Sequence record: OQ870555.1
Strand: one strand, 5' to 3'
DNA length: 64,000 nucleotides
Source of the DNA: Escherichia phage PECP14
The notes beneath the pieces were generated by a model, which did no database searches, was not told where the DNA came from, and worked only from the letters and a program-made list of their open reading frames with translations. How positions within the stretch are numbered: position 1 is the first letter of the stretch; each line of letters starts with the position of its first letter. The position numbers were made by a program, and so were the translations under genes. Shown in pieces: positions 1 through 64,000 of the stretch.

Positions 1-1565
1 TTAAATTTGGTGGAGTTCCTATCGGAGATTATAAGATCAGAATATCTGGTCAAGTAACTATGCCTGATGGTGTTACAGTTGATTCTTCTGGTTACTATGA
101 GTTCCCTAGTATTCTAACTGTAGCTTATAATTTTGTTCCTCCTACTGCACCTATCGATATTGTTTTTAAAGCTGCACGAATTGCTGATGGTAAAGAACGA
201 TATGATGTTAGAATTGAGTGGGATTGGGAACGCGGTGCTGGTGCTAATGTTCGTGAGTTCTTGGTTACTTATATAAACTCCGAAGAATACGCTAAGACTG
301 GCTGGGCTAAAGCTCAAAAGATAAACGTGGGGGCTGCTAGAGCTGCAACGATTATATCATTCCCATGGAAAGTTGAACATACCTTTAAGGTTTCATCAAT
401 TGCCTGGGGACCAAATAAGCAAGATATAACAGAATCAGCTCCTGTAACATTTATTCTGAATGAGGATACTCCTCTAGATAACAGTTTTGTCAATGAGACG
501 GGTATTGATGTTAACTATGCCTTTATTAAGGGTAGTATGAAAGATGGGGAAATCTGGAGACAGACATTCTTAATTGATGCAGCTACTGGTGCTATTAACA
601 TTGGTCTGCTCGATGAAGAAGGAAAAGCACCTATTTCTTTCGACCCTATAAATCGTGTTGTTAACGTTGATGGTAAAGTAATTACTAGAGATATTAATGC
701 TGCGAACTTTATCATGACTAACTTGTCTGGTAAAGATAATCCAGCAATTTACACTCAAGGTAAATCTTGGGGAGATAATAACTCTGGTATTTGGATGGGT
801 ATGGATAATACCTCTGCCAAAGCGAAACTAGACATTGGTAATGCTACACAATGGATACGTTATGATGGTACTACTCTGCGCATCTCTAGTGGTGTAGTAA
901 TTGGAACGCCAAATGGTGACGTAGATATTGGAACTGGTTTACAAGGTAAGCAAACAGTATTTGTTTATAAGTTAGCAACATCTTTACCGGCCAAACCGCT
1001 AGAACAAGATTATCCGCCTCCTGGTTGGTCAAAAACTCCACCTAACCGTACAGATATGACACAAAATATCTATGCGACTACAGGTACACTTGATCCAGTT
1101 ACTAACAAACTTCTTGAAGGTACTAGCTGGTCTGATGTAGTTCAGTGGAGTGGTACTGAAGGTACTATAGGACATGATGGACAGCGTGGTCCTGGGATGT
1201 ACTCCATGGGTATTCCTGGACTAGGTGGTTGGGATGATGGACAAGCTAACGCATTCTTCCAAAATAACTTTGGAAAACCTCCGGTTAAGTATGATGTTCT
1301 AACACAATTTAACAGTAATGCTCCGCAAACAGCATTTACCCGTCAATGGAACGGAGCTGGATGGATTAACCCTGCAATGGTTCTTCATGGCAATATGATT
1401 GTTAATGGGACTGTTACTGCGGATAAGATTGTGGCAGGAAATGCCTTCTTATCGCAAATCGGTGTTAATATAATCTACGATAGAAATGCTGCATTATCAG
1501 GGAACCCTGAAGCATACTACAAGATGAAGATAGACCTAAATAGTGGGTATATCCATATAAGGTAA
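1..1565 (+). CDS. tail/baseplate structural protein, 5'-partial (pb4-like by position)
   Basis: Frame of ORF 60..1565 is open to the window edge (no in-frame stop in 3..59), so the gene probably starts upstream; beta-rich FN3-like segments; sits just upstream of the fibre genes. Confidence 0.55.
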
Positions 1566-1570
1566 TTATA

Positions 1571-1993
1571 ATGAGTACAGAAAACCGAGTTATTGATATT
1601 GTTGTTGATGAAAAAGTACCTTATGGTCTTATCATGCAATTTATGGATGTTGATGATAGTGTATATCCACCAACAGAAGTTCCTGTTAACTTGACGGGGT
1701 ATTCTCTCCGAGGGACTATTAAGTCTAGTTTAGATGAGAACGCCGAGGTTCTAGCTAATTTTAAAGCTCGTGTTATTGATGCTGCTCAAGGTGCTGCTGC
1801 AATTAGTCTTTCTGTTGCAGACGTTACAAATATTGGTGAAAAAGCATCTAAAGAACGTGATAAGTACAACCCAAGACAACGTTTTGCAGGTTATTATGAT
1901 ATCCTAATGACTCGTGATGTGATTGGCTCTGAAGTCAGTTCTTTCCGTATTATGGAAGGTAAAGTATACATCAGCGATGGAGTAACTCAATAA
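1571..1993 (+). CDS. small tail protein (140 aa), p132/collar-like by size and position
   Basis: ATG at 1571 five nt after the upstream stop; ORF abuts the fibre gene (TAATG overlap at 1993). Confidence 0.45.
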
Positions 1994-4900
1994 TGGCACT
2001 TAAAACTAAAATTATTGTACAGCAGATTCTGAACATAGATGACACTACAACTACTGCTAGTAAGTATCCTAAATATACAGTAGTTTTAGGTAATTCTATT
2101 AGTTCTATTACTGCTGGTGAATTAACTGCTGCTGTAGAAGCCTCTGCTGCTTCTGCTGCGGCAGCAAAAGATTCTGAAATAGCAGCTAAGGAATCTGAAA
2201 CAAATGCTAAGGACTCGGAGAACCTAGCTGCAATTTATGCTACTTCTTCTGAAACATCTGCAACTCAATCTGCGGCATCTGCCGCGGAAGCTGAGAGACA
2301 AGCTGGTCTGTCACAAAAGAGTGCTGAAGCATCCGCTACATCGGCGGAAGAATCTAAAGGATTCAGGAATTCTGCTGAATTAGCTGCTCAAAATGCGGAG
2401 ACCAGTCGTAGACTTGCCGAACAAGCTAAAACTGCGGCTCAACAAGCTCAGACAGCTGCAGAAACTGCTAAGACTGGTGCTGAAACAGCAAAAGCAGGTG
2501 CAGAAGCTGCTGCTACAACTGCTGGAGAACATGCTGCTTCCGCTAAACAATCAGAATTAAATGCTAAAGAATCAGAAACTAATGCGGCTGGTTCTGCTGT
2601 AGAAGCAGGAGATAAGGCTGTAGATGCTACTACTGAGGCAAATCGTGCTAAGGCTGAAGCCGATCGCGCAGCTCAGATTGTAGATAGCAAGCTGGATAAA
2701 GAAGATATATCTGGTTTCATCAAAGTTTATAAGACAAAAGCAGAAGCTGATGCAGATGTTGCAAATCGTGTTCTGGGTGAAAAGATTCTAGTCTGGAACC
2801 AAACTGATTCAAAATATGGTTGGTATAAGGTTGCTGGTACTGCTGAGGCTCCTGTCCTAGAATTAGTAGAAATTGAACAGAAACTCGTATCAATCAATAA
2901 CGTTCATGCAGATGATGCTGGTAACGTACAGATCACTCTTCCAGGAGGTAACCCTTCTTTATGGTTAGGTGAAGTTACTTGGTTCCCTTACGATAAAGAT
3001 TCGGGTGTTGGATACCCTGGTGTTCTGCCAGCTGATGGTCGTGAAGTACTTCGTGTTGACTATCCTGATACTTGGGAAGCCATCGAAGCTGGTCTAATTC
3101 CTTCTGTTTCAGAAGCTGAATGGCAGGCCGGTGCAACTCTCTACTTCTCCACTGGTGATGGTTCCACAACCTTCCGTTTACCAGATATGATGCAAGGGCA
3201 GGCTTTTCGTGCACCTACTAAGGGAGAAGAAGACGGCGGTGCTATTAAGGAACAGATTCCTTATATCACTACTGTGAATGGAATTGGTCCTGCTGATGAT
3301 ACTGGAGCTATTAAGCTTCCTTACGTGGCAATGGTCAATGGAACTATTCGTCCAGATGAGAACGGAAATCTAGCACTAGGTAACGTAGTAACCAAAAACG
3401 TTTGGAACGGTACTGATGGAGAAGTCTTACTAAGGGGTGCATTTGGTTTAGGTGGTGCTGGTATAATTCTTAATGAACCAGATCTAGTATCCTTCTTTAA
3501 AGCAATGCGTGCTTTCGGTTCAGGGTATTATAGAAATGATAACGAGAGTAACTTAGTAATCCCTAAGTATTCTGCTGGATTCTACTCTAAAGTTGGAGAT
3601 ACCCATACCTTTATTTGTTCTGCCTATAGCAATGGTGTTGCTTTTGTAGCTTCTGCTTCTGATAGAGATTTAGATGAAGAATCTACAGTACATACTAATA
3701 TTCTTTATGGTACTGCAAATAAGCCTGATTTAAATAATGATACTCAAGGTGTCTTAGGTCTCGATAAAGGAGGAACAGGAGCTTCTACAGTTAGTTCTGC
3801 CAAAACTAACCTAGAAGTGGATAGAATAAAGCAGCTAGTAGGAGGAACACATATAACCTCTCAGGATCAAAATATAGTGTTTATGGTTCAGGACACTAAA
3901 ACCTGGGGGGTATACGACCATTCTGAAAACAAGTGGATATCTTTACCTGTTGAACATGGGGGTACTGGAGCTACTGAGCCAGTTCAAGCTAGAAAAAATT
4001 TAGGGGCTGCAAGTGCCGGTATTAACTCCGATATTACTCAGCTACGTAATATGGAGGGTTGGCCTCTTAGCATTAAGAACGGTGGTATTATTACTCGTAA
4101 ATACCACGCAGTTCCTTCGGATGGGTTTTACTTAGGATCGGAAGTTTTTTCTGCTCAGGTCCAACTGGATAATTCAGAGGATCCAGATACCCCTCGTTTA
4201 GAGGCATTATTTTACGCTGAAGGTAACTATGCCCAATCTCGTACTGAAAGGGCTACAGTAGCTGCTTATAGGCGTACTGCAGATGGTTCGTTAACTGCTA
4301 CTAAATATGCTAACCTGTACATGGATTCAGGGGCTTGGAATGCAGAACGTATGCAAGCTCTAGGGTATTCTAAAGGTTGGGACGATGATTCCTTTGGTTT
4401 CCTCGCTCCTTTTCAAGCTTCTGATGTAACGGGCAATGATCATGGATTCGTACCTATTATTAGTGCTATGACTCAATCCACAGGTGGCTACCCAATGAGG
4501 GCTACTACTGGATTAATATCTCGAGGTACTAGTACTTGGCCTGCCTATGCATTTAGACTTCGTGGAGATTCTAATTGGGGATGTACCTATCAGTTCCACA
4601 TGACAGGGGATATTGACGGATGGGGGTCAGACTATAATAACGTTGTCTTTAACTTTACTTACACAAAAAATGCGGTGTCGGATATCAATCTAAAAGATAA
4701 TATTCAAGACGTATCGGGTGAAGAATCTCTTGAAAACATTGAAAAAATGGAGTTCAAGAAATTCACCTATAAGTTTGATAAGAAAAAGAGTATTAGACGT
4801 GGTGTTATTGCACAACAAATAGAGTTGATTGATCCTCAATATGTTAAAGCTATTGGCAATCCTGAAACCGACGATATTACTTTAACCCTAGATACCAATC

Positions 4901-5076
4901 CATTGTTAATGGATGCTTTAGCTGCTATTAAGGTATTATCTGAAAGAAATAAGTCTCTTGAGACTAAACTACAAGAGATGTCTACTGTTATTGAAAACAT
5001 TAACGAAAAGCTTAATTTGATGACTAGATTATCAAATATAGAAGCAGAGTTAGATAAAATGAAAGGTACTAGTTAA
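1993..5076 (+). CDS. L-shaped tail fibre protein A with C-terminal intramolecular chaperone (S74-type) domain
   Basis: 1027 aa; N-terminal Ala/Ser/Glu-rich helical repeats; C-terminus ...SDINLKDNIQDVSGEESLENIEKMEFKKFTYKF...GVIAQQIELIDPQYV... matches the self-cleaving chaperone module of T5 pb1-type fibres. Confidence 0.8.
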   Translation: MALKTKIIVQQILNIDDTTTTASKYPKYTVVLGNSISSITAGELTAAVEASAASAAAAKDSEIAAKESETNAKDSENLAAIYATSSETSATQSAASAAEAERQAGLSQKSAEASATSAEESKGFRNSAELAAQNAETSRRLAEQAKTAAQQAQTAAETAKTGAETAKAGAEAAATTAGEHAASAKQSELNAKESETNAAGSAVEAGDKAVDATTEANRAKAEADRAAQIVDSKLDKEDISGFIKVYKTKAEADADVANRVLGEKILVWNQTDSKYGWYKVAGTAEAPVLELVEIEQKLVSINNVHADDAGNVQITLPGGNPSLWLGEVTWFPYDKDSGVGYPGVLPADGREVLRVDYPDTWEAIEAGLIPSVSEAEWQAGATLYFSTGDGSTTFRLPDMMQGQAFRAPTKGEEDGGAIKEQIPYITTVNGIGPADDTGAIKLPYVAMVNGTIRPDENGNLALGNVVTKNVWNGTDGEVLLRGAFGLGGAGIILNEPDLVSFFKAMRAFGSGYYRNDNESNLVIPKYSAGFYSKVGDTHTFICSAYSNGVAFVASASDRDLDEESTVHTNILYGTANKPDLNNDTQGVLGLDKGGTGASTVSSAKTNLEVDRIKQLVGGTHITSQDQNIVFMVQDTKTWGVYDHSENKWISLPVEHGGTGATEPVQARKNLGAASAGINSDITQLRNMEGWPLSIKNGGIITRKYHAVPSDGFYLGSEVFSAQVQLDNSEDPDTPRLEALFYAEGNYAQSRTERATVAAYRRTADGSLTATKYANLYMDSGAWNAERMQALGYSKGWDDDSFGFLAPFQASDVTGNDHGFVPIISAMTQSTGGYPMRATTGLISRGTSTWPAYAFRLRGDSNWGCTYQFHMTGDIDGWGSDYNNVVFNFTYTKNAVSDINLKDNIQDVSGEESLENIEKMEFKKFTYKFDKKKSIRRGVIAQQIELIDPQYVKAIGNPETDDITLTLDTNPLLMDALAAIKVLSERNKSLETKLQEMSTVIENINEKLNLMTRLSNIEAELDKMKGTS

Positions 5077-7061
5077 TGTCACGTAATTTAATGCCAAAAA
5101 GTGGGGCTATGGCCCCATATGTTGTAGTTAATAGAGACGCCGCAGTTGCCGGCGTTTTCTCTGTTGATGGAGAAGCTGGTGCTGTTGTGCTAACTTCCAA
5201 ATACCTGCAAATCTCTAAGTATACTACTGATAAAGCTGCTACTGATGCAGCTATCAATAATATTAACGAGTCGATTGGTAATATTAATACTGCATTAGGA
5301 GGTGTTAATACTACTTTAGATACTAAAGCTGCTAAAGGTGCCAATAACGATATTACAGAATTAAATGCACTTACTAAAGCTATTAAAATTTCTCAAGGTG
5401 GTACTGGGGCAGTAACGCTAGAAAATGCTAGAGCAAATCTACAAGTAGAACGCCTACGTCAGCAAGATAACGGAACTTTTATTACCTCTCCTGACGGTAA
5501 ATATTCTTTATTTATCTATAATAGTGGAGATTTTGGTTTAATTAATAGTGCTAGTACAGCAGTTAGTGCTATGAAAGTTGCTTTCGGTGGTACGGGTGGA
5601 ACTACTCCTAAAACTGCAAGAAAAGGCCTTAATGTCCCTGTTGGTGCCTTGGCTGAGATAGTACCTGATGGAGATAACGTATTGAACTATGTAGCTGTTG
5701 CTGGCCAGAGTGGGTATTATTCCTCTGGTGACGCAATAGTTAACGGGCCTCCCAAGCAAGAGGGTTGGTGGACGTATAACTTCCACTGTCATGGAGTAGA
5801 CATAAATGGTGTGGCACAATACGGTATACTTCGTGCAGTTGGATTGTCTGGTAGTTCCTGGGTTAACGTTCTTGATGGTACTGATAACTGGAGAGGATGG
5901 CAGGAACAATTTAATGTTCAAACTACTGTTCAAATCTCTAATGGGGGTACTGGTGCTCAGAGTGTAGGACAAGCAAGAAGTAATCTTGGAATTGGTGAAA
6001 CTGATATTCCTGTTTTTAGGGGTGTGAATCTTATTGAAAAGAATGGTGCTAATTCCGGCATTCTTTACCTAATAAACAAGAACGCAGAAGGTGTGCAACT
6101 TTCATATTCCAGGATCTACAATGAAATTCAAGGAGCGACCGCTAAAGCAACAATACAAGTAACAAGAGAAGGTGGTGATAATAACTATTATCAATTTGAC
6201 GAGCATGGTAATGCACTAAACTATAACTCTATAACAGTAGGTCGTGGTATTGGTAACGCTCTTGGTGATAATTCATTGGTTATTGGTGATACTGACACTG
6301 GCTTTAAATGGGGTGGTGATGGTATTATTCAAATTCATTGCAATGGTAGTAATATTGCATCTTATGAAGCGCACAATATGCATATTAATGGATTACTTAC
6401 AATATGGCCTACTGAGAATAACGCAAATGGGGTTAGAGTTTCAGGCGCTAGAACTGGTGGCGGTAATGCGTTAATTGGGGGTCAAATTGCTGGCGGCGGC
6501 TGGGATGGTTGGCGAGATCGCGCATCTGGTCTACTTGTTGAACTACCAGGTGATGATGCCGCATCAAACATATTCAAGGCTGTTAGGTGGGGCGGTGATT
6601 GGGCTGCTGGTCTTGATGTTGTAAGATATGGTGCTGGAGGTTGTGAGGCGCACCTTAATATAAGAGGTGCAACTTACACATTTAATGATGCTGGGTATGC
6701 GTCTGCTGTTCAGTGGGTTAACACATCCGATATTCGCCTGAAAGCAAATCTAAAAGAGATTGAAAGCGCTAAAGAAAAAGTGAAATCGATTAAGGGTTAT
6801 ACTTATTTTAAGCGTAATAATCTTGATGAAGATGAACACTCTATTTATTCTGAGGAAGCGGGTGTAATAGCTCAGGATGTGCAGGCTGTTTTGCCGGAGG
6901 CTGTTTATAAAATCTCTAACAGTGAGTATTTAGGTGTAAGTTATAGTGGTATTACCGCTCTCCTAGTTAACGCTTTTAATGAACTTAATGAAGTTGTTGA
7001 AAAGCAGCAGCAAGAAATTGATGAACTTAAGAAATTGGTAAAACAATTACTTGATAAGTAA
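5076..7061 (+). CDS. second L-shaped tail fibre protein (LtfB-like) with C-terminal intramolecular chaperone domain
   Basis: 661 aa; Gly-rich beta-helix-like body; C-terminus ...SDIRLKANLKEIESAKEKVKSIKGYTYFKRNN...AGVIAQDVQAVLPEAVYK... is a second copy of the chaperone module. Confidence 0.75.
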   Translation: MSRNLMPKSGAMAPYVVVNRDAAVAGVFSVDGEAGAVVLTSKYLQISKYTTDKAATDAAINNINESIGNINTALGGVNTTLDTKAAKGANNDITELNALTKAIKISQGGTGAVTLENARANLQVERLRQQDNGTFITSPDGKYSLFIYNSGDFGLINSASTAVSAMKVAFGGTGGTTPKTARKGLNVPVGALAEIVPDGDNVLNYVAVAGQSGYYSSGDAIVNGPPKQEGWWTYNFHCHGVDINGVAQYGILRAVGLSGSSWVNVLDGTDNWRGWQEQFNVQTTVQISNGGTGAQSVGQARSNLGIGETDIPVFRGVNLIEKNGANSGILYLINKNAEGVQLSYSRIYNEIQGATAKATIQVTREGGDNNYYQFDEHGNALNYNSITVGRGIGNALGDNSLVIGDTDTGFKWGGDGIIQIHCNGSNIASYEAHNMHINGLLTIWPTENNANGVRVSGARTGGGNALIGGQIAGGGWDGWRDRASGLLVELPGDDAASNIFKAVRWGGDWAAGLDVVRYGAGGCEAHLNIRGATYTFNDAGYASAVQWVNTSDIRLKANLKEIESAKEKVKSIKGYTYFKRNNLDEDEHSIYSEEAGVIAQDVQAVLPEAVYKISNSEYLGVSYSGITALLVNAFNELNEVVEKQQQEIDELKKLVKQLLDK

Positions 7062-7064
7062 AAG

Positions 7065-7096
7065 AAAACCCCAGTGGATTTCCACTGGGGTTTATT
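7065..7096. terminator. bidirectional rho-independent terminator between convergent tail and replication modules
   Basis: AAAA-CCCCAGTGG-ATTT-CCACTGGGG-TTTATT: perfect 9-bp stem, A-run before and T-run after, between the stop at 7061 and the minus-strand stop at 7098. Confidence 0.8.
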
Positions 7097-7097
7097 A

Positions 7098-7364
7098 TTA
7101 TCTGCTGCCAGCAATAACACCTAAGTTAAACACTGCTAACATAGCTCTAAGAGTAGGATCTTCTGAATTGCTACATAGTTCGACAAAAGCCTCTTCATCC
7201 CACTGGATTACATTGCCTTCACGATCTACCTTAAGAACTACGTTATTCACATCCGGTTCTGCTACCATAACATGATGATACGTAGCGGGATGTTCAAATG
7301 ATCCTATCATATTAGGATCAGCAAAATTATTTACTTCCTGAGCTTCCAAAGCCGCCTTCTCCAC
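7098..7364 (-). CDS. hypothetical protein (88 aa, GTG start)
   Basis: ORF track; overlaps the dUTPase 3' end; no recognisable domain. Confidence 0.4.
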   Translation of the reverse strand: MEKAALEAQEVNNFADPNMIGSFEHPATYHHVMVAEPDVNNVVLKVDREGNVIQWDEEAFVELCSNSEDPTLRAMLAVFNLGVIAGSR

Positions 7365-7773
7365 GATCAGTCTCCTCTAGTTCGTCAACGATTTCAAAAT
7401 GATGAGTTGAGTAGTGTGGTAGTACTACTAGCTGACAAAGTCTCTCGAAATTCTCCAGAGTTTGCATTTCAGAACCGTAGTTAAACAGGTTCATCTTAAT
7501 AGTACCACGGTAGTCTGAGTCGATCACTCCTGCGGTATTTGCGATCATTAGTTTACGCTTACCTAAAGAGCTGCGAGGAACTACCAAACCAAACCAACCT
7601 CGCGGAATTTCCACCGCGACACCGGTGTCAATCATAAGGGATTTGCCTGGTGCAATAGCACGTAAATCTGCCGCAAGGTTAGTACCAAAGAATGCACGCA
7701 GATCCATACCTGCGGCATCATCAGAACCAATCCTCGGCATGCAATCTGGATGAGTTAGTTTAATTTTAATCAT
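7327..7773 (-). CDS. dut: dUTP diphosphatase
   Basis: 148 aa; dUTPase motifs (..AGMDLRA.., ..IANTAGVIDSDYRG..); ATG at 7773 overlaps the upstream stop. Confidence 0.85.
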   Translation of the reverse strand: MIKIKLTHPDCMPRIGSDDAAGMDLRAFFGTNLAADLRAIAPGKSLMIDTGVAVEIPRGWFGLVVPRSSLGKRKLMIANTAGVIDSDYRGTIKMNLFNYGSEMQTLENFERLCQLVVLPHYSTHHFEIVDELEETDRGEGGFGSSGSK

Positions 7774-8645
7774 TGTCCTGCGATCTCCAAAATATCTTTC
7801 GTAAACTTATCTAATACGTCTTGACCCACAGCAGCAATAGCATCTACACAATAGGTCGGTAAATCAACCAGAATCAGATTTCGGAAAAGCAACTCCTCCG
7901 ATGCGTTCAGATTCTGTATATATTTCTGTTTCCCAGGCAGAGGGAGTTGATCAATAATATCCAGAACATTACCAAATTCACGGATAATATTATAACCACG
8001 TTTTGCACCGATGCCTTCAACACCACGGATGTTATCACCAAGATCTCCCATAATTGCTTTCAGAGAGATAAACTGATCTACATCGTCAACGTTATGATGT
8101 TCATACATATCACGAAGATGGTACTCACGACGTGTGGTGAAGGAGAAGCGAGAAACTCGATCAGTTAATAGAGTATCCCAGTCACCATCAGTAGAGATCA
8201 GCCAAACGTGATCATATAAATGACCAATGAGCTTAACAATATAAGCTGCCATATCGTCTGCTTCTACACCACGAATAGTGAAAGTTGGGAATGTGGTTTC
8301 ACACAACTCGAAAGCATCACGAAGATACTCGAAGAACTGTTCATCTAGTGCTTTCTCTTCTTCTGTACGTTGAGCATACTTTTCATCACGGTTGCCCTTA
8401 TAATCAGGAAGGTGCTCTAAACGGAATACAGACTTTCCTTTATCACCGAGAACGATTGTAGTTCTAGCTGAGTAGGATTTTGCGAGAGATTGAATTGTAG
8501 AAACATAACTTGAAGCGAAGGGTTTCTTACTATTATTATGTTTGAAGCGGAAGCCTAAGTTAGTTCCATCAACAATCATTAGGTTGCGACGAGAAGCCAG
8601 CTCAGCTTCTTCCTCTTCAATAAATTTTCCCCAGGATTTACTCAT
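7770..8645 (-). CDS. flap endonuclease / 5'-3' exonuclease (T5 D15-like)
   Basis: 291 aa; PIN-like N-terminus (MIVDGTNLGFR...), helix-3-turn-helix (...GDLGDNIRGVEGIGAKRG...). Confidence 0.8.
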   Translation of the reverse strand: MSKSWGKFIEEEEAELASRRNLMIVDGTNLGFRFKHNNSKKPFASSYVSTIQSLAKSYSARTTIVLGDKGKSVFRLEHLPDYKGNRDEKYAQRTEEEKALDEQFFEYLRDAFELCETTFPTFTIRGVEADDMAAYIVKLIGHLYDHVWLISTDGDWDTLLTDRVSRFSFTTRREYHLRDMYEHHNVDDVDQFISLKAIMGDLGDNIRGVEGIGAKRGYNIIREFGNVLDIIDQLPLPGKQKYIQNLNASEELLFRNLILVDLPTYCVDAIAAVGQDVLDKFTKDILEIAGQ

Positions 8646-9127
8646 TATTTAATTAAGTCCTCAACAGATGCGTGATGTAACCACGGTTCGAATAACCCGA
8701 TTACGATTTCCATGTCTTTCTTATTTAACACCATATGGGTACGACTCATTAAGTTGTCGACCATAGGGTCTGAGCTATCCAAAGCAATTAACCACTGTCC
8801 TCTGTCTTTCTTGAATATTAAGGCTGGTTTGGAGTTCATCTGTTCACCTTCACGGGAACACTGCTGCCACCACTTCTCTAGAGTGGATTCACCAACGTTA
8901 AATAAATTACTTGATATGTTATCATCTTTATACCACTTAACTTCGAAGCAGTATTTACTAATGTGTCCGCTTTGTGGTGGAAGGTAGATGTCACCCTTCA
9001 GTCCATGGCTCTGGCCAAAAGCACCAGAACCTGGAACACGTTCCCACTCAAGACCTGTACGTTCACGTAGTATATCTCTTACCTGATATTCACCACGTTT
9101 ACCTTTCTCTCTACTATCTACGGCCAT
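8645..9127 (-). CDS. hypothetical protein (D14-like position)
   Basis: 160 aa ORF coupled between the flap endonuclease and SbcC-like genes. Confidence 0.5.
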   Translation of the reverse strand: MAVDSREKGKRGEYQVRDILRERTGLEWERVPGSGAFGQSHGLKGDIYLPPQSGHISKYCFEVKWYKDDNISSNLFNVGESTLEKWWQQCSREGEQMNSKPALIFKKDRGQWLIALDSSDPMVDNLMSRTHMVLNKKDMEIVIGLFEPWLHHASVEDLIK

Positions 9128-9130
9128 GTT

Positions 9131-10969
9131 TTATTCTAAGTAGGAAAATCCTTCTGCATCTTTTTTGACAGTAATCTTATGGGCTACTGGATGCGTATGC
9201 CCATGAGAAACAATGATAGAATTCAGACTATCTTCCTCATTTAATAATTCAACGAGAGTATCAAGTCCTTTCGTATCAATAAAGCTAATAACTTCGTCAA
9301 GGAACAGAAGATTAATATTAACTTTACTAATAGATGTTAACAGCATTCGAATAGCTAACAGAGTTGCTAGGTTAATTCTACTCTGCTGACCAGTAGAGCA
9401 GTTCTCCATACTGGTGCGGTTTCCATCATTGAAGATTACTACTTGTAATTTAGTTTCATCAAGTTCAAATCCAAGTGCGAACTTACCACCAGTCATAATA
9501 GAAAGATATTTATTAATCAATTCCTCAAATACTTTCACACTATGCTCTAATTTATATCCTACCAGATTTTTCAATGCAGTGATCAGAATATCAAGATCAG
9601 CAACAGCTTCTGATACTCCATCCAGTTTGGACGTTATCTCAGACATTTCTGCCTCAGCTTTCTCAATCTGTTCTAGTTTCGCTTTATATTTTGCATTGGC
9701 TAACTCGACATTTGCATTATGCTCTTTGGCAATTGCAACTTTAGAACGTCCATCTGCGATTTCCTGTTCTAATTGTCGGATTTGCACCTGTAGGATTTGC
9801 ACATTGAGTTCTTCAAAAGAAGCATCACTCATTGAATTTTTGAACTCGTCCCTAGCTGCTATTGCCTTATCCAAAGCATCCTTAGCTCTAGTATATGCAG
9901 TGTACTCGACTTGTTCTTTCTTCAACTGCTCCAATGTAGCTTCAAGAGATTGTTTCTCTTTAAACAGAGGATCATATTCTGTTCTAGCCATATCCATTGC
10001 TTTTTGAGCAGCAGTTGTATCAAGATGCGTACCACAAGTAGGACATTCAGTATTTGAAGCCTCTTGCTTAAACTTCTGATAACGTTTCTTGACTTCTCCC
10101 GCACGTGAGGTAACAATCGTTAAGTCACGCGTAACACTTGAGATCTCTTCAGATTGGTCAGTGGGCGCAGGGAAATTTTTGAAAGGCTCGAAAGATTGTT
10201 CGGCAACTTGTACAGCTTTGTCCAAATTACGGAGTTTAGTAATATTAGCCTCTTGTGACTTGGCTAATGCCGCCTTAATTTTCGATTCAGTAAGTTCTTG
10301 TGCTAATGGTTCTTCATCAAACTCTGGAACTTCAACTGGCTCTTGTAAACTTCCGAGATTGCCTTTTCCGTTGAGGATCTTCGTAATTACGGCCATCTGG
10401 CCTTGCAAGTTACTTAACGTACTTGCCACTTCTTTACGATCAGCCTTAATAGTTTCTGACATCTCTTTATACTGTTCCTGATTGAACAGATTAACAAGAA
10501 AAGCTTTACGTGTCGCATCAGTTGCTTTGAGGAAGTCTAGATTGGAACCTACAGATTGATAGATCAGTTTAGTGAATGTTTGGAAGTCACCACCCATAAT
10601 CTCTTCAATCATCTTATACGTTTGAGTTGCTGTGTGTCCACTGATATCTTCTCCATTCTTAATCAGTGTAACCTTAGCAGTTGATTTAACTACTTTATGC
10701 AATTCATACTCATCTTCATCTTTCGAGAAGTAAGCATGCATATCATACTCTTTCTTCGGAGAACCCCAAGAGAATAGGGCGTCCTTCTTGATACCACGTG
10801 AGTTCTTGTTATAAAACAATTCCTCAATAACAGTAGCAATAGTGGACTTCCCTAGACCGTTTCCTCCGATTAACTGAGTAACTGGATTCTTATCGAAATG
10901 AATTACGATATCCTTACCGTAAGACATAACGTTGCTGAATTTTAGTGTCTTAATTATAATCTTTGACAT
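9131..10969 (-). CDS. SbcC/Rad50-like ATPase (D13-like)
   Basis: Walker A GGNGLGKST, long coiled coil, ABC signature CSTGQQSRINLA, Walker B LFLDEV; track ORF starts at a TTG at 11044, ATG at 10969 (MSKIIIKTL) preferred. Confidence 0.8.
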   Translation of the reverse strand: MSKIIIKTLKFSNVMSYGKDIVIHFDKNPVTQLIGGNGLGKSTIATVIEELFYNKNSRGIKKDALFSWGSPKKEYDMHAYFSKDEDEYELHKVVKSTAKVTLIKNGEDISGHTATQTYKMIEEIMGGDFQTFTKLIYQSVGSNLDFLKATDATRKAFLVNLFNQEQYKEMSETIKADRKEVASTLSNLQGQMAVITKILNGKGNLGSLQEPVEVPEFDEEPLAQELTESKIKAALAKSQEANITKLRNLDKAVQVAEQSFEPFKNFPAPTDQSEEISSVTRDLTIVTSRAGEVKKRYQKFKQEASNTECPTCGTHLDTTAAQKAMDMARTEYDPLFKEKQSLEATLEQLKKEQVEYTAYTRAKDALDKAIAARDEFKNSMSDASFEELNVQILQVQIRQLEQEIADGRSKVAIAKEHNANVELANAKYKAKLEQIEKAEAEMSEITSKLDGVSEAVADLDILITALKNLVGYKLEHSVKVFEELINKYLSIMTGGKFALGFELDETKLQVVIFNDGNRTSMENCSTGQQSRINLATLLAIRMLLTSISKVNINLLFLDEVISFIDTKGLDTLVELLNEEDSLNSIIVSHGHTHPVAHKITVKKDAEGFSYLE

Positions 10970-11927
10970 ATTTAGCAGCTCTAGCCAAGATTCTATCAAT
11001 GTCGTCTTGAGACAGCTTTTCAACTTCACGGAAGTAAAGCTCAAGCTCGCCTAACATATCAAGATCAACAAGATTTAACTTAGCATCTTTAGTAACTCGA
11101 TGGTTAATCTTTTTATCTAAGAGATCGGAATCTTTAATAGACTTTAACTGAACGACGTCACCAGTGACTTCATAAATTACACGGTCATAGTCACTAGGCT
11201 CCATTTCCTCACCAACTCCGATTGTTTTACGAATCAGTTGTGGTAAGTCACCAAGTTCAATCCATTCTACTTTTAATGTGTCGGTATCAATGATAAAACA
11301 ACCATTTGTACCTTTTGTTCGTTCTCTATGGAACGATGTAGTTAATGGAGATCCTGGATAAAGAAGTCTAGTAGAACCAACAGTTTGACTATTAGTATAA
11401 GAATGTAAATCGCCAGCAATTACAGTGTCATAACAGTTATACCTCGTTAGATCAATCTCTGGTTTTACATGTGGAGGGATTTCACCACGAACATGCGTGA
11501 AACATAGTTTTGATTCAGATGGTTTCCACTTTGGTTTGTGGATTTCATCATAAGGGATAATATCAAATTCAGGAGAACGATATGGTTTAGTAATGACTTC
11601 CCAATTTCCGTTTGTTACTTTATTAATAACTCCTGCATAATGATACAGACATGAAATAGTTTTAGTTAACATTTCATGGTTCCCAGTGAAGATCTTGCCT
11701 GAATGGTCAAGTCTTGACATGAACTGTTCAAGAAGTTCTATTTCTTCCGACGATGGGTCGGCAACATCAAGAATATCACCACCAGCAATATGCAGATCAC
11801 AGTTATGATTATGGAATATGTCATTTAACCGTTCTCCTAGCATCAGGAAGCGACGCTTCTGCCATTCCTTTGGAACTTTATCTTGTCCTAATTTGATATG
11901 ATGATCAGCACTAAATAGTATTCTCAT
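10950..11927 (-). CDS. SbcD/Mre11-like nuclease (D12-like)
   Basis: 325 aa; calcineurin-like phosphoesterase motifs (FSADHHI, GDILD, GNHE); directly upstream of the SbcC-like gene. Confidence 0.8.
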   Translation of the reverse strand: MRILFSADHHIKLGQDKVPKEWQKRRFLMLGERLNDIFHNHNCDLHIAGGDILDVADPSSEEIELLEQFMSRLDHSGKIFTGNHEMLTKTISCLYHYAGVINKVTNGNWEVITKPYRSPEFDIIPYDEIHKPKWKPSESKLCFTHVRGEIPPHVKPEIDLTRYNCYDTVIAGDLHSYTNSQTVGSTRLLYPGSPLTTSFHRERTKGTNGCFIIDTDTLKVEWIELGDLPQLIRKTIGVGEEMEPSDYDRVIYEVTGDVVQLKSIKDSDLLDKKINHRVTKDAKLNLVDLDMLGELELYFREVEKLSQDDIDRILARAAKYVKDYN

Positions 11928-11966
11928 AAGTTAAAAAGAAAGGGAGCCGTAGCTCCCCTTGGTTTA

Positions 11967-12740
11967 TTAGTCGTCCAGATCGCTAGCAGCTTCAGCGTCG
12001 ATGCCTTTCTGAGAACCAGCATCACCACCAGACTTAGTGTCACCGCCGTCTTGCTTCTCACGACCTTCCATGAAGGCGAGAATAGCTTCTTTCTGCTCTT
12101 CGTAGGACGGAACCGGGTAGGTTTCTTCCAGAGAAGGAACTTTTTCAAACTTGATGAACTCACCAGTATCATCACACATAGCTTCACCGAGAATATCGGC
12201 ATCTGCGGCGTGCAGTTTAGCTTCTGCGCTAGTAGGATCTTTCAGAGCCATCTGGAACTGCATTGCTGCGATCTGCTGTACATCGTACTCAGTATCGAAG
12301 CCTTTACCTTTCTTCTCGATAGAAATATCGATATCGAACGGGTCGGACAGTTTCAGCTGCTTCATGATAGACTGGATGCCTTTCAGGATAGTAGCTTTAA
12401 CTTCCATAACTTTCAGTTTGTTATCAGAACGGTCGATAACGAAAGCGATGTAGTTTTTCTTCGGTTTCAGCGGAACACGATTACCATCTTTGTCCAGCTC
12501 TTTCTCGAAGAAGCCCATTTCGTGAATCGGGTCAGCTTTACCGCGAACGAAGCTCTCTTTAGTACGGTTGAAACGCAGGCACTCAAACGGAGCTGCATTA
12601 CCATCTTTGTTAGTCAGCCAGTAGACATAACGTGGAAGAACACCAGAAACGATACGAACACGAGTTACACCGTTGTTGAATTTCAGGAAGTCGATTTTAT
12701 CGTTAGAACCGCCAGTAGTTTCGCCCCAAGACTTAGCCAT
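11967..12740 (-). CDS. putative ssDNA-binding protein (acidic C-terminal tail)
   Basis: 257 aa; strong RBS AGAGGAAA; acidic tail ending ...DAEAASDLDD; G+C-richer codon usage suggests high expression. Function is inference. Confidence 0.5.
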   Translation of the reverse strand: MAKSWGETTGGSNDKIDFLKFNNGVTRVRIVSGVLPRYVYWLTNKDGNAAPFECLRFNRTKESFVRGKADPIHEMGFFEKELDKDGNRVPLKPKKNYIAFVIDRSDNKLKVMEVKATILKGIQSIMKQLKLSDPFDIDISIEKKGKGFDTEYDVQQIAAMQFQMALKDPTSAEAKLHAADADILGEAMCDDTGEFIKFEKVPSLEETYPVPSYEEQKEAILAFMEGREKQDGGDTKSGGDAGSQKGIDAEAASDLDD

Positions 12741-13095
12741 ATTTTATTTCCTCTTTAAAGATTATCTTCGATTTATTGATTGCAATTAGTGGGTTAGTGT
12801 CGATTACAGAACGTGGTATCCATATGGGAACATATTGCATGTCCAAACTCGGATCGTTTGTAAACTTATATTCGGCATAATTTCGTAGACTTAGAATTCC
12901 TAGATATTCTGCCAGTTGTCTATTAGACAATTTGTAAGGGTTATCAACAATAGTTGATTCATTCAAGATGAATGAAGAACCGACCAGTAACTGGTGAGCA
13001 TCAGGCTCTGCAAGCATTCTATTAAATAGCTTGACAATCAGGTCGGAGTTTCCTCTAGCTAAGAGGTAAATTCTCTCGTAATCAAAGAATTTCAT
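12733..13095 (-). CDS. hypothetical protein
   Basis: 120 aa; preceded on the minus strand by a promoter module and RBS (..TTGATGAGAGACAAAAATG). Confidence 0.5.
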   Translation of the reverse strand: MKFFDYERIYLLARGNSDLIVKLFNRMLAEPDAHQLLVGSSFILNESTIVDNPYKLSNRQLAEYLGILSLRNYAEYKFTNDPSLDMQYVPIWIPRSVIDTNPLIAINKSKIIFKEEIKYG

Positions 13096-13235
13096 TTTTG
13101 TCTCTCATCAATTTATGTATATATTATACATTAAATCGGGAGGATTTGACAAGTACAATTTTTATTTTTCTGCTTCGGACTTTCTTATCAATCCGAAACT
13201 TTCTCTCTCAAATTTATGAGTATATTATACAATAA

Positions 13236-14588
13236 TTATGAGCAGTTGCCAAATGCAATTTTAGCTAATTGTACTGCTTTCTCCGGAGTCATAGTAATAG
13301 TTTTCCATGCATTATTGCGATACACGGCCATACGTCCAGAAGCCTGTCTTAAACCAGTACCTCCTTTCATAATTAAATCTACAACAATCGGATCTAGCTT
13401 TCCGTCAACAATACGTTGAACGCGGCCTGCTAACTGTTCTATGAGAGATTCATTATTAATGAGACTTCCCATTATTAAACAAGACAGCTCGTTAAGAGAA
13501 ATACCTTCTGAGAAGATACTCTGAGCTGCTGCAAGCACACAGGGTCCGCCCTCCGCTACATCTTTCTGGATTCTCAATCGGTCATCCAAAGGAGTTGCAC
13601 CTATAATCTCATAGGTTGTAACACCACGTTGTGCGAGAGCTTCTAATATTGTTTGGATTAGTTCCGTCCTATCACTTACAAAGAGAACCTTATGCCCCAT
13701 AGACACATATAAATGTGCTAGGTTTATAATAGTTTCCCGATATTCAGGATGATTATATACATCATTAGCACGTAGTGCCCACGGTACGTTCTGGTTTCCT
13801 GATAACTCGACAGGTACGGAGTACCTATGGATTGTGGGTGGAACAGTGTTATTAACAGGGGGACTAAAGATCTTATATCCAAAGAAATCTTTGAACATAA
13901 CTTGTAGCCCATCTTTACGTTTTAATGTACCTGATAGACCGATCTTGTAGCGAGCACATGAGATCTCTAGGAAATTAGTGAAAGTTGTAGCTACACAGTG
14001 GTGAACTTCATCAACTATAACAGTACCGAATACCTTAGAAAGATTATTCGCATGTTTGTTCACTGTTTGTATATTACTGACCACGATTGGTGGATCAATG
14101 TTATACTTTCCAGAACCTATAATACCCGGCTCGAATCCAAACCATTTACGAACTTCTGCAGCCCACATTTCACGAATGGATGTGTTAGTGCAGATTACCA
14201 GAGTTTTCTGGCCAAACTTATATGCAAGAGCTAGAGCTAGGATAGTTTTACCAAATCCAGGCTTACCATTAATAATACAGGTATCATCGCACTCTTCATA
14301 TATAGGAAGCTGATCTTCTTCACGTAGCTTGAACTGAGGTTCTGGTATTTCTACCGGAGCTAATGTGCGTTTATCAACTAATTCGTATTTTACTCCCTTA
14401 GCATCTAGTAAATCCAGACGCGTAATGGGAATCCACTTAATCTCTTTAGCAACAACACCACTATTCTTATACATAATAGGGTATTTACTAGTCATTGTCT
14501 CGATGTGATAAGTGGTTTGCTTACTACAATAATCCCAGAGTTCATCATCGGGCTTGAAATAGGCTTTATTAGATATAACAACCTTCAT
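13236..14588 (-). CDS. SF2 DNA helicase (D10-like)
   Basis: 450 aa; Walker A GKPGFGKT, DEVHH box, C-terminal helicase domain. Confidence 0.75.
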   Translation of the reverse strand: MKVVISNKAYFKPDDELWDYCSKQTTYHIETMTSKYPIMYKNSGVVAKEIKWIPITRLDLLDAKGVKYELVDKRTLAPVEIPEPQFKLREEDQLPIYEECDDTCIINGKPGFGKTILALALAYKFGQKTLVICTNTSIREMWAAEVRKWFGFEPGIIGSGKYNIDPPIVVSNIQTVNKHANNLSKVFGTVIVDEVHHCVATTFTNFLEISCARYKIGLSGTLKRKDGLQVMFKDFFGYKIFSPPVNNTVPPTIHRYSVPVELSGNQNVPWALRANDVYNHPEYRETIINLAHLYVSMGHKVLFVSDRTELIQTILEALAQRGVTTYEIIGATPLDDRLRIQKDVAEGGPCVLAAAQSIFSEGISLNELSCLIMGSLINNESLIEQLAGRVQRIVDGKLDPIVVDLIMKGGTGLRQASGRMAVYRNNAWKTITMTPEKAVQLAKIAFGNCS

Positions 14589-15082
14589 AATTTTATTCTA
14601 AGTCTAGGAATTTCAGGCTCCTCTTGATGGACTTGATAAATAACAGGGCTATTATTTACCAGAATATAGCTTATATAAGCTGGAACATAGGATAGCACGA
14701 ATGGATACGGGACTTTAGCCACATAGCATTGATACTTTCCATTATAAATTCTTGCAGAATGCAGAACTTTAGATGTGATAACATCATAGAACGTAGTTTT
14801 CTTCCAGTTAATGAGATTTCCATCAGAATCTATGAACTGGCTACGCTTTGACCCAACTAATTGGGACAACATTGATATTCTACCACGAATAGGATAGAGC
14901 TTATAAGGTAATTCTTTCCGCTTCTCAAATAAGGCTAACCTACGTTGAGAGAATGTGCCAGGCAACTCCCTGTTATCCAGCACATATTTATTATATCTTG
15001 TTGTAATTACGGAATAATCACCTTCCTGCTCAATTGATACAAACGCCCGTAAAGCATATACGGGCAATTTGAAATCAAGCAC
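14585..15082 (-). CDS. hypothetical protein (GTG start)
   Basis: 165 aa ORF starting 5 nt after the polymerase stop. Confidence 0.45.
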   Translation of the reverse strand: MLDFKLPVYALRAFVSIEQEGDYSVITTRYNKYVLDNRELPGTFSQRRLALFEKRKELPYKLYPIRGRISMLSQLVGSKRSQFIDSDGNLINWKKTTFYDVITSKVLHSARIYNGKYQCYVAKVPYPFVLSYVPAYISYILVNNSPVIYQVHQEEPEIPRLRIKL

Positions 15083-17642
15083 CTAAAATCCTTTTCACAT
15101 TATCCAGATCTTTACATACAGCAATAAACTTATCATCCTTGTACTTGCTGTGGTCTGGATGCTCTTTATCCATTGCAGCTAACTTCTTATACTCGAAATC
15201 TGCATCGAGTAATACACCCTTAACATAACGAGTATACTCATCATCATCAATACAAGCGATTGATGGGTGCTGTTTCTTCATCTTACCACAAGAGTAGTCA
15301 CGAGAACCACCTTTCTCAGAATCAGAATCAATACCGATTGGGCAGCCAGGGATACTAATACCACGATCCTTCTGGATGTTACGAATCAGAATCTCGTTAT
15401 ATTGATCAATCAGATCTTCACGTACAATAGCAACCACGGAGTCGTGAACCAACATGACGATCTTCATCTCTTTTCCTAGACCCAGGGACAGGATTTCCTC
15501 ATCCGCATCAATAGCACCTAACAACAGGCTATCAGAAGATGCAGACTGAATGATTGCGTTAAATCCAGAACGGATTTCTTCACCCTGAACACCGCGATCT
15601 TCGGAGTGGATATTGTGCAGACGACGCTTACGACCAAAGTGACTATAGATGAATCCAAAGTTCTTGATCTGATCGTGGCACTTATCAATCCAACGCTTAA
15701 GCTGAGGGAACTGACCGAAGTAAGTTTCGATATAGTCCTTCGCATCTGCAACGGTACATTCAACAAACGGTTCGCCTGTCTTAGCAGCCTGTTCCAGAAG
15801 AGCTTCGTTAACAGAATGAGCTACTTTAGCTGGGCCAGAACCATACAGAATACCGAAGGTAATTGCCTTAGCAGCCTGACGCAGAGCTGGGAACAGCTTC
15901 TTAACATCACGTGGTTCACAGGTCAGTTTAAATACCATGTGTGCGATGTTTGAGTGGAAGTCAGGGTATTTATCAGGCTCATTCTTCATGTTGATAAATA
16001 CTTGTTGCATGTTTCTGTCACCAGACAGTACAGCAGCGTAATAAACTTCCGCAGTTGTTAAGTCCCATGCGATTACACGATATCCAGGGGGAGCTACTAC
16101 ACAACCCTTAATAATAGATTCATCACGTGGTAACTGTTGCAGGTTTAGCTTACCAGAAGAACTCAGACGACCAGAAGTAGTCATGTGTTCGTGGAAACCG
16201 GTACGAATGCAACCATCTGCATCGATGCTCAGAAGAATCTTCTCAACATAAGTAGAGATCAGCTTAGTCAGCTTACGAATCTCTAGCAGAGTTTTCGCAA
16301 TCGGGTGCTGAGTAGCCAATTCATTCAGAGCTTCTGCGTTTGTAGAATCTGCACCTGTATCTGTCAGTTTACCAGTTGGAGTCAGACCAACATAATCAAA
16401 CAGAAGAACACGAAGTTGCTTAACAGAGTTCGGGTTAAATGCTTCGTTCTGATCTTTCTCTAGCTGAACGACTTCTGGATAAGTATACAGCTTTTCACGA
16501 GCCTTGTTCAGGTTGTGAGTTAACTGATACTGAGCTTCTTTCAAGCGATCAACAGAAATTGGTACACCACGATCTTCAACACGTTGCAGGAATACGCAAC
16601 CAGGCATCAGAACATCATAGTATAGACTGCGAAGTTTTTCATTCTTCTCAATTTTCGGTAAGAAGAAGTTATGCAGACGCAGAGTAGCATCGGTATCTTT
16701 TGCAGCATATGGCCACATAATATCAAATGGAATCAGATCATAGCTGAAATCCTCTTTTTTGATCTTATGTGCCTTGCAATAATCATCCTTGAACTTATCC
16801 AGTTCAAAGTCGTAATCGCCCATGTCAGTATACTTCATAGCCAGAGATTTCAGGCCGTGGGTACCACGACGTTCATCGAGAACATAGTGTTGTAACATGG
16901 TATCATGAAGTCTACGCTCTTTATGTGCTTTCTCAAAGGAAAGTCCTAAATGATAGGAATAAAAGTGCATATCGAACTTCAAGTTATGAAAAACGATCTG
17001 ATGATTCTTGCTATCCAGAATTTTCTGGAGATAATGTACAGCTACTTCGGTGATGCTGTCAGAGTCAATATAAACACCCTGATACTCTTGGTGAGACATA
17101 GAAACACCAAGCAGATAACCATCACGAGCGTACAAAGCTGAGGTTTCGGAGTCGAATGCGACAGGTCCGATAACCATGTTATACACCATCTTAATGTATT
17201 CTTCAGCTTCGTCTGGATCAGTAATAGGACGATAATCACCAGCTTTTGCAATCTTCTCACGACCATTAATAATGTCATGAATACTTTCTACAGTTGCATC
17301 GAAAACTGGTTTCATTTCAGGTTTAAAGTGTAGCTGAGCTGGACTAATACTTGCAATCCAGTTGGCATAGCCGCCATGCTCTACACGTTTACCAGTATAA
17401 TCACCGATACCTTTCTTACCTGCGAAATACAGGAAAGGTTCAGCACCAACTAGTACAACAAAATCGTAATCGTTCGGATCGAACGGGTTAACTGGAGTTC
17501 CGATTGTAATATGCTTTTTCAGCAAACGGCCAGATAACTTCTCGTTACACATATGGAATACATCAACTTCCTCACCGTAAAGCTGGAAGTGTTTATCATA
17601 ACGAGTGTTATTTAGAGCTTTATCAACTACTGCAATTTTCAA
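15075..17642 (-). CDS. DNA polymerase, family A (T5-type, with 3'-5' exonuclease domain)
   Basis: 855 aa; exo motif FDSETS, Pol A motifs (...RQAAKAITFGILYG..., ...LVHDS...); TTG start with strong RBS AAGGAG 7 nt upstream. Confidence 0.9.
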   Translation of the reverse strand: MKIAVVDKALNNTRYDKHFQLYGEEVDVFHMCNEKLSGRLLKKHITIGTPVNPFDPNDYDFVVLVGAEPFLYFAGKKGIGDYTGKRVEHGGYANWIASISPAQLHFKPEMKPVFDATVESIHDIINGREKIAKAGDYRPITDPDEAEEYIKMVYNMVIGPVAFDSETSALYARDGYLLGVSMSHQEYQGVYIDSDSITEVAVHYLQKILDSKNHQIVFHNLKFDMHFYSYHLGLSFEKAHKERRLHDTMLQHYVLDERRGTHGLKSLAMKYTDMGDYDFELDKFKDDYCKAHKIKKEDFSYDLIPFDIMWPYAAKDTDATLRLHNFFLPKIEKNEKLRSLYYDVLMPGCVFLQRVEDRGVPISVDRLKEAQYQLTHNLNKAREKLYTYPEVVQLEKDQNEAFNPNSVKQLRVLLFDYVGLTPTGKLTDTGADSTNAEALNELATQHPIAKTLLEIRKLTKLISTYVEKILLSIDADGCIRTGFHEHMTTSGRLSSSGKLNLQQLPRDESIIKGCVVAPPGYRVIAWDLTTAEVYYAAVLSGDRNMQQVFINMKNEPDKYPDFHSNIAHMVFKLTCEPRDVKKLFPALRQAAKAITFGILYGSGPAKVAHSVNEALLEQAAKTGEPFVECTVADAKDYIETYFGQFPQLKRWIDKCHDQIKNFGFIYSHFGRKRRLHNIHSEDRGVQGEEIRSGFNAIIQSASSDSLLLGAIDADEEILSLGLGKEMKIVMLVHDSVVAIVREDLIDQYNEILIRNIQKDRGISIPGCPIGIDSDSEKGGSRDYSCGKMKKQHPSIACIDDDEYTRYVKGVLLDADFEYKKLAAMDKEHPDHSKYKDDKFIAVCKDLDNVKRILGA

Positions 17643-17704
17643 ATTTAGTCTCCTTTTGGTAAGTAAGTATAACTTCAGTGTTTCTTCTCTAACTTACCAA
17701 TATA

Positions 17705-18595
17705 TTATACCAAATCTTTGAGCGATTCGGCAACTAAAATTTCAATACGTTGAGCCAACATATCGATCTCTTCTTTATTTAAATCACCTGGGTCTTTGCC
17801 TTCTGGAAGAAGGAAGTTACCAACTACAGGTGTTAAACGTGTTTTTGTACGAATTAGCTTCGCTAGTGCTTGAGCAGCTTTATTACCAGAGGCATCATTA
17901 TCTAATAGGATAACTACTACTCTTACTCCAGCAATAATGTAAGGACTGAACTTATCAGCAATGTTATCAGATGTAAACTGATGTGTACCAAAGCAGCAAG
18001 AAGCATAATCCACACCGTTATCTTCTAGATTTAACATATCAAAGATACCTTCAACTAGAACAAGAACTGGTGTATTATATCGTACAGGGAAAATCGGTGG
18101 TGAAACTTGTTTTGGTTTTACTAAGTATTTAGGAGGGGCAGAACCGTTTATAGAACGTCCCAGAAATAGGATATTGCGTCCAACAGCATCTGTTATTGGG
18201 AATACAATTCTGCCTTCCCAGTCTGCTTGATGTTGGAAAGCAAAATATTTCTTCAAGGTCTTAGAACTGATACCTCGGAAATCACCTTCGAAAAGGTAAG
18301 CAGATTCAGGAATTGCAAGATTCGTAGATCCATTCCTAATCTCTGAAATCTTTTTACGTACTTGTGACAATCTTGGTGACTGTCTGTACTGAGTCTCATT
18401 AAAATAATGGTAAATGCTCGGTATTCCTCTACCGAAGCCACAACTCAAGCAGTGCATAATACCTGATTCAGGATCAATACGCAAACTTGGGTGTTTATCA
18501 TCATGATCTGGATTGAGACAACAGATGAGGATGTCCCCACCTGTGTCTTTGTATTCAATGCCTTTCAGATCAAGTAGTTCTGTTATTCTACTCAT
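17705..18595 (-). CDS. DNA primase (DnaG-like, zinc finger + TOPRIM)
   Basis: 296 aa; Cys cluster CLNPDH...CLSCGFG, TOPRIM-like VLVEGIFD and LLDNDASG. Confidence 0.8.
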   Translation of the reverse strand: MSRITELLDLKGIEYKDTGGDILICCLNPDHDDKHPSLRIDPESGIMHCLSCGFGRGIPSIYHYFNETQYRQSPRLSQVRKKISEIRNGSTNLAIPESAYLFEGDFRGISSKTLKKYFAFQHQADWEGRIVFPITDAVGRNILFLGRSINGSAPPKYLVKPKQVSPPIFPVRYNTPVLVLVEGIFDMLNLEDNGVDYASCCFGTHQFTSDNIADKFSPYIIAGVRVVVILLDNDASGNKAAQALAKLIRTKTRLTPVVGNFLLPEGKDPGDLNKEEIDMLAQRIEILVAESLKDLV

Positions 18596-20064
18596 ATATC
18601 GCTGGCCTGTTCACCTGTTGAATTTTCAGCTTTGTCTTTCTTAGCACGTTTAGGTTGAGCTGGTTTATCCTTTTCAATAGGAATAACGAACTCAGCTTCC
18701 ATTTGCGCAATATCTTCCATTGCTAGGTTGGTAGTATTATCCATTCGCAGAGTTTCCCAGTTCATCTTAGGCATAAACTTCACACTATCAGAGGAACGAG
18801 TCTTAACGAAGTCAAACATAATAGCACCTTGACCGTTATCAGCTTTTGCAGCATTAAGATTAGCAGCCATATCTGCGGAATCAAGAATCCCTTTAGACAT
18901 ACGCGTTCTACCATCTTGGTCAATCTGGTAAGGGGCAACACCAGCCACGTTATGTTTCTGGCAGATAGATTTGAAAGATGAACTAACAACCATCTGTTCT
19001 TTCCAGTCATACATATCAATGGTCTTTGAATCTGGAAGTCTTGTTTGGTTAATATAGTCTAGAAGAGCTACAGTAACCTTATCACCATACTTAGCAACTA
19101 GTTTATTTAATTCTACGTCAACCGTCGTAATAGACAGTTCAGGATCGTAAACGATGATCATAGGAGTGTGAAGCTCATAGCCTTCAAGGAGTTTACTTTC
19201 CATATCATAGAAGTCACTCATTTTAGCCATAGTGTATTGCTTAACGAAGTTATCGAAAAGCTCTTCACCACCATTAAACATCCTAGCCCTAGTTCTGGCT
19301 AATCTCAACAGAGCAGCACCTTCAAGAGTGTTATTACGCATTGCTAATGCAGATACTCCAGCTAACATAGCCAGATTACGTCTAAACACTTCGTGCTCTT
19401 TCATCTCAATTGAGAAGTATGGAGCAATGTCTCCATTCAAATATTGCTGAACCTGTATGTTTGAACAGATAATGGATTTACCAGTACCACGCCAACCACC
19501 AAGCAGTAACGTTTCTGTGCGAGCTAAACCAATTTGAGCGTCGAACTCATTACAAATACCAAGAGCGATCAAGTTCAGTTTGGTATCTTCTTCTCTCTGG
19601 AAAATACGCATTGTGTCTGCGTTGAATACCTTTCCAGTATTCGTTACTTTCTCTTCTAATTTTAAGTGAAGGGAGGCAACTCGGTTGAGAATTTCTCCCT
19701 GATCCAGCATTGTTAAATCTTGAAGCACGTCTGTTTCTAGAAGTTTCAGGAATAGATCCTGTGTATATTCGGCTTCTAGGACTTCAAGCGCCTGTTCCAT
19801 GCTCACTTCTGGAATTTGAGTGTTAGCTAAGACGACAAGAGCTTGAGAAAGGCGGGCGTTCCTATTGGCCTCAAGCATCAGTGCGTCAATGGACGGCATT
19901 GCGTTATATTTCTTATAATAATTCTGGACGGCTTGGTAAATTGAGGAGAAAGCGTCATTAAAATGATCTTTATGCAGTTTTGAGAATGTTTCCAATGCTA
20001 TTTGCTTCTGTTCAGAAGCGAGAAGCATCTTCAACACTACAGCTTGCACGTTAAACAAGGTCAT
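18592..20064 (-). CDS. replicative DNA helicase (DnaB-like)
   Basis: Walker A GGWRGTGKS; track ORF starts at 20115 inside a terminator-like hairpin, so ATG at 20064 is preferred (start uncertain). Confidence 0.75.
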   Translation of the reverse strand: MTLFNVQAVVLKMLLASEQKQIALETFSKLHKDHFNDAFSSIYQAVQNYYKKYNAMPSIDALMLEANRNARLSQALVVLANTQIPEVSMEQALEVLEAEYTQDLFLKLLETDVLQDLTMLDQGEILNRVASLHLKLEEKVTNTGKVFNADTMRIFQREEDTKLNLIALGICNEFDAQIGLARTETLLLGGWRGTGKSIICSNIQVQQYLNGDIAPYFSIEMKEHEVFRRNLAMLAGVSALAMRNNTLEGAALLRLARTRARMFNGGEELFDNFVKQYTMAKMSDFYDMESKLLEGYELHTPMIIVYDPELSITTVDVELNKLVAKYGDKVTVALLDYINQTRLPDSKTIDMYDWKEQMVVSSSFKSICQKHNVAGVAPYQIDQDGRTRMSKGILDSADMAANLNAAKADNGQGAIMFDFVKTRSSDSVKFMPKMNWETLRMDNTTNLAMEDIAQMEAEFVIPIEKDKPAQPKRAKKDKAENSTGEQASDI

Positions 20065-20146
20065 TCTCCTTTGCACGCTTTCGTGCCTTCTAAATGCAAA
20101 AAGGGGAAGGAGCATAGCCCCCTCCCCTTAGGTTTAATTTACCAGA

Positions 20147-20914
20147 TTATTCAGCAGCCGCAGCTTTTGCATCCAGTTTAGCACGCTTAGCGGCACCATC
20201 ATAGTCCTTAGCAACCAGACCACGACGAGACAGCATAGATTTAACACCGCGCTCAGACTTACCAGTTTTCTCAGCGATCTCAGCAACAGTCATGTTAGCC
20301 AGATCCAGACCTTCTAACAGATCTTCACGAGTTTTAGCACTTGAAGTTTCCTGTACCGGCATAGCAGCGATACGACCTTCACGAAGCAGACTCAGAGCTT
20401 TACCACGGATCTGCTTAATATTGCGACCGAAGTGAGCAGCGATAGCTTCAATAGTAGCACCAGCAACAACCTGATTAACGAAATCAGTTTCTTCGTCAGG
20501 AGTGAAGGAACGAACAGCAGCAGCTTTTTCGGTTGGCTTAACAGAAGCAGTCATTTCCAGACTCAGGATCTTACCCTGTACCTGCTTAGCACCGAACTGA
20601 CCACCAGCTACAGCAGCAGCGATTTCAGCGTAAGTATACTGACCAGCATGAGCGTTCAGGAAATCAACCAGTTCAGCTTCCTGCTCAGGAGTCCACGGGG
20701 ATTTCTGTACTTCGTTTGCTTTCTGTACTTCGAAACCTTCTTTACGCAGCTTAGAGCCAACAGAGCGAGCGGTAACGTCTTTGCCAGTCTCGGTAGCCAA
20801 TTCAGCAGCGATAGCAGCTACTTGTTCTTGAGAGATTACAGCAACACCCAGAGCAGTGGCTTTTGCTTTCAGAGACTCGGTTACACCTTCTACGTTCCAG
20901 TTCAGTTTAGACAT
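20147..20914 (-). CDS. DNA-binding protein with four tandem helix-turn-helix-like repeats
   Basis: 255 aa; about 60-aa units each containing ..(T/Y)..AEIA..G.......G...S..G... ; strong RBS GGAGAAAAATAATAATG. Confidence 0.55.
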   Translation of the reverse strand: MSKLNWNVEGVTESLKAKATALGVAVISQEQVAAIAAELATETGKDVTARSVGSKLRKEGFEVQKANEVQKSPWTPEQEAELVDFLNAHAGQYTYAEIAAAVAGGQFGAKQVQGKILSLEMTASVKPTEKAAAVRSFTPDEETDFVNQVVAGATIEAIAAHFGRNIKQIRGKALSLLREGRIAAMPVQETSSAKTREDLLEGLDLANMTVAEIAEKTGKSERGVKSMLSRRGLVAKDYDGAAKRAKLDAKAAAAE

Positions 20915-21686
20915 TATTATTTTTCTCCAATAGTTCTTTAATCGACAGGATTTCTATCCCATTCGTTTCGGCTTTCTTATAAGATGAGGAAGAACGTTTT
21001 GATTCATCCTCACAGATTAGGTATTTGACGTCTTTGGTAACGGACTTCTTAACCGTATATCCTAGACTTTCTAAATAGTTTGTTGCATCCGTTCGATTTG
21101 CAAAATCTTGCAAAGATCCGGTAATACAGACCGTGATTCCATTTGGCTGGGTAACTAAATCATCTGTAATGATGATATCCGCTTTAGCACCTCGAATACC
21201 TGTTGAGAATTTCCACGGTAATTCAATAACATCCTTGCCTTGTGGGGAATTTAGCCAGGTTTTGTAATTTTCTCCAGCCTTGCCGTCAGCCTTCACATCG
21301 TGGAAGCTAGTGCAATTTTGGGACAGTTTCTTTGCTGCAACCTCTCCAATAAGAGGAATTCCTAAAGAACCGAGAACTGAACCAAAGTCAGTGTCTCCGC
21401 GAACCTTAGTATTTAACTCGCTAATCAATTTAGCGGCAACCTTGCTACCCACAGCTCCGACCAAATCTTCTTCGGTCAGGTAAAACAGTTCTGAGATCTT
21501 AGTCAGCTCCAGCTTCTCAATAGTTTTCGGGCCAAAGCCCTTTAACTTCATTTTTGTGCAGAAGTTCTCGATTAACTTACTTGATTGCGCTGGACAGTTG
21601 GACTTATTCCTACAGAATAATTGCCCGTTGACAAGATCTAGCTTAGAACCACAAGAGGGACATTGTGTTGGAATTTCGATTTTCAT
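20907..21686 (-). CDS. NAD-dependent DNA ligase, C-terminal subunit (Zn finger, HhH, BRCT-like)
   Basis: 259 aa from ATG at 21686; C4 zinc motif CPSCGSKL...C..C; complements the adenylation subunit upstream. Confidence 0.8.
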   Translation of the reverse strand: MKIEIPTQCPSCGSKLDLVNGQLFCRNKSNCPAQSSKLIENFCTKMKLKGFGPKTIEKLELTKISELFYLTEEDLVGAVGSKVAAKLISELNTKVRGDTDFGSVLGSLGIPLIGEVAAKKLSQNCTSFHDVKADGKAGENYKTWLNSPQGKDVIELPWKFSTGIRGAKADIIITDDLVTQPNGITVCITGSLQDFANRTDATNYLESLGYTVKKSVTKDVKYLICEDESKRSSSSYKKAETNGIEILSIKELLEKNNNV

Positions 21687-21716
21687 CAAATTTCTTCCTT
21701 ATCAATTTATATAAAT

Positions 21717-21745
21717 ATTATAACAAGTATTTAAGCATTTAGCAA
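21717..21745 (-). promoter_or_regulatory. early promoter module (minus strand) upstream of ligase C-terminal subunit
   Basis: Minus strand reads TTGCTA-17 nt-TATAAT followed by ATAAATTGATAAGGAAG RBS leader. Confidence 0.6.
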
Positions 21746-21809
21746 CTACAATTTTAACTAACTTTGCTTACCCTCGCCATAACTTTCTATCCCTCAACTG
21801 AATGATAAT

Positions 21810-21838
21810 AGTATATACCTAAGCGGCGAAAATGTCAA
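21810..21838 (-). promoter_or_regulatory. near-consensus sigma70 promoter (TTGACA-17-TATACT), minus strand, in the ligase inter-subunit spacer
   Basis: Minus strand reads TATTGACATTTTCGCCGCTTAGGTATATACT. Confidence 0.55.
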
Positions 21839-21888
21839 TAACCACTTTATAATTCCGACATGGTAAACGGGTAGCAAAGGGTTACGAA

Positions 21889-22860
21889 TTAGTCGTATAC
21901 TCGCTCTACTATACAAGGGATTACACCACCAGCACGAATCACTCGAATCTGGCAACCGATCTCTAAATCGAGAGCGTTAATATAATCAACGTTATTAAGA
22001 GTTGCTTTAACGATTGTGGCATCATCAATAATCACCGGCTCGAAATAACCAACTGGAGTTACTTTACCAGAAGCCCCTACTTGCCATTCAACTTTAACAA
22101 GTGTGGTAATTTCGCCTTCTTCATCCTCTTTAATAGCAAATGCGCCACGAGGAAATTTATTAGTCCAACCTTCACGGAAGAATTTGTTGTTATCATTAAT
22201 ACGAACAACTTTACCATCTGTCGGAATCCATTTAAAGAAGGAACGAACATTAACAACTGTCAAGAAGTTCTCATTCTCTAGCCAAAGCATATCTTTTAAA
22301 TAGGCTTCTGTAATACCGACTGTTTCCGCTGAACACTGGATACCATATGCAACGAAGATTAAACCACCTTCACCAATACGTTGGATGAAATCATCGCTGT
22401 CTTTCAGGTTAATAGCACCTGAAGCGTAGTTACGTTTGTTCTCTACTTCTTTAGTAATGAGAACTTCACCAGTGATTTGAGTTGGAACTTTTTGGGAAAT
22501 AGTTTTAGGGATGTTCAGCATTTTAACATTATGCGTTACATCATTCCCTAGAATACCGTTACCACGAGTTAACGCTTGAACAAATTCACCATTAATATAT
22601 AATAGAGAAATCGCACAACCATCTAACTTATCAGTTTCAACCTGACCTAATGGATTGAATGGAGCTTTATCACCGCGACCGTAATAGACTTTCTGCAAAG
22701 AATACATACGATACAAATGAGGAATATCACCTTTCGGTCCGATTTCTTCCTCCAGTGGGAATCTTTTAATCAGACGATCATATTCTTCATCGGAAATAAG
22801 ACTCATTCCCTGGTAGTACGCTTCTTGACAACGTTTGATAAAGTCTTTTACATTATTCAT
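21889..22860 (-). CDS. NAD-dependent DNA ligase, N-terminal adenylation subunit
   Basis: 323 aa; adenylation lysine motif KLDG (VETDKLDGCAISLLY); OB-fold region. Confidence 0.8.
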   Translation of the reverse strand: MNNVKDFIKRCQEAYYQGMSLISDEEYDRLIKRFPLEEEIGPKGDIPHLYRMYSLQKVYYGRGDKAPFNPLGQVETDKLDGCAISLLYINGEFVQALTRGNGILGNDVTHNVKMLNIPKTISQKVPTQITGEVLITKEVENKRNYASGAINLKDSDDFIQRIGEGGLIFVAYGIQCSAETVGITEAYLKDMLWLENENFLTVVNVRSFFKWIPTDGKVVRINDNNKFFREGWTNKFPRGAFAIKEDEEGEITTLVKVEWQVGASGKVTPVGYFEPVIIDDATIVKATLNNVDYINALDLEIGCQIRVIRAGGVIPCIVERVYD

Positions 22861-23053
22861 CGTCTGCGATTTCCATTTTGAGTTCTTTGTTATACTGAGC
22901 AGCCATACCAGCTAAATCAGCAGCTTCTTTCAACCACGCATCTTTGTACGCTTTCTGGTTTGGAGTGCCGATACTATCCTGGTAATTGATTCTTGCTATG
23001 GAGAGCAAATTAAGTTTTGCTTGAATCTTTGGAAGTGTTATTGTCATTGCCAT
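22853..23053 (-). CDS. hypothetical small protein
   Basis: Start moved to ATG at 23053 (MAMTITLPK) behind a promoter module and GAGAGGAT RBS. Confidence 0.45.
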   Translation of the reverse strand: MAMTITLPKIQAKLNLLSIARINYQDSIGTPNQKAYKDAWLKEAADLAGMAAQYNKELKMEIADDE

Positions 23054-23138
23054 AATTGATCCTCTCATCAATTTATATAAATATTATATATGAAAACTGA
23101 GTCGAAAGCAAGTACATTTATAAAGAAAAAGCCAAGAA

Positions 23139-23447
23139 CTAGGCATTCTTGGCTTTGAGTTCTTCAGCTCGTTTCTGTACTTCATGCAAGACCTCGGATT
23201 CACTGAGGATTTGCGTAAAAGCGTAGAATAGCTGTGATGTAGTTTCTAGGGTATAAGGAAAAGAGAAGCCGGATTTCGTTGGAAACCACTCTCCAGTAAT
23301 ATCTTGGAGCCAGTAACGAATTCCCATGTATAGATTCCCACGAAATTCAGATACGGTTAGTCTTACTTGTTCCCCCTCCTTCTCCCAAAGCATGATGGAC
23401 TGGTCGTCAACGTGTCCTTCATAGTTTTGATTTACCTGATCGCTCAT
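23139..23447 (-). CDS. hypothetical protein
   Basis: 102 aa ORF with ATG start. Confidence 0.5.
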   Translation of the reverse strand: MSDQVNQNYEGHVDDQSIMLWEKEGEQVRLTVSEFRGNLYMGIRYWLQDITGEWFPTKSGFSFPYTLETTSQLFYAFTQILSESEVLHEVQKRAEELKAKNA

Positions 23448-23497
23448 TTACATATCCCAAATACACAAAAAGCCCCATATAGGGGCTAATTGGTTTC

Positions 23498-23794
23498 TTA
23501 TCGGCCTACTGGAGAAGCACGATCTAACTCTGACTGGAGGCTCGTCACACGGCGAACTTTCGCAACAGGAATGAAACGGAAGCTATCGTTAGTACGAGAG
23601 AAAACGAGGATTTCATCTTCTTTCGGCTTACGGATGCGCTCACGTTTAATACGCTCAGCCAGGTATTTATCCTGAGCTGGATCAAATTCCATTGTACCCT
23701 GAAGGTACGTGGTTCCTTTCTGACGAAGTTTTTCGTAATGAAGATAAAACTCACCAAATTTTTCGCATTGAGCAATAATTTCAGCTTTATTCAT
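23498..23794 (-). CDS. hypothetical protein
   Basis: 98 aa ORF with RBS AAGGAAT. Confidence 0.5.
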   Translation of the reverse strand: MNKAEIIAQCEKFGEFYLHYEKLRQKGTTYLQGTMEFDPAQDKYLAERIKRERIRKPKEDEILVFSRTNDSFRFIPVAKVRRVTSLQSELDRASPVGR

Positions 23795-23830
23795 AACTGT
23801 ATTCCTTGTGTTGGTGGATTTATCTAAGAA

Positions 23831-24241
23831 TTACTTAGTGATAGCTCGGATAGCTTCTGCCAGATGAGCAGCTGCTTTACCGGTCAGCTTGTCGATGATT
23901 GCGTCGTCCAGGAAGTCCGGTGCTAAGCCAGCATCAGAGAATGCAGAGCGAAGATCGGAGTGAGCCTGAGCTTTGGAAGTACGAGAACCACCAGAAGCTT
24001 TTTCTCCAGTAGATGCGCTTGATTTAGAAGTAGAGCCAGCAGCTTTCTTGATATACAGACCTGCTTTGGTCAGCTTCATACGGAAACCGTTCGGAGTTAC
24101 ACCATTTTCCTGAGCAATTTCGCTAACAATTTCCATGCTAACGCCCGGACGCTCATCTTCTGGGAATTGCTCCATACGAGCAACGTAGTCGGAAGACATT
24201 TTTTCGAACAGTTCATCAGTCCACTGAGTTGGAGTAGTCAT
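23831..24241 (-). CDS. hypothetical protein
   Basis: 136 aa ORF with ATG start. Confidence 0.5.
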   Translation of the reverse strand: MTTPTQWTDELFEKMSSDYVARMEQFPEDERPGVSMEIVSEIAQENGVTPNGFRMKLTKAGLYIKKAAGSTSKSSASTGEKASGGSRTSKAQAHSDLRSAFSDAGLAPDFLDDAIIDKLTGKAAAHLAEAIRAITK

Positions 24242-24348
24242 ATTTTTCGATTTCCTTAATTAAGAATTAAACAGAATAGTTCTTTCAAACTATGAGAATA
24301 TTATATCAAGAATTACAGGATTAAGCAACTGAAATTTTTCAGTAACTG

Positions 24349-24603
24349 CTACACATCTAGTTCAACGATCTCCCAATCGTTGGCCAGAGCTTCGTCTAGA
24401 GTTAGCTCAGTGGTTTTCCACGATGCATCGTCTAGCGTGAGTTTAGTGCGTCCATCTTTAGACCACCACCATGTAAATTCTACGATGTCATTATTATCAA
24501 CATCTACTTTGATAATAGTAGTAGAATAAGTATTGTTTTCCCAGCTATCTCGCTGGAGATATTTTACATCTCCAGCTTTTAACAGATCAGTTAGTTTACT
24601 CAC
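24349..24603 (-). CDS. hypothetical protein (GTG start)
   Basis: 84 aa ORF coupled to the upstream gene. Confidence 0.45.
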   Translation of the reverse strand: MSKLTDLLKAGDVKYLQRDSWENNTYSTTIIKVDVDNNDIVEFTWWWSKDGRTKLTLDDASWKTTELTLDEALANDWEIVELDV

Positions 24604-25300
24604 GGCGTTTTCCTTTCTCTTTATCGAGTTTCAGGGCAGCTTTAACAGCTTCATTAACCAACGTGATAACTTCTTCACGACTCCACTTAAAGCCTAGAGC
24701 TTTAACGTCAACACCCAGCTTTTCCAGATGTTTAACAGAAGCTAATTCGTAGTGCATATAGTGCACGTTCTGTTGTTTACCTTCTGATAACAACCAAACA
24801 CGATAACAACCAACTGGATTAGTCATTGCTTTCTTGATCTCACCAATACACTGATAGCCAGGAACCCAAACAAGTTCACCAACTTCAAACTCTTCTGCCA
24901 TTGCATCATCAGGAATCAGCGGAGGATTCAATGGATCAACAATATCGTTTAAACGAAGCAGAGCACCATAACGTTCCAGAACAGATTTAATCATCGCTAC
25001 AGAACGATAGTTACGATCAGCAATTTCTTCAAAAGAATCACCAGAAAGATACTGTTCAATTACGTTTGCAAGCTCAACACCCTCAATCAGTGTTCCGCGC
25101 TTCTTCTTTTTCATTTCCGCAACTTGAACCTGACGATCTCTCCATTCTTCGATCATTCGTTCCATAGTTGGGTTAGAAGAAACACCGAGCATTTCACATG
25201 CTGCTTTCTTAGTACCACCATTCTCCAGATGTTCAATAACCTTTTTAAAGGTTTCATCAGGGATTTCATGGATAAGTTTCTTTCTACGAGAACCAGCCAT
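24596..25300 (-). CDS. hypothetical protein (234 aa)
   Basis: ATG start; N-terminal HTH-like segment (..GGTKKAACEMLGVSSNPTM..). Confidence 0.55.
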   Translation of the reverse strand: MAGSRRKKLIHEIPDETFKKVIEHLENGGTKKAACEMLGVSSNPTMERMIEEWRDRQVQVAEMKKKKRGTLIEGVELANVIEQYLSGDSFEEIADRNYRSVAMIKSVLERYGALLRLNDIVDPLNPPLIPDDAMAEEFEVGELVWVPGYQCIGEIKKAMTNPVGCYRVWLLSEGKQQNVHYMHYELASVKHLEKLGVDVKALGFKWSREEVITLVNEAVKAALKLDKEKGKRRE

Positions 25301-25369
25301 ATTTAAACTCCTCTCTCAAATTTATGAATCTATTATACAGAAAATTTTTCCTGAAAGCAAATAAAATTT

Positions 25370-25603
25370 TTATGATTCTTTGAGCAAAGAAGCAAGTTCA
25401 GCATAGACTTTATCTAACTCAAAGCCAATGCGAAGAGACACACGAGTCTTCCGTTGTTTAAGTAACCATATGGAGACATTAGGGATGCCAGCGAGACGAG
25501 GTGGTACAACCCTACATAGTTTCTCCGCAGTATCGTAAACAGAAGTTTTACGTTCTTTTATGGGAAACTTCCTTGTTTCCCACTTTTTATTCTTCACTGT
25601 CAT
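25370..25603 (-). CDS. hypothetical small basic protein
   Basis: Start moved to ATG at 25603 with RBS GGGAG; overlaps upstream gene end by 17 nt. Confidence 0.4.
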   Translation of the reverse strand: MTVKNKKWETRKFPIKERKTSVYDTAEKLCRVVPPRLAGIPNVSIWLLKQRKTRVSLRIGFELDKVYAELASLLKES

Positions 25604-28376
25604 TTCTAGCTCCCAATTCAGCAAGAGCTTCCTCATGCATCTGACGTTCTTCATCTGTCATAAACTTAACTGGAATCGGCATACATTCGATCTTACAGTA
25701 AGTTCTGTACCAGTCCACAATCTTTTCCGTATCCAGATCTTTACCGATACCCATCATGCCAAGATACATACGAGCATATTTTGGGTTAGCGCTCTGACCT
25801 GTCTTAAGGAAGAAATCCTTCTTCTTATTCTTAAGAGCTTCGATAAACGGTTTGATTGTTACGTTTGAACACTTTTTAATATCTTCCCAGAACATCTCGT
25901 GCATCTTATGGAAAAATGCAGCTCGATCATTCGGTTTATCCTTGATATACTGTTCAACGTGTTCCACTGTTACATCTTTAATAGAATCCAGATGATAATA
26001 GCGAACCAGAAGTAACTTGGCTTCATAGGCATCTGCATGACGTGGTGCGCAATATTCAGGAGTTGAGTGCAGAATAGCTTTGATTCGCTCTTCTGTATAC
26101 TCTTTGCCTGCACCTTCGATAGTCCCCCAGCTTTCACTGAAGATATCAATAGTTGCACCTTGATCGAGAAGATAATAACGCAAAGTACTGGTATAGTTTC
26201 TAGATTCCAGCTCACGACGGCGTGCGTACAGTTGCTGAGCTAACTCAATCCAACCCTCGTCAATATTATATTGCTCGGAACCCGCAGAGAATCCACTCGT
26301 AGATTTATCAATAAAATAATAAATGTTCTGAGCACCACGGTCGCGCCTGATTGCTTGAAAACGCATGTTTGGCGCTTGGTTTGAGGTTCTAGTGATTACG
26401 AATACGTTATCAAAATAGTTAAAGTCAACACCACTCGTTACAGATGGACTACATAATAAACAATCAATCTGTTGATCAATTAGCTCATTAGTTGTATAAT
26501 CCAGAATACGTCGGATATCTACATCAGACGTAGAGTTTGAGTGAATTTCTTTAACTAACGCACCAGTATTACGACGTAATGCCATTCCCTTCTCATTCAG
26601 TTCATCCGGGCCACAGTCAGATACTAGGATTGATTTCTCCCCCATCTCTAAAGATGTTTGAAGTGCAACCCAAATACTGGATTCATCAGGGAATTCATAA
26701 GCATGAGCTTTCGCCAGCATTTTACGGTGGTGATTATAAAATGCGACTGGTTTATCAAAATCAATCAAAGAACCATAGGCTTCAATCGTTTCTGCACTGA
26801 TATCACCATCGGATAAGATAACAGTTTTAGCAGTAATAAGGATATCACGAAGAACCTGAATACATTCACGACGGTTTTTAACAACCGGAGCGAATAACAG
26901 ATCATTCATTACTGCGTCACATTCATCAATAAAGATCGTATCAATCTGACCCACAAAGCTCTTGAACTTATGGATAGAGTGAATAGTTGAAGACATACGA
27001 TCAATGGCACCACGTTTGAAGTTCAGCATATCAACTGACTTATCATACTGACCAGCACCGAATTTCTTCGCGTTAGAAGATACAAGTGCCCTAGTATTTG
27101 TGATTGCAATAAAGTTTCCTGGAAGAACACCTGCATCTAGCCACTTAGTTACTGCTGTAGTTTTACCCGTACCAAGACTTGCCTTAACAAATGTTAAATG
27201 TCCTTTTGGGGGTACAATGTTAATTTTCAGGTACGGAACTTCTGGTGGAGAATCTGTGTCTAGACGTTTTAATGGTACACCTTTTAAGTTTGGTGGAATC
27301 TCACGTTTGGAGTTATTTACAAAGGCTTTGAGAGCCTGCTTACGACCGTTATTAAAGTAATCTTGAATATTACGACTATTATCTTTAGTCGCAATATACT
27401 CAGATAAAGCTGGTTTAATCTCACGTTCTAACCACGTAAAGTCAACACCATCTTCTAACGCTCTGTGATAAAGTTTTGGGATAATACGCAGGTACACTCC
27501 ATCCTCAGCTTCTTCTAGTTCGCTGATGGTTTCTTCCACTTTATCAGATGCAGCCTTCTTGCCTTTAATTTGATCAAGTAAGGAGTAGAACTCTTCTTTA
27601 AACTCACCTCTAGTTGTTTCAAAGTCAACTAGGTTATTAGGTAGATTCACCTTCGAACCCTTAACATATACAAGACGTGGTTTATTCTCCGCTTTAAACG
27701 GATCGACTATACCATCATCAAATAAGGGATCTGCAAAATAGTGAAGCTGAACAGAAGAATAATAAGCTAAGTCAGCAATATCAAAGCCATACTTTTGCTT
27801 ACTACTGTCATTGATAGATGTAAATAAGAACTTTAACTGTCCCTGCGTTACCTTGACATTAGATTCTAGCATTAAGTGCATTCGGATACCTGGTTTTAAT
27901 CCAGCCGAAGACGATGCATGGGCAATAAACCCTGCATCAAGAGGAAACATATCCTCACTAATACTATTCAACATCTTAATAATATGACGTGCCATGCCAA
28001 CAAGATTAAACTTGTCATAGCCACCAGTATCTACAATACCATCCACGTCCATAGCAATAATATGACTAGGATTGGATACGTTAAAGTTTCCCCTGGTACG
28101 ACGCACATTATCTTTTGGAGCTAAACATTTACCACGAATAGCTACAATATGCGGGTCTTTGGTAAGACGACGCATGATAGGTAACATTTCAGCAAGGTTT
28201 TGCGGGTCAAGTTCTTCAAGTACATCAAATTTGAAGGGCATGGAAGCTGGTTTACCTTCTGGATGCTCTTTAGAGAATCGCTTTGCAAAGGTGTAATCTT
28301 CCACTTTGATCTCTTTCCAGATGCCAGTGGCTTTATCTCTGGAAAATCCTGCGTGACCTTGTAGGATTGAGAACAC
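25587..28376 (-). CDS. large Walker-A/B ATPase, putative replication-initiation or helicase-like protein
   Basis: Walker A SLGTGKTT, Walker B IFIDECD; first 41 codons of the track ORF are low-complexity, GTG at 28376 with RBS AGGAG is the likelier start. Confidence 0.65.
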   Translation of the reverse strand: MFSILQGHAGFSRDKATGIWKEIKVEDYTFAKRFSKEHPEGKPASMPFKFDVLEELDPQNLAEMLPIMRRLTKDPHIVAIRGKCLAPKDNVRRTRGNFNVSNPSHIIAMDVDGIVDTGGYDKFNLVGMARHIIKMLNSISEDMFPLDAGFIAHASSSAGLKPGIRMHLMLESNVKVTQGQLKFLFTSINDSSKQKYGFDIADLAYYSSVQLHYFADPLFDDGIVDPFKAENKPRLVYVKGSKVNLPNNLVDFETTRGEFKEEFYSLLDQIKGKKAASDKVEETISELEEAEDGVYLRIIPKLYHRALEDGVDFTWLEREIKPALSEYIATKDNSRNIQDYFNNGRKQALKAFVNNSKREIPPNLKGVPLKRLDTDSPPEVPYLKINIVPPKGHLTFVKASLGTGKTTAVTKWLDAGVLPGNFIAITNTRALVSSNAKKFGAGQYDKSVDMLNFKRGAIDRMSSTIHSIHKFKSFVGQIDTIFIDECDAVMNDLLFAPVVKNRRECIQVLRDILITAKTVILSDGDISAETIEAYGSLIDFDKPVAFYNHHRKMLAKAHAYEFPDESSIWVALQTSLEMGEKSILVSDCGPDELNEKGMALRRNTGALVKEIHSNSTSDVDIRRILDYTTNELIDQQIDCLLCSPSVTSGVDFNYFDNVFVITRTSNQAPNMRFQAIRRDRGAQNIYYFIDKSTSGFSAGSEQYNIDEGWIELAQQLYARRRELESRNYTSTLRYYLLDQGATIDIFSESWGTIEGAGKEYTEERIKAILHSTPEYCAPRHADAYEAKLLLVRYYHLDSIKDVTVEHVEQYIKDKPNDRAAFFHKMHEMFWEDIKKCSNVTIKPFIEALKNKKKDFFLKTGQSANPKYARMYLGMMGIGKDLDTEKIVDWYRTYCKIECMPIPVKFMTDEERQMHEEALAELGARNDSEE

Positions 28377-28992
28377 AACAATACTCCTATGTTGGTTATT
28401 CGGATATCTTTCTTTAGGACTATTCAAAAGAATAGAACAACTATTACTACCATTTACACAAACATTAATCATCATCAAGCAGTATGAATAAGTTATCATA
28501 CCTCAGTGCTGCGCTCTCTTAACTCTTATCCAGATCAGAACCTAGGTCATTGGCCGCTAAGCCGATTCTGATTGCCCTCACTATCCTATTGGTAGGTGGC
28601 TACTGGACGTGTCACCATTCGCTGCTCTTTTCGTTCGCACCCCCATATAAAGCTCTGCCTATATAACGAGCTAAATATGCACGGTTTGGATTTACCTTTC
28701 CGAATTCAGGGTACGCAGATCACTTAATTGATAATTAACTAATGCAGTATAAACACTAGTAATAGTTAAAACAACCCTTAATGGGGCAGCCTAACTGTTC
28801 CGTATTGCGGATTGTAAACAAGAAAAATTAGCAAAATCAATTTTTACTAATGTCTCTCAATTCAATATAAATATTATATCAAGATTTTGAGCATCCTGCA
28901 AGTAAAATTTTTCCGAAGGTGCTATCAGTGTCTTTGAGCACAGAGAAAACCGAGTCAAAACGACTCGGTAATCAGGATTGAGCTAATGAAAA

Positions 28993-29388
28993 TCAATCAT
29001 CATTTAGGCCTGGGACATAGATTCCAATGCGATTTAATCGACCTTTAGCTTCTTCGAGAATATCTTCGGTGTACTCCCAAATATCATCTTCTACTTGCAA
29101 AAGATAAGGGGATTCACCAGTTTCGGGGTCACGTGTAATGGCTAAACCACGTGGATGGAATATAGAGAAGTTGAGGGCAACAATCAAGCCCATGCTGGAC
29201 AATTCATTCCAGTCAGCTTCCCAACCATCATCTTCATCTTCGTCCACAAAGACACCTACACTAGGGTCTGTTACAGAAGTAAACGGAAATGTTACACTAA
29301 CCTTGTCAACCCCCAACCAACGTGCAAGGAGCCCCTCAGCACGCTCTACCAAACTAGGATCTATCTGACGCCAAAATACTTGTTCCAT
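28993..29388 (-). CDS. hypothetical protein, tandem paralogue A
   Basis: 131 aa; RBS AGGAGG; shares ...G(L/M)(I/V)(V/F)ALN...R.G..(V/I)PGL... with the next gene. Confidence 0.55.
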   Translation of the reverse strand: MEQVFWRQIDPSLVERAEGLLARWLGVDKVSVTFPFTSVTDPSVGVFVDEDEDDGWEADWNELSSMGLIVALNFSIFHPRGLAITRDPETGESPYLLQVEDDIWEYTEDILEEAKGRLNRIGIYVPGLNDD

Positions 29389-29397
29389 TCTGCCTCC

Positions 29398-29826
29398 TTA
29401 AGCAGTTAAACCTGGGATCATATACCCGAAACGACGAAGTTTCTGAATCCCCTCATTTACTTCTTCGGGCGAGTATGACCAGCCCTCACGTTCATTTACC
29501 TGGAAAGCAGGAGCTTCACCAGTGCGATAATTTACAATAAGACGGTGATTTGCAGGCATAAACAGCTTATGGTTCAAGGCAAAAACCAGACCCATTTCAT
29601 CAAGTTCTTTCCAGTCTACAATCTCTTCTACTCCCTCGCCTAAATCCACACTAACTCCAATACACGGAGCTTCCTCTAGCGGGCCTTTAAAGGATAAGAA
29701 GATATCGTTATTCTCACACCAAATCTTGAGCAGATTGATGGTTTCATTATACATACCATTAGGGAGAGAGCGCCAGAAGTTGAGAAGCATAGGATTTACC
29801 TCTTTCATGAAAATATTATTGAACAT
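29398..29826 (-). CDS. hypothetical protein, tandem paralogue B
   Basis: 142 aa; same conserved blocks as the 131-aa neighbour. Confidence 0.55.
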   Translation of the reverse strand: MFNNIFMKEVNPMLLNFWRSLPNGMYNETINLLKIWCENNDIFLSFKGPLEEAPCIGVSVDLGEGVEEIVDWKELDEMGLVFALNHKLFMPANHRLIVNYRTGEAPAFQVNEREGWSYSPEEVNEGIQKLRRFGYMIPGLTA

Positions 29827-29828
29827 GC

Positions 29829-30344
29829 TTATACCTTAAGTTTCTGAAGAGCCTTACACATTTCAAGATCTGGACTAAATTCCAGCATATAGCTGATAGC
29901 ATTTAAATCTTGAAGGTTTATTCCAGTCCTGCCATTTACAATAACAGTAGGAAATTGGTACATCATAGCACCAGCATCATCTAGGACGCACCAATGCTTG
30001 AGCTTATGTTTTTCTACGAAACGTAAGACAGAATTACCCCGAGATAAACCACCTCCAGTAAAATCTGTTGTACCAAGAAAACGATCGATCAAACCGAGTC
30101 CGGTCATAATCTGAACGTTCTCCATTTCATTTCGTACAGAAAACCATGAAGATACCCCAACAATCATTATTGGGGATGGCTTAAGAAAGTTCTGAAAAGC
30201 CTGGAGTAATGGCTTGTAAACCCAATCACCACCAAAGAATAGCTTCTCACTATCTGGAGCATGATGGTGAGAGATGCTCGAATTGAGCACCCCATCAATA
30301 TCCAGGAAAATCACAGGAGTATTACTTATTTCCACCAGTAGCAT
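29829..30344 (-). CDS. HAD-superfamily phosphatase-like protein
   Basis: Motif VIFLDIDGVLN near the N-terminus; start uncertain (30368 or 30344). Confidence 0.55.
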   Translation of the reverse strand: MLLVEISNTPVIFLDIDGVLNSSISHHHAPDSEKLFFGGDWVYKPLLQAFQNFLKPSPIMIVGVSSWFSVRNEMENVQIMTGLGLIDRFLGTTDFTGGGLSRGNSVLRFVEKHKLKHWCVLDDAGAMMYQFPTVIVNGRTGINLQDLNAISYMLEFSPDLEMCKALQKLKV

Positions 30345-30507
30345 CCCACGTCCAGACTTTAACTTCATCAGTAAAAGGAACTGGAACCTTCAATTCACCT
30401 TTACCCCACATAACAGATAGGAACAGAGAATAAATGGTAATCATACCGATTAGGTTGACAAACCATACTAGACCTTTCCAGATACCCTTAAAAATCTTCT
30501 TCACCAT
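30322..30507 (-). CDS. small membrane protein
   Basis: Start moved to ATG at 30507 with RBS AAGGAGGGAG; one hydrophobic helix. Confidence 0.4.
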   Translation of the reverse strand: MVKKIFKGIWKGLVWFVNLIGMITIYSLFLSVMWGKGELKVPVPFTDEVKVWTWDATGGNK

Positions 30508-30670
30508 ATTCTCCCTCCTTAATAAGGAACTCTTTCCATTCTGCTGTATCCTCATAGATAACGCAGAAATCATCACTCTTCCATGAGAAGTCATCAGTAG
30601 CAAATTCGAAACGGTAGCACCAACTACCGTCTGGCCATACTAAAAGATCACACATGCTTTTCTGGGACAT
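30488..30670 (-). CDS. hypothetical small acidic protein
   Basis: Start moved to ATG at 30670 with RBS GGAGGG inside the end of the Sir2-like gene. Confidence 0.4.
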   Translation of the reverse strand: MSQKSMCDLLVWPDGSWCYRFEFATDDFSWKSDDFCVIYEDTAEWKEFLIKEGEYGEEDF

Positions 30671-31499
30671 AAATATTTCCCTCCATAAAAGCTTCAACTT
30701 GATCAATAAAGTGTTTATTACCAAAAACTTCGGCAGCTCCAGCACGCCATACAGTAACACCACGTTTCTCATACTCAAGCTGTTCGTCATAACGAACTTG
30801 TGGGTTAACAACCATCATCTTAGTTCCACGACATACAGCAGGAAATAGCTCCCAGTTGAAGTCGATTACTTGGTTGCTACAACCTACTACAATAACCATA
30901 TCATTGCTAGTAAGTGTATCAAACAGGTTAATCTGACCCATATACCACGGAGCCGTCTCACCAAAGAATGTTACGTTTGGTTTTACCCATTCGTAATCCT
31001 CAGGGGCAATCGCAGTATACCCAACATCTTCGATGATTTGGTTGCGACCCTGACGATAGATCACCTCTTTCAAGTACCCGTGAGCGTGAATGATTTCATC
31101 ACGAGGGATACCAGCACGTTCCAGAAGGTCATCAACGTTAGTAGTGAAGTTCTTCACGCTATCCTCACCATAACGCTGGAACCATTCTGCAATTCGCAGA
31201 TGGGCAATGTTAGGCTCAACAGTCTGTAATTCCTGACGACGCATGTTGTAGAACTCATGAGTCTTGAGATACAGATCGTTACCATCTTTATCAATGCCAG
31301 GGAAACGAGCACTGAAGTAGTTAGGATCATCTTCACCACAGAAGCGACGGAAGCCAGCTTCAAAGTTAGGCAAGCTACATACTTCCTCTAGATCGTACTC
31401 ATCCCACAAGGATTTCCCACTAGCAGTATCAGTACGGAAAGCACGAACACCACTATCTACACTCAAACCTGCACCACTAACAACGATTAGTCTACGCAT
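30648..31499 (-). CDS. Sir2-family (sirtuin-like) NAD-binding protein
   Basis: 283 aa; N-terminus VVSGAGLSVDSGVRAFR matches the sirtuin GAG(I/L)S..SGI..FR motif; later TTNVDDL...HG resembles the NID/HG block; no Zn-Cys cluster seen. Confidence 0.7.
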   Translation of the reverse strand: MRRLIVVSGAGLSVDSGVRAFRTDTASGKSLWDEYDLEEVCSLPNFEAGFRRFCGEDDPNYFSARFPGIDKDGNDLYLKTHEFYNMRRQELQTVEPNIAHLRIAEWFQRYGEDSVKNFTTNVDDLLERAGIPRDEIIHAHGYLKEVIYRQGRNQIIEDVGYTAIAPEDYEWVKPNVTFFGETAPWYMGQINLFDTLTSNDMVIVVGCSNQVIDFNWELFPAVCRGTKMMVVNPQVRYDEQLEYEKRGVTVWRAGAAEVFGNKHFIDQVEAFMEGNIYVPEKHV

Positions 31500-31693
31500 T
31501 ATACGATTCCTTGCTTGAATCCTTCGATGATATTTTGGAGCAGAATTGCTTCTTCTGGGCGAACCTTCTCTTGCTTAATAAGCATATCCAAACCAGCAAT
31601 ACAGGTAGCTACTCCAGCATTATACCCAGCATTCCACTGCTCCATGAGCATATTTTCTAAATTACTTTTTAGATTCTGATTCAAGAAGTCCAT
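31499..31693 (-). CDS. hypothetical small protein
   Basis: Start moved to ATG at 31693 with RBS GGAGG; stop overlaps the Sir2-like start (TAATG). Confidence 0.4.
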   Translation of the reverse strand: MDFLNQNLKSNLENMLMEQWNAGYNAGVATCIAGLDMLIKQEKVRPEEAILLQNIIEGFKQGIV

Positions 31694-31865
31694 AAAGTTT
31701 TTCCTCCAATTCCATAATACGATTTTCGTAAGAAGCACGCAGCTTCTCGATGGACAAAGCACGAACTGTAACTTCATCTGAATTGATCGCTAGCTGAGCT
31801 AGATCTTCTGTTTCCATACGTCCGTTGTAAATTAAGCGATATTTAAGATGTTTTACGTTTTTCAT
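31662..31865 (-). CDS. hypothetical small protein
   Basis: 67 aa ORF with ATG start. Confidence 0.4.
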   Translation of the reverse strand: MKNVKHLKYRLIYNGRMETEDLAQLAINSDEVTVRALSIEKLRASYENRIMELEEKLYGLLESESKK

Positions 31866-31874
31866 TCTTGTTCC

Positions 31875-32156
31875 TTAGTTCTGTACTGTAAATTCATTCT
31901 TATCACAGTGAGCATAATAATACCCATACATACGATAAATTTTCACAGCCTTAGTAGACCCCTTCGATTCTTCATAATCAATCCAGAGCCACTTGTCTTT
32001 ACCTACATAATGTACCCGAAACTTCTTAACTTTCTTATCATTCCATGTTGCAACAACACGACGATAATCAAATCCGCCCAACCAATCTAGAGCCTTACGT
32101 TCTTCACTAGGCTCTCCAAGATGGGAAACATCTACTTTTGGAAGCAATTCGCTCAT
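31875..32156 (-). CDS. hypothetical protein
   Basis: 93 aa ORF just downstream of nrdD on the minus strand; no radical-SAM CxxxCxxC motif, so not an NrdG activase. Confidence 0.5.
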   Translation of the reverse strand: MSELLPKVDVSHLGEPSEERKALDWLGGFDYRRVVATWNDKKVKKFRVHYVGKDKWLWIDYEESKGSTKAVKIYRMYGYYYAHCDKNEFTVQN

Positions 32157-32254
32157 AGCTTTCTCCTCTCAAATTTATAAATCAATTATACATAAGTTTT
32201 AGCTCGAAAGCAAATAAAATAAAAGCCAGGTCGACTAGCAACCTGGCTGATTCA

Positions 32255-34129
32255 TTATTTAGCGCGAATGTCTTGATGTTTCACTCGACCCATAACCTCA
32301 TGTTGTTTACCTGGGTTAAACGGACGAGCACCTGGATTTCCAAGATATCCACAAACTCGACGAGTTACCTCAAGAGTCTCAGGATCATGATTGCCACAAA
32401 TTGGGCATTTGAAACCATCCTCAGAAGCTATAGTTTCACCCAAGAACCCACATTCCCCACAAGAGTCTACTGGAGTATTAATACCGAAGTAATGAACTTT
32501 ACTTGCAGCATAGTTAATAACCCATTCCAGTGCATCAGGGAATCGTTTCATATCCGGTAATTCCACATAGGAAATGCACCCACCAGAAGCAATAGGAGTA
32601 AAGTTAGACTCATAATCAAACTTCACATTTGGAGCAACCTTACGTTCTACATCAAGGTGATGGGAATTAGTGTAATATCCTTTAGCCAGAATATCTTCAT
32701 GCTCTGGGAAATACTCACGGTCTAGGCGACAGAAGCGATCACATAGAGATTCAGATGGTGTAGCATACAGACTATACCCTAATTGAGTCTCTTCCTTCTT
32801 CTGATCAGCACGATCACGCATGTATTGTAGCACACGTTGAACGAACTTGATACAAGACTCAGACATTGTATCTACATCTTTACCAAACATGAGCTGCAAC
32901 ATTTCGTGGCAACCAATATATCCTAGAGATACAGAAGCACGCTTGTAGAAATGATCAAATACATATTCATCTGGCCCCAGACGTAATCCAAAGGCTCCTG
33001 ACATATAGAGGATGGGCGCAGCTTTAGCTTGAATGTATTTTAAGCGATCAACCCTCCACTCCAATGCTTTTAACGCGGTATCCACACGCAGCTCAAGCAG
33101 ATCGAAGAATAGATCAATATTTCCTTCCGCTTCGATAGCGATTCGAGGAAGGTTTACGGAAACAACGCCTAAGTTGTTACGACCAGAAGTTTCACCATCT
33201 TCCGCAGCAGCCAGGAACGAACGACAGCCCATAGAGACTTTGTAGTCCCCCGTAACTTCTACAACCTTATCATAACTGATGTAGTCAGGATACATACGTT
33301 CAGCAGTACATTTCATAGCTAACTTCTTGATATCATAGTTAACATCACCAGGTTTCATGTTTACGCCCTCACGCAAAACAAATACCAGTTTAGGGAAGAT
33401 AGCTGTACGTTTATTGATACCCAAACCATCCATACGTACTTCTAGTATTGCTTTCTGTACAAGACGTGCTTCCCAAGAAGTTCCTAGACCAAAACCAAAG
33501 GTAATAAACGGACTTTGACCATTAGAGTTGAACATCGTATTGATTTCATACTCCAGGCCCTGACAGGCATCGTAAACTTCTTTCTCAGTCATTTCCGTAG
33601 CCATTACAGATGCTTTGGCTTCATCCTTAGTCCAACGCTTTGCAAACGCATGATTCTTATCATAAGACTTACGAACATAAGGAGCCAATACTTCATCTAA
33701 TCGGTCTACAGAAGTACCCCCATATTGATGTGAACTAACCTGAGTGATAATCTGAGCTGTGATAGCAGCCGCAGTAGTAATAGAGTTTGGTGTACTGATT
33801 TCAGCATTACCAACCTTCATACCATTCTTCAACATATCTTCCAAAGCAACCAGGCAACAGTTAGTCATACCTAATGCAGCGTAATCAGCATCATGGAAGT
33901 GAATATCACCAATCATGTGAGCATTTCGAATCTGGATTGGCATTTCTTCCAGAATCAGATATTTACTCAATTCCCCTGCAAGCATATCCCTTTGTGTAGG
34001 GAAACGTTCTGAGGGCTTATTGGCATTATTAAACAGCAGCTCTTCATCTGCTGAACCTTCGATAATTTCTTTGCAGTTTCGAATCAAGGACTGCATTCCT
34101 TTATACTTTAGTTCTTCATTGCGATTCAT
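32255..34129 (-). CDS. nrdD: anaerobic ribonucleoside-triphosphate reductase
   Basis: 624 aa; C-terminal glycyl-radical motif RVCGYLG and Zn-ribbon cysteines (CGECG...CPICG); RBS GAAGGAGGG. Confidence 0.9.
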   Translation of the reverse strand: MNRNEELKYKGMQSLIRNCKEIIEGSADEELLFNNANKPSERFPTQRDMLAGELSKYLILEEMPIQIRNAHMIGDIHFHDADYAALGMTNCCLVALEDMLKNGMKVGNAEISTPNSITTAAAITAQIITQVSSHQYGGTSVDRLDEVLAPYVRKSYDKNHAFAKRWTKDEAKASVMATEMTEKEVYDACQGLEYEINTMFNSNGQSPFITFGFGLGTSWEARLVQKAILEVRMDGLGINKRTAIFPKLVFVLREGVNMKPGDVNYDIKKLAMKCTAERMYPDYISYDKVVEVTGDYKVSMGCRSFLAAAEDGETSGRNNLGVVSVNLPRIAIEAEGNIDLFFDLLELRVDTALKALEWRVDRLKYIQAKAAPILYMSGAFGLRLGPDEYVFDHFYKRASVSLGYIGCHEMLQLMFGKDVDTMSESCIKFVQRVLQYMRDRADQKKEETQLGYSLYATPSESLCDRFCRLDREYFPEHEDILAKGYYTNSHHLDVERKVAPNVKFDYESNFTPIASGGCISYVELPDMKRFPDALEWVINYAASKVHYFGINTPVDSCGECGFLGETIASEDGFKCPICGNHDPETLEVTRRVCGYLGNPGARPFNPGKQHEVMGRVKHQDIRAK

Positions 34130-34481
34130 TATACCCTCCTTCTCTAACTAAGACTACTATTATAACTCATTCGAAGGCGGATGTCAACAATATTTTACTA
34201 TAAAGTTCTGTAACATGATCTGAGTCAAAAAATTTTATTTGCCAACCTCTACTAAAAATAGTATAATCACGCACCCGTGTACGCGATATAAAATGATTAT
34301 CTAGTACCATACATCTCCCAGTAAAAGCAAGTAAATTTTTTATTTAAATGCAATATCATAGGCTTATTTAAAATTGTAGTTGCCTTTTACTGTATATAAT
34401 GGTATAATATATTTGTAAGTTGATAAACAAGATCTTTTTGTTGATCCTCTGTTAGCGAAGTACACTATAGGAGTGTTATTT

Positions 34482-35234
34482 ATGGGAAAACCGCGTCAGA
34501 AAAGAGAGAACCGTAATGGTTCAAGAAAGCGTAGCAACAAGTACGAGAGTAACGTAATTCAGGCTGACTTTTCGAATGATTACGCCAATCCAGTTGCTAA
34601 ATCCCTAGTTGGTAAAAACCGTGAGCAAAAATCATATATCAATATGATCAAGAATAACACAGTGACTGTGGGTATTGGTGAACCAGGTACTGGTAAAACC
34701 TTCATCCCGTCAGTTCTTGCAGCTCAGGAACTCGTAGACATTCACTCAGATATTGAGCAAGTGATCCTCGTGCGTCCGAACGAACCTCTAGGTAAATCTC
34801 TTGGTATGCTCCCAGGTGATCTGGCAGAAAAGCTAGAGCCTTGGTTGGAACCAATAGCCGATGGCATGAAATGGGCAATCGGTGATCACGCCTACAAAGG
34901 ATATGTCGAACGCCAGAAAATTAAATTCCTGGCTATCGAACATGCCCGTGGCCGAACTTTCAACAACTCCTATGTAATTGTCGATGAAGCTCAGAATATC
35001 TCCGTTGAAGCAATGATCTGTCTCCTGACTCGTGTCGGACAGGATTGCCGTTTAATCATCTGTGGAGATATCGCTCAGAAAGACATTAAGGGTGACTCCG
35101 GTCTAGCACTTCTTATGGAAGTCTATGAGAAGTACGAGAACGCCCCTTTCTCAATGATCGAACTAATTGATAACGTTCGTTCTGTTGAGTCTAAAGCATT
35201 CTACGATATCTTTAAGGATATGGGGAAGGTATAA
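34482..35234 (+). CDS. phoH: PhoH-like ATPase
   Basis: Walker A GEPGTGKTF, Walker B VIVDEAQN; ATG at 34482 with RBS AGGAG. Confidence 0.85.
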   Translation: MGKPRQKRENRNGSRKRSNKYESNVIQADFSNDYANPVAKSLVGKNREQKSYINMIKNNTVTVGIGEPGTGKTFIPSVLAAQELVDIHSDIEQVILVRPNEPLGKSLGMLPGDLAEKLEPWLEPIADGMKWAIGDHAYKGYVERQKIKFLAIEHARGRTFNNSYVIVDEAQNISVEAMICLLTRVGQDCRLIICGDIAQKDIKGDSGLALLMEVYEKYENAPFSMIELIDNVRSVESKAFYDIFKDMGKV

Positions 35235-35235
35235 T

Positions 35236-35478
35236 ATGGGAAACGTCGTACATCTGCACCGCAAAACTAAGATCCACCGTACTTCACTGAGTGCTGCTAA
35301 TATGATTACACGCAAAGAAGGGGAAGAAAGTCCAAAGACTTCCCTAGCGTGGAAAATTGTAGCCTCTAACCCAAACCGGCCATTCAATTATAACGAACTT
35401 TCAACATCAGTAGATATTCTTCTGAGGGCGAATGCGAAAGCAAAAGTAATTAATCAAGCCGAAAAACTAGACTGGTAA
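35236..35478 (+). CDS. hypothetical small basic protein
   Basis: ATG at 35236 (MGNVVHLHRK) with RBS GGGGAAGG. Confidence 0.5.
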   Translation: MGNVVHLHRKTKIHRTSLSAANMITRKEGEESPKTSLAWKIVASNPNRPFNYNELSTSVDILLRANAKAKVINQAEKLDW

Positions 35479-35599
35479 TATAGAAGGCCTGGGTATGAAA
35501 ATACTCGGGCCTTTTCTATCAGAAAATTTTATTTGCCAAATGACTGAGAATAAAGTAAACTATTTCCTTAATCCTGATAATTACAAAAAGGAAAGCCAA

Positions 35600-37930
35600 A
35601 TGAGCCATCGCATCGAAAAAGTAATTAAACGTGACGGTACTGTTCAGGACTTTGCTCCTGAAAAACTCAATGATTGGGCCGCATGGGCATGTAAAGATAC
35701 TGACGTAAGTTGGTCTGCCGTAGTTATGGCTGCCCTGAAAAATCTACCCAAAGGTGTTGTAGACTCCGATACACTCCAAGATGTGTTAATTAAAGCCGCT
35801 GAAGGTCTTATCAAAGACAATCCAGCATATGATACTGTAGCAAAGGAATTACGTCTTGCGCAGATGCGTAAACGCCTATATGATTCCTTCGAACCACCTT
35901 CTCTGCGTTTCTTCCACGATCATATGGTTCGTGTTGGCGCTTGGGAAGACATGAGTGCATGGATTAGCGATGATCAGTTTGACGCTCTGAATCAAGTTAT
36001 TGACCATGATCGCGATCGTTTATTCACCAGTGGTGGACTGAAACAGTTCTTCGACAAGTATTCCCGTCGTAATATTGCAACTGGTGAAATTTATGAAACC
36101 CCGCAGTTTGCCTACATGGGTATGGCAATGGCGATGTTATCTCAACCTAACTGGACAATTCTAGATGCAATCGACCTCTACAATGCAATGTCGCTCCACA
36201 AAATCAACGTTCCTACGCCGCCACTGGTTGGCCTGCGCTCTAGTGACCGTGGATTTGCTAGTTGCTGCCTCGTGGATTCCACTGACACTCTGGATTCAAT
36301 CGACACAGCCGAGCACATCGTCTTCAAAATGGTCGCAGCCAGAGCGGGAATCGGGTATCATCTTGAAAGCCGATCAATTGCTGATCCGGTGCGAAATGGG
36401 GCATTCCCGCATTCCGGAAAACTGCCATATTATCGACACATTGACCGTTCAGTAAAAGCTAACACTCAGCAAACCCGTGGCGGTTCTGCTACTGTGTCTT
36501 ATCCATACTTCGATCCTGAAATCATTCAGTTGATGCAGGTTAAACAGCAACGTGCTACAGACGAGAATAAAATCGATAAAATGGATTACTCTCTGAGCTT
36601 TAACAACCTTCTGTTAAAACGTTACCTGAAAAACGAAGATATTACGCTAATGTCCTACTTCTACGCACCAGAAGTTCATGAAGCGTTTTATGGCGAAGAT
36701 GAGGCTAAGTTTGAAGAAATCTACATGGCAGCGGAGAAACGTGTGGCATCTCTTACAAAGATCGACCACGAAGGGAAAACAATTCCAGCAGCTCCTAGAA
36801 TCTCTGCAAAAGAAATCCTAGATACTTGGTTACGCATCCGTATGGAAACAGGGCGTATGTACGCTCATCATATTGGTGAATCTAACCGTCATGGTAACTT
36901 CCTTGACCCGATTCGTATGACCAACCTTTGTGTAGAGATTACTCAGCCTACTCGTCCATTCCAGCACATTACGGAACTGTACAAAACTGCGGATCAATTA
37001 GATGATATGCGTCCAGAAGATATTGGTGAAGTATCTCTGTGTAACTTAGGTGGTGTTGTACTTGGACGCATGGAATCTCTGGCTGAGTGGGAAAAAACTT
37101 GCTACATCCTACTGAAATTCGTTGATACAATTATTGAAATTCAGGATTATCCGTTCCCAACTATGGAATATACAGCTAAGAAACGTCGTAATGTTGGTAT
37201 TGGCCTGATGAACGCAGCAGGTGCAATGGCAGCAGAAGGTCTGGCTTATGAAGGTATTGAAGCCCGTAACTGGATTCACCGTGAGGCTGAAAAACTGTCT
37301 TACTTCCTGCATAAAGCCTCTGTACGCCTAGCTAAAGAACAGGGTGCATGTGAGTGGTTTGATCGTACTAAACCATCTAAAGGAATTCTGGTAATCGACA
37401 CGTACAAGAAAACTGTTGATGAACTGGTATCCGTAGGTCTAGAAATGGATTGGGAGTCTCTGCGTGCAGATATTCTGAAATATGGTATGCGTAATTCTGT
37501 TCTGACTGCTCAGATGCCAGGAGAAAGTTCTTCTGTTCTGCTAGGAGTTACTAACTCTATCGAACCGCCTCGTAAGATTGTATCTATCAAGGGTAGTGCA
37601 GTGAATAAAGTAATTGCAATTGCTCCAGGTGCAACCGATTGGGAAACGTTAATGAGCTATAAACTGGCTTATGATGTAGATCGTATCGAGTGGATCAAAT
37701 GGGTAGCAACTATGCAGAAATTCTTCAGTCAGTCTATCAGTACGAATATGTACTATGACTACACCAAGTTTGATAATGAAATCATTCCTGGCCCAGTAGT
37801 AGTTCGTGATTTCATGACTGCTGTTAAGTATGGGTGGAAAACTTTCTACTATGCAAACTTCAATACCGCAAATGGTGGAGGTGCTGGAGAAGAAGCAGCC
37901 GGTTGTGCATCCGGCGGTTGTACTATTTAA
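35600..37930 (+). CDS. nrdA: ribonucleoside-diphosphate reductase alpha subunit
   Basis: ATP-cone N-terminus (MSHRIEKVIKRDGTVQDF), catalytic region with NLCVEI; ATG at 35600 with RBS AAAGGAAAG. Confidence 0.9.
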   Translation: MSHRIEKVIKRDGTVQDFAPEKLNDWAAWACKDTDVSWSAVVMAALKNLPKGVVDSDTLQDVLIKAAEGLIKDNPAYDTVAKELRLAQMRKRLYDSFEPPSLRFFHDHMVRVGAWEDMSAWISDDQFDALNQVIDHDRDRLFTSGGLKQFFDKYSRRNIATGEIYETPQFAYMGMAMAMLSQPNWTILDAIDLYNAMSLHKINVPTPPLVGLRSSDRGFASCCLVDSTDTLDSIDTAEHIVFKMVAARAGIGYHLESRSIADPVRNGAFPHSGKLPYYRHIDRSVKANTQQTRGGSATVSYPYFDPEIIQLMQVKQQRATDENKIDKMDYSLSFNNLLLKRYLKNEDITLMSYFYAPEVHEAFYGEDEAKFEEIYMAAEKRVASLTKIDHEGKTIPAAPRISAKEILDTWLRIRMETGRMYAHHIGESNRHGNFLDPIRMTNLCVEITQPTRPFQHITELYKTADQLDDMRPEDIGEVSLCNLGGVVLGRMESLAEWEKTCYILLKFVDTIIEIQDYPFPTMEYTAKKRRNVGIGLMNAAGAMAAEGLAYEGIEARNWIHREAEKLSYFLHKASVRLAKEQGACEWFDRTKPSKGILVIDTYKKTVDELVSVGLEMDWESLRADILKYGMRNSVLTAQMPGESSSVLLGVTNSIEPPRKIVSIKGSAVNKVIAIAPGATDWETLMSYKLAYDVDRIEWIKWVATMQKFFSQSISTNMYYDYTKFDNEIIPGPVVVRDFMTAVKYGWKTFYYANFNTANGGGAGEEAAGCASGGCTI

Positions 37931-37938
37931 TAAAAACA

Positions 37939-37964
37939 AGGAGATCTTCGGGTCTCCTTTTTCT
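37939..37964 (+). terminator. rho-independent terminator after nrdA (UUCG tetraloop)
   Basis: AGGAGATC-TTCG-GGTCTCCT followed by TTTTTC. Confidence 0.7.
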
Positions 37965-37976
37965 TTGAAATTTTAC

Positions 37977-38005
37977 TTGCTAATCGCTACCAGATTTGCT
38001 ATAAT
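37977..38005 (+). promoter_or_regulatory. early promoter module ending 6 nt before the HNH endonuclease ATG
   Basis: TTGCTA-17 nt-TATAAT, then ATCTAT-ATG; implies a leaderless or very short-leader transcript. Confidence 0.6.
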
Positions 38006-38011
38006 ATCTAT

Positions 38012-38509
38012 ATGAAATTAACACAGAGTAGATTAAAAGAGCTAATCTCCTATGACCCTGAAACTGGCGAATTTACCTGGCTCCCAAGAAAAACTTTAGC
38101 AAAGCATTTATGGAACGCTAAAGCAGGAACCTATGATAAATTAGGGTATCTTCGTATAAAAGTTGAAGGAGTTCAATATTTAGCTCATCGCCTAGCCTTC
38201 TTGTATATGACTGGAGAAATACCAGAAGGAAAAATTGACCATAAAGATACTAATCCGTCTAATTGCGCCTGGGATAATCTCCGTGAAGCCACGAGTTCTC
38301 AAAATTCTATGAACTCGTGTGCAAGATCGGATAACCAGCTTGGAATGAAAAATATTCGTGTAAAAGGCACTTCATTTCAGGTTAGGATAGGCAAAGACGG
38401 CAAATCTTATACAAAAACTTTTAAAACCCTAGAAGAAGCTATAGAATGGAGAGACACCAAACTACTAGAACTTCATGGGGACTTTGCAAACAACGGAGAA
38501 GCTAAATGA
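38012..38509 (+). CDS. free-standing HNH homing endonuclease with AP2-type DNA-binding domain
   Basis: 165 aa; HNH core (...LAHRLAF...KIDHKDTNPSNCAWDNL...), AP2-like C-terminus (NIRVKGTSFQVRIGKDGKSYTKTFKTLEEAIEWRD); between nrdA and nrdB, 4-nt overlap with nrdB. Confidence 0.8.
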   Translation: MKLTQSRLKELISYDPETGEFTWLPRKTLAKHLWNAKAGTYDKLGYLRIKVEGVQYLAHRLAFLYMTGEIPEGKIDHKDTNPSNCAWDNLREATSSQNSMNSCARSDNQLGMKNIRVKGTSFQVRIGKDGKSYTKTFKTLEEAIEWRDTKLLELHGDFANNGEAK

Positions 38510-39651
38510 CTACTTTACTTAACTTAGAATGGGATCATACTAACGCTGATCTTTTCCTCGGTGATTCTTTGGGTATCGCAGATTATGTGCGTGTGGCACA
38601 CCCCGAACTAGAGCGATTAGCTCTGTTGCAGCGTTCCCAGTTCTGGACTGAAACTGAAATTAGTCTTGAAGCTGATAAAAAGCAGTGGGGTAATCTCCCA
38701 CGTGATATTCAGGAAATTACTCTCCTGAACTTAGCATGGCAGACCCAAACAGATTCTTTCATTAGCCGTGCTCCTGAAGCAGCTATTATGCCGCTTGTAA
38801 GCCGTCCTGAATTGGAGGGTATGCTCAAGCAGTGGAGCTACTTCGAAGATCTGCACAGCCGTGCGTATAGTAATATTATTCGTAACGTTCTGACTGATCC
38901 AGCAGAATTTATTGATTCTGTAACTAAAAACCAAGAAGCATTTGCACGTATCGCAGATTCTGTTGAACTGTTTGATGAATTGTATCTGTTAGGTCAGTAT
39001 TTCCTTGCAGTACGTGATCATCGTGGTGATAATACTTATCCAGAAACTGAGTTCCCTGAAGTTAAACGTGAAACTCAGGCTAAGCTGTTAGATGCTTACT
39101 TTGCAATCTACGGTCTGGAAGCAATGCAGTTCTACGCATCCTTTGCATGTACCTTTGCTCTAGCAGAGAACGATATTCTGCAAGGTATTGCTAAGAACCT
39201 GCAATTAATCGCTAAAGATGAAGCTCTACATACTCAAATGTCTAAAGCTATCATCCAGATTATGTTCCAGCAGTTTGATAAAGATCTGGTAGACGAAGCA
39301 TTAGCTAAAGCACCAGCACAACTCCTAAAAACTCTGAAAACTGAGATTGAATGGGGTCACTTTATCTTTAAAGGCCGTAGTCTGATTGGTTTGAACGCAG
39401 AACTGCTTGAAGAATACCTTTACTTTGTAGGACGTAACGCATTTATGCACATTGGTGTAGAATGGCCAAGCCACTTACCTGTAATTACTAAGAATCCGAT
39501 TCCGTGGATCATGAACTGGTTGGATACTACTTCTCTACAACCTGCTCCGCAAGAGATTCAGATTGGTGCAGCCTACCGCGTAGGTCAAGTCACAGAAACC
39601 TCTGCTGATACTCTGAAAGATCTTGGCAACGAATTTGAGGGTATGTTCTAA
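38506..39651 (+). CDS. nrdB: ribonucleoside-diphosphate reductase beta subunit
   Basis: 381 aa; diiron/tyrosyl-radical ferritin-like fold (..EDLHSRAYS.., ..KDEALHT..). Confidence 0.9.
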   Translation: MTTLLNLEWDHTNADLFLGDSLGIADYVRVAHPELERLALLQRSQFWTETEISLEADKKQWGNLPRDIQEITLLNLAWQTQTDSFISRAPEAAIMPLVSRPELEGMLKQWSYFEDLHSRAYSNIIRNVLTDPAEFIDSVTKNQEAFARIADSVELFDELYLLGQYFLAVRDHRGDNTYPETEFPEVKRETQAKLLDAYFAIYGLEAMQFYASFACTFALAENDILQGIAKNLQLIAKDEALHTQMSKAIIQIMFQQFDKDLVDEALAKAPAQLLKTLKTEIEWGHFIFKGRSLIGLNAELLEEYLYFVGRNAFMHIGVEWPSHLPVITKNPIPWIMNWLDTTSLQPAPQEIQIGAAYRVGQVTETSADTLKDLGNEFEGMF

Positions 39652-40181
39652 TGATAGCAGCAATCTATGCAACTGGGCCGAATGGGGAGTTCGGCCTCAA
39701 TGGTAAGCTCCCCTGGGGTTCTTTCAAAGAAGAACTAGATATCTTCTATGCTACATTGGATTCTCTAGCACCTGATAATATTATTGTAGGAGCAGGAACT
39801 TGGTTAGCCTTCCCTGAGACTCTGCAAAAAAGAATACTAGGAGATTCTGACCTATTTATTTATGCAAATAGACCACTACCTAACTCTGTAGGATCAGCTA
39901 CACGCATAAGCAACATTGGATACCGTCTGCCTGATTTTCTCAAGGAAGAGGTAACTGTAGTATTAGGGGGAGCAACTCTGCTTCTTGAAATGTATGTCAA
40001 AAATCATCTAGATATGGCGTATATCTCTACTATTACTTCAGCCACACCATTATCCGCTGATGTACATCTGCATCATCATATTACTTTAACTAATTCAATG
40101 GCAACTAGAATGGACTATGTGGCAGGACAGAATGCAGATAAAACGCTTTCATTCTTACAAGAATTGGTGATATTTAAATGA
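39651..40181 (+). CDS. frd: dihydrofolate reductase
   Basis: 176 aa; N-terminal DHFR pattern ([22 protein letters not shown]); lies beside thyA. Confidence 0.75.
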
Positions 40182-41032
40182 AGCAATATATTGAAACTGG
40201 AAAACGTATTCTTGAAGAGGGTGTATGGGTAACGAATCCTAGAACAGGGGTTCGTTGCCTAACCATTATTGATGCAGACTTTACCTTTAACGTAGGGGCG
40301 GGAGAACTGCCGCTAGTAACTACTCGTAAAGCATTTGCTAAACAAGCAATAATGGAAATGATCGGATATCTCCGTGGGTACGACTCAGCAGCACAATTCC
40401 GCGCTATTGGTGTTAATACATGGAATGCTAATGCAAATGAAAATATTGCCTGGCTAGGTAATCCATTCCGTAAAGGCGAGGATGATATGGGACGAGTCTA
40501 TGGTGTTCAAGGACGTCATTGGACTAATTCTGATGGTATGGTATTTGATCAGTTAGCCAAAGTCTATCATAATTTGAAGAAAGGGATTGACGATCGTGGA
40601 GAAATTTTAACTTTTTGGAACCCTGGGGAATTTCGTAAAGGATGCTTACGTCCATGTATGCATACCCATCAATTCTCTATTTTAGGTGATACACTATACC
40701 TAAACTCTTTCCAGAGGTCTAATGATTTCTTGCTGGGCCAAGTATTTAATATGGTGCAATGTTATGCACTTCTAGCTATTATGGCACAGATTACAGGTCT
40801 TAAGCCAGGTATTGCTCGTCAAAAGATTATCAATCTTCATATCTATGAAGATCAGTATAATGTTCTGATGGAGCACAAGCAATTCGATCGTAAACCTTTT
40901 GCATCTCCTACTTTAGAAATCAATCCAAATATCCAAACTTTGGATGATGTATTAACGTGGGTAAATAAGGATGATTTTACTGTTCGTGGCTATGAACACC
41001 ATCCTGCTATTGCATACCCATTCACAGTCTAA
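40178..41032 (+). CDS. thyA: thymidylate synthase
   Basis: 284 aa; ThyA blocks (...[10 protein letters not shown]..., ...SNDFLLG...). Confidence 0.9.
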
Positions 41033-41037
41033 TTCAA

Positions 41038-41062
41038 ATAGCCCTTCGGGGCTATTATATTT
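41038..41062 (+). terminator. rho-independent terminator after thyA (UUCG tetraloop)
   Basis: TAGCCC-TTCG-GGGCTA followed by TTATATTT. Confidence 0.7.
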
Positions 41063-41071
41063 AAATTTCAT

Positions 41072-41100
41072 TTGCTTACTGAGTGAAATTCAAATATAAT
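41072..41100 (+). promoter_or_regulatory. early promoter module
   Basis: TTGCTT-17 nt-TATAAT, then ..ATAAATTGGAGACACTT-ATG. Confidence 0.65.
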
Positions 41101-41124
41101 ATATTTTATAAATTGGAGACACTT

Positions 41125-41379
41125 ATGGGACTCTTTAAAAAGAAAGTTTATTTAACACAAAGTCAAGAACGCAGGTTCTTAGCTCTGTCTCAGTATTACC
41201 ATTTACCTTTCGATCATTTCATAGAACGGGCGTTAGAACAATTCCTAGAAAAGGAATTAAGGGCAATTAGACCTGAACCGCCAAGAGCACCAAATGATGC
41301 ACAGAGAGGTCATCCACGTATCCCACCTATGCCGCCAGTTCCACCAGCGACTAGGGTCATTATAGAAGGTGATAAATAA
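41125..41379 (+). CDS. hypothetical protein, possible ribbon-helix-helix DNA-binding protein with Pro-rich tail
   Basis: ATG at 41125 (MGLFKKKVYLTQSQERRF...) downstream of the promoter; C-terminal PEPPRAPND...PPMPPVPP. Confidence 0.5.
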   Translation: MGLFKKKVYLTQSQERRFLALSQYYHLPFDHFIERALEQFLEKELRAIRPEPPRAPNDAQRGHPRIPPMPPVPPATRVIIEGDK

Positions 41380-41648
41380 TGTCTATTCTTTTATCTGCTT
41401 TAGAAGCAAAGCAAAATACTATTGCTAGTATTAAAAAGGAAGTAATTGATCTGGAATCACTTATCGCCGTAGAAATCGATAAAGCCATTAAAGATAAAGA
41501 ATTTAACTGCCACATCCAGGGACTGACTGAATACTCAGAAAACGCTAGAAATAGCGTTATGCAAAAACTTAGCAAACTAGGTTATGTTGTAGAAGCTAAG
41601 TATGAACAGCGTGAAGGTTTTTGGCTTGAAATTGATTGGAGCAAATAA
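41379..41648 (+). CDS. hypothetical protein
   Basis: 89 aa ORF coupled by TAATG to the upstream gene. Confidence 0.5.
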   Translation: MSILLSALEAKQNTIASIKKEVIDLESLIAVEIDKAIKDKEFNCHIQGLTEYSENARNSVMQKLSKLGYVVEAKYEQREGFWLEIDWSK

Positions 41649-42124
41649 TGTCGGTTTTCCACATATATACAGATGGTGCATGTAAAGGCAATCCTGGTTT
41701 AGGTGCGTGGGGATTTGTTGTCTATAATGATAATGATGATCGTATTGGCTCTAAATCTGGCTTTAGCCCTAAAACTACTAATAACGAAATGGAACTTACT
41801 GCAATTGTAGAAGTTCTTCGTTGGTCTACTAAGAAAGATAATCGTCCAGTAATTATCTACACTGATTCTGCTTACTGCAAAAATGGTATGGAAAGCTGGA
41901 TGTGGTCTTGGCAGAAGAAAGGCTGGAAGAAGGGAGATGGTGAAACTCCTCTCAATTTAGAACTCTGGCAAGAAGCGTTTAAACTAACTCAACAGTATAT
42001 TAATTTCCATGATACTAACCCAACCTTTGTTAAGGTTAAAGGTCACTCAGGTATTCGTGGTAATGAAGAAGTTGATGCTCTATGCAATACTGTAATTACT
42101 GAGCAAGAACTTGATGAGATGTAA
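41648..42124 (+). CDS. rnhA: ribonuclease H (RnhA-like)
   Basis: N-terminus HIYTDGACKGNPG, then ELTAI..., ...YTDS..., ...GHSG...NEEVD; ATG at 41648 with RBS GGAG. Confidence 0.8.
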   Translation: MSVFHIYTDGACKGNPGLGAWGFVVYNDNDDRIGSKSGFSPKTTNNEMELTAIVEVLRWSTKKDNRPVIIYTDSAYCKNGMESWMWSWQKKGWKKGDGETPLNLELWQEAFKLTQQYINFHDTNPTFVKVKGHSGIRGNEEVDALCNTVITEQELDEM

Positions 42125-42144
42125 TAAATAAATTAAAAATTCAC

Positions 42145-42173
42145 TTGCTTAAAGCCCTCGAATTTAGTATAAT
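42145..42173 (+). promoter_or_regulatory. early promoter module
   Basis: TTGCTT-17 nt-TATAAT upstream of the 92-aa gene. Confidence 0.65.
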
Positions 42174-42200
42174 ATTCGTATTGAAAGTGAGGAGGGCTTT

Positions 42201-42479
42201 ATGCGAATTTACAACTCAAATTCATTAGGATTTAAACCTTTGAGAAAACGCGCACAATCTCCGCGTCAGATCAGAAAGGCAAATATTGGTGAGCCAGAAA
42301 CTAGGCTTCCACCACCTCCGGAGCAACGTCTAGTTTACCTAGACGAAGAATTAGCCGAAAGGGAACGCAAAGCTCAAGAAGAAATTGAGCGTAAGAAACT
42401 ATGTACTGCTCCTGCATATAATAAGGGTGGTTATCAGTACGTTTCCAGTGAGGAACAAGCTAAGATGATCGGCAGATAA
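42201..42479 (+). CDS. hypothetical protein
   Basis: 92 aa ORF with RBS GGAGGG. Confidence 0.5.
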   Translation: MRIYNSNSLGFKPLRKRAQSPRQIRKANIGEPETRLPPPPEQRLVYLDEELAERERKAQEEIERKKLCTAPAYNKGGYQYVSSEEQAKMIGR

Positions 42480-42495
42480 TTTTTAAAAAATTCAT

Positions 42496-42524
42496 TTGCT
42501 AAACGCTTCAAAATTTCGTATAAT
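42496..42524 (+). promoter_or_regulatory. early promoter module
   Basis: AAAAATTCATTTGCTAAACGCTTCAAAATTTCGTATAAT. Confidence 0.65.
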
Positions 42525-42563
42525 ATATCTCATAAATTGATTAACAAAAAAGGAAAACAAATA

Positions 42564-43079
42564 ATGGCTAAGCAGAAAAACGCAAAAACTCAGGCAGCTC
42601 CGGCAGTTAAAACTTTCGCTCAGACCGAAGCCAATCGTAAGGCTCGTCTGGAACGTCATCTGCGTAAGCATCCTACTGATGCTCAGGCTCAGACTGCCCT
42701 GAAGTCTGCGGCTCCGGTTCGCCAGAAGCCGAAGGCCAAGAACTCTACTCGCGCAACTGCTAAGCAGGTTGTGTTCATCAAGGGTGAAGGTCATAAGTCT
42801 GTACCGGTAACTCTGAGCTTTAACGGCGGTGCTGAGATGTTCGCCCGCAACGGTATGGCTCTGAAAGACTACGAAAAAGCAGTCAATCAGAAGCGTAAGC
42901 CAATGGCTGACGTAATACGTGAATCCCGTGGACAGTTTGGCTCCGTTAAACCGAATATTTTCGGTGTAGAGTATAGCCGTGACAACGTTCGCGCTCTGTG
43001 CTACGGTATCGGTATTAAGTTTACTGGTGCTTCTGATCGTAAATCCGCTAAACCTACTCGTAAGCGTAAAGCGAAGTAA
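42564..43079 (+). CDS. hypothetical basic protein (171 aa)
   Basis: ATG at 42564 (MAKQKNAKTQ...) with RBS AAAAGGAAAAC; Lys/Arg-rich ends. Confidence 0.55.
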   Translation: MAKQKNAKTQAAPAVKTFAQTEANRKARLERHLRKHPTDAQAQTALKSAAPVRQKPKAKNSTRATAKQVVFIKGEGHKSVPVTLSFNGGAEMFARNGMALKDYEKAVNQKRKPMADVIRESRGQFGSVKPNIFGVEYSRDNVRALCYGIGIKFTGASDRKSAKPTRKRKAK

Positions 43080-43140
43080 TGATTGATGGGGCGAAAGCCC
43101 CATATACTAACTCTTTCTCTGACTAATTAAGGATATTTTT

Positions 43141-43356
43141 ATGTTCTCTAAGAAACCACGTTCCGTTACTGAAATCGTTGCTTCCTTTACCACTATTACT
43201 GATGAACTTCAAGCTCGTATTGAAGCTGACCAGAAAACTGCTGCTGATATTCAGAAACAGCAGGAAGAACTCGCTCTGAAACTGGCTGAAACCAATAAGA
43301 GTGAAAAATCTGCTCAAACTATTAAGGAAAATATCCTTAAACTGCTGGACAAGTAA
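43141..43356 (+). CDS. hypothetical coiled-coil protein
   Basis: 71 aa ORF, ATG start. Confidence 0.5.
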   Translation: MFSKKPRSVTEIVASFTTITDELQARIEADQKTAADIQKQQEELALKLAETNKSEKSAQTIKENILKLLDK

Positions 43357-43364
43357 TTTAAATC

Positions 43365-43390
43365 AGGGGGCGAAAGCCCCTCTTATTTGG
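43365..43390 (+). terminator. rho-independent terminator (GNRA-type GAAA loop)
   Basis: AGGGGGC-GAAA-GCCCCT followed by CTTATTT; a sister hairpin GGGGCGAAAGCCCC sits near 43087-43103. Confidence 0.6.
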
Positions 43391-43397
43391 AGAAACT

Positions 43398-43610
43398 ATG
43401 CGTAACTTCGTTGCAAAGAATGATTTTAACCGTGCTAGCACTCACAAGTCTGCTAGAGACTACACTCGTCTTTCTAAACATGAGCTTCTAGAAGAAATCA
43501 TGGAAGAAAACTGGGATGTTAGTGAAAATGGAACAGACCTGTTTGAAGAAGAGGAACTTCCTCTGAAAGACCCCAAACAGTGGGAGTCTATTAAAGAGAC
43601 AGCTCTTTAA
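43398..43610 (+). CDS. hypothetical acidic protein
   Basis: 70 aa ORF with RBS GGAGAAA. Confidence 0.5.
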   Translation: MRNFVAKNDFNRASTHKSARDYTRLSKHELLEEIMEENWDVSENGTDLFEEEELPLKDPKQWESIKETAL

Positions 43611-43640
43611 TAGTTTTCTACAACAATAAAGGACATAATT

Positions 43641-44342
43641 ATGAAATTCAAGCCCTTTGGTATGCTGGACATTGAATCTCTAGGTACTCCAGGAAATTGC
43701 GGTACTACTCATATTGCAATGCCTTCTTTCGCTTTTGTAGCGATGCACGGAATTGATAAAGATCCTGATCTGGTATTCGTTACTCTAGACGTTCAAGATC
43801 AGCTTAATGCGGGTGCTAAGGTAACTGCCTCTACTATTGCATTCTGGATGGATCAAGCTAAAAACAGTCCATCTGCGCTCCATATTATGGAGGCTCTAAA
43901 TGGTCGTAATCCTAAACTGATTGCCTTCCGTGATGGTAAGCATCACTGCACTAATGACGTAGGCTCTAATTATGCTGCCTTCTCTATGGCTCAGAACATT
44001 ATGGAATTGTCTCTAGGAGATAATGCTCTGTATTACGGCAATGGCCCAGAGTTTGATATGACAATCTACTCTGCAAATACGTTCCATGCCGGAACCCATG
44101 AAGAAATAGTTCCGTGGAAATTCTGGAACTTAGGTAACGTTCGATCTTTCCGTAATCAGTGGATGCAAGCTGGTTATAGCTATAAAGATCTAGAAGCCGA
44201 AGGTGCTAGCTGGGCAAAAGCTAAAATGGAAAAGATGGACACCATTCGTTATGGAATCTATCCTGTGAAGCATGATCCAGCATTCGATGCTTTAGTTGAA
44301 AGTTATTGTGTAGCCGTCATGATCGAAAAAATCAAAATTTGA
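43641..44342 (+). CDS. DEDDh-family 3'-5' exonuclease-like protein
   Basis: 233 aa; Exo I MLDIESLG, Exo II YYGNGPEFDMTIY, Exo III KHDPAFDALVESY (H-x4-D). Confidence 0.65.
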   Translation: MKFKPFGMLDIESLGTPGNCGTTHIAMPSFAFVAMHGIDKDPDLVFVTLDVQDQLNAGAKVTASTIAFWMDQAKNSPSALHIMEALNGRNPKLIAFRDGKHHCTNDVGSNYAAFSMAQNIMELSLGDNALYYGNGPEFDMTIYSANTFHAGTHEEIVPWKFWNLGNVRSFRNQWMQAGYSYKDLEAEGASWAKAKMEKMDTIRYGIYPVKHDPAFDALVESYCVAVMIEKIKI

Positions 44343-44343
44343 T

Positions 44344-44372
44344 TTGCTTTCAGCTCCAAAATTCTGTATAAT
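44344..44372 (+). promoter_or_regulatory. early promoter module
   Basis: TTGCTT-17 nt-TATAAT, then ..ATAAATTTGAGAGAACAACAAAAGGAAAACAATT-ATG. Confidence 0.65.
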
Positions 44373-44412
44373 ATATTCATAAATTTGAGAGAACAACAAA
44401 AGGAAAACAATT

Positions 44413-44595
44413 ATGCCAGTATCTAAAAACGTCCGTAAAAATGGTAAAGTAGCAAAACGTAACCTGGGTCTGCGTCGTATGGCTGAACGTCAGTCCGGCA
44501 TCCAGAAAATCTTTAACGTACTGAATCGCGCCAATCCGAATATTGATAACAGTTCTGATACTGTTCTGCGCACTCTGCTGGCAATCGGTCTGTAA
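44413..44595 (+). CDS. hypothetical small basic protein
   Basis: 60 aa ORF downstream of a promoter module. Confidence 0.45.
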   Translation: MPVSKNVRKNGKVAKRNLGLRRMAERQSGIQKIFNVLNRANPNIDNSSDTVLRTLLAIGL

Positions 44596-44649
44596 TAGAC
44601 CGTTTTTAAAACAAATTCAAATCTCAAACTTCATATAAGGAAGCAAATA

Positions 44650-45288
44650 ATGACTACTCGTATCTCTAAAACTCGTGCTCTGGCAACTATCAAGTCTCTG
44701 GAAGCTAAAATCCGTAAAGCTACTGAACAACAGCTTTTGATTGCTGTTGGTGAAGGTAAAGACAAGAATCAAGTTGTCGTTGGTGCTGCAATCGAAGTAG
44801 ATGCTCTGTCTACTCGTATTAAAACTGATTTCCAGTCTCTGCTGGATATGATGACCCAGCGTGATCATCTGAAAGCAGCGCTGATCAAGAGCAATGCTGA
44901 AACTGTTGTAGAGATCGGTTCCCGCTCTATGACTGTTGCGGAAGCAATCGAAGCTAAGCGTTCTATGGAACTCAAAGCTCAGTTGCTGGCTAACATGCGT
45001 AAGCAGTTCCATGCTGCTACTGTTAAGTTTAACACTCAGAAGGCTCAGTTTGATGCCAAGTATGAGCGTTTGCAGGATACCATGGCTACCCGCGACAAGA
45101 AGACTTCCGAGGATGAAGTTAAGATGCAGCTTAACCTGCTGGAACTCAAGAACACTCCGTTCCTGATCGATCCGCTGGAGCTGGAAAAGCTGATCAAGCA
45201 ACACGACGAAGAATACCAGGACTTTGCAACCAACGTTGACTTTGTTCTGTCTGAGTCCAACGCCTCTACTTTTATCGAAGTAGAGTAA
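44650..45288 (+). CDS. hypothetical alpha-helical protein
   Basis: 212 aa ORF with RBS AAGGAAG. Confidence 0.55.
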   Translation: MTTRISKTRALATIKSLEAKIRKATEQQLLIAVGEGKDKNQVVVGAAIEVDALSTRIKTDFQSLLDMMTQRDHLKAALIKSNAETVVEIGSRSMTVAEAIEAKRSMELKAQLLANMRKQFHAATVKFNTQKAQFDAKYERLQDTMATRDKKTSEDEVKMQLNLLELKNTPFLIDPLELEKLIKQHDEEYQDFATNVDFVLSESNASTFIEVE

Positions 45289-45672
45289 TAATTTAAAAGA
45301 CTAGTAAATCGGTAGACGAAAGCCCAAGCATCTTACCTCGCAGCAGCGGTTGAAATACGAGGTTAAATAAGACCGCTGACCATACTATAAAGTATAATCT
45401 ATTGGAGATTATGTTTATTACATCAGACATTTAATCTGACACGTAAAAACAAAAGGTCGTTGGTAGTACCAACACAACTTCAAAGATCAACGCTCAAGTA
45501 TGAAAGCTGAAAAGTTAAAAGCACTCAAACTTCTAACCTTCTAAAGCTAAAAGATGCAAAGTATTCGTTGATGATTCAAACCCTAGATCAAAGGTACATG
45601 GCTCATAAGATATGGCCTGTGGCGCCTCTAGGCTGTTTATCGGTTTACTAGTCTCTCAATTTAAAAATGTAT

Positions 45673-45701
45673 TTGCTAATTAGTTTAGTTTTCTGTATAA
45701 T
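45673..45701 (+). promoter_or_regulatory. early promoter module
   Basis: TTGCTA-17 nt-TATAAT, then ..TTTAAATTGATGAGACGAGG..ATG. Confidence 0.65.
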
Positions 45702-45731
45702 ATATTTTTAAATTGATGAGACGAGGCTATT

Positions 45732-46049
45732 ATGATTTTTCATATTCTGATTGATGATGTGCGTAACCTTCATGGAATGGACATTATCATTCGAACCCCC
45801 GAAGCCGCTGTTGAGTTTCTGAATAAAACCGATACCACAGGTCATTTCGTTTATATGGATAACGATCTGGCTGTAGATGGTATGGAAGGTTATCAAATTC
45901 TTCGTTTACTCCTAGAATTTGGTCAGAGACCCAAGAAAGTGGTACTAGTAACCTCGAACCCAGTAGCTAAAGAGACCATGCGTAATGATCTCTTAGACGA
46001 AGGGTATCAAGAAAGCCCTAATCGTATTGAGTACGATTGGCCGGAGTAA
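45732..46049 (+). CDS. hypothetical protein, possible receiver (CheY-like) fold
   Basis: 105 aa; alternating hydrophobic/acidic pattern (IFHILIDDV...YMDNDLAVDGMEGYQILRLL...VVLVTSNP) resembles a stand-alone receiver domain. Inference only. Confidence 0.5.
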   Translation: MIFHILIDDVRNLHGMDIIIRTPEAAVEFLNKTDTTGHFVYMDNDLAVDGMEGYQILRLLLEFGQRPKKVVLVTSNPVAKETMRNDLLDEGYQESPNRIEYDWPE

Positions 46050-46054
46050 ATAAA

Positions 46055-46504
46055 ATGAAGGCAGCTTTGCTTTTAATAGCTGCCCTAACCTATAGCTTCA
46101 ATAGTCATGCGACCTACGACTCAAAGCAGATTGATTGCATTGCAAAAAATATCTACTTCGAAGCACGAGGTGAGGGCACTAAAGGAATGATCGCAGTTGC
46201 ACAGGTTACTAAAAACCGTGTTAACTCTGGTACTTTTCCTGATTCTTACTGTAAAGTAGTATATCAGTCTAACCAGTTCTCTTGGGTGGCCAAGAGACCA
46301 AAAGTTGATAAAACCGATGAGGCTTGGCAAGTTGCTAAGAATTTAGCTAGAGTGATATACTACGTTGATTTACCACAAGATCCAACACATGGAGCGTTAT
46401 ACTTCCATAGTGGTAAAGATAAACCGTACTGGACAAAGAAGTTTAAGAAAACAACGAAGATTCAAGGCCATACGTTTTACAAGCCTGTGGTTAAGAAAAC
46501 TTAA
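46055..46504 (+). CDS. secreted cell-wall hydrolase, SleB/Hydrolase_2-like
   Basis: ATG at 46055; signal peptide MKAALLLIAALTYSFNSHA; domain ...CIAKNIYFEARGEGTKGMIAVAQVTKNR...SYCKVVYQSNQFSW.... Confidence 0.65.
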   Translation: MKAALLLIAALTYSFNSHATYDSKQIDCIAKNIYFEARGEGTKGMIAVAQVTKNRVNSGTFPDSYCKVVYQSNQFSWVAKRPKVDKTDEAWQVAKNLARVIYYVDLPQDPTHGALYFHSGKDKPYWTKKFKKTTKIQGHTFYKPVVKKT

Positions 46505-46513
46505 AAAATTCGA

Positions 46514-46542
46514 TTGCTTAAAGCCTTAAATTTCTGTATAAT
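46514..46542 (+). promoter_or_regulatory. early promoter module
   Basis: TTGCTT-17 nt-TATAAT, then ..ATAAATTAATGAGAGGAAGCG..ATG. Confidence 0.65.
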
Positions 46543-46573
46543 ACTTTCATAAATTAATGAGAGGAAGCGAAAT

Positions 46574-46744
46574 ATGAAATCAGTTGTAATTATTGGTGTT
46601 AATACTCGTGGTATCCGTACTACGAAAACAGTTAAAACTACTAACGTTGCTGAAATTACTACAAACCCTAAGAAGTTTGATTTCGCCAAAGTCTCGGCAG
46701 TTATGACAGAACAATCTTTTAACCAAGCACTGGGAATTAAATAA
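46574..46744 (+). CDS. hypothetical small protein (56 aa)
   Basis: Not in the supplied track (under 60 aa); ATG with RBS GAGAGGAAG; coupled by TAATG to the next gene. Confidence 0.4.
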   Translation: MKSVVIIGVNTRGIRTTKTVKTTNVAEITTNPKKFDFAKVSAVMTEQSFNQALGIK

Positions 46745-47193
46745 TGGAAGAGAATATTCTAGATGTTTTGCGTAGGGCTTTGCAGGAATCTAAGGTTGAT
46801 GGTTCTGATAAAGAAGTAGCTAAAAGCTACCAGACCATAATCGGAGATCTTCAGCGTGTTGATAAAGACTTCATTACTTCTGAACAGTTTGTATCTTATC
46901 TAAAAGCTCAACTGAAAAGCATTAATCAGACGAAAGCTAAACTTCACGGTCAAGACCTTGATAATTATAGCTTGCAGTCTGCTCAGTATGAATATATACT
47001 GAACAAATGGTTACAACAGTATCTGCCGCCTCAGCTTTCTGATTCTGAGATTCGCAAATACTTTGCAGAATTAGTTAAGTTGAACCCTGGGATTACGAAG
47101 GGTATGCTGATGAAAGCGATTAAGGAAGAATTCCCTGGTCGTTATGATGGTGGTATTGCTGCTCAAGTTGCTGGCGAATTCAATAAAAATTGA
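46744..47193 (+). CDS. GatB/YqeY-domain protein
   Basis: 149 aa; ...NKWLQQYLPPQLSDSEIRKYFAELVKLNPGITKGMLMKAIKEEFPGRYDGGIAAQVAGE... matches the YqeY pattern (yLPqqLs.eE...GRaDG). Confidence 0.6.
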   Translation: MEENILDVLRRALQESKVDGSDKEVAKSYQTIIGDLQRVDKDFITSEQFVSYLKAQLKSINQTKAKLHGQDLDNYSLQSAQYEYILNKWLQQYLPPQLSDSEIRKYFAELVKLNPGITKGMLMKAIKEEFPGRYDGGIAAQVAGEFNKN

Positions 47194-47194
47194 T

Positions 47195-47223
47195 TTGCTA
47201 AACGCTTCAAAATTCTGTATAAT
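47195..47223 (+). promoter_or_regulatory. early promoter module directing transcription into the ORF-free segment
   Basis: TTGCTA-17 nt-TATAAT; the -35 overlaps the YqeY-like stop codon. Confidence 0.65.
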
Positions 47224-48057
47224 AGATTCATAAATTAGAGAACAGCGAGCCGATTACGCTGAGTGAGTTTAGTGATTCCTAATAGGATAGCTATTCCACT
47301 GAATAGAGTCGGTGAGTTGGAGACTAGTAAGTACTCTGAGAGAGGCTACGAGCTAACGCTTATTGCTATTGATAGGGAACTGAAAATCTGCGGAAAACTC
47401 GGGAGCTGTCCCGAAATCTCGTAAACTCTTCTCTAGTTTATGTTAGTGGGGTGTCGAACTGACTTATGTGATAACACTGCCAGATGCTCACAGGCTGACA
47501 TTGAGCTTTACTGCTCCTTCTGGAAAGAATCGGATAACTCGGGCTTATACCGGATAAGCATTCGCTGCTGGAGTACATACTATGACGGTTCAGGAGGTAC
47601 GCCACCTGATCAGTATTAGGTTAGAATCGAAACAGCTAAACCACGAGGAAACCTGACGGCCTCAACCAAACTCGGAACTCGGGATCACTGCCTAGTGTGT
47701 ACCCCGTTTAACCTGAGACTAGGCATCCAGCTTCGCATCGAAAATCGGAGGTGCGATTCTAACAGACCGCGTAACTATGAGAGTGGGAAACGCTGACATG
47801 AGAGATGTCACTAATGGTGCCCAATAGTACAGGTAATTCGCGATAATTCCTGTTGAGCGGCAGCAGTAGGCTGGGAGTCATGACCTAAGCCTAACCGAGT
47901 TCTTCACATACGGAGAACATAACCACAAAGTCACCCTGACTTAAACTGGAAGATATTGTCTGACGGAAGGGCTGCAGAGCTTAATCTGAGGGGGCTGACC
48001 CTACCTACCGTCGGGTATCTTTAAGAGCTTTTATAAGAGTTCTTAAAAATACCTAAA
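47224..48057 (+). ncRNA. candidate large structured non-coding RNA (ORF-free, promoter-driven, ends at tRNA-Arg)
   Basis: No ORF of 60 aa or more in any frame between 47194 and 48158; visibly more G+C-rich than flanking DNA; recurring AACTCGG(G) motif and several short hairpins. Identity unknown. Confidence 0.4.
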
Positions 48058-48132
48058 CGGGGTGTAGTCTAAGGGATAGGCAGGAGTCTTCTAAATTCCT
48101 TTATGCAGGTTCGAATCCTGTCACCTCGGCCA
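48058..48132 (+). tRNA. tRNA-Arg (anticodon UCU)
   Basis: Hand-folded: acceptor CGGGGTG/CACCTCG, anticodon arm GGAGT-CTTCTAA-ATTCC, T-arm GCAGG-TTCGAAT-CCTGT, encoded CCA. Confidence 0.75.
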
Positions 48133-48158
48133 ATTTTATTAACTGCTAGGAAAATAAA

Positions 48159-48359
48159 GTGAAAACACGATATATAGTAAAAGTAGTAGGTGAACATTCA
48201 CAAGTAAATACCACCGATGTTACAGCGCTAGCATTTGAAGTAGTCTCCGGTATAGTCATATTTCATAACGGAGATATCAAAGCTCCTGAATTTGCTGTGG
48301 ATGCTAGCCTGTTTATTTCTGCAACTAAAGTAACTGTAGTAGCTAACTCTTCTAAATAA
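48159..48359 (+). CDS. hypothetical small beta-rich protein upstream of the SPFH gene (GTG start)
   Basis: 66 aa ORF ending 11 nt before the SPFH gene. Confidence 0.45.
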   Translation: MKTRYIVKVVGEHSQVNTTDVTALAFEVVSGIVIFHNGDIKAPEFAVDASLFISATKVTVVANSSK

Positions 48360-48370
48360 TAAGGAAATAT

Positions 48371-49315
48371 ATGTTTACTAAAAACACTAAAGAACTGACT
48401 TCCGATCAAAAAGTAATTCGTACTATTAAACGTTGGGGTGTTGGTGCTGTAGTTGGTCTTGGCGCTCTTATTCTGGCTCTCAATTCCTATACAGTTGTTC
48501 AGGACGGTACGGTTAAAACTCAGACTTTCCTGGGTAAAGTTAGTCCTAATCCTGTATTGCCGGGGTTCCATATTGTCAACCCATTCGCCTCTTTTGATAC
48601 TTTTAGTACGAAAGATATTTCTATGAAACTGGATAAACTTCAGGTTCCTAGCCAGGATAAGTTTAAGTCTACAGTTGACATTACCGTTATGTTGCAGTTT
48701 GATGGTGCTAAAGCTCCTATGAACCGTGTTAACGCAGGTACTCAGGATCAAGCTCTGAACAAGTACGTTGAAGAGAAGATGCTGTCTACGATTCGTGAGT
48801 TTGGTAAGTCTGTACCAAAAGCACAAGATCTGTTCGACGCTAAGATTCAGGCTCAACTGCAAACCGCTATTCAGCAAGAAGTAGAAGAGTATGCGCGTCC
48901 TTATGGTTACACCGTTAAGCAAGTATTCCTTCAGGATATTACTCTGCCACCGGTAATCATGGAACAGGTACAGAACACCAAAGTTCGTGAAGAACAAGTT
49001 AACGCTGCAAAAGCTGAACTGGCTCGTGTTGAACAAGAAGCACAGCAGAAAGTTAAGCAAGCTGAGGCAGATCGTTCCGCTCGTGAAAACATGGCAGTAG
49101 CTAACGAACGTGACGCAGATGCTAAACTGTACGCAGCTAAGAAAGAAGCTGAAGCTAACGCCGCTCTGCAACGTACCATTACTCCTGAAATGATTCGTTG
49201 GAAGCAGCTGGAAGTTGAAATGCTTCGTGCTGAAAAATACCAAGGGGGTGTACCACAGACTGTTGTCGGTACTGGCTACGATGGTCAAATGATCATGGAT
49301 ATGCGTAACAAGTAA
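48371..49315 (+). CDS. SPFH/band-7 (stomatin/prohibitin-like) membrane protein
   Basis: 314 aa; N-terminal TM helix (WGVGAVVGLGALILAL), SPFH body, C-terminal Ala/Glu/Gln-rich coiled coil; RBS AAGGAAAT. Confidence 0.75.
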   Translation: MFTKNTKELTSDQKVIRTIKRWGVGAVVGLGALILALNSYTVVQDGTVKTQTFLGKVSPNPVLPGFHIVNPFASFDTFSTKDISMKLDKLQVPSQDKFKSTVDITVMLQFDGAKAPMNRVNAGTQDQALNKYVEEKMLSTIREFGKSVPKAQDLFDAKIQAQLQTAIQQEVEEYARPYGYTVKQVFLQDITLPPVIMEQVQNTKVREEQVNAAKAELARVEQEAQQKVKQAEADRSARENMAVANERDADAKLYAAKKEAEANAALQRTITPEMIRWKQLEVEMLRAEKYQGGVPQTVVGTGYDGQMIMDMRNK

Positions 49316-49338
49316 TAGTTACACGTAATCTTCGAACC

Positions 49339-49375
49339 AAGCCCGCGTTTCCTTCGAGAGCGCGGGCTTTTCTGT
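49339..49375 (+). terminator. rho-independent terminator after the SPFH gene
   Basis: AAGCCCGCG-(13-nt loop)-CGCGGGCTT followed by TTCTGTATTT. Confidence 0.7.
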
Positions 49376-49385
49376 ATTTAAGGCA

Positions 49386-49430
49386 AAAGAAAAAGCCCCT
49401 TACCTTTCGGCAGGGGCTTTTGTTTTTTGG
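49386..49430. terminator. bidirectional terminator between convergent plus- and minus-strand genes
   Basis: AAAAAGCCCCT-(loop)-AGGGGCTTTTGTTTTTT, A-run upstream and T-run downstream. Confidence 0.7.
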
Positions 49431-49635
49431 TTTAGAACCATACTCTCTTGTTACAACAACCACTCATACGGGAGACCAATCTTGACTGAAAATCTACTCT
49501 AGGGGGCAGGATAAGAGTAGGCTTAAAGGCAAACGGATTGAACACCGGTATTTGTGTAAACATTGCTGGAGAGCAACAACGTGCTACAGGTATTGGGCAG
49601 CACGAAACAGATTTTCTGCAACACATAATTCCTCC

Positions 49636-50052
49636 TTAGGAGTTATTACCGCCATTTTGAGCTTTTGCAACTTGGCTTTGGCAGAAGCTATTAAACTTAC
49701 CCATAAGTGCTACAAGCTGTTTCCCATCCTCTGTCTTTGCGAAGTCTTCGAAAAGGGCTAGTACTGCCTGTCCTTCCGCAGAAACCTGCGGTTGTTGGGT
49801 TTGTTGCTGAACTTGCTGCTGAGGCACCTGTTGCTGCATTTGTTGAGGCATTTGCGACTGCCCGCTCATTTGCTGCATCATTTGCATAGGACTCACACTT
49901 CCAGGGTTTTGCTGGAGTTGCTGCTGCATCTGTTGCGCTTCTGCTAAACGCTGTTGCAACTGTTGTAGGTAAGGGTTATCCAGACCCGGAATGGGCTGCT
50001 GAGAGCCCATTGGTTGATTAAATCCGTTGTTCACAAAACCATATTTACTCAT
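49636..50052 (-). CDS. Gln-rich low-complexity protein
   Basis: 138 aa, about 35 percent Gln; RBS GGGGAGGAG before the ATG. Confidence 0.5.
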   Translation of the reverse strand: MSKYGFVNNGFNQPMGSQQPIPGLDNPYLQQLQQRLAEAQQMQQQLQQNPGSVSPMQMMQQMSGQSQMPQQMQQQVPQQQVQQQTQQPQVSAEGQAVLALFEDFAKTEDGKQLVALMGKFNSFCQSQVAKAQNGGNNS

Positions 50053-50074
50053 AATGGGCTCCTCCCCTTAAAGA

Positions 50075-51076
50075 TTAGGCTGGTACTTTAGCCTGTAGAG
50101 CTGCTAGAGTCTGAGTAATTGCACCCAGGCTTACAGCGATTTGATTGATTACCTGACCGTTTGCACCGCTACCTGCAGCGATTGCTTCACGCAGACGGCA
50201 TTCATTCAGTTCGTCTTGGATACGCGCAGTAGTTACACCAGCAATCGCAGTCTGAAGTTCGCAGCAGCACTCAGCAAGCTGACGTTCGATAGCGTTCTGG
50301 TTAGCACACATCTGAGCCTGAACAGCGGCAAACTGGTTGTTAGTCTGAAGAGACTGCTGGAAAGCAATCTGGGCAGAGTCAAACTTGTCTTGTGCACGAG
50401 CGATCTGGTTAGCAGCGAAAGCTTGATCCATCTGGCGAGAAAGATCGAACTGACCCTGAATAACGTTACGAGTTTCCTGACAGATCTGGTTGGACAGGTT
50501 AGCACCAGTACCATACACAGTAGTCAGAATCTGTTGAGTGCTAGAAGCTTGAGCAGCACCTACACCATTAACAGCGCTCAGAACAGCACCAGTACCTTGA
50601 TTCGCTTCGGTACGAGCAGTGTTGATTGCAGCTAGAATACTTGCAGTATCCTGGTTAGATAGGATAGCATCCACAGCAGTTCCCTCAGCGGCAACACCAG
50701 CACCACGTCCGAAACCACCGAAACCACCGAATCCGCCTGTTAATAGAGCACCAATCAGGATAGCTCCGAATAGACCCATACCTTCACCGCCGAAAGCACC
50801 ATTTGCTACTGCTGGGTAACCACCCATCAGACCTGGGAAGCCGCTAGTGAATACGTTTACTGGTTCTTGCATTTTATGTTTCCTATGTTTATGACAGCCC
50901 TCATGGTCGTCATCTTCATCATCTTCATCGTCATCATCGTGATCACGATGTTTCTTTTCGTAGGCCTTGACCTTCTCCCACTTATGTTTGTCTGATTCCT
51001 CATGACGTCTCAGTTCTGCTGCGACTTCACTGACGGTCTCAGGTTTCTTAGTTGCTTCTTCTGTCATTTTTGACAC
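50075..51076 (-). CDS. acidic His/Asp-rich protein with glycine-zipper membrane segment and Gln/Ala-rich C-terminal region
   Basis: 333 aa; HRDHDDDDEDDEDDDHEGCHKHRKHK; LFGAILIGALLTGGFGGFGGFG; C-terminal ECCCELQ and CRLRE; RBS AGGAGGTG. Confidence 0.55.
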   Translation of the reverse strand: MSKMTEEATKKPETVSEVAAELRRHEESDKHKWEKVKAYEKKHRDHDDDDEDDEDDDHEGCHKHRKHKMQEPVNVFTSGFPGLMGGYPAVANGAFGGEGMGLFGAILIGALLTGGFGGFGGFGRGAGVAAEGTAVDAILSNQDTASILAAINTARTEANQGTGAVLSAVNGVGAAQASSTQQILTTVYGTGANLSNQICQETRNVIQGQFDLSRQMDQAFAANQIARAQDKFDSAQIAFQQSLQTNNQFAAVQAQMCANQNAIERQLAECCCELQTAIAGVTTARIQDELNECRLREAIAAGSGANGQVINQIAVSLGAITQTLAALQAKVPA

Positions 51077-51273
51077 CTCCTAGTATATAGAAAATGTGTG
51101 TCTCTTTGATCACTCATCTATAACATATACTTTACACTACCCCAGCGAAAATGTCAAGGGGTCTTTAAAAATTGCCCCCGGATTTTTAGTGGGATAACAA
51201 TTTCTGGACCTCACCACTCACCTGCTACCCTTAAGTGCCCTGCGATTTTCCACTAAAAAGTTTAAAAATTCGA

Positions 51274-51302
51274 TTGCTTGAATGCTAAATTCTCTGTATA
51301 AT
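51274..51302 (+). promoter_or_regulatory. early promoter module upstream of the NadR-like gene
   Basis: TTGCTT-17 nt-TATAAT, then ..ATAAATTTGAGAGAGGAATCAAAT-ATG. Confidence 0.65.
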
Positions 51303-51332
51303 ATATTTATAAATTTGAGAGAGGAATCAAAT

Positions 51333-52388
51333 ATGATTAAGACTGGTCTAGTAATTGGTAAGTTCGCACCATTAACGCGTGGTCATATTAACCTAATAAA
51401 CACAGCAGCAACTATGTGTGAACGAGTTATTGTTGTAGTTAGTCATGATAATCGTTGGCTGGATAAGCAGAACACACGTGATCAGGAAGTATTACAGTTA
51501 AAGAATCGACTTCGTTGGTTAGAACAAACTTACGCGGATATTGAGCACGTTTCGGTAGAGTACATTATTGAAGATGATATTCCTGAATATCCGAATGGTT
51601 GGCCGGAATATGCTAGAATCCTTAATGAAAATTATGGACATTTGCCTGAGATCACCATTTTCTCTAGCGAACTAGACTATGATGCAGAATATAAGAAATA
51701 TCTGCCGAAGTTTGGTCATTATATTGTAGATTCTGATCGGACTCGTGTTCCAATCTCAGCTACAATGATTCGTAATGATCTTATGAAGTATTGGGAGTTT
51801 CTTCCTAGCGTAGTTCGTAAAGATTACGTGCGTAAGGTTGTAATCATTGGGACTGAAAGCTCAGGCAAAACAACTTTAACAAAGTACCTTGCGAAATTAT
51901 ATAATACTTCGTGGGTAGAAGAATATGGTCGTACTTACTGCGAAGTTGATCTAGTTGGTAATGAAGAACTCCTGACTAGCGAGGACTATAATAAAATTGC
52001 ATTCAGGCACAAAGAGCTAGAGTTTGAGGCAGAACGTACTGCAAATAAGATCATGTTTGTAGACACAAATGCTTTCATTACAGAGTTTTATCACAGACTT
52101 TACGAGCATCGTAAAAATCCGGTTGTAACAGCTATTGCTAAAGAAGAGCATTATGATTTAGTTATAGTTTTAGCACCTACTGTTAAGTGGGTAGATGATG
52201 GTTTACGTATTAACTCCGATCGTTCAATTACTTCTGAACTGTTCGAGCAGATGAAGAAAGAATTTCCTAATCAGTTTCCAGAAGGGCGTACTGTATATAT
52301 TGACTCCCCGGACTATAAGGTTCGTATGGACGAAGCAGTAAACGCAGTAGACTGGCTGATTCATCACTTTAACGTTGGAGAGTTTTAA
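51333..52388 (+). CDS. nadR: bifunctional NMN adenylyltransferase / ribosylnicotinamide kinase (NadR-type)
   Basis: N-terminus GLVIGKFAPLTRGHINLI (nucleotidyltransferase H-x-G-H); central P-loop VVIIGTESSGKTTL (kinase); ATG at 51333. Confidence 0.8.
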   Translation: MIKTGLVIGKFAPLTRGHINLINTAATMCERVIVVVSHDNRWLDKQNTRDQEVLQLKNRLRWLEQTYADIEHVSVEYIIEDDIPEYPNGWPEYARILNENYGHLPEITIFSSELDYDAEYKKYLPKFGHYIVDSDRTRVPISATMIRNDLMKYWEFLPSVVRKDYVRKVVIIGTESSGKTTLTKYLAKLYNTSWVEEYGRTYCEVDLVGNEELLTSEDYNKIAFRHKELEFEAERTANKIMFVDTNAFITEFYHRLYEHRKNPVVTAIAKEEHYDLVIVLAPTVKWVDDGLRINSDRSITSELFEQMKKEFPNQFPEGRTVYIDSPDYKVRMDEAVNAVDWLIHHFNVGEF

Positions 52389-52389
52389 T

Positions 52390-53067
52390 ATGACTAACTA
52401 TCTTGTAAATGACTTTAAAAACTGGAAACCTTTGGAATATCTGTGGCTGTTTATAGCAGTCGCCTTTATTAGTTTAGCTAACTATAATGGTACAGCTCTA
52501 GATTGGGCTACTGCAATAACCAACGTGGTTTGTGTTATTCTGGTTGCAAAAGGACGTGTTTCCAACTATATTTGGGGCTTAGTTGGTGTTCTTACCTATG
52601 GTATTACAGCTTTAAACGCAGATCTTTATGGTAACGCTGCACTAAACCTGCTATACTACGTTCCTATGCAGTTTTATGGAATGTACTTATGGCATAAAAA
52701 TAAGCCAAGTAATCTGCCAGATGTTCCAACTAAGGTTCTGACTAAAGCCCAAGCTCTGCTGACTCTAGGGATTCTAGCAGTAGCCACGTTAGGGTATGGT
52801 AGTTTCTTAGCTACTACGGCTGATCCATTCCCAATGTTGGATGCATTTACTGCGGTAGGTAGTGTGATCGCTATGTGGCTTATGGTTAAGCAGTATGCCG
52901 AGCAGTGGCTGATCTGGATTGCTATTAACATTGGTACTGTATATATTTGGCTTGTAACTGCCCAGTCTACGGGTGCTTCTTATGCAATCCTAGCAATGTG
53001 GCTGGTGTTCTTAGGTAACTCTATTATGGGAGCCTATAAAGGCTACTTTGTAAGAGTTAACAAATAA
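52390..53067 (+). CDS. pnuC: nicotinamide riboside transporter (PnuC-like)
   Basis: About 225 aa with multiple TM helices and a WxxxxP-type region; start overlaps the nadR stop (TAATATG). Confidence 0.7.
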   Translation: MTNYLVNDFKNWKPLEYLWLFIAVAFISLANYNGTALDWATAITNVVCVILVAKGRVSNYIWGLVGVLTYGITALNADLYGNAALNLLYYVPMQFYGMYLWHKNKPSNLPDVPTKVLTKAQALLTLGILAVATLGYGSFLATTADPFPMLDAFTAVGSVIAMWLMVKQYAEQWLIWIAINIGTVYIWLVTAQSTGASYAILAMWLVFLGNSIMGAYKGYFVRVNK

Positions 53068-53074
53068 AGTAGTT

Positions 53075-53100
53075 ATAGCCCTCTAAGCGAGGGCTATTAT
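53075..53100 (+). terminator. rho-independent terminator after pnuC
   Basis: ATAGCCCTC-TAAGC-GAGGGCTAT followed by TATAC. Confidence 0.65.
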
Positions 53101-53114
53101 ACAGAAATTTTCAC

Positions 53115-53143
53115 TTGCTTTATATAGAAAATTTCTGTATAAT
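53115..53143 (+). promoter_or_regulatory. early promoter module
   Basis: TTGCTT-17 nt-TATAAT, then ..ATAAATTTGAGAGAGGAATCAAAC-ATG. Confidence 0.65.
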
Positions 53144-53173
53144 ATATTTATAAATTTGAGAGAGGAATCAAAC

Positions 53174-53470
53174 ATGAAACACATTGTACTTGCATTGACT
53201 CTAGTATCTACTTCTGTATTTGCTGCTCCACAACAGGAACTTTGTCAAGTTCAAGTTTGTAATAAGCTAGAACGATTTACTCTAGACATTTGGTCGCACA
53301 TTAAAGATAATATGGGTGAACAGTGTTTTGATATTGTTCTGCCAAAAGAACAAGCTGTTCCTGGGGCTGTTCTCAGCTCAGAATCACGTTGGTGGCAGGG
53401 TTCTTCTATCAACCCAACTAAGAAGTCAGTGACACGTATCAAACAAGTATATCAGTGCAATGTTCAGTAA
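53174..53470 (+). CDS. secreted small protein with signal peptide
   Basis: ATG at 53174; MKHIVLALTLVSTSVFAAPQQ signal peptide, several Cys. Confidence 0.5.
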   Translation: MKHIVLALTLVSTSVFAAPQQELCQVQVCNKLERFTLDIWSHIKDNMGEQCFDIVLPKEQAVPGAVLSSESRWWQGSSINPTKKSVTRIKQVYQCNVQ

Positions 53471-53478
53471 AATTTCAC

Positions 53479-53507
53479 TTGCTTAATGCCGAAATTTTCT
53501 GTATAAT
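53479..53507 (+). promoter_or_regulatory. early promoter module upstream of the tRNA-Ser/tRNA-Met pair
   Basis: TTGCTT (53479-53484), 17-nt spacer, TATAAT (53502-53507). Confidence 0.65.
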
Positions 53508-53521
53508 ATATTCATAAATTC

Positions 53522-53615
53522 GGAAGATTAACCCTAAAGGTAAGGGAGCTGTTTGCTAAACAGCCAGTAGCTGTGGAGACACGGTGTGCCAGTTCGAATC
53601 TGGCATCTTCCTCCA
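53522..53615 (+). tRNA. tRNA-Ser (anticodon GCU), class II
   Basis: Acceptor GGAAGAT/ATCTTCC, anticodon arm GCTGT-TTGCTAA-ACAGC, long variable arm, T-arm GCCAG-TTCGAAT-CTGGC, CCA. Confidence 0.75.
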
Positions 53616-53620
53616 AATTT

Positions 53621-53698
53621 GGTTCTCAAGCTCATTTGGTATGAGCCGTCGCCTCATAAGCGAAAGGTAGGTAGGTTCGAATCCTCCGGGAGCCACCA
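53621..53698 (+). tRNA. tRNA with CAU anticodon (Met, fMet or Ile-lysidine), copy 1
   Basis: Acceptor GGTTCTC/GGGAGCC with G-U pairs, loop CTCATAA, T-arm GTAGG-TTCGAAT-CCTCC (one mismatch). Confidence 0.7.
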
Positions 53699-53715
53699 AT
53701 TAACTAGGAGACTAT

Positions 53716-53901
53716 ATGTCTAGATTCTATGAAATGAAGAAAGCATTAGAAGAATGTCGGTGTAAGGATTGTCATGGTGGTGGTAGGCAGGATGATGCAG
53801 AACCTGGGGATATTTTCTGTAGAGAATGGGAATGTCCTACATGTAAAGGTACTGGTATCAACCCTGAATATGCAATTTGTCTAGACATTGAGCGAGGCTA
53901 A
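53716..53901 (+). CDS. hypothetical small Cys-rich protein (possible zinc ribbon)
   Basis: 61 aa; CRCKDCHGG...CPTCKG. Confidence 0.5.
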   Translation: MSRFYEMKKALEECRCKDCHGGGRQDDAEPGDIFCREWECPTCKGTGINPEYAICLDIERG

Positions 53902-54241
53902 GATGGATATTTTTACTACTCCGGCAATAAACCTTTTAGGTGTTGGCTTGTTCCAAGCTACGGTGTATCGTACTGATGATTCTACTGATGTGGTAACGTT
54001 CATCGTACCTGAGTTCTTCCTAGAAAAGTTCTTTGAAGAGTTTGAGCAGTTCCGTGAAGAACACAATGCTCATTCCGATATGGAAGATCTAGCAGCTATG
54101 TTCCCTGTGGTTTACGGCTATATCTTTGAAGGTAATGGCCTAGATCTTAATAAATCTGAACTCGTTGAACTTAATTGGGGCATCAATTTTGAAGTTGGCT
54201 CTCCATTCCCTCGATATTTCCAGGGTTTAGAGATTCGCTAA
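53888..54241 (+). CDS. hypothetical protein
   Basis: 117 aa ORF overlapping the upstream gene by 14 nt. Confidence 0.5.
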   Translation: MSEAKMDIFTTPAINLLGVGLFQATVYRTDDSTDVVTFIVPEFFLEKFFEEFEQFREEHNAHSDMEDLAAMFPVVYGYIFEGNGLDLNKSELVELNWGINFEVGSPFPRYFQGLEIR

Positions 54242-54249
54242 GATTACAT

Positions 54250-54326
54250 GGGGGTGTAATCGAATTGGCATAGGTACTGGACTTAAAATTCAGGTTTTGT
54301 GGGTTCGAATCCCACCACCCCTACCA
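54250..54326 (+). tRNA. tRNA, anticodon loop CUUAAAA (UAA, Leu-type) with short variable arm; isotype uncertain
   Basis: Acceptor GGGGGTG/CACCCCT, anticodon stem CTGGA/TTCAG, T-arm GTGGG-TTCGAAT-CCCAC, CCA; D-arm folds poorly by hand. Confidence 0.5.
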
Positions 54327-54477
54327 AATTAAGGAAATAAAATGAAAGCTATTAAGAAAGCACTACGTAAATTTATGTACTGTCGTTTTCATAGCATCAA
54401 GACTTCAACTAATGGTACGACTTATGATCGCTATGATCCTAAGTTTGGCTTACATTCTAAATAACTGGAGATAATAA

Positions 54478-54684
54478 ATGGCTAATCCTGAAATTACTGC
54501 ACAGCGCTTTATGCTGAAAGGTATTATTGCTGAAGCAGGCATGACAGAAGAAGTTGCAGATTTTCAAAAGCAGTTCCTAAATATTCTCACTCAAGCCAAA
54601 GAGCTAGGAGAGAAAGAACATGGCGCGGCTATTATGGCAATCACATTGGTTGGGCTTGATCTGGCAGAAGAATCAGGAGTTTAA
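54478..54684 (+). CDS. hypothetical protein
   Basis: 68 aa ORF with RBS GGAGATAATAA. Confidence 0.45.
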   Translation: MANPEITAQRFMLKGIIAEAGMTEEVADFQKQFLNILTQAKELGEKEHGAAIMAITLVGLDLAEESGV

Positions 54685-54714
54685 CTCCTCCAAGCAGAAA
54701 TTTTAAAAATGTAC

Positions 54715-54744
54715 TTGCTTTTTACTTAAGATTTCTGCTATAAT
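54715..54744 (+). promoter_or_regulatory. early promoter module
   Basis: TTGCTT-18 nt-TATAAT, then ..ATAAATTGATGAAGGAGTTAACGA-ATG. Confidence 0.6.
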
Positions 54745-54774
54745 AGTTATATAAATTGATGAAGGAGTTAACGA

Positions 54775-55050
54775 ATGTCAAAACGTGTTACTGCAACTGG
54801 TGTTGAAAGTGCTGTTTGTAAATCCTGGGGTGGCTGGGAAGGTGAGATTGAATGGCTTTATTTCTACGATGTAGAACTTCTGCCGGAAGTCAAAGCTAAA
54901 TGTGTGGAAGCTGGTATGGCTCCTGATGCAAAGGCTGATATCGAAATCACCATGACTAAGCTAGAAGGTCGTGTAATTACGCTCAATGATGATTATGAAG
55001 AAGTGTTCGAGCTTCCATTCAAACTGAGTGTCACCCCTAGCTTCGAGTAA
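54775..55050 (+). CDS. hypothetical protein
   Basis: 91 aa ORF with RBS GAAGGAG. Confidence 0.5.
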   Translation: MSKRVTATGVESAVCKSWGGWEGEIEWLYFYDVELLPEVKAKCVEAGMAPDAKADIEITMTKLEGRVITLNDDYEEVFELPFKLSVTPSFE

Positions 55051-55086
55051 CTGATATAGCACTGAGCAAGTTCTTTAAAATTTGAC

Positions 55087-55115
55087 TTGCTCAGTCCTTC
55101 AAAACTTGATATAAT
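55087..55115 (+). promoter_or_regulatory. early promoter upstream of a four-tRNA cluster
   Basis: TTGACTTGCTC...TGATATAAT; -35 read as TTGCTC, 17-nt spacer. Confidence 0.6.
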
Positions 55116-55179
55116 AGTTATCTAATTTGGAAAACATATTTAAAAGTGTTTAAACTAGTATTTGAATATTTCTAAATAT

Positions 55180-55270
55180 GTTGGATTAGTATCGTAGAGG
55201 TAGCGAAGCAGACTGTAAATCTGCCGACTCGGAAGGGTCTCGGGTGGTTCGACTCCATCATCCAACACCA
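55180..55270 (+). tRNA. tRNA-Tyr (anticodon GUA), class II
   Basis: Acceptor GTTGGAT/ATCCAAC, anticodon arm GCAGA-CTGTAAA-TCTGC, long variable arm, T-loop TTCGACT, CCA. Confidence 0.75.
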
Positions 55271-55277
55271 AATTTAA

Positions 55278-55354
55278 GTCCTGTTAGACAAACTGGTAAA
55301 GTCACTACCCTTTCAAGGTAGGATTTGCGGGTTCGATCCCCGCACAGGACGCCA
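55278..55354 (+). tRNA. tRNA-Glu (anticodon UUC)
   Basis: Acceptor GTCCTGT/ACAGGAC, anticodon arm CTACC-CTTTCAA-GGTAG, T-arm GCGGG-TTCGATC-CCCGC, CCA. Confidence 0.8.
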
Positions 55355-55362
55355 AATTCTGC

Positions 55363-55439
55363 ATTCCTAGAGTGTTACTGGACAGCATGTCGGTCTCCAA
55401 AACCGTACGGTCTAGGTTCGAGTCCTAGTAGGTTTGCCA
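55363..55439 (+). tRNA. tRNA-Trp-like (anticodon CCA) with imperfect acceptor stem; possible pseudo-tRNA
   Basis: Loop CTCCAAA, T-arm CTAGG-TTCGAGT-CCTAG, encoded CCA, but the best acceptor pairing carries two U-U mismatches. Confidence 0.4.
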
Positions 55440-55445
55440 ATATTT

Positions 55446-55520
55446 GCACCTTTAGCTGAGATGGATTAGCGCTTGCCTGAAGAGCTTGAGAGGTTGGATC
55501 GTTACCAACGGGGTGCACCA
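55446..55520 (+). tRNA. tRNA-Phe-like (anticodon GAA) with atypical stems
   Basis: Acceptor GCACCTT/GGGGTGC, D-stem GCTG/TAGC, loop CTGAAGA, unusual T-loop ATCGTTA, CCA; anticodon stem has two mismatches. Confidence 0.45.
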
Positions 55521-55537
55521 ATTTGAAGGAGATGCTG

Positions 55538-55810
55538 ATGCATCCTGAAAACTTCTTTATTTACTGTGCGGATAAGTCACTGAAACGCAGAATTAACAAA
55601 GTCTATCATTATCGTGCTAGTCAACAGCCTTATGTTTATGCTTTTGATGGAGAAACCATTCCACTAGAGCAGTTGGCTTGTGATTACATGGTATTGAAGA
55701 ACTTTGATGAGACAAAGATCTCAAGCGTTCATAATCGACAGAACCCATTAACGTGGAAGTATAAGAAGAAAAAGAAAGGCATCATATTTCTGAAAAATGT
55801 AGTTGCTTAA
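55538..55810 (+). CDS. hypothetical protein
   Basis: Track ORF starts at a TTG at 55523; ATG at 55538 follows RBS GAAGGAG. Confidence 0.5.
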   Translation: MHPENFFIYCADKSLKRRINKVYHYRASQQPYVYAFDGETIPLEQLACDYMVLKNFDETKISSVHNRQNPLTWKYKKKKKGIIFLKNVVA

Positions 55811-55831
55811 CCGCTTAAAGTTCTGTATAAT
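55803..55831 (+). promoter_or_regulatory. early promoter module
   Basis: TTGCTT-17 nt-TATAAT; overlaps the stop of the upstream gene. Confidence 0.65.
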
Positions 55832-55860
55832 TATTACATAAATTGAACTGGAGAAGCAAC

Positions 55861-56085
55861 ATGACAGAACAAGAATTGAAAGAACGTAAGCTGGTAATGC
55901 TTCGCTTACTAAACATTTTCTCTGGTATGGATGGTGGTATTGACTTCGTTAATCTACGTTGCTTTGTAGAAGAAGCAGAAGGTGAGGCTATCACTAGGAT
56001 TCTTAAACATATGGGTTTGTTATTAGATGTTGCTAATGTGGCTACTCAATATAAGCTCGAAGATTTACCGGAGCGTGTTAAATGA
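55861..56085 (+). CDS. hypothetical protein
   Basis: ATG at 55861 (MTEQELKERK) with RBS GGAGAAGC. Confidence 0.5.
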   Translation: MTEQELKERKLVMLRLLNIFSGMDGGIDFVNLRCFVEEAEGEAITRILKHMGLLLDVANVATQYKLEDLPERVK

Positions 56086-56273
56086 AAATGTTAGTTAAAT
56101 TTAAGTGTTGTGGTTCTGAACATATTTTCACTCGTTATAGAGAGTTTAAGATGTGTGAGTGTGGTAAGTCAGGCTATGATGCTGGAGATGGCTATTATGC
56201 TAGATCTATAGGACATTATAAAGATCTAGAGTTTACTAATCTCGAAAAGCAAGATAAATCGACCGTTGGCTGA
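56082..56273 (+). CDS. hypothetical small protein, possible zinc ribbon
   Basis: 63 aa; CCGSEH...CECG; 3' end overlaps the tRNA-Cys 5' end. Confidence 0.45.
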   Translation: MKMLVKFKCCGSEHIFTRYREFKMCECGKSGYDAGDGYYARSIGHYKDLEFTNLEKQDKSTVG

Positions 56274-56335
56274 ATGGCTTAGGCGGAGGCCTGCAAAACC
56301 TCCTTATGTGAGTTCGAATCTCATGCGGTCGTCCA
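56260..56335 (+). tRNA. tRNA-Cys (anticodon GCA)
   Basis: Acceptor CGACCGT/GCGGTCG, loop CTGCAAA, T-arm GTGAG-TTCGAAT-CTCAT, CCA. Confidence 0.65.
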
Positions 56336-56342
56336 AATTTTA

Positions 56343-56425
56343 GGGTCGTTAGCCAAGCGGTTTGGCGGTGGACTGTTAATCCATGTCGAAAGACAACGTA
56401 GGTTCGAATCCTACACGGCCCGCCA
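56343..56425 (+). tRNA. tRNA-Asn (anticodon GUU) with an unusually long (about 13 nt) variable region
   Basis: Acceptor GGGTCGT/ACGGCCC, D-stem GCCA/TGGC, anticodon arm GTGGA-CTGTTAA-TCCAT, variable GTCGAAAGACAAC (mini-hairpin), T-arm GTAGG-TTCGAAT-CCTAC, CCA. Confidence 0.65.
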
Positions 56426-56528
56426 TATTCTGTGTAGAGTTAAGTAAACCGGTAGCCAACCAGCTATCATTACTGATATCGAATTCAGTCACAGATACCA
56501 TTTTTCATTAACAACTGAGGAAATAGAT

Positions 56529-56714
56529 ATGACAACTCGTGCAATTGCTCGACTAGAAGCTGATCGTGATAATCTGATTAATAATATTAAGGTTCGTGGT
56601 AATATTATTAAGGCTCTGAAAGCTGAACTTCTTGAAGAACTTCAAGGTCAAGTAGAGCGTCGTGAAGCTCTAAAAGAGGTTGAGGAAGCTATCGAAAAAC
56701 TCAAAACTGAGTAA
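56529..56714 (+). CDS. hypothetical coiled-coil protein
   Basis: 61 aa ORF with RBS GAGGAAATAG. Confidence 0.45.
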   Translation: MTTRAIARLEADRDNLINNIKVRGNIIKALKAELLEELQGQVERREALKEVEEAIEKLKTE

Positions 56715-56723
56715 ATAAATTAT

Positions 56724-56800
56724 GCGATCGGGGCTGGCTTGGTAATGGTACTCCCCTGTCACGGGAGAGAATGTGGGTTCGAATCCCATCGGTCGCGCCA
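56724..56800 (+). tRNA. tRNA-Asp (anticodon GUC)
   Basis: Acceptor GCGATCG/CGGTCGC, anticodon arm CTCCC-CTGTCAC-GGGAG, T-arm GTGGG-TTCGAAT-CCCAT, CCA. Confidence 0.8.
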
Positions 56801-56814
56801 ATTTAGGCTATAGT

Positions 56815-57006
56815 ATGACACGCAAATATTTAGTTATTAAAGGTGAACATGCAGGACAAACTGTATACTCATTGAAATTTCATGATTATGGTTTAGCCTC
56901 AGATGATACTCGATATACTGGAATAGAGCATACAAGTGTAACATTAGACGAAACAGGTGATTATCCTAGTTTTACTATTCCTAAAGATTTCTTAAAAGAG
57001 ATTTAA
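56815..57006 (+). CDS. hypothetical protein
   Basis: Track ORF (from 56773) begins inside tRNA-Asp; ATG at 56815 (MTRKYLVIKG) preferred. Confidence 0.45.
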   Translation: MTRKYLVIKGEHAGQTVYSLKFHDYGLASDDTRYTGIEHTSVTLDETGDYPSFTIPKDFLKEI

Positions 57007-57007
57007 T

Positions 57008-57084
57008 GCTTCCATAGCTCAACTGGTTAGAGCTACCGCCTCTTAAGCGGAGGGTTGAAGGTTCAAGTCCTTCTGGGAGTACCA
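57008..57084 (+). tRNA. tRNA-Lys (anticodon CUU)
   Basis: Acceptor GCTTCCA/TGGGAGT (two G-U), D-stem GCTC/GAGC, loop CTCTTAA, T-arm GAAGG-TTCAAGT-CCTTC, CCA. Confidence 0.7.
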
Positions 57085-57287
57085 AACAAATAGAGTAAAG
57101 GCTACAGTAGGTGCACCCTTACGGACTGCTACACCGGACTCTATTCATTAACAAACATTCTAGCGTGGTGGAGAGGGGACACCAGCTTGCCGAGGGTAGA
57201 AGCTCGTTCGATTCGAGTGAAAGAATGGTTCTCGTAAATCCGCACAAGTGATAGCAGGTTCAAGTCCTGCCTAGATTGACTTATTAT
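57085..57287 (+). other. tRNA-like remnants / unassigned structured segment
   Basis: Two T-arm-like hairpins (GCTCG-TTCGATT-CGAGT near 57202-57218; GCAGG-TTCAAGT-CCTGC at 57254-57270) and an acceptor-like pairing ATAGAGT/ACTCTAT (57090-57146), but no complete cloverleaf or CCA in my folds. Confidence 0.35.
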
Positions 57288-57361
57288 GCGTTCGTAGTTA
57301 AAAGGTATAATTTTTGGTTGCCAACCAGAAGTTGAGGGTTCGATTCCCTCCGACCGCACCA
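57288..57361 (+). tRNA. tRNA-Gly (anticodon GCC)
   Basis: Acceptor GCGTTCG/CGACCGC, loop TTGCCAA, T-arm GAGGG-TTCGATT-CCCTC, CCA. Confidence 0.7.
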
Positions 57362-57609
57362 AATTTAGGTTTCTGCTTCCTAGAGAACGAACTCCTAGAT
57401 AAACAAGGTGATGAGTTTCCGGCCGGTTCTAGTCGCTGAAAATCCTCCCGACCAGGTAGGTGTAAGTAAACGAAAGTTTACTTATTAAGTAAGTCCGACA
57501 CATCGGCGGGTGTGTTCTAGTACTTAAAGAAGGTCTAGCAAACTTTCTCGCTAGCATGAGTTGATAGCTCGGTGACTTACCTAATAAGTAAATTTATTAA
57601 AAAATGTAG

Positions 57610-57638
57610 TTGCTATTTAGCTTAATTCTCTGTATAAT
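57610..57638 (+). promoter_or_regulatory. early promoter module upstream of tRNA-Pro / tRNA-CAU
   Basis: TTGCTA-17 nt-TATAAT. Confidence 0.65.
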
Positions 57639-57670
57639 ATATTTTATAAAGTGAGTTAACAAAGAATATT

Positions 57671-57748
57671 CTCCGTGTAGCTCAGTTTGGCCAGAGCGTT
57701 TCGTTTGGGGCGATAGGGTCGGGGGTTCAAATCCTCCCACGGAGACCA
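57671..57748 (+). tRNA. tRNA-Pro (anticodon UGG)
   Basis: Acceptor CTCCGTG/CACGGAG, D-stem GCTC/GAGC, loop TTTGGGG, T-arm GGGGG-TTCAAAT-CCTCC, CCA. Confidence 0.75.
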
Positions 57749-57754
57749 AACAAT

Positions 57755-57832
57755 TGCGGGTTAGATCTCTGGTAGAGATCGCTAGTCTCATAAGCTAGAA
57801 AGAGGTAGGTTCGATTCCTGCACCCGCTTCCA
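57755..57832 (+). tRNA. tRNA with CAU anticodon (Met, fMet or Ile-lysidine), copy 2
   Basis: D-stem GATC/GATC, anticodon arm CTAGT-CTCATAA-GCTAG, T-arm GTAGG-TTCGATT-CCTGC, CCA; first acceptor pair is a mismatch. Confidence 0.7.
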
Positions 57833-57853
57833 ATTCAATAGAAGGATTTCGAA

Positions 57854-58018
57854 ATGAAATTATTTCGCTTAAAAGTAAGTGATCTACGTTCTAGTAAAGA
57901 TCGTAAGAAGTATCTATTAGCCCATTACGGTAAAGATAAAAATGAAGTAATGGCGGAATTTGGTATTAATCATCCTTACTTGAAAGTCTACTCTATTAAA
58001 GAAGTATACATGTACTAA
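57854..58018 (+). CDS. hypothetical small protein (54 aa, not in supplied track)
   Basis: ATG at 57854 after GAAGGATTTCGAA; reads MKLFRLKVSDLRSSKDRKKY.... Confidence 0.35.
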   Translation: MKLFRLKVSDLRSSKDRKKYLLAHYGKDKNEVMAEFGINHPYLKVYSIKEVYMY

Positions 58019-58020
58019 AT

Positions 58021-58099
58021 AGATCGCTAGCTCAATTGGTTTAGCAGCACCCGGCTTTTAACCGGAAGGTTCTGGGTTCGAGTCCCAGGCGGTCTACCA
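58021..58099 (+). tRNA. tRNA-Lys (anticodon UUU)
   Basis: Acceptor AGATCGC/GCGGTCT, loop CTTTTAA, T-arm CTGGG-TTCGAGT-CCCAG, CCA. Confidence 0.7.
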
Positions 58100-58116
58100 A
58101 TTTAAAGGAATTTGTT

Positions 58117-58434
58117 ATGAATATTAACAAAGTTCTAGAAACAATATCAGAAATGTCTGGTAGAGCTGGAAAACGCTTTACTGAACTATGTATTAAAAAT
58201 CAAAAAGTACCAGAACATCAATGTCATTATTGTCGAGATTGTGAACAATACCATGAAATGTGTATGGTTGAAGATTGGGTCTGGAATCAGATAAGAAAAG
58301 AACAACCCAAAGATATTGTTCTATGTTTTACTTGTATGGAACGACGTTTAGGACGTAAAATTACTCTTAAAGATCTTAAACATGTTCCCTGTAACGCTCC
58401 TTACTTCATTGGCTTTAGAATGGAGAGATTTTAA
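58117..58434 (+). CDS. hypothetical Cys-rich protein (possible zinc-binding)
   Basis: 105 aa; CHYCRDCEQYHEMC...CFTCMERR; RBS AAAGGAA. Confidence 0.5.
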   Translation: MNINKVLETISEMSGRAGKRFTELCIKNQKVPEHQCHYCRDCEQYHEMCMVEDWVWNQIRKEQPKDIVLCFTCMERRLGRKITLKDLKHVPCNAPYFIGFRMERF

Positions 58435-58567
58435 TGACTATCTGGTTTTACTTAATGAAGCAGAAAATAAAAGATCCCTATGTATTCTCTGCCGATTTTA
58501 CAATAGGTATGTTTATAGCAGGTTTCTGTGAATTTGTAGTTGAAGCCTACATTATAGGAAGTCTTTT

Positions 58568-58641
58568 GCTCGGTTAGTTTAATGGGAGAACCCCGTCTTT
58601 ACACGGCGGTTGCGATAGTTCGATTCTATCACCGAGTACCA
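58568..58641 (+). tRNA. tRNA-Val (anticodon UAC)
   Basis: Acceptor GCTCGGT/ACCGAGT, anticodon arm CCGTC-TTTACAC-GGCGG, T-arm GATAG-TTCGATT-CTATC, CCA. Confidence 0.7.
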
Positions 58642-58660
58642 ATTAACTCAAAATAAGGAA

Positions 58661-59020
58661 TTGCAAATGCAATTATCAAGCAAGGTTCAAGGCTATTTCG
58701 GACATGTAACAATGGAGTTCGCTATCTCTAAAGGTTGGGACTTCGAACAAGATTTAGCTGAGTTCTACAAAGATATTGATCTGAACGTACCGTACATGGG
58801 ACTCTCAACTGGTCAAGAGATCACAGAAGCCGACGTGTTCAAGGCAAGTCAAGGTGAGGTAACACCTAGTTTTGCCGAGTTCTGGTTAGGTATCACACTG
58901 AAAGAAGATGCACCGGATAGTGGAGTACTAATGACTAGTATGCACTCTGGAAGCTCTGATTACCTTTTCGTTAGTGACGTTAAGGAAATACAAGAAATCT
59001 GCAAAAATGTACTTGCTTGA
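58661..59020 (+). CDS. hypothetical protein (TTG start per track; ATG 6 nt downstream)
   Basis: 119 aa ORF with RBS AAGGAATTG. Confidence 0.5.
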   Translation: MQMQLSSKVQGYFGHVTMEFAISKGWDFEQDLAEFYKDIDLNVPYMGLSTGQEITEADVFKASQGEVTPSFAEFWLGITLKEDAPDSGVLMTSMHSGSSDYLFVSDVKEIQEICKNVLA

Positions 59021-59041
59021 TGCTTAATTTCTTGTTATAAT
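59013..59041 (+). promoter_or_regulatory. early promoter module directing transcription into an ORF-free 0.36-kb segment
   Basis: TTGCTT-17 nt-TATAAT; overlaps the stop codon of the upstream gene. Confidence 0.6.
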
Positions 59042-59401
59042 ATTTATATAAATTGATGTGAAAATAGCTGCCTAGATATTAGGTGTATGACGTCTACACT
59101 AGCAGAGCTACCGAAAAAAGAGATCCTCAGGATAAACGCCGTAGCAAAATTAGTCTGATATCCATCAATTTAGTTCACTAAGGTATTAGCTCGACCTAGG
59201 ACTGGCTGCCAAAAAGCACGGTTGCAATTAGACCCATAATGGCGGGGGATACTTTGCAAGAAGTTCTAGATTAGTCCACTAGATTCAGCGGCAACTGAAT
59301 AGTGTATCGGGTTTGTGGAGAGCGGTTATCCTCTACTGGCTAATGTCTGAGGGTAATACGCACACCGAGCTAATAGCCTTAGTAAACTAGAAGGAATATC
59401 T

Positions 59402-59665
59402 ATGTTTGATCTTAAAGATATGGCTAAGAAACTAATGTCGCAACGTTATCAACAAAGAACCCTCCATAAACGAGTTTCCGATATGAAGAAACGTTGCAAT
59501 AATGCTAAGTATTATAATAGTCTTAATAAACTATCTGATATAGATCTTGCTAAAACTGAAGCAATATATAATCACTTAGTAGTAGAATCTGATATAGTGA
59601 ATAAAGATATTGCTAGGCTAGAAGCTCAGATTGTAGCAACTGTTCTCGATATGTATAGAGAATAA
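59402..59665 (+). CDS. hypothetical coiled-coil protein
   Basis: 87 aa ORF with RBS GAAGGAATATCT. Confidence 0.5.
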   Translation: MFDLKDMAKKLMSQRYQQRTLHKRVSDMKKRCNNAKYYNSLNKLSDIDLAKTEAIYNHLVVESDIVNKDIARLEAQIVATVLDMYRE

Positions 59666-59674
59666 ATAAATTTT

Positions 59675-59753
59675 GGGGAATGGGTCTGCATGGAGTGGAC
59701 ACCTCGCTTGCACCGAGGACATCAGAACGGTTCGATTCCGTTATTCTCCACCA
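59675..59753 (+). tRNA. tRNA-Ala (anticodon UGC)
   Basis: Acceptor GGGGAAT/ATTCTCC with G3-U70, anticodon arm CCTCG-CTTGCAC-CGAGG, T-arm AACGG-TTCGATT-CCGTT, A73, CCA. Confidence 0.75.
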
Positions 59754-59759
59754 AAATTC

Positions 59760-59835
59760 GGGGTCATAGGTTATTTGGTTAAACTTACTGCCTTGCAAGC
59801 AGTGGAACTCAGTTCAATTCTGAGTGACTCCACCA
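59760..59835 (+). tRNA. second tRNA-Ala-like (anticodon UGC), divergent sequence
   Basis: Acceptor GGGGTCA/TGACTCC also with G3-U70, anticodon arm ACTGC-CTTGCAA-GCAGT, T-arm CTCAG-TTCAATT-CTGAG, A73, CCA. Confidence 0.65.
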
Positions 59836-59854
59836 AACAAATTAAGGAAATAAT

Positions 59855-60073
59855 ATGGTATTCTTAGCAGCCTCTGTAGTTCTTGCAGCTTTAGCACTAG
59901 CTATCTATTTTAGAACTATTAAAGATTTAGCTAAAGAAAAGAAAACTTTCTTTACTGATTATTCTTGGGGCGCTCCATATACCGTCCGCTTTATCAGCTT
60001 AGAAGCTATGCTGATAATGGTATTCAGTGGTATAGGTTCCGTTGTTACAGGGTTACTATTTATTTCTAACTAA
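59855..60073 (+). CDS. hypothetical small membrane protein
   Basis: 72 aa; two hydrophobic segments; RBS AAGGAAATAAT. Confidence 0.5.
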   Translation: MVFLAASVVLAALALAIYFRTIKDLAKEKKTFFTDYSWGAPYTVRFISLEAMLIMVFSGIGSVVTGLLFISN

Positions 60074-60080
60074 ATAAAAT

Positions 60081-60161
60081 GGGGATGTGGCGAAATTGGC
60101 AGACGCGCTAGATTTAGGTTCTAGTCTTCGGGTGTGGGTTCGAGTCCCTCCATCCCTACCA
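60081..60161 (+). tRNA. tRNA-Leu (anticodon UAG)
   Basis: Acceptor GGGGATG/CATCCCT, anticodon arm CTAGA-TTTAGGT-TCTAG, about 9-nt variable region, T-loop TTCGAGT, CCA. Confidence 0.65.
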
Positions 60162-60335
60162 AACATTGGATTAACTCATGATGAAAACTCCTATAACTGA
60201 TATCTGGTTAGCTGTTAATACATTAACTAAAGAGTATGTGTTTATAGAGTATGGTCAGAGGTATGACCAAAAGATGTATAATCTCATACTTCCAGTATCC
60301 GCTAATGAAGTTTATGATTTAATCCTGAGATCTAC

Positions 60336-60426
60336 GGAAGAGCAAATCGATTAGGTGACGAAAACCACTTGGAAAGTGGCTGACTGGTAAAACGGCTTGA
60401 GAGTTCGAATCTCTCTTCTTCCGCCA
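60336..60426 (+). tRNA. tRNA-Ser (anticodon GGA), class II
   Basis: Acceptor GGAAGAG/TTCTTCC, loop TTGGAAA, long variable arm, T-arm GAGAG-TTCGAAT-CTCTC, CCA; 5' end overlaps a sub-60-aa ORF. Confidence 0.6.
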
Positions 60427-60433
60427 AACAACT

Positions 60434-60523
60434 GGAAGGTAGGACATAGTGGTATGTAACAGGTCTTGAAAACCTGCCCGCTGTAGCGATATGGTGATGG
60501 TTCGACTCCATTACCTTCCTCCA
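60434..60523 (+). tRNA. tRNA-Ser (anticodon UGA), class II
   Basis: Acceptor GGAAGGT/ACCTTCC, anticodon arm CAGGT-CTTGAAA-ACCTG, long variable arm, T-arm GATGG-TTCGACT-CCATT, CCA. Confidence 0.75.
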
Positions 60524-60541
60524 ACTAATAAGGAAAACCTT

Positions 60542-60745
60542 ATGAAACACATTGTTAAGTATACCGAAAGCGAACGTGGCTGGGGTGGTGAAATCTGGTA
60601 TCGTCCATTTGACACCGAGGCCGAAGCCTTGATGGAAGTTAATGATGTAAATAAAGATCTACCTAAAGATCATGTGCCAACATACTACATCCAAGCTGAG
60701 TATATTGGTGTTAAGGATAAGGTTCCCGAAGGTTACAAGTTTTAA
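60542..60745 (+). CDS. hypothetical protein
   Basis: Track ORF (from 60491) begins inside tRNA-Ser; ATG at 60542 (MKHIVKYTES) follows RBS AAGGAAAACC. Confidence 0.5.
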   Translation: MKHIVKYTESERGWGGEIWYRPFDTEAEALMEVNDVNKDLPKDHVPTYYIQAEYIGVKDKVPEGYKF

Positions 60746-60749
60746 ATAA

Positions 60750-61064
60750 TTCTTGAAGTATGCCGGAATCGGTAGACGGGGCTTCCTAAAGGGCGTAAGG
60801 GGAACATCCACTCCTCATAAGATACCCGAAAACGAGGCTGAGATAAATGGTCTATCTCGTGAAGGTTCAAGTCCTTCTGCTTCTTGATACATCAATGGCT
60901 CAAAGAGTAACGGTGCACCTTTCTAGAGAATTTCCTGGGCGAGAATCCAGGTGTAATCAACTAGTTGTTAGTGTGATGAGTTTCGGAGAGCCGCCACAAT
61001 TGAAGTCTTTAGAATGGGTATCGCCCTTTAGCCCCTCCGAAAGGGATAACTAGAGATTTCAATT
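60750..61064 (+). other. ORF-poor structured segment with an orphan T-arm-like hairpin and a 12-bp inverted repeat abutting tRNA-His
   Basis: GAAGG-TTCAAGT-CCTTC at 60861-60877 with no matching acceptor or CCA; arms GCCACAATTGAA (60993-61004) and TTCAATTGTGGC (61058-61069) separated by 53 nt; the 3' arm overlaps tRNA-His. Confidence 0.35.
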
Positions 61065-61141
61065 GTGGCTATATCATAATTGGTTAATGATCCTGATTGT
61101 GAATCAGGCCTATGTGGATTCGAATTCCACTAGCCACCCCA
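61065..61141 (+). tRNA. tRNA-His (anticodon GUG)
   Basis: Acceptor GTGGCTA/TAGCCAC, anticodon arm CCTGA-TTGTGAA-TCAGG, T-arm GTGGA-TTCGAAT-TCCAC, CCA. Confidence 0.8.
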
Positions 61142-61148
61142 AATATTG

Positions 61149-61222
61149 CGTCCTTATTTCAATGGAAAGAATGTAAAGCTACGAACTTTACGATCGGGGT
61201 TCGATTCCCTGAGGATGCACCA
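61149..61222 (+). tRNA. tRNA-Arg (anticodon ACG)
   Basis: Acceptor GCGTCCT/AGGATGC, anticodon arm TAAAG-CTACGAA-CTTTA, T-arm CGGGG-TTCGATT-CCCTG, CCA. Confidence 0.75.
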
Positions 61223-61246
61223 ATTAACTTATATAGGAACTAAAAT

Positions 61247-61447
61247 ATGGCTGATTTCTGCAAAGAATGCTCTATCGATATGTGGGGCAAAGATACTGGT
61301 GATCTTTCTGGTCTGATTACAGAAGCCGAAGTTAAAGAAGGCTATGGTGCTGTTGTAATCTGTGAAGGTTGTGGTATTATTCGTGTTGATCATAATGGTA
61401 AACGTCTAGAAGAACCAGATCCAATTGCCACGGTTCCTGTAGAATAA
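61247..61447 (+). CDS. hypothetical small Cys-containing protein
   Basis: 66 aa; CKEC...CEGCG; RBS ATAGGAAC. Confidence 0.5.
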   Translation: MADFCKECSIDMWGKDTGDLSGLITEAEVKEGYGAVVICEGCGIIRVDHNGKRLEEPDPIATVPVE

Positions 61448-61454
61448 AAATTAT

Positions 61455-61530
61455 TGGGATGTAGATCAATTGGCAGATCGTCGGCCTCTGACTCCGAAGG
61501 TTCCACGTTCGATCCGTGGCATCCCAGCCA
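61455..61530 (+). tRNA. tRNA-Gln (anticodon CUG)
   Basis: Acceptor TGGGATG/CATCCCA with U1-A72, loop CTCTGAC, T-arm CCACG-TTCGATC-CGTGG, CCA. Confidence 0.7.
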
Positions 61531-61536
61531 AATACT

Positions 61537-61612
61537 TGGAGAGTAGTGTAACGGTTAGCACAACGGCCTTTGACTCCGTTAATGGTAGGTTCGATTCCTC
61601 CTTCTCCAGCCA
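61537..61612 (+). tRNA. tRNA-Gln (anticodon UUG)
   Basis: Acceptor TGGAGAG/TTCTCCA with U1-A72, loop CTTTGAC, T-loop TTCGATT, CCA. Confidence 0.7.
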
Positions 61613-61618
61613 ATTTAT

Positions 61619-61693
61619 GCGTGATTAGTTCAGTGGCTAGAATAACTGGCTTCCAACCAGTAGACACGAGTTCGACTCTCGTATCCCGCACCA
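61619..61693 (+). tRNA. tRNA-Gly (anticodon UCC)
   Basis: Acceptor GCGTGAT/ATCCCGC, anticodon arm ACTGG-CTTCCAA-CCAGT, T-arm ACGAG-TTCGACT-CTCGT, CCA. Confidence 0.75.
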
Positions 61694-61709
61694 AATATAA
61701 GGAAACGTT

Positions 61710-61931
61710 ATGCACGTTTTTGAGTTTCGTAATAAAAACCCTAATAGACGAGTTTTAATTATTGGTGAAACATATCGAGCTTATGAGCAAGAAGATGGTT
61801 CGGTTTTATTAAATGATGAAAAGCAAGGCTATAGTTTTCATCCAGAAGAAACATATGAGGAATTTCGTACTAAGTTTCTTTTACCAGACTGGCTAGCAAT
61901 AGCTGAGCAAAGAGAACCCGAAGATGGCTGA
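61710..61931 (+). CDS. hypothetical protein
   Basis: 73 aa ORF with RBS AAGGAAACGTT. Confidence 0.5.
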   Translation: MHVFEFRNKNPNRRVLIIGETYRAYEQEDGSVLLNDEKQGYSFHPEETYEEFRTKFLLPDWLAIAEQREPEDG

Positions 61932-62098
61932 TAATCTAAAGCTAAAGGTAGATAAACAAATGAAGTGCGTTGAGGTTGAGTTGGGTGAAGAACGTTTAAA
62001 ACTCTCCTTCGAATTCTTACAACAGTTGGCTATGACAGTAATGTCTGATAAGTCTCCTGTATTTGAAAAAGAAATTCCGTTGAAATAACGGGTTTATT

Positions 62099-62173
62099 GC
62101 TCCTAAAGCATTGCTGGCAATGCAGTTGCCTTGTAAGCATCTGAACCGGGTTCGATTCCTGGTGGGAGCACCA
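62099..62173 (+). tRNA. tRNA-Thr (anticodon UGU)
   Basis: Acceptor GCTCCTA/TGGGAGC, loop CTTGTAA, T-arm CCGGG-TTCGATT-CCTGG, CCA; one mismatch in the anticodon stem. Confidence 0.65.
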
Positions 62174-62188
62174 AATTTAAAAATTCAT

Positions 62189-62217
62189 TTGCCTTCTCTC
62201 TTATTTCTTGTTATAAT
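62189..62217 (+). promoter_or_regulatory. early promoter module
   Basis: TTGCCT-17 nt-TATAAT, then ..TATAAATTAATGAGAGGGAAGGCAA-ATG. Confidence 0.6.
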
Positions 62218-62247
62218 ATTTATATAAATTAATGAGAGGGAAGGCAA

Positions 62248-62541
62248 ATGAAACGTTATCTTTCTGTCGTATTCCAAACGGGTGGTCAACGCTACACTTA
62301 CGAATTTCCTGAGTCTTGGAAAATCAAAGAGGGTGATCAAGTTGTTGTGCTAACACCTCGTGAAGGCTTCAAAGTAGTAACGGTTAAACAAGTATTTCCA
62401 AAAGATCACGAACCATCTAAGTCTATTAACTATAAGATGATTCATGGTCTGGTACGAAAAGTACCTAGAACAGAAGTCGAAGTAGATAAAACTGGAGAAG
62501 CTAAATACCAGTATACCTCTTACTTAGACGAAATGATGTAA
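62248..62541 (+). CDS. hypothetical protein
   Basis: 97 aa ORF downstream of a promoter module. Confidence 0.5.
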   Translation: MKRYLSVVFQTGGQRYTYEFPESWKIKEGDQVVVLTPREGFKVVTVKQVFPKDHEPSKSINYKMIHGLVRKVPRTEVEVDKTGEAKYQYTSYLDEMM

Positions 62542-62542
62542 T

Positions 62543-62618
62543 GCTCCGATAGTTCAAACGGTTAGAACAGGCGACCGATAATCATCAAATCTTGGTTCGA
62601 TCCCAAGTCGGAGTACCA
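62543..62618 (+). tRNA. tRNA-Ile-like (anticodon GAU), C at position 33 in my fold
   Basis: Acceptor GCTCCGA/TCGGAGT, loop CCGATAA, T-arm CTTGG-TTCGATC-CCAAG, CCA; anticodon stem has one mismatch. Confidence 0.55.
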
Positions 62619-62624
62619 AATTAT

Positions 62625-62700
62625 AGTTAGTTGGCAGAGTGGTTATGCACCTCCTTCATACGGAGTGACTACAGTGGTTCAAATCCACTACTAACTACTA
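62625..62700 (+). tRNA. tRNA with CAU anticodon, copy 3; 3'-CCA not encoded
   Basis: Acceptor AGTTAGT/ACTAACT, loop TTCATAC, T-arm AGTGG-TTCAAAT-CCACT; sequence after the discriminator is CTA. Confidence 0.6.
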
Positions 62701-63069
62701 AACAGAGGATCAGGTCATTGTACCAGATCCTGCTGAGAAGAGAGTCCACATTCTATAAATGCCCGGGCGTGACAGCAGGAAGTAGACTGCAACTCCATGC
62801 TATCCAGGAGTATAAATGTAGAAGCTAGGACTTTAGATAGACATTGTCTTAGCGTGAGCAATCACGTAGTTGCAACAGACCTGGAAGATCGCAACGTTAA
62901 AATCAAAGTTCCAGTGCTTATTTATCTAATCGAGACCATCAATCTCACCGGAATGCTAGCACCCCAACAGTAGCTAGTGATTAGATAATAAGCAAGCCTG
63001 CCTTCCAGTTTTTATCTTGCTTCTGGGTTAACAAAAAGCTGAGCCAAATTCTAACATCAGGGAGATCTA

Positions 63070-63438
63070 ATGAAAGCATATCAAAGTCTTAAGTCTGGCG
63101 TAATTAACATTGTTCATAACAATCAGATCATTCAACTATATTCTAAAGATGGTGAACTTAAACAGAAAGTTCTAGTCGAAGATCTAGAAGGTATCACACC
63201 TCACTTTGACCCTGAGGCCTTTCGCATTGTAGATGTGGAAGTGGTTCCTCAAGTCGAGGGTGGTCAGCACCTAAATGTCAATGTGTTAAGCCGTGATCAG
63301 CTTTTGGATGCACAGAAACATCCTGAAAAATATCCTCAGTTGACCATCCGTGTCTCTGGCTATGCTGTTCGATTTAACGCATTGACGCGTGAACAACAGA
63401 ACGACGTTATTAGTCGTACATTTACTCAGGCGATATAA
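63070..63438 (+). CDS. hypothetical protein
   Basis: 122 aa ORF with RBS AGGGAGATCTA. Confidence 0.5.
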
Positions 63439-63519
63439 TGGGGTTTGGATACGATTTCTCCCAGCTACGCAAGGTAGTCGAGCAAACTCCATTTATCTCC
63501 CAAGTTTTAGGAGAAATGT

Positions 63520-63813
63520 GTGGATCGAGCATTAAGACGCCATCACCGGCAACGTGTGAAAAACAATCGCAAGAAGTATTGGACAGTCTTCCCACATGAA
63601 GAAAGCCCTAAGCGGTTAGGCATTATCACTACCACTCCTTGCATCTGTTCTTGTTGGATGTGTGGGAATCCTCGCAAATACCATAAGAATAGTAAAGCAG
63701 GCATGAAAATCTCGGAGATTAAAAAGATGGATGCAATGATCTTAGGTATCGGATACGGCGAAGGTATTTCAAATGATGAATTTGATGGCTTCGTAGGTTT
63801 CGGTGAAGGTTAA
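63520..63813 (+). CDS. hypothetical basic, Cys-containing protein
   Basis: 97 aa; basic N-terminus RRHHRQRVKNNRKKY; CICSCWMCGNPRKYHK. Confidence 0.5.
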   Translation: MDRALRRHHRQRVKNNRKKYWTVFPHEESPKRLGIITTTPCICSCWMCGNPRKYHKNSKAGMKISEIKKMDAMILGIGYGEGISNDEFDGFVGFGEG

Positions 63814-63822
63814 TTAATAACA

Positions 63823-63858
63823 AACCCCAGCTATTGAATAAGTAGTCTGGGGTTTTCT
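63823..63858 (+). terminator. rho-independent terminator
   Basis: AACCCCAG-(16-nt loop)-CTGGGGTT followed by TTCTTG. Confidence 0.6.
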
Positions 63859-63877
63859 TGTATATAGGATTTTCGAA

Positions 63878-64000
63878 ATGAAAATTTTTAAAGTGAACTA
63901 TAGCGGCCTGTGGTTAGGTGGTACAGCTATTGTTGTTGCGGAAACTGCGGAAGAAGCAATCGAACTGGCTAGAAACCATAGAAGTTCTATAGAATTCGAG
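63878..64000 (+). CDS. hypothetical protein, 3'-partial (runs off the window end)
   Basis: ATG at 63878 after TTTCGAA; open to position 64000. Confidence 0.4.
   Translation, partial: MKIFKVNYSGLWLGGTAIVVAETAEEAIELARNHRSSIEFE

What the first reader, a model, noticed from the sequence alone, without database searches (positions are those of the whole stretch)
59021..59401. Promoter-driven ORF-free 0.36-kb segment between a coding gene and the next ORF
A canonical promoter module (59013-59041) is followed by about 360 nt with no ORF of 60 aa or more and no tRNA-like T-arm before the next RBS and ATG at 59402. It may be a long structured 5' leader or a small RNA.
Basis: seen in the sequence. Interest (0 to 1): 0.45.

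Follow-up and report, generated by a model that had tools for sequence, protein, structure and literature searches.

The report
Phage T5 "RNA 2H" stable RNA gene
The ORF-free stretch is a copy of "RNA 2H", a folded non-coding RNA of unknown function that phage T5 and its relatives carry behind an early promoter in their tRNA gene cluster; its existence is already recorded, but its conserved pseudoknotted fold across the whole phage family does not appear in Rfam or in the papers I could search.

Summary
A T5-type early promoter (-35 59013-59018, TG-extended -10 59036-59041, inferred start 59048) is followed by about 350 nt with no conserved ORF, no tRNA or tmRNA and no Rfam match, up to the RBS and ATG at 59402.

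The window is a T5-like Salmonella/E. coli phage (Epseptimavirus). The segment is the ortholog of promoter P13b plus misc_RNA "rna2H", annotated as "stable RNA with unknown functions" in T5, T5 st0 and Salmonella phage 5.

Comparative analysis gives a fold with strong covariation:
- a roughly 22-bp closing helix P1 with a conserved bulged G
- a 5-bp pseudoknot
- an A-rich single strand
- three hairpins
- a swappable arm

Covariance models find homologs in six Demerecviridae lineages: T5-like, Sugarlandvirus, Priunavirus, Novosibvirus, Hongcheonvirus and Vibrio Thalassavirus. In four of the six it lies just upstream of a tRNA. None turned up in bacterial genomes.

The T5-annotated ends sit in P1 as a staggered cut with a 2-nt 3' overhang, which suggests RNase III release. 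This is an inference. The window copy has two lineage-specific expansions, a 5' domain and P3.

Function remains unknown. This is a new member of a known but uncharacterised RNA. Interest is moderate.

The parts
59003..59041 (+). T5-type early promoter, ortholog of T5 P13b: A-tract 59003-59007, -35 TTGCTT 59013-59018, 17-nt spacer, extended -10 TG 59033-59034, -10 TATAAT 59036-59041
   Evidence: Sequence. 91% identity to the T5 'promoter P13b' feature. S114 annotates the same site as 'P13b-like'. Member of a promoter family of more than 20 in the window.
59048..59048 (+). Inferred transcription start (A, 7 nt after the -10)
   Evidence: The T5 P13b feature is 75 nt long. If it spans -55 to +20, position +1 falls on the equivalent A. 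This is an inference, not mapped here.
59048..59170 (+). P0 5' domain: closing stem AAUUGAUG (59051-59058) / CAUCAAUU (59163-59170) around a lineage-specific insert of about 95 nt. In T5 this is a simple 24-nt hairpin, and it is absent in Sugarlandvirus.
   Evidence: Fold. Alignments. The insert is present as a single copy in 84 phage records. It lies outside the annotated mature RNA 2H in phage 5.
59172..59193 (+). P1, 5' strand of the roughly 22-bp closing helix
   Evidence: 97.7% of cells paired, and 12 of 22 pairs keep pairing through changes on both sides across lineages.
59366..59388 (+). P1, 3' strand, with the conserved bulged G (59376)
59184..59378 (+). Equivalent of the 172-nt mature 'RNA 2H' as annotated in T5 and phage 5. 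It is 195 nt here because P3 is expanded.
   Evidence: T5, T5 st0 and phage 5 feature tables. BLAST of T5 rna2H maps its first base to 59184. The 3' end is placed by alignment.
59199..59203 (+). Pseudoknot 5' strand GGACU
   Evidence: Pairs with 59273-59277. 100% paired in 14 sequences, and 4 of 5 pairs show double changes. Also holds in PL1, DU_PP_V and ABurr.
59204..59221 (+). Conserved single-stranded A-rich segment GGCUGCCAAAAAGCACGG
   Evidence: 'CC-AA.AA' is conserved across lineages.
59222..59259 (+). P3 hairpin (UUGCA/UGCAA), carrying a nested hairpin expansion of about 23 nt relative to T5
   Evidence: UCCC/GGGA in T5, UUGC/GCAA here, CUGC/GCAG in PR1, CCUC/GAGG in DU_PP_V.
59265..59283 (+). 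Px hairpin (UCUAG/CUAGA). Its loop AUUAGUCCA holds the pseudoknot 3' strand AGUCC (59273-59277).
59284..59299 (+). P4 hairpin UUCAG-CGGCAA-CUGAA
   Evidence: The stem sequence differs in every lineage, while the loop keeps GG..A.
59300..59314 (+). Conserved junction UAGUGUAUCGGGUUU
   Evidence: 'AGUGUA' is shared with Sugarlandvirus and DU_PP_V.
59315..59365 (+). P6 variable arm, 'type B' with loop UGGCUAAU. T5 carries an unrelated 'type A' arm at the same place.
59390..59665 (+). Context only: RBS plus an 87-aa ORF inserted between the RNA and tRNA-Ala in a subset of phages. No PHROG family, and only a sub-threshold Pfam hit.

Best explanation
The segment is the gene for a stable, highly structured non-coding RNA. 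It is the ortholog of phage T5 'RNA 2H' and is transcribed by host RNA polymerase from the early promoter P13b as the first unit of a tRNA operon.

Shown here:
- Orthology and synteny with T5 rna2H.
- Absence of any conserved ORF.
- A covariation-supported fold: a P1 closing helix of about 22 bp with a conserved bulged G, a 5-bp pseudoknot between the segment after P1 and the loop of hairpin Px, an A-rich single strand, hairpins P3, Px and P4, and a replaceable arm P6.
- Presence in six lineages of Demerecviridae.

Inferred:
- The primary transcript starts at 59048.
- The RNA folds co-transcriptionally.
- It is released by a staggered double cut in P1, which matches RNase III geometry. This would give a species of about 195 nt (59184-59378) with a 10-bp terminal stem, and would leave the downstream ORF or tRNA transcript to be matured separately. 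In relatives where a tRNA follows 3-15 nt later, RNase P would do that.

My commitment on function is low confidence, about 0.3. The invariant core (pseudoknot, A-rich strand, P4 loop, AGUGUA junction) is a binding surface for a protein or RNA partner. The released RNA would act in trans early in infection. P0, P3 and P6 are dispensable periphery.
For: Identity.
- The window is a T5-like Epseptimavirus, 99.3% identical to phage STK8t.
- The T5, T5 st0 and phage 5 records annotate P13b followed by misc_RNA rna2H 'stable RNA with unknown functions' at the syntenic site.
- The alignment to T5 shows invariant blocks.

Not coding.

Structure.
- RNAalifold consensus with compensatory pairs.
- 39 Markadamsvirinae sequences: 98.4% paired against 30-44% when the partner is slid, and 0 of 500 shuffles reach the score.
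- 14 sequences from four lineages: 36 of 55 pairs change on both sides, the pseudoknot is 100% paired with 4 of 5 pairs doubly changed, and P1 has 12 of 22.

Breadth.
- Model R1 finds Sugarlandvirus (62 bits, E=3e-15), Pectobacterium DU_PP_V (59 bits), Providencia PR1 (25 bits, E=1e-5) and Proteus PL1 (22 bits).
- Model R2 scores PL1, which was not in its training set, at 73 bits (E=8e-21), and Vibrio ABurr at 29.7 bits (E=3e-9, filters off).
- All six lineages keep P1, the bulged G, the pseudoknot, P3, Px and P4.

Processing.
- The T5-annotated termini fall between P1 pairs 13|14 and after 226, which leaves a 2-nt 3' overhang.
- In Sugarlandvirus the inferred start lies immediately before the first base of the CM-defined RNA, one base before P1, and P1 ends 3 nt before tRNA-Ala.
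Against: - No expression data were available. 'Stable RNA' rests on GenBank annotations whose experimental basis I could not read. [quoted passage not shown]
- The RNase III inference depends entirely on those annotated ends. In PR1 and PL1 the same site reads GCU rather than GCC, so sequence at the cut is not conserved.
- In Markadamsvirinae an alternative 8-bp helix (CUAGGACU/AGUUCUAG) competes with Px plus the pseudoknot and is the MFE choice. Only cross-genus comparison favours the pseudoknot.
- Some T5-like phages, such as Shivani, gave only a promoter-level BLAST match, so the RNA may be dispensable.
- Nothing here identifies a partner or a phenotype.
Confidence: 0.8

Rival explanations
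1. It is only a cis-acting processing and stability module. P1 would be an RNase III site, as in rRNA precursor stalks or T7 early-RNA sites. It would separate and stabilise the downstream tRNA or mRNA transcript, and the released RNA would have no function of its own.
For: - It is always the first element after a promoter and directly precedes a tRNA or an RBS.
- P1 is about 22 bp, and the annotated termini have RNase III geometry.
- P0, P3 and P6 are freely swapped.
Against: A processing site needs only the stem. Yet about 150 internal nucleotides keep a pseudoknot, three hairpins and conserved unpaired motifs across six lineages whose helix sequences have diverged completely. T5 annotators list it as an accumulating stable RNA.
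Confidence: 0.2
2. It is a riboswitch-like cis-regulatory sensor that controls transcription or translation of what follows.
For: It sits directly after a promoter. A compact pseudoknotted core with conserved unpaired nucleotides is typical of aptamers.
Against: - No expression platform: no terminator-like site follows it.
- The downstream partner varies between tRNA-Ala, tRNA-Leu and unrelated ORFs.
- The closing helix is a very stable 22 bp rather than a switchable short P1.
- No Rfam riboswitch matched at E<=10 or in four homolog loci searched at E<=1.
Confidence: 0.05
3. It encodes one or more small proteins. Several GenBank records place 'hypothetical protein' CDSs here.
For: Short ORFs of 23-32 aa exist in the window copy, and some records annotate CDSs under the match.
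Against: - 17 of 33 homologs have no ORF of 20 aa or more on either strand.
- The only recurrent ORF lies in the optional P0 insert and changes frame with a 1-nt A-run indel.
- Substitutions are compensatory in helices, not codon-periodic.
Confidence: 0.02
4. The conservation is at DNA level, for example a homing-endonuclease target, recombination hotspot or replication element, rather than in an RNA.
For: The T5 tRNA region is full of HNH endonuclease genes. One sits right after the element in phage SA001. The modules are mosaic, as expected from recombination at conserved blocks.
Against: Strand-specific G-U pairs and dozens of compensatory double substitutions preserve helices, including a pseudoknot. 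This is unexplained by a DNA site. The element always lies sense-downstream of a promoter.
Confidence: 0.03

Closest known systems
Phage T5 stable RNA 'RNA 2H' (gene rna2H, T5s04; GenBank NC_005859/AY543070, AY692264; also Salmonella phage 5, AJ604531)
   Same: Orthologous sequence with the same promoter (P13b). Same position between tRNA-Val and tRNA-Ala, and the same core fold.
   Different: The window copy has a roughly 95-nt expansion of the 5' hairpin P0 (also present in phage 5), a roughly 23-nt expansion of P3, a 'type B' P6 arm in place of T5's 'type A', and an 87-aa ORF inserted before tRNA-Ala. The closest genome records leave it unannotated.
Phage T4 stable RNAs species 1 and 2 (rnaC, rnaD) in the T4 tRNA cluster (from my own knowledge)
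   Same: Phage-encoded stable RNAs of unknown function, co-transcribed and processed with phage tRNAs.
   Different: Neither ARAGORN nor the Rfam tRNA model detects a tRNA-like structure in RNA 2H, and the CCA-like 3' end is not conserved.
RNase III-processed stems: rRNA precursor stalks and phage T7 early RNA processing sites (from my own knowledge)
   Same: The 5' and 3' flanks pair into a helix of about 22 bp with an internal irregularity. The annotated ends imply a staggered cut with a 2-nt 3' overhang.
   Different: Cleavage by RNase III has not been shown. The helix encloses a conserved pseudoknotted domain of unknown function, not rRNA.
Large phage-associated structured RNAs found next to tRNA genes (GOLLD, ROOL; Rfam families; from my own knowledge)
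   Same: Phage-borne, structured, adjacent to tRNAs, function unknown.
   Different: Those are about 500-800 nt. No Rfam family, these included, matched the region at E<=10 or four homolog loci at E<=1. RNA 2H is about 180-220 nt plus optional domains.
T5 tRNA-like stable RNAs RNA1, RNA2 and RNA3
   Same: Same gene cluster and the same 'unknown function' annotation. Homologs are also present in this window.
   Different: By eye, the RNA2 sequence shows a recognisable T-arm and acceptor-like ends. For RNA 2H, ARAGORN and the Rfam tRNA model give nothing.

Membership tests
T5 RNA 2H (rna2H) stable RNA | Sequence homology to the annotated T5 rna2H | tested here: met
   BLAST of T5 rna2H positions 1-110 maps to window 59184-59315 at 79% identity with the P3 insert. 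Invariant blocks are seen in the alignments. CM scores of 197-209 bits.
T5 RNA 2H (rna2H) stable RNA | Synteny: directly downstream of promoter P13b, between tRNA-Val and tRNA-Ala | tested here: met
   tRNA-Val 58568-58641, promoter 59013-59041, tRNA-Ala 59675-59753. Same order in T5, S114 and phage 5.
T5 RNA 2H (rna2H) stable RNA | Accumulates as a discrete stable RNA with the annotated ends | not testable with these tools
   No expression data were available. The ends are known only from GenBank features.
tRNA or tRNA-like RNA | Cloverleaf with a T-arm and acceptor/CCA end detectable by ARAGORN or the Rfam tRNA model | tested here: not met
   ARAGORN finds nothing in 59021-59401. The Rfam tRNA model does not match even at E<=10. 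The 'GCC' 3' end of T5 reads GCU in PR1 and PL1.
tmRNA | tRNA-like domain plus tag ORF | tested here: not met
   ARAGORN reports no tmRNA, and no Rfam tmRNA hit.
Any curated Rfam family (riboswitches, ribozymes, 6S, Y-like, GOLLD/ROOL and others) | Covariance-model match | tested here: not met
   No hit at gathering score. None at E<=10 on 58950-59480. None at the homologs' coordinates in four loci covering four other lineages, searched at E<=1.
Riboswitch / cis-regulatory leader | Expression platform (terminator or SD-sequestering helix) coupled to the aptamer, with a conserved regulated gene | tested here: not met
   No terminator-like site follows it. The downstream element varies between tRNA-Ala, tRNA-Leu and unrelated ORFs.
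RNase III-processed stable RNA | Helix of about two turns formed by the flanks, with termini staggered to give a 2-nt 3' overhang | tested here: inconclusive
   The geometry fits: a 22-bp P1, and the T5 ends lie at 13|14 and after 226 of the A4 columns. Cleavage itself and the origin of the annotated ends could not be verified.
Protein-coding gene | Conserved ORF | tested here: not met
T4 rnaC/rnaD stable RNAs | Sequence or structure homology | not tested
   No T4 sequence was fetched. The resemblance is contextual and from memory.

The most novel reading that the evidence does not exclude
RNA 2H is a pan-Demerecviridae functional RNA of a new class. Its conserved pseudoknot core would bind and neutralise or redirect a host factor, for example a tRNA- or RNA-targeting defence nuclease, an RNA-processing enzyme or a translation component. 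Alternatively it could have catalytic activity of its own. Either would make it an RNA-based host-takeover or anti-defence device that has sat unrecognised in the T5 tRNA cluster for about 40 years.
Probability: 0.15. Interest if true: 0.8.

Novelty: new member of a known kind. Interest (0 to 1): 0.48.

Why it matters
Phage tRNA clusters have recently drawn attention as counter-defence loci, in work on T5 tRNAs against PARIS, retrons and anticodon nucleases (titles seen). The 'stable RNAs' interspersed with those tRNAs have stayed functionally blank since the 1980s.

This work shows three things about RNA 2H:
- It is conserved across all sampled subfamilies of T5-like phages.
- It has a defined pseudoknotted architecture, with identifiable invariant nucleotides and dispensable arms.
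- It has no Rfam family.

Together these turn an anonymous annotation into a testable object. The pseudoknot can be targeted with disrupting and compensatory mutations, the core can be used for pull-downs, and the ends can be mapped in rnc (RNase III) mutants. The result also gives annotators a covariance model for a feature that most T5-like genome records leave blank or mis-call as small CDSs.

Tried and rejected
- Generic sigma-70 and terminator scan. It missed the promoter because TTGCTT matches TTGACA at only 3 of 6 positions, and it found no terminator. It was not informative.
- Rfam at gathering and permissive thresholds on the window and on homologs: nothing but tRNAs.
- Single-sequence MFE z-scores were only -2.2 (+ strand) and -2.9 (- strand), so they do not discriminate the strand. 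Strand was settled by the promoter, G-U pairs and covariation.
- The RNAalifold helix 'P2' (CUAGGACU/AGUUCUAG), 'P2a' and the lower P4 extension. These are invariant within Markadamsvirinae and absent in the other lineages. I replaced them with Px plus the pseudoknot.
- Host mimicry. There was no blastn match in 5,426 E. coli genomes. The two genome-collection hits to a 21-nt motif were chance matches without the RNA.
- Four A/T-rich IMG/VR pattern hits (L059, L064, L065, L067) were chance matches with no P1.
- tRNA-like or CCA-end reading of the T5 3' end 'GCC'. It is not conserved: GCU in PR1 and PL1.
- T-loop reading of the P4 loop (CUGGUAA in some lineages). It does not fit CGGCAA or UUGGCG, so I dropped it.
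- 'RNA2H = homolog of RNA2'. I saw no sequence similarity.
- Literature searches for RNA2H, T5 stable RNAs and T5 transcriptomes returned no paper describing this RNA.
- The T5 st0 deletion does not remove rna2H, so it gives no information on dispensability.

Full report
**What the window is.** ARAGORN finds 28 tRNA genes on the + strand between 48 and 63 kb. The 1-kb stretch around the finding is 99.3% identical to Salmonella phage STK8t and 93-96% identical to many Epseptimavirus and Tequintavirus genomes. The window is therefore the tRNA-cluster region of a T5-like phage (Demerecviridae, Markadamsvirinae).

**Checking the observation.**
- The sequence reads TTGCTT (59013-59018), a 17-nt spacer, then TGT-TATAAT (-10 at 59036-59041).
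- The generic promoter scan did not list it, because TTGCTT shares only 3 of 6 positions with TTGACA. That scan found no more promoter-like sites than shuffles give.
- The block 58992-59058 is 91% identical to the feature 'promoter P13b' of T5.
- The same architecture (A-tract, TTGCTN, 17 nt, TATAAT) recurs more than 20 times in the window. Phage S114 annotates the homologous site as 'P13b-like'.
- Between 59021 and 59401 the longest ORF on either strand is 32 aa.
- There is no tRNA or tmRNA. No Rfam family matches at gathering score or at E<=10.
- The RBS GAAGGAA and ATG 59402 are as described.

**What it is.** The T5 reference record places, between tRNA-Val and tRNA-Ala, 'promoter P13b' followed by misc_RNA rna2H, 'RNA2H, stable RNA with unknown functions', 172 nt. 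The same feature is annotated in T5 st0 and in the 'Bacteriophage 5 tRNA gene region' record. Wang et al.'s T5 record leaves the interval blank.

- Aligning the window with T5 and S114 shows invariant blocks interrupted by two window-specific insertions of about 95 nt and about 23 nt, and one replaced segment.
- blastn finds the segment in about 540 phage records. In roughly three quarters of them the RNA core is covered, and the rest match only the promoter.
- In T5, BF23, S114, JLBYU43 and others the RNA runs directly into tRNA-Ala.
- The 87-aa ORF at 59402 is present only in a subset, and in phage SA001 an HNH endonuclease gene sits there instead.
- The conserved unit is the RNA, not a leader-ORF pair.

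**Not coding.** Among 33 distinct homologs, 17 have no ORF of 20 aa or more on either strand. The only recurrent ORF lies in the optional 5' insert and shifts frame with a 1-nt indel in an A-run.

**Structure within Markadamsvirinae.** RNAalifold on 33 sequences, and pair counts on 39 core sequences, give a closing helix P1 of about 21 bp enclosing several hairpins.
- 98.4% of cells are paired, against 30-44% when the 3' partner is slid.
- 13 pairs change on both sides.
- No shuffle out of 500 reaches the covariation score.
- Three modules are mixed and matched among phages: the 5' hairpin P0 (short or expanded), P3 (UCCC/GGGA or UUGCA/UGCAA with a nested hairpin), and the arm P6 (two unrelated 'types'). 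This marks them as periphery.

**Extending the family.**
- A covariance model of the core (R1) found a divergent copy in Klebsiella phage IME260 (Sugarlandvirus; 62 bits, E=3e-15), immediately upstream of tRNA-Ala. It also found copies in two more Sugarlandviruses and in Providencia phage PR1 (Priunavirus; 25 bits, E=1e-5).
- A degenerate P1 pattern scan of IMG/VR added Pectobacterium phage DU_PP_V (59 bits) and a PR1 relative. Four other hits were chance.
- R1 also found Proteus phage PL1 (Novosibvirus; 22 bits, E=1e-4).
- A second model built from four lineages (R2) scored PL1, which it had not seen, at 73 bits (E=8e-21).
- With filters off, R2 found a copy in Vibrio phage ABurr (Ermolyevavirinae; 29.7 bits, E=3e-9 over 3.9 kb) between tRNA-Glu and tRNA-Ala. 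I had already picked this out by its fold.
- No copy was found in 5,426 E. coli genomes by blastn. A 21-nt motif scan of one genome per bacterial species found none either.
- No Rfam family matches the homologs in four loci from other lineages.

**The consensus fold.** The cross-lineage comparison changes the picture in the centre of the molecule.

In every lineage there is a hairpin Px whose loop pairs with the five nucleotides that precede the conserved GCUGCCAA motif:

| Lineage | Px stem | Pseudoknot pairing |
|---|---|---|
| Window and T5 | UCUAG/CUAGA | GGACU/AGUCC |
| Sugarlandvirus | CGGA/UCCG | GAGUC/GACUC; GAGUC/GGCUC and GAGCC/GGCUC also occur within the genus |
| PR1 | GUGAGA/UCUCAC | GAACC/GGUUU |
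| DU_PP_V | UCCG/CGGA | GAACC/GGUUC |
| PL1 | GGGA/UCCC | GAACU/GGUUC |
| ABurr | CUGAGAA/UUCUCAG | UGCCA/UGGCG |

On the 14-sequence alignment:
- The pseudoknot is 100% paired, with 4 of 5 pairs changed on both sides.
- P1 is 97.7% paired, with 12 of 22 pairs changed on both sides.
- Overall 36 of 55 pairs show double changes.
- 89% of cells are paired against 34-45% when slid, and 0 of 500 shuffles reach the score.

The 8-bp 'P2' helix that MFE and alifold prefer in T5-like sequences is mutually exclusive with Px plus the pseudoknot and is not conserved elsewhere. I treat it as an alternative conformer or an artefact of three CUAG repeats.

Conserved unpaired elements:
- a single bulged G on the 3' strand of P1, about 12 bp from its base, present in all six lineages
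- the A-rich strand (CC-AA.AA)
- the P4 loop (GG..A)
- AGUGUA after P4

**Window coordinates.**

| Element | Coordinates |
|---|---|
| P0 | 59048-59170 |
| P1 | 59172-59193 / 59366-59388 |
| Pseudoknot | 59199-59203 / 59273-59277 |
| A-rich strand | 59204-59221 |
| P3 | 59222-59259 |
| Px | 59265-59283 |
| P4 | 59284-59299 |
| Junction | 59300-59314 |
| P6 | 59315-59365 |

**How it is probably made (inference).**
- If the 75-nt T5 promoter feature spans -55 to +20, transcription starts at the A equivalent to window 59048.
- In Sugarlandvirus the inferred start lies immediately before the first base of the CM-defined RNA, one base before P1, and there is no P0. P1 ends 3 nt before tRNA-Ala.
- In T5, DU_PP_V and ABurr a tRNA follows within 4-15 nt. 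RNase P cleavage of that tRNA would define the precursor's 3' side.
- In the window, PR1 and PL1 an RBS follows within a few nucleotides instead.
- The mature ends annotated for T5 and phage 5 (UAUUAGCUCG ... AAUAGCC) fall inside P1. The 5' cut is between pairs 13 and 14, and the 3' cut is two paired nucleotides beyond the bulged G. This leaves a 2-nt 3' overhang, the hallmark geometry of RNase III on a two-turn helix (RNase III geometry from established knowledge).
- The equivalent species here would be 59184-59378 (195 nt).
- I could not verify how those ends were determined.

**What it does.** This is unknown. The data favour a molecule with a function of its own over a bare processing signal. 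The interior keeps its architecture and specific unpaired nucleotides across lineages in which every helix has been rewritten. The arms P0, P3 and P6 are expendable.

I commit, at about 0.3, to a trans-acting RNA whose pseudoknot core binds a protein or RNA partner early in infection. The cis-acting processing or stability module is the main rival, at about 0.2. A riboswitch is unlikely because there is no expression platform and the downstream genes vary. A small protein or a DNA-level element is essentially excluded.

**Comparison with known RNAs and novelty.** The RNA is a member of the T5 RNA 2H kind. Homology, synteny and fold were all tested and met. Accumulation as a stable RNA was not testable. 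It is not a tRNA, a tmRNA or any Rfam family. Its nearest analogies are the T4 stable RNAs rnaC and rnaD and other phage RNAs found beside tRNAs, all of unknown function (from memory).

The existence of the gene is already on record. What I did not find described anywhere searchable is the fold, the pseudoknot and the family-wide distribution.

**Verdict.** It is a new member of a known but uncharacterised kind, of moderate interest.

Noticed in passing
window 60752-60896; 57156-57280; 56428-56500; 57494-57545: Homologs of other T5 'stable RNAs of unknown function' are also present and unannotated in close relatives: RNA1 (81% identity), RNA2 (90%), RNA3 (96%) and part of RNAIV (79%). T5 RNAI and RNAIII have no match in the window.
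   Followed up: partly
window 55446-55517; 59675-59753; 60434-60523: The tRNA callers disagree. Rfam reports a tRNA at 55446-55517 (33 bits) that ARAGORN does not list. ARAGORN's first tRNA-Ala (59675-59753, 79 nt) and tRNA-Ser(tga) (60434-60523) do not reach the Rfam gathering score. These may be unusual or degenerate tRNAs.
   Followed up: no
window 59675-59753 and 59760-59835: There are two tandem tRNA-Ala(UGC) genes, where T5 has one tRNA-Ala followed by tRNA-Leu. The copy number of tRNA-Ala varies among relatives.
   Followed up: no
window, more than 20 sites, e.g. 42145, 46514, 53479, 54715, 55803, 57610, 62189 (+); 21745, 24328, 25360 (-): A large family of T5-type early promoters with the shared pattern A-tract / TTGCTN / 17 nt / (TG)TATAAT. 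The generic consensus scan misses most of them.
   Followed up: partly
window 59336-59343 (P6 loop UGGCUAAU) versus 59185-59190 (P1 5' strand AUUAGC) and 59270-59276 (AUUAGUC): The type-B P6 loop mimics the 3' strand of P1. It could therefore pair with the P1 5' strand or with the Px loop. In Sugarlandvirus the loop changes together with P1 (UAAUUGC is shared by the loop and the P1 3' strand). T5's type-A arm lacks this feature. It may be a tertiary contact or a conformational switch, and I could not explain it.
   Followed up: partly
window 59196-59203 / 59263-59269: An alternative 8-bp helix (CUAGGACU/AGUUCUAG), built from three CUAG repeats, is mutually exclusive with Px plus the pseudoknot. 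It is invariant in all T5-like copies, so it cannot be evaluated by covariation.
   Followed up: partly
window 59402-59665 and 58661-59020: The ORFs flanking the RNA are variable cargo. The 87-aa ORF has no PHROG family and only a sub-threshold Bromodomain hit, and GenBank's 'Rho-associated coiled-coil kinase 2' label looks spurious. The upstream 117-119-aa ORF belongs to phrog_7572 (unknown function) and is absent in T5 and BF23.
   Followed up: partly
L053 17949-18130 (Providencia phage PR1) and L069 1484-1633 (Proteus phage PL1), upstream of their RNA 2H homologs: Both carry a shared GC-rich hairpin-like block (..GGGTTGG..CCAACCGACGCCTTAAGTGGC..). They also carry a copy of the last 6-8 nt of the P1 3' strand just before P1. 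This may be another structured element or an alternative pairing partner.
   Followed up: no
L070 49360-49662 (Vibrio phage ABurr): A second unannotated gap of about 300 nt before tRNA-Leu folds into a long closed structure (-90 kcal/mol). It may be another stable RNA and is not related to RNA 2H by the models used.
   Followed up: no

What the first reader, a model, noticed from the sequence alone, without database searches (positions are those of the whole stretch)
60750..61071. Orphan T-arm motif and a 12-bp inverted repeat that sequesters the 5' end of tRNA-His
A T-arm-like hairpin at 60861-60877 has no matching acceptor stem or CCA. Downstream, GCCACAATTGAA (60993-61004) pairs perfectly with TTCAATTGTGGC (61058-61069), whose last 5 nt are the first 5 nt of tRNA-His. 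This could be a processing or regulatory structure for tRNA-His, or a recombination scar. The track ORF 60847..61053 runs through both and is probably spurious.
Basis: seen in the sequence. Interest (0 to 1): 0.5.

Follow-up and report, generated by a model that had tools for sequence, protein, structure and literature searches.

The report
T5-type stable RNA genes before tRNA-His
The flagged stretch holds this T5-like phage's copies of three small stable RNA genes already annotated in phage T5, and the inverted repeat is a conserved, roughly 20-bp RNA hairpin joining one of them to tRNA-His, probably a processing site.

Summary
The window is a T5-like phage (Epseptimavirus) with 28 tRNA genes. 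The region 60750-61071 is not junk and not a protein gene. It aligns base for base with the stretch that GenBank AY692264 (phage T5) annotates as misc_RNA genes RNA1, RNAI and RNAIII, directly upstream of tRNA-His.

The "orphan" T-arm (60861-60877) belongs to RNA1 (60752-60896). RNA1 is a class-II tRNA-like RNA with a covarying 6-bp acceptor stem, D-arm, long variable arm and no CCA. A conserved insertion of about 48 nt replaces the anticodon loop.

The repeat is real and extends to 20 bp (60993-61012 / 61050-61069). Its left arm starts at the discriminator and CCA end of RNAI (60897-60996). Its right arm ends in U(-1) and G1-C5 of tRNA-His.

Six unrelated hairpin interiors occur in relatives, yet a 12-21 bp outer helix (18-21 bp in four of the six) is always kept. 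It is kept through compensatory changes and G·U wobbles that only work in plus-strand RNA.

The T5-annotated RNAIII ends lie on this helix with a 2-nt 3' overhang. I therefore infer excision by host RNase III, but this is not shown. ORF 60847-61053 is spurious. The finding is mostly a rediscovery, and the function of these RNAs is still unknown.

The parts
60752..60896 (+). Homologue of the T5 misc_RNA 'RNA1': a class-II tRNA-like RNA plus a 3' linker.
   Evidence: blastn of T5 RNA1 (144 nt): 82% identity over 60752-60896. Alignment to T5. Covariance model hit 170 bits.
60755..60760 (+). RNA1 acceptor-type stem, 5' strand GAAGTA. It pairs with 60878-60883.
   Evidence: helix 1 has 4 pairs with compensatory double changes (T5 GGAATA/TGTTCC; Klebsiella phage GATGCCG/CGGGGTT).
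60763..60779 (+). RNA1 D-arm (CCG-GAATCGGTAGA-CGG), tRNA-Leu-like.
   Evidence: Invariant in 17 sequences. The best local match is to the D-arm of the window's tRNA-Leu(UAG).
60781..60838 (+). Anticodon-type stem (60781-60785 / 60834-60838) enclosing a 48-nt insertion (60786-60833). The insertion carries hairpin 60799-60816 with the invariant loop ACATCCAC (60804-60811).
   Evidence: helices 3-5 are 94-100% paired, and 6 pairs show compensatory changes.
60840..60858 (+). RNA1 long variable arm (GAGAT...ATCTC). The ATG of the spurious ORF (60847) lies in its loop.
60861..60877 (+).
60878..60883 (+). RNA1 acceptor-type stem, 3' strand TGCTTC. No CCA follows.
60884..60895 (+). Small linker hairpin TTGATACATCAA between RNA1 and RNAI. 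It is the site of a 114-nt insertion in phage NBSal002.
60897..60996 (+). Homologue of the T5 stable RNA 'RNAI' (100 nt here, 107 nt in T5): GGCTC...GAGCC-G-CCA.
   Evidence: the terminal stem GGCUC/GAGCC changes to GGCCC/GGGCC in Klebsiella phages, and the apical hairpin has 4 covarying pairs.
60997..61000 (+). 4-nt spacer CAAT between the RNAI CCA end and the RNAIII-equivalent 5' end. It is inferred by homology to the T5 annotation.
61001..61063 (+). RNAIII-equivalent hairpin RNA (63 nt, against 106 nt in T5). The interior 61013-61049 is unrelated to T5's.
60993..61012 (+). Left arm of the 20-bp helix. It comprises the RNAI discriminator G, the CCA, the spacer and the RNAIII 5' end.
61050..61069 (+). 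Right arm of the 20-bp helix. It comprises the RNAIII 3' end, U(-1) at 61064 and tRNA-His G1-C5.
61065..61141 (+). tRNA-His(GUG), with a 7-bp acceptor stem GUGGCUA/UAGCCAC, C73, an encoded CCA and U at -1 (no encoded G-1).
60847..61053 (+). Mechanical ORF (68 aa) running through RNA1, RNAI and RNAIII. It is not a gene.

Best explanation
The region carries three co-transcribed small stable RNA genes, as annotated in phage T5: RNA1, RNAI and RNAIII. RNA1 is a tRNA-Leu-like cloverleaf whose anticodon loop is replaced by a conserved structured insertion, and it has no CCA. RNAI is a roughly 100-nt structured RNA closed by a 5-bp acceptor-like stem and ending in G-CCA. The third is an RNAIII-type hairpin. 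The inverted repeat is the base of that hairpin. In the precursor transcript, a helix of about 20 bp pairs the discriminator, CCA and trailer of RNAI with the leader and first five nucleotides of tRNA-His. Most likely mechanism (inferred): this helix is a processing stem. Host RNase III would cut it with a 2-nt stagger. That would release RNAI with a 4-nt trailer (later trimmed to CCA), a free RNAIII hairpin of about 63 nt, and tRNA-His with a 1-nt leader. After the cut, the tRNA-His acceptor stem can form. Shown here: homology and synteny with the T5 RNA genes, the RNA1 cloverleaf covariation, and conservation of the helix by compensatory change at the RNA level. Inferred: that the RNAs accumulate in this phage, and that RNase III is the enzyme.
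For: Identity. The T5 record AY692264 annotates misc_RNA RNA1 (144 nt), RNAI (107 nt) and RNAIII (106 nt) between T5p061 and tRNA-His. The window aligns along that whole stretch, and RNA1 is 82% identical. RNA1 structure: 96% of cells are paired, against 42-52% for slid controls, and 10 pairs carry compensatory changes. Its covariance model also scores genuine class-II tRNAs end to end, including the window's tRNA-Leu(UAG) at 37.7 bits. RNAI: the terminal stem and apical hairpin covary. Hairpin: 20-nt arms. The z-score is -3.85 for 60885-61070. The repeat is rare by chance. Among the sequences compared, the arms are invariant while the interior is replaced. Six unrelated interiors all keep an uninterrupted outer helix of 12-21 bp that starts at the RNAI N73/CCA. 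The lengths are 20 (window type), 20 (T5 type), 14, 12, 21 and 18 bp. Compensatory changes: G:C to A:U in L019 and A:U to G:C in L035. In Klebsiella Sugarlandvirus phages the pairing is CCAAAUUUGAGUA/UACUCAAAUUUGG instead of GCCACAAUUGAA/UUCAAUUGUGGC. Imperfections are G·U, and the plus strand folds better than its reverse complement in every class. RNase III: the helix length fits the roughly two turns that RNase III needs (established knowledge). The T5-annotated RNAIII 5' nucleotide pairs with the third nucleotide from its 3' end, which gives a 2-nt 3' overhang. RNase III takes part in T4 tRNA maturation (PMC4810235).
Against: No expression or end-mapping data exist for this phage. I could not read the 1980s papers behind the T5 annotation, so the annotated RNAIII ends may be partly predicted. 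The L019-type (14 bp) and L035-type (12+7 bp) helices are short for RNase III. The RNAIII 3' end could equally be made by RNase P cutting at tRNA-His. The nearest-neighbour model favours the full hairpin over the tRNA-His cloverleaf (-82.0 against -69.5 kcal/mol), but it ignores tRNA tertiary structure. The functions of RNA1, RNAI and RNAIII remain unknown. The T5 tRNA region is a dispensable deletion hotspot (PMC12483538).
Confidence: 0.6

Rival explanations
1. RNAIII is an independently functional stable hairpin RNA. The long helix is simply its own terminal stem, which stabilises it against exonucleases. Its overlap with the RNAI CCA and the tRNA-His 5' end is a by-product of tight gene packing. 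Its ends would be made by RNase P (3' end, at tRNA-His) and by RNase E or another nuclease, not by RNase III.
For: RNAIII is annotated as a separate RNA in T5. Each cassette carries its own extension of the stem. The RNAIII 3' end abuts tRNA-His, where RNase P cuts anyway. In L064 the hairpin persists away from tRNA-His.
Against: Six unrelated interiors argue against a sequence-specific function. The helix always reaches back to include the RNAI CCA, even when the sequence is entirely different (Klebsiella types). The annotated termini have a 2-nt stagger, which RNase P plus RNase E would not obviously produce.
Confidence: 0.22
2. The hairpin is a regulatory or specificity device for tRNA-His. 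By pairing U(-1) and G1-C5 it delays acceptor-stem formation. It may also fix the cleavage site so that the mature tRNA-His keeps an extra 5' nucleotide (U-1), substituting for the G-1 that HisRS normally requires.
For: tRNA-His has U, not G, at -1 in all 25 distinct versions examined. The T5 record annotates tRNA-His as 78 nt starting at U(-1). The staggered cut implied by the RNAIII ends falls exactly between -2 and -1. Folding predicts sequestration of G1-C5 in the precursor.
Against: The register differs between subfamilies. The CCA pairs with tRNA positions 2-4 in T5-like phages but with -1 to +2 in Klebsiella phages. In L064 the hairpin is detached from tRNA-His. The constant partner is therefore the RNAI CCA rather than the tRNA. 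The importance of the -1 phosphate for HisRS is taken from memory and was not tested.
Confidence: 0.12
3. A DNA-level feature: a recombination scar, a cruciform, or a homing-endonuclease or cassette-exchange site. On this view the arms are conserved only because they overlap RNAI and tRNA-His.
For: The interior is swapped among otherwise similar phages: Sw2 has a window-type RNAI but a T5-type interior. The tRNA region is a recombination and deletion hotspot. HNH endonuclease genes lie nearby in T5.
Against: Arm positions outside RNAI and tRNA-His (CAATTGA / TCAATTG) are replaced in a fully complementary way in Klebsiella phages. The imperfections are G·U, which would be A·C mismatches in the opposite strand, and the plus strand folds better in all classes.
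Confidence: 0.04
4. ORF 60847-61053 encodes a small protein, and the repeat is incidental.
For: It is annotated as 'hypothetical protein' in several relatives. It has a PHROG 24969 hit, E = 6e-21.
Against: The PHROG hit covers only residues 23-53, which is the part over the conserved RNAI sequence. In T5-type phages the frame stops after 38 aa. The start moves by a 1-nt indel in phages 98% identical. The frame is closed in Klebsiella phages. There is no Pfam hit. The ATG lies in the RNA1 variable-arm loop.
Confidence: 0.02

Closest known systems
Phage T5 stable RNA genes rna1 (RNA1), rnaI (RNAI) and rnaIII (RNAIII), annotated as misc_RNA in GenBank AY692264. Cloning is described in Ksenzenko et al. 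1982, Biochim Biophys Acta 697:235 (reference seen).
   Same: Same position, between a small ORF or tRNA-Ser and tRNA-His. RNA1 is 82% identical. RNAI has the same ends (GGCTCAAAG...GAGAGCCGCCA) and the same 4-nt spacer. The first 12 bp of the hairpin are identical.
   Different: RNAI is 100 nt rather than 107 nt, and its middle part has diverged. The RNAIII equivalent is 63 nt rather than 106 nt, with an unrelated interior: a 3-way junction instead of a 4-way junction.
Phage T4 species 1 and species 2 stable RNAs (rnaC, rnaD) at the end of the T4 tRNA cluster.
   Same: They are small stable RNAs of unknown function embedded in a phage tRNA cluster. rnaC has a T-arm and an acceptor-like closure without an encoded CCA, like RNA1. 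rnaD ends in ...CACCA, like RNAI.
   Different: No detectable homology: the RNA1 model finds nothing in the T4 locus at E <= 1. The order and neighbours also differ.
RNase III processing stems, such as those in phage T7 early mRNA, the rRNA operon stems and the T4 tRNA precursor.
   Same: A roughly 20-bp double-stranded stem flanking RNAs that must be separated. The annotated T5 termini give a 2-nt 3' overhang. RNase III is implicated in T4 tRNA maturation.
   Different: Cleavage has not been demonstrated. Some variants have only 12-14 uninterrupted bp.
Canonical class-II tRNA (tRNA-Leu).
   Same: RNA1 has the D-arm, long variable arm, T-arm and acceptor stem. The model built on RNA1 scores real tRNA-Leu genes.
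   Different: A 48-nt structured insertion replaces the 7-nt anticodon loop. Position 1:72 is U·U. There is no CCA. Neither ARAGORN nor Rfam calls it.

Membership tests
T5 RNA1/RNAI/RNAIII stable RNA locus | Synteny: lies between tRNA-Ser or a small ORF and tRNA-His, on the tRNA strand | tested here: met
T5 RNA1/RNAI/RNAIII stable RNA locus | Sequence homology to RNA1 and RNAI | tested here: met
   RNA1 is 82% identical over 145 nt. The RNAI ends and apical hairpin align with covariation. blastn alone does not detect RNAI.
T5 RNA1/RNAI/RNAIII stable RNA locus | Sequence homology to RNAIII | tested here: not met
   Only the basal 12 bp of the stem are shared and the interior is unrelated. Position and helix are conserved.
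T5 RNA1/RNAI/RNAIII stable RNA locus | Accumulation as discrete stable RNAs in infected cells | not testable with these tools
   No RNA data are available. This rests on the T5 annotation.
Canonical tRNA | Cloverleaf with acceptor, D, anticodon and T arms | tested here: met
   (96% paired, 10 covarying pairs).
Canonical tRNA | 7-nt anticodon loop with a readable anticodon | tested here: not met
   The loop is replaced by a 48-nt insertion. The junction nucleotides are not conserved (CUAAA in the window, CGAAU in T5).
Canonical tRNA | Recognised by tRNA detectors, with a 3' CCA or a discriminator context | tested here: not met
   ARAGORN and Rfam at E <= 10 give nothing at 60750-60890, and no CCA is present.
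RNase III processing stem | Uninterrupted dsRNA of about two helical turns | tested here: met
   20 bp here and 18-21 bp in four of the six classes.
RNase III processing stem | Staggered cuts that leave 2-nt 3' overhangs | tested here: inconclusive
   The geometry fits the T5-annotated RNAIII ends, but the experimental basis of those ends could not be checked.
RNase III processing stem | Cleavage depends on RNase III | not testable with these tools
   Needs an rnc mutant or an in vitro assay.
Intrinsic terminator | GC-rich hairpin followed by a U-tract | tested here: not met
   The hairpin is followed directly by tRNA-His and the scan does not list it.
tmRNA (standard or permuted) | tRNA-like domain with a tag reading frame, detected by ARAGORN or Rfam | tested here: not met
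Protein-coding gene (ORF 60847-61053) | Reading frame conserved among homologues | tested here: not met
   Supporting results.
T4 rnaC / rnaD | Detectable sequence and structure homology | tested here: not met
   No R1 hit in the T4 locus L053. Only RNA1 was tested. RNAI was not modelled.

The most novel reading that the evidence does not exclude
The roughly 20-bp clamp may be a conserved docking frame for a rapidly exchanged RNA cassette, with at least six unrelated interiors in circulating T5-like phages. Its RNase III cut would do double duty. It would free the CCA end of RNAI, and it would create a tRNA-His that keeps a 5'-phosphorylated U(-1), a phage-specific substitute for the encoded G-1 of host tRNA-His. 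In the same reading, the tRNA-Leu-like RNA1, with its anticodon loop replaced by an invariant hairpin, together with the variable RNAIII cassettes, would act as decoys against tRNA-targeting host defences.
Probability: 0.12. Interest if true: 0.6.

Novelty: new member of a known kind. Interest (0 to 1): 0.3.

Why it matters
Phage tRNA clusters are now known to counter tRNA-targeting defences. T5 tRNAs, for example, counteract PARIS (PMC11464382) and a retron (as cited in PMC10644984). The tRNA-like stable RNAs that sit among them in T5 and T4 have had no assigned function for about 40 years.

Genome annotators routinely call a spurious 'hypothetical protein' over these RNA genes, and PHROG 24969 appears to be built from such calls. 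Recognising the genes here corrects that annotation.

The comparative result also gives a concrete, testable handle on how these RNAs and tRNA-His are matured. The helix of about 20 bp is kept by covariation around a freely replaced interior. It always starts at the RNAI CCA, and in all but one sequence (L064) it runs into the tRNA-His 5' end.

Tried and rejected
- **Rfam:** a scan at E <= 10 over 59000-63000 found no family in 60750-61064.
- **tmRNA, permuted tmRNA or an intron-containing tRNA:** rejected. ARAGORN and Rfam give nothing, and the insertion is far too short for a group I intron.
- **Terminator:** the T-arm itself was flagged as terminator-like, but the count is at chance level (3 found, 1.9 expected), and the big hairpin has no U-tract.
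- **Promoter inside the region:** only 9/12 matches, at chance level.
- **Protein gene:** rejected.
- **Homology of RNA1 to T4 rnaC:** none detected.
- **Literature:** searches for functional or end-mapping work on T5 RNAI and RNAIII found only the 1982 reference and general reviews. The primary papers are not in the library.
- **Exact-motif scan of IMG/VR for the T-arm:** this mostly returned unrelated class-II tRNAs. Only the T5-like contigs were informative.
- **RNAI covariance model:** I did not build one, because the T5-type and window-type middles do not align reliably. RNAI structure therefore rests on RNAalifold and on inspection.

Full report
**What the window is.** The 801 bases around the finding are 99.5% identical to Salmonella phage GEC_vB_N7. 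They match 495 T5-like phage records (Demerecviridae, mostly Epseptimavirus and Tequintavirus). ARAGORN finds 28 tRNA genes between 48 kb and 62.7 kb, all on the plus strand. The finding lies between a small conserved ORF (60542-60745, PHROG 14410) and tRNA-His (61065-61141).

**Checking the observation.**
- The T-arm-like hairpin GAAGGTTCAAGTCCTTC is at 60861-60877.
- GCCACAATTGAA (60993-61004) is the perfect complement of TTCAATTGTGGC (61058-61069). The last five bases are tRNA-His positions 1-5.
- The repeat is longer than reported: the arms are 60993-61012 and 61050-61069, 20 nt, 90% complementary. Both non-Watson-Crick positions are G·U in the plus-strand RNA.
- It is not a chance feature. 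Only six loci in the whole 64-kb window have a perfect inverted repeat of 12 bp or more within 120 nt. Composition-preserving shuffles give 0.64 such 12-mer pairs per window.
- Folding 60885-61070 gives -63 kcal/mol, z = -3.85, and 0 of 200 shuffles fold as well.
The T-arm does have a matching acceptor stem (see RNA1 below).

**What it is.** GenBank AY692264 (phage T5 st0) annotates three misc_RNA genes between its small ORF T5p061 and tRNA-His. These are rna1 'RNA1' (144 nt), rnaI 'RNAI' (107 nt) and rnaIII 'RNAIII' (106 nt). RNAIII abuts tRNA-His.

The window aligns with this stretch end to end. The window equivalents are:
- RNA1: 60752-60896, 82% identical to T5 by blastn.
- RNAI: 60897-60996, GGCTCAAAG...GAGAGCC-G-CCA.
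- A 4-nt spacer CAAT: 60997-61000.
- An RNAIII equivalent: 61001-61063.
- U(-1): 61064.
- tRNA-His: from 61065.

A 1982 paper on cloning of 'bacteriophage T5 stable RNAs' exists (reference seen). I could not read the primary literature, so the claim that these are expressed stable RNAs rests on the annotation.

**RNA1: the T-arm is not orphan.** The segment 60754-60884 folds as a class-II tRNA cloverleaf:
- acceptor stem GAAGUA (60755-60760) / UGCUUC (60878-60883);
- D-arm CCG-GAAUCGGUAGA-CGG (60763-60779);
- anticodon-type stem 60781-60785 / 60834-60838;
- long variable arm 60840-60858;
- T-arm 60861-60877.

In place of a 7-nt anticodon loop there is a 48-nt insertion. It contains a hairpin (60799-60816) whose 8-nt loop ACAUCCAC is invariant.

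I tested this model on 17 distinct homologues, including T5 and a Klebsiella phage in which RNA1 sits at another genomic position. The structure is 96% paired, against 42-52% when the 3' partners are slid. Ten pairs carry compensatory double changes, four of them in the acceptor stem. For example, T5 has GGAAUA/UGUUCC and the Klebsiella phage has GAUGCCG/CGGGGUU.

A covariance model built on this alignment also scores genuine class-II tRNAs end to end. The best in the window is tRNA-Leu(UAG), at 37.7 bits, and the D-arm is most like that tRNA's. RNA1 is therefore a tRNA-Leu-like derivative. It is not a tRNA: it has no anticodon loop and no CCA, position 1:72 is U·U, and ARAGORN and Rfam do not call it.

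**RNAI.** RNAalifold on 13 diverse copies recovers a 5-bp terminal stem and a 7-bp apical hairpin. The terminal stem is GGCUC/GAGCC and becomes GGCCC/GGGCC in Klebsiella phages. The apical hairpin has four covarying pairs. The RNA ends in discriminator G (A in some phages) plus CCA. The middle part differs between T5-type (107 nt) and window-type (100 nt) copies.

**The hairpin in relatives.** I collected the junction from IMG/VR, from metagenomes and from annotated phages.

There are 25 distinct versions. They fall into six interior classes with no sequence similarity to each other:

| Class | Distance from RNAI CCA to tRNA +1 (nt) | Uninterrupted outer helix (bp) |
|---|---|---|
| T5-type | 111 | 20 |
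| Window-type | 68 | 20 |
| L019-type | 33 | 14 |
| L035-type | 138 | 12 (then 7 more after a bulge) |
| L065-type | 126 | 21 |
| Klebsiella Sugarlandvirus types | 148-152 | 18 |

In every version the MFE fold has an uninterrupted outer helix that starts at the RNAI discriminator or CCA. In all but one it ends in the 5' end of tRNA-His.

Pairing is kept by compensatory change:
- G:C becomes A:U in L019, and A:U becomes G:C in L035.
- U:A becomes C:G between two Klebsiella phages.
- The whole CAAUUGA/UCAAUUG segment is replaced by AAAUUUGAG/CUCAAAUUU in Sugarlandvirus, where the tRNA-His 5' end is also different (GGGAU).

The imperfections in the helix are G·U wobbles. Every class folds 4-17 kcal/mol better as plus-strand RNA than as its reverse complement. 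The helix is therefore selected at the RNA level on the tRNA strand. It is not a scar or a DNA cruciform.

In one metagenomic Klebsiella-type contig (L064), an insertion of about 140 nt separates the hairpin from tRNA-His. The hairpin there still closes with ACCA/UGGU. The constant partner is thus the CCA end of RNAI. The overlap with tRNA-His follows from adjacency. Its register differs between subfamilies: the CCA pairs with tRNA positions 2-4 here, and with -1 to +2 in Klebsiella phages.

The window-type interior is the minority form. Only 66 of 504 matching records cover at least 80% of the query, and most stop exactly at 61004.

**How it most likely works.**

Shown:
- A helix of about 20 bp links the 3' end of one CCA-ended RNA to the 5' end of the next tRNA.
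- Its length is maintained around a freely replaced interior.

Shown from the annotation: in T5 the first nucleotide of RNAIII pairs with the third nucleotide from its 3' end. The annotated RNA is thus a hairpin with a 2-nt 3' overhang. The four nucleotides left on RNAI (CAAU) and the single U left on tRNA-His are the complementary stubs.

This is the geometry of an RNase III cut in a two-turn helix (established knowledge of RNase III). RNase III is reported to take part in maturation of T4-encoded tRNAs (PMC4810235).

Inferred: host RNase III excises the RNAIII hairpin at 61000|61001 and 61063|61064 in this window. Exonucleases then trim RNAI back to CCA. The remaining 6 bp melt, and tRNA-His folds.

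In the uncut precursor, the nearest-neighbour model prefers the full hairpin to the tRNA-His cloverleaf (-82.0 against -69.5 kcal/mol). The same five bases, GUGGC, pair with GCCAC in either case, and tRNA tertiary structure is not modelled. I therefore treat 'sequestration' as plausible and transient, not proven.

I put about 0.85 on the identity and conserved-RNA-structure part. I put about 0.45 on RNase III as the enzyme.

**Rivals.**
- RNAIII could be a stable RNA in its own right, with its ends made by RNase P and another nuclease.
- The hairpin could be a device that sets the tRNA-His 5' end.
  - tRNA-His has U, not G, at -1 in every version.
  - T5 annotates the tRNA from U(-1).
  - The inferred cut falls between -2 and -1.
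  - From memory, HisRS needs the extra 5' nucleotide.
- The DNA-level explanation and the protein-coding explanation are disfavoured by the wobble asymmetry and by the unconserved reading frame.
  - The frame is 38 aa in T5-type phages.
  - Its start is shifted by a 1-nt indel in 98%-identical phages.
  - It is closed in Klebsiella phages.
  - The PHROG 24969 hit covers only the residues translated from RNAI, and there is no Pfam hit.

**Comparison with what is known.**
- The locus is a member of the T5 RNA1/RNAI/RNAIII gene set. RNA1 and RNAI are orthologues. The RNAIII equivalent shares position and stem base but not interior.
- The closest analogues elsewhere are T4 rnaC and rnaD ('species 1 and 2' RNAs) in the T4 tRNA cluster. 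rnaC also has a T-arm and an acceptor-like closure, and rnaD ends in CACCA. The RNA1 model finds nothing in the T4 locus.
- The function of all these RNAs is unknown.
- The T5 tRNA region is a dispensable deletion hotspot (PMC12483538).

**Verdict.** However, the finding is largely a rediscovery of RNA genes annotated in T5.

To my knowledge, two points are not spelled out in the annotation:
- the helix is conserved by covariation around at least six interchangeable interiors;
- its termini fit an RNase III cut that would leave tRNA-His with U(-1).

These are modestly interesting and directly testable. Interest is 0.3.

Noticed in passing
window 60336-60427: A tRNA-Ser(GGA) gene (GGAAGAGC...CTCTTCTTCCGCCA) that ARAGORN missed in the window. 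Rfam gives only a weak tRNA-Sec-model hit (23.6 bits). The orthologue is annotated or called as tRNA-Ser in phages SuperGirl and Sw2. The window therefore has at least 29 tRNA genes.
   Followed up: partly
window 57156-57280, 59184-59315, 57494-57545: Homologues of three other T5 misc_RNA genes: rna2 (90% identical, also with a T-arm and an acceptor-like end), RNA2H (79%) and part of RNAIV (79%). The cluster thus carries several non-tRNA stable or tRNA-like RNA genes.
   Followed up: partly
window 62174-62262: A long near-perfect palindrome directly after tRNA-Thr (perfect 12-mers at 62184/62241). It spuriously matches several microRNA-precursor models in Rfam. It contains the best sigma-70-like promoter of the region (62189-62217, 10/12 matches with TG). 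The equivalent T5 position is annotated 'putative promoter'.
   Followed up: no
window 53095-53145, 56578-56611, 45656-45716, 7066-7093: The other perfect inverted repeats of 12 bp or more in the window. The one at 53095-53145 has perfect 18-bp arms separated by a 15-nt loop and lies about 380 nt upstream of tRNA-Ser 53522. None was examined.
   Followed up: no
L048 (phage NBSal002) 463-576; window site 60884-60895: A 114-nt insertion with two hairpins of its own sits inside the small TTGATA...ATCAA linker hairpin between RNA1 and RNAI. This is a second place where a conserved short stem flanks an optional cassette.
   Followed up: no
L064 (metagenome contig OKVY01000028.1), between the RNAIII-type hairpin and tRNA-His: An insertion of about 140 nt flanked by a duplicated ATTTGG and containing a promoter-like TTGACG...TATTGT. 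It detaches the hairpin from tRNA-His, yet the hairpin still pairs with the RNAI ACCA end.
   Followed up: partly
window 61064-61141; L045 988-1065: tRNA-His lacks an encoded G-1 (U at -1) in all T5-like and Sugarlandvirus copies. Here the acceptor stem GUGGCUA/UAGCCAC plus C73 is, from memory, identical to E. coli tRNA-His. The Klebsiella-phage tRNA-His has a different acceptor stem and U73, so it lacks both classical HisRS identity elements.
   Followed up: partly
L045 644-729 (Klebsiella phage Uniso31): A bona fide tRNA-Ser(GCU), with exactly the same T-arm as RNA1 (GAAGGTTCAAGTCCTTC) and a CCA end, occupies the slot before RNAI where T5-like phages have RNA1. In these phages RNA1 is elsewhere in the genome (L046/L054).
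   Followed up: partly
L005, L007/L020/L031, L014-L016, L029 (IMG/VR contigs unrelated to T5): The same T-arm motif occurs in odd class-II tRNA-like arrangements. In one, the T-arm and 3' acceptor strand are followed within 5-15 nt by the complementary 5' acceptor strand and a D-arm, which looks permuted, split or tandem. In the other, tRNAs carry an insertion of about 20 nt in the D-loop.
   Followed up: no
L047 (Klebsiella phage vB_Kpn_AM_K4, PP355766.1, 288 kb, filed under Straboviridae): It carries a Sugarlandvirus-type tRNA-Ser / RNAI / hairpin / tRNA-His / tRNA-Arg segment. The record may be a chimeric assembly of two phages.
   Followed up: no
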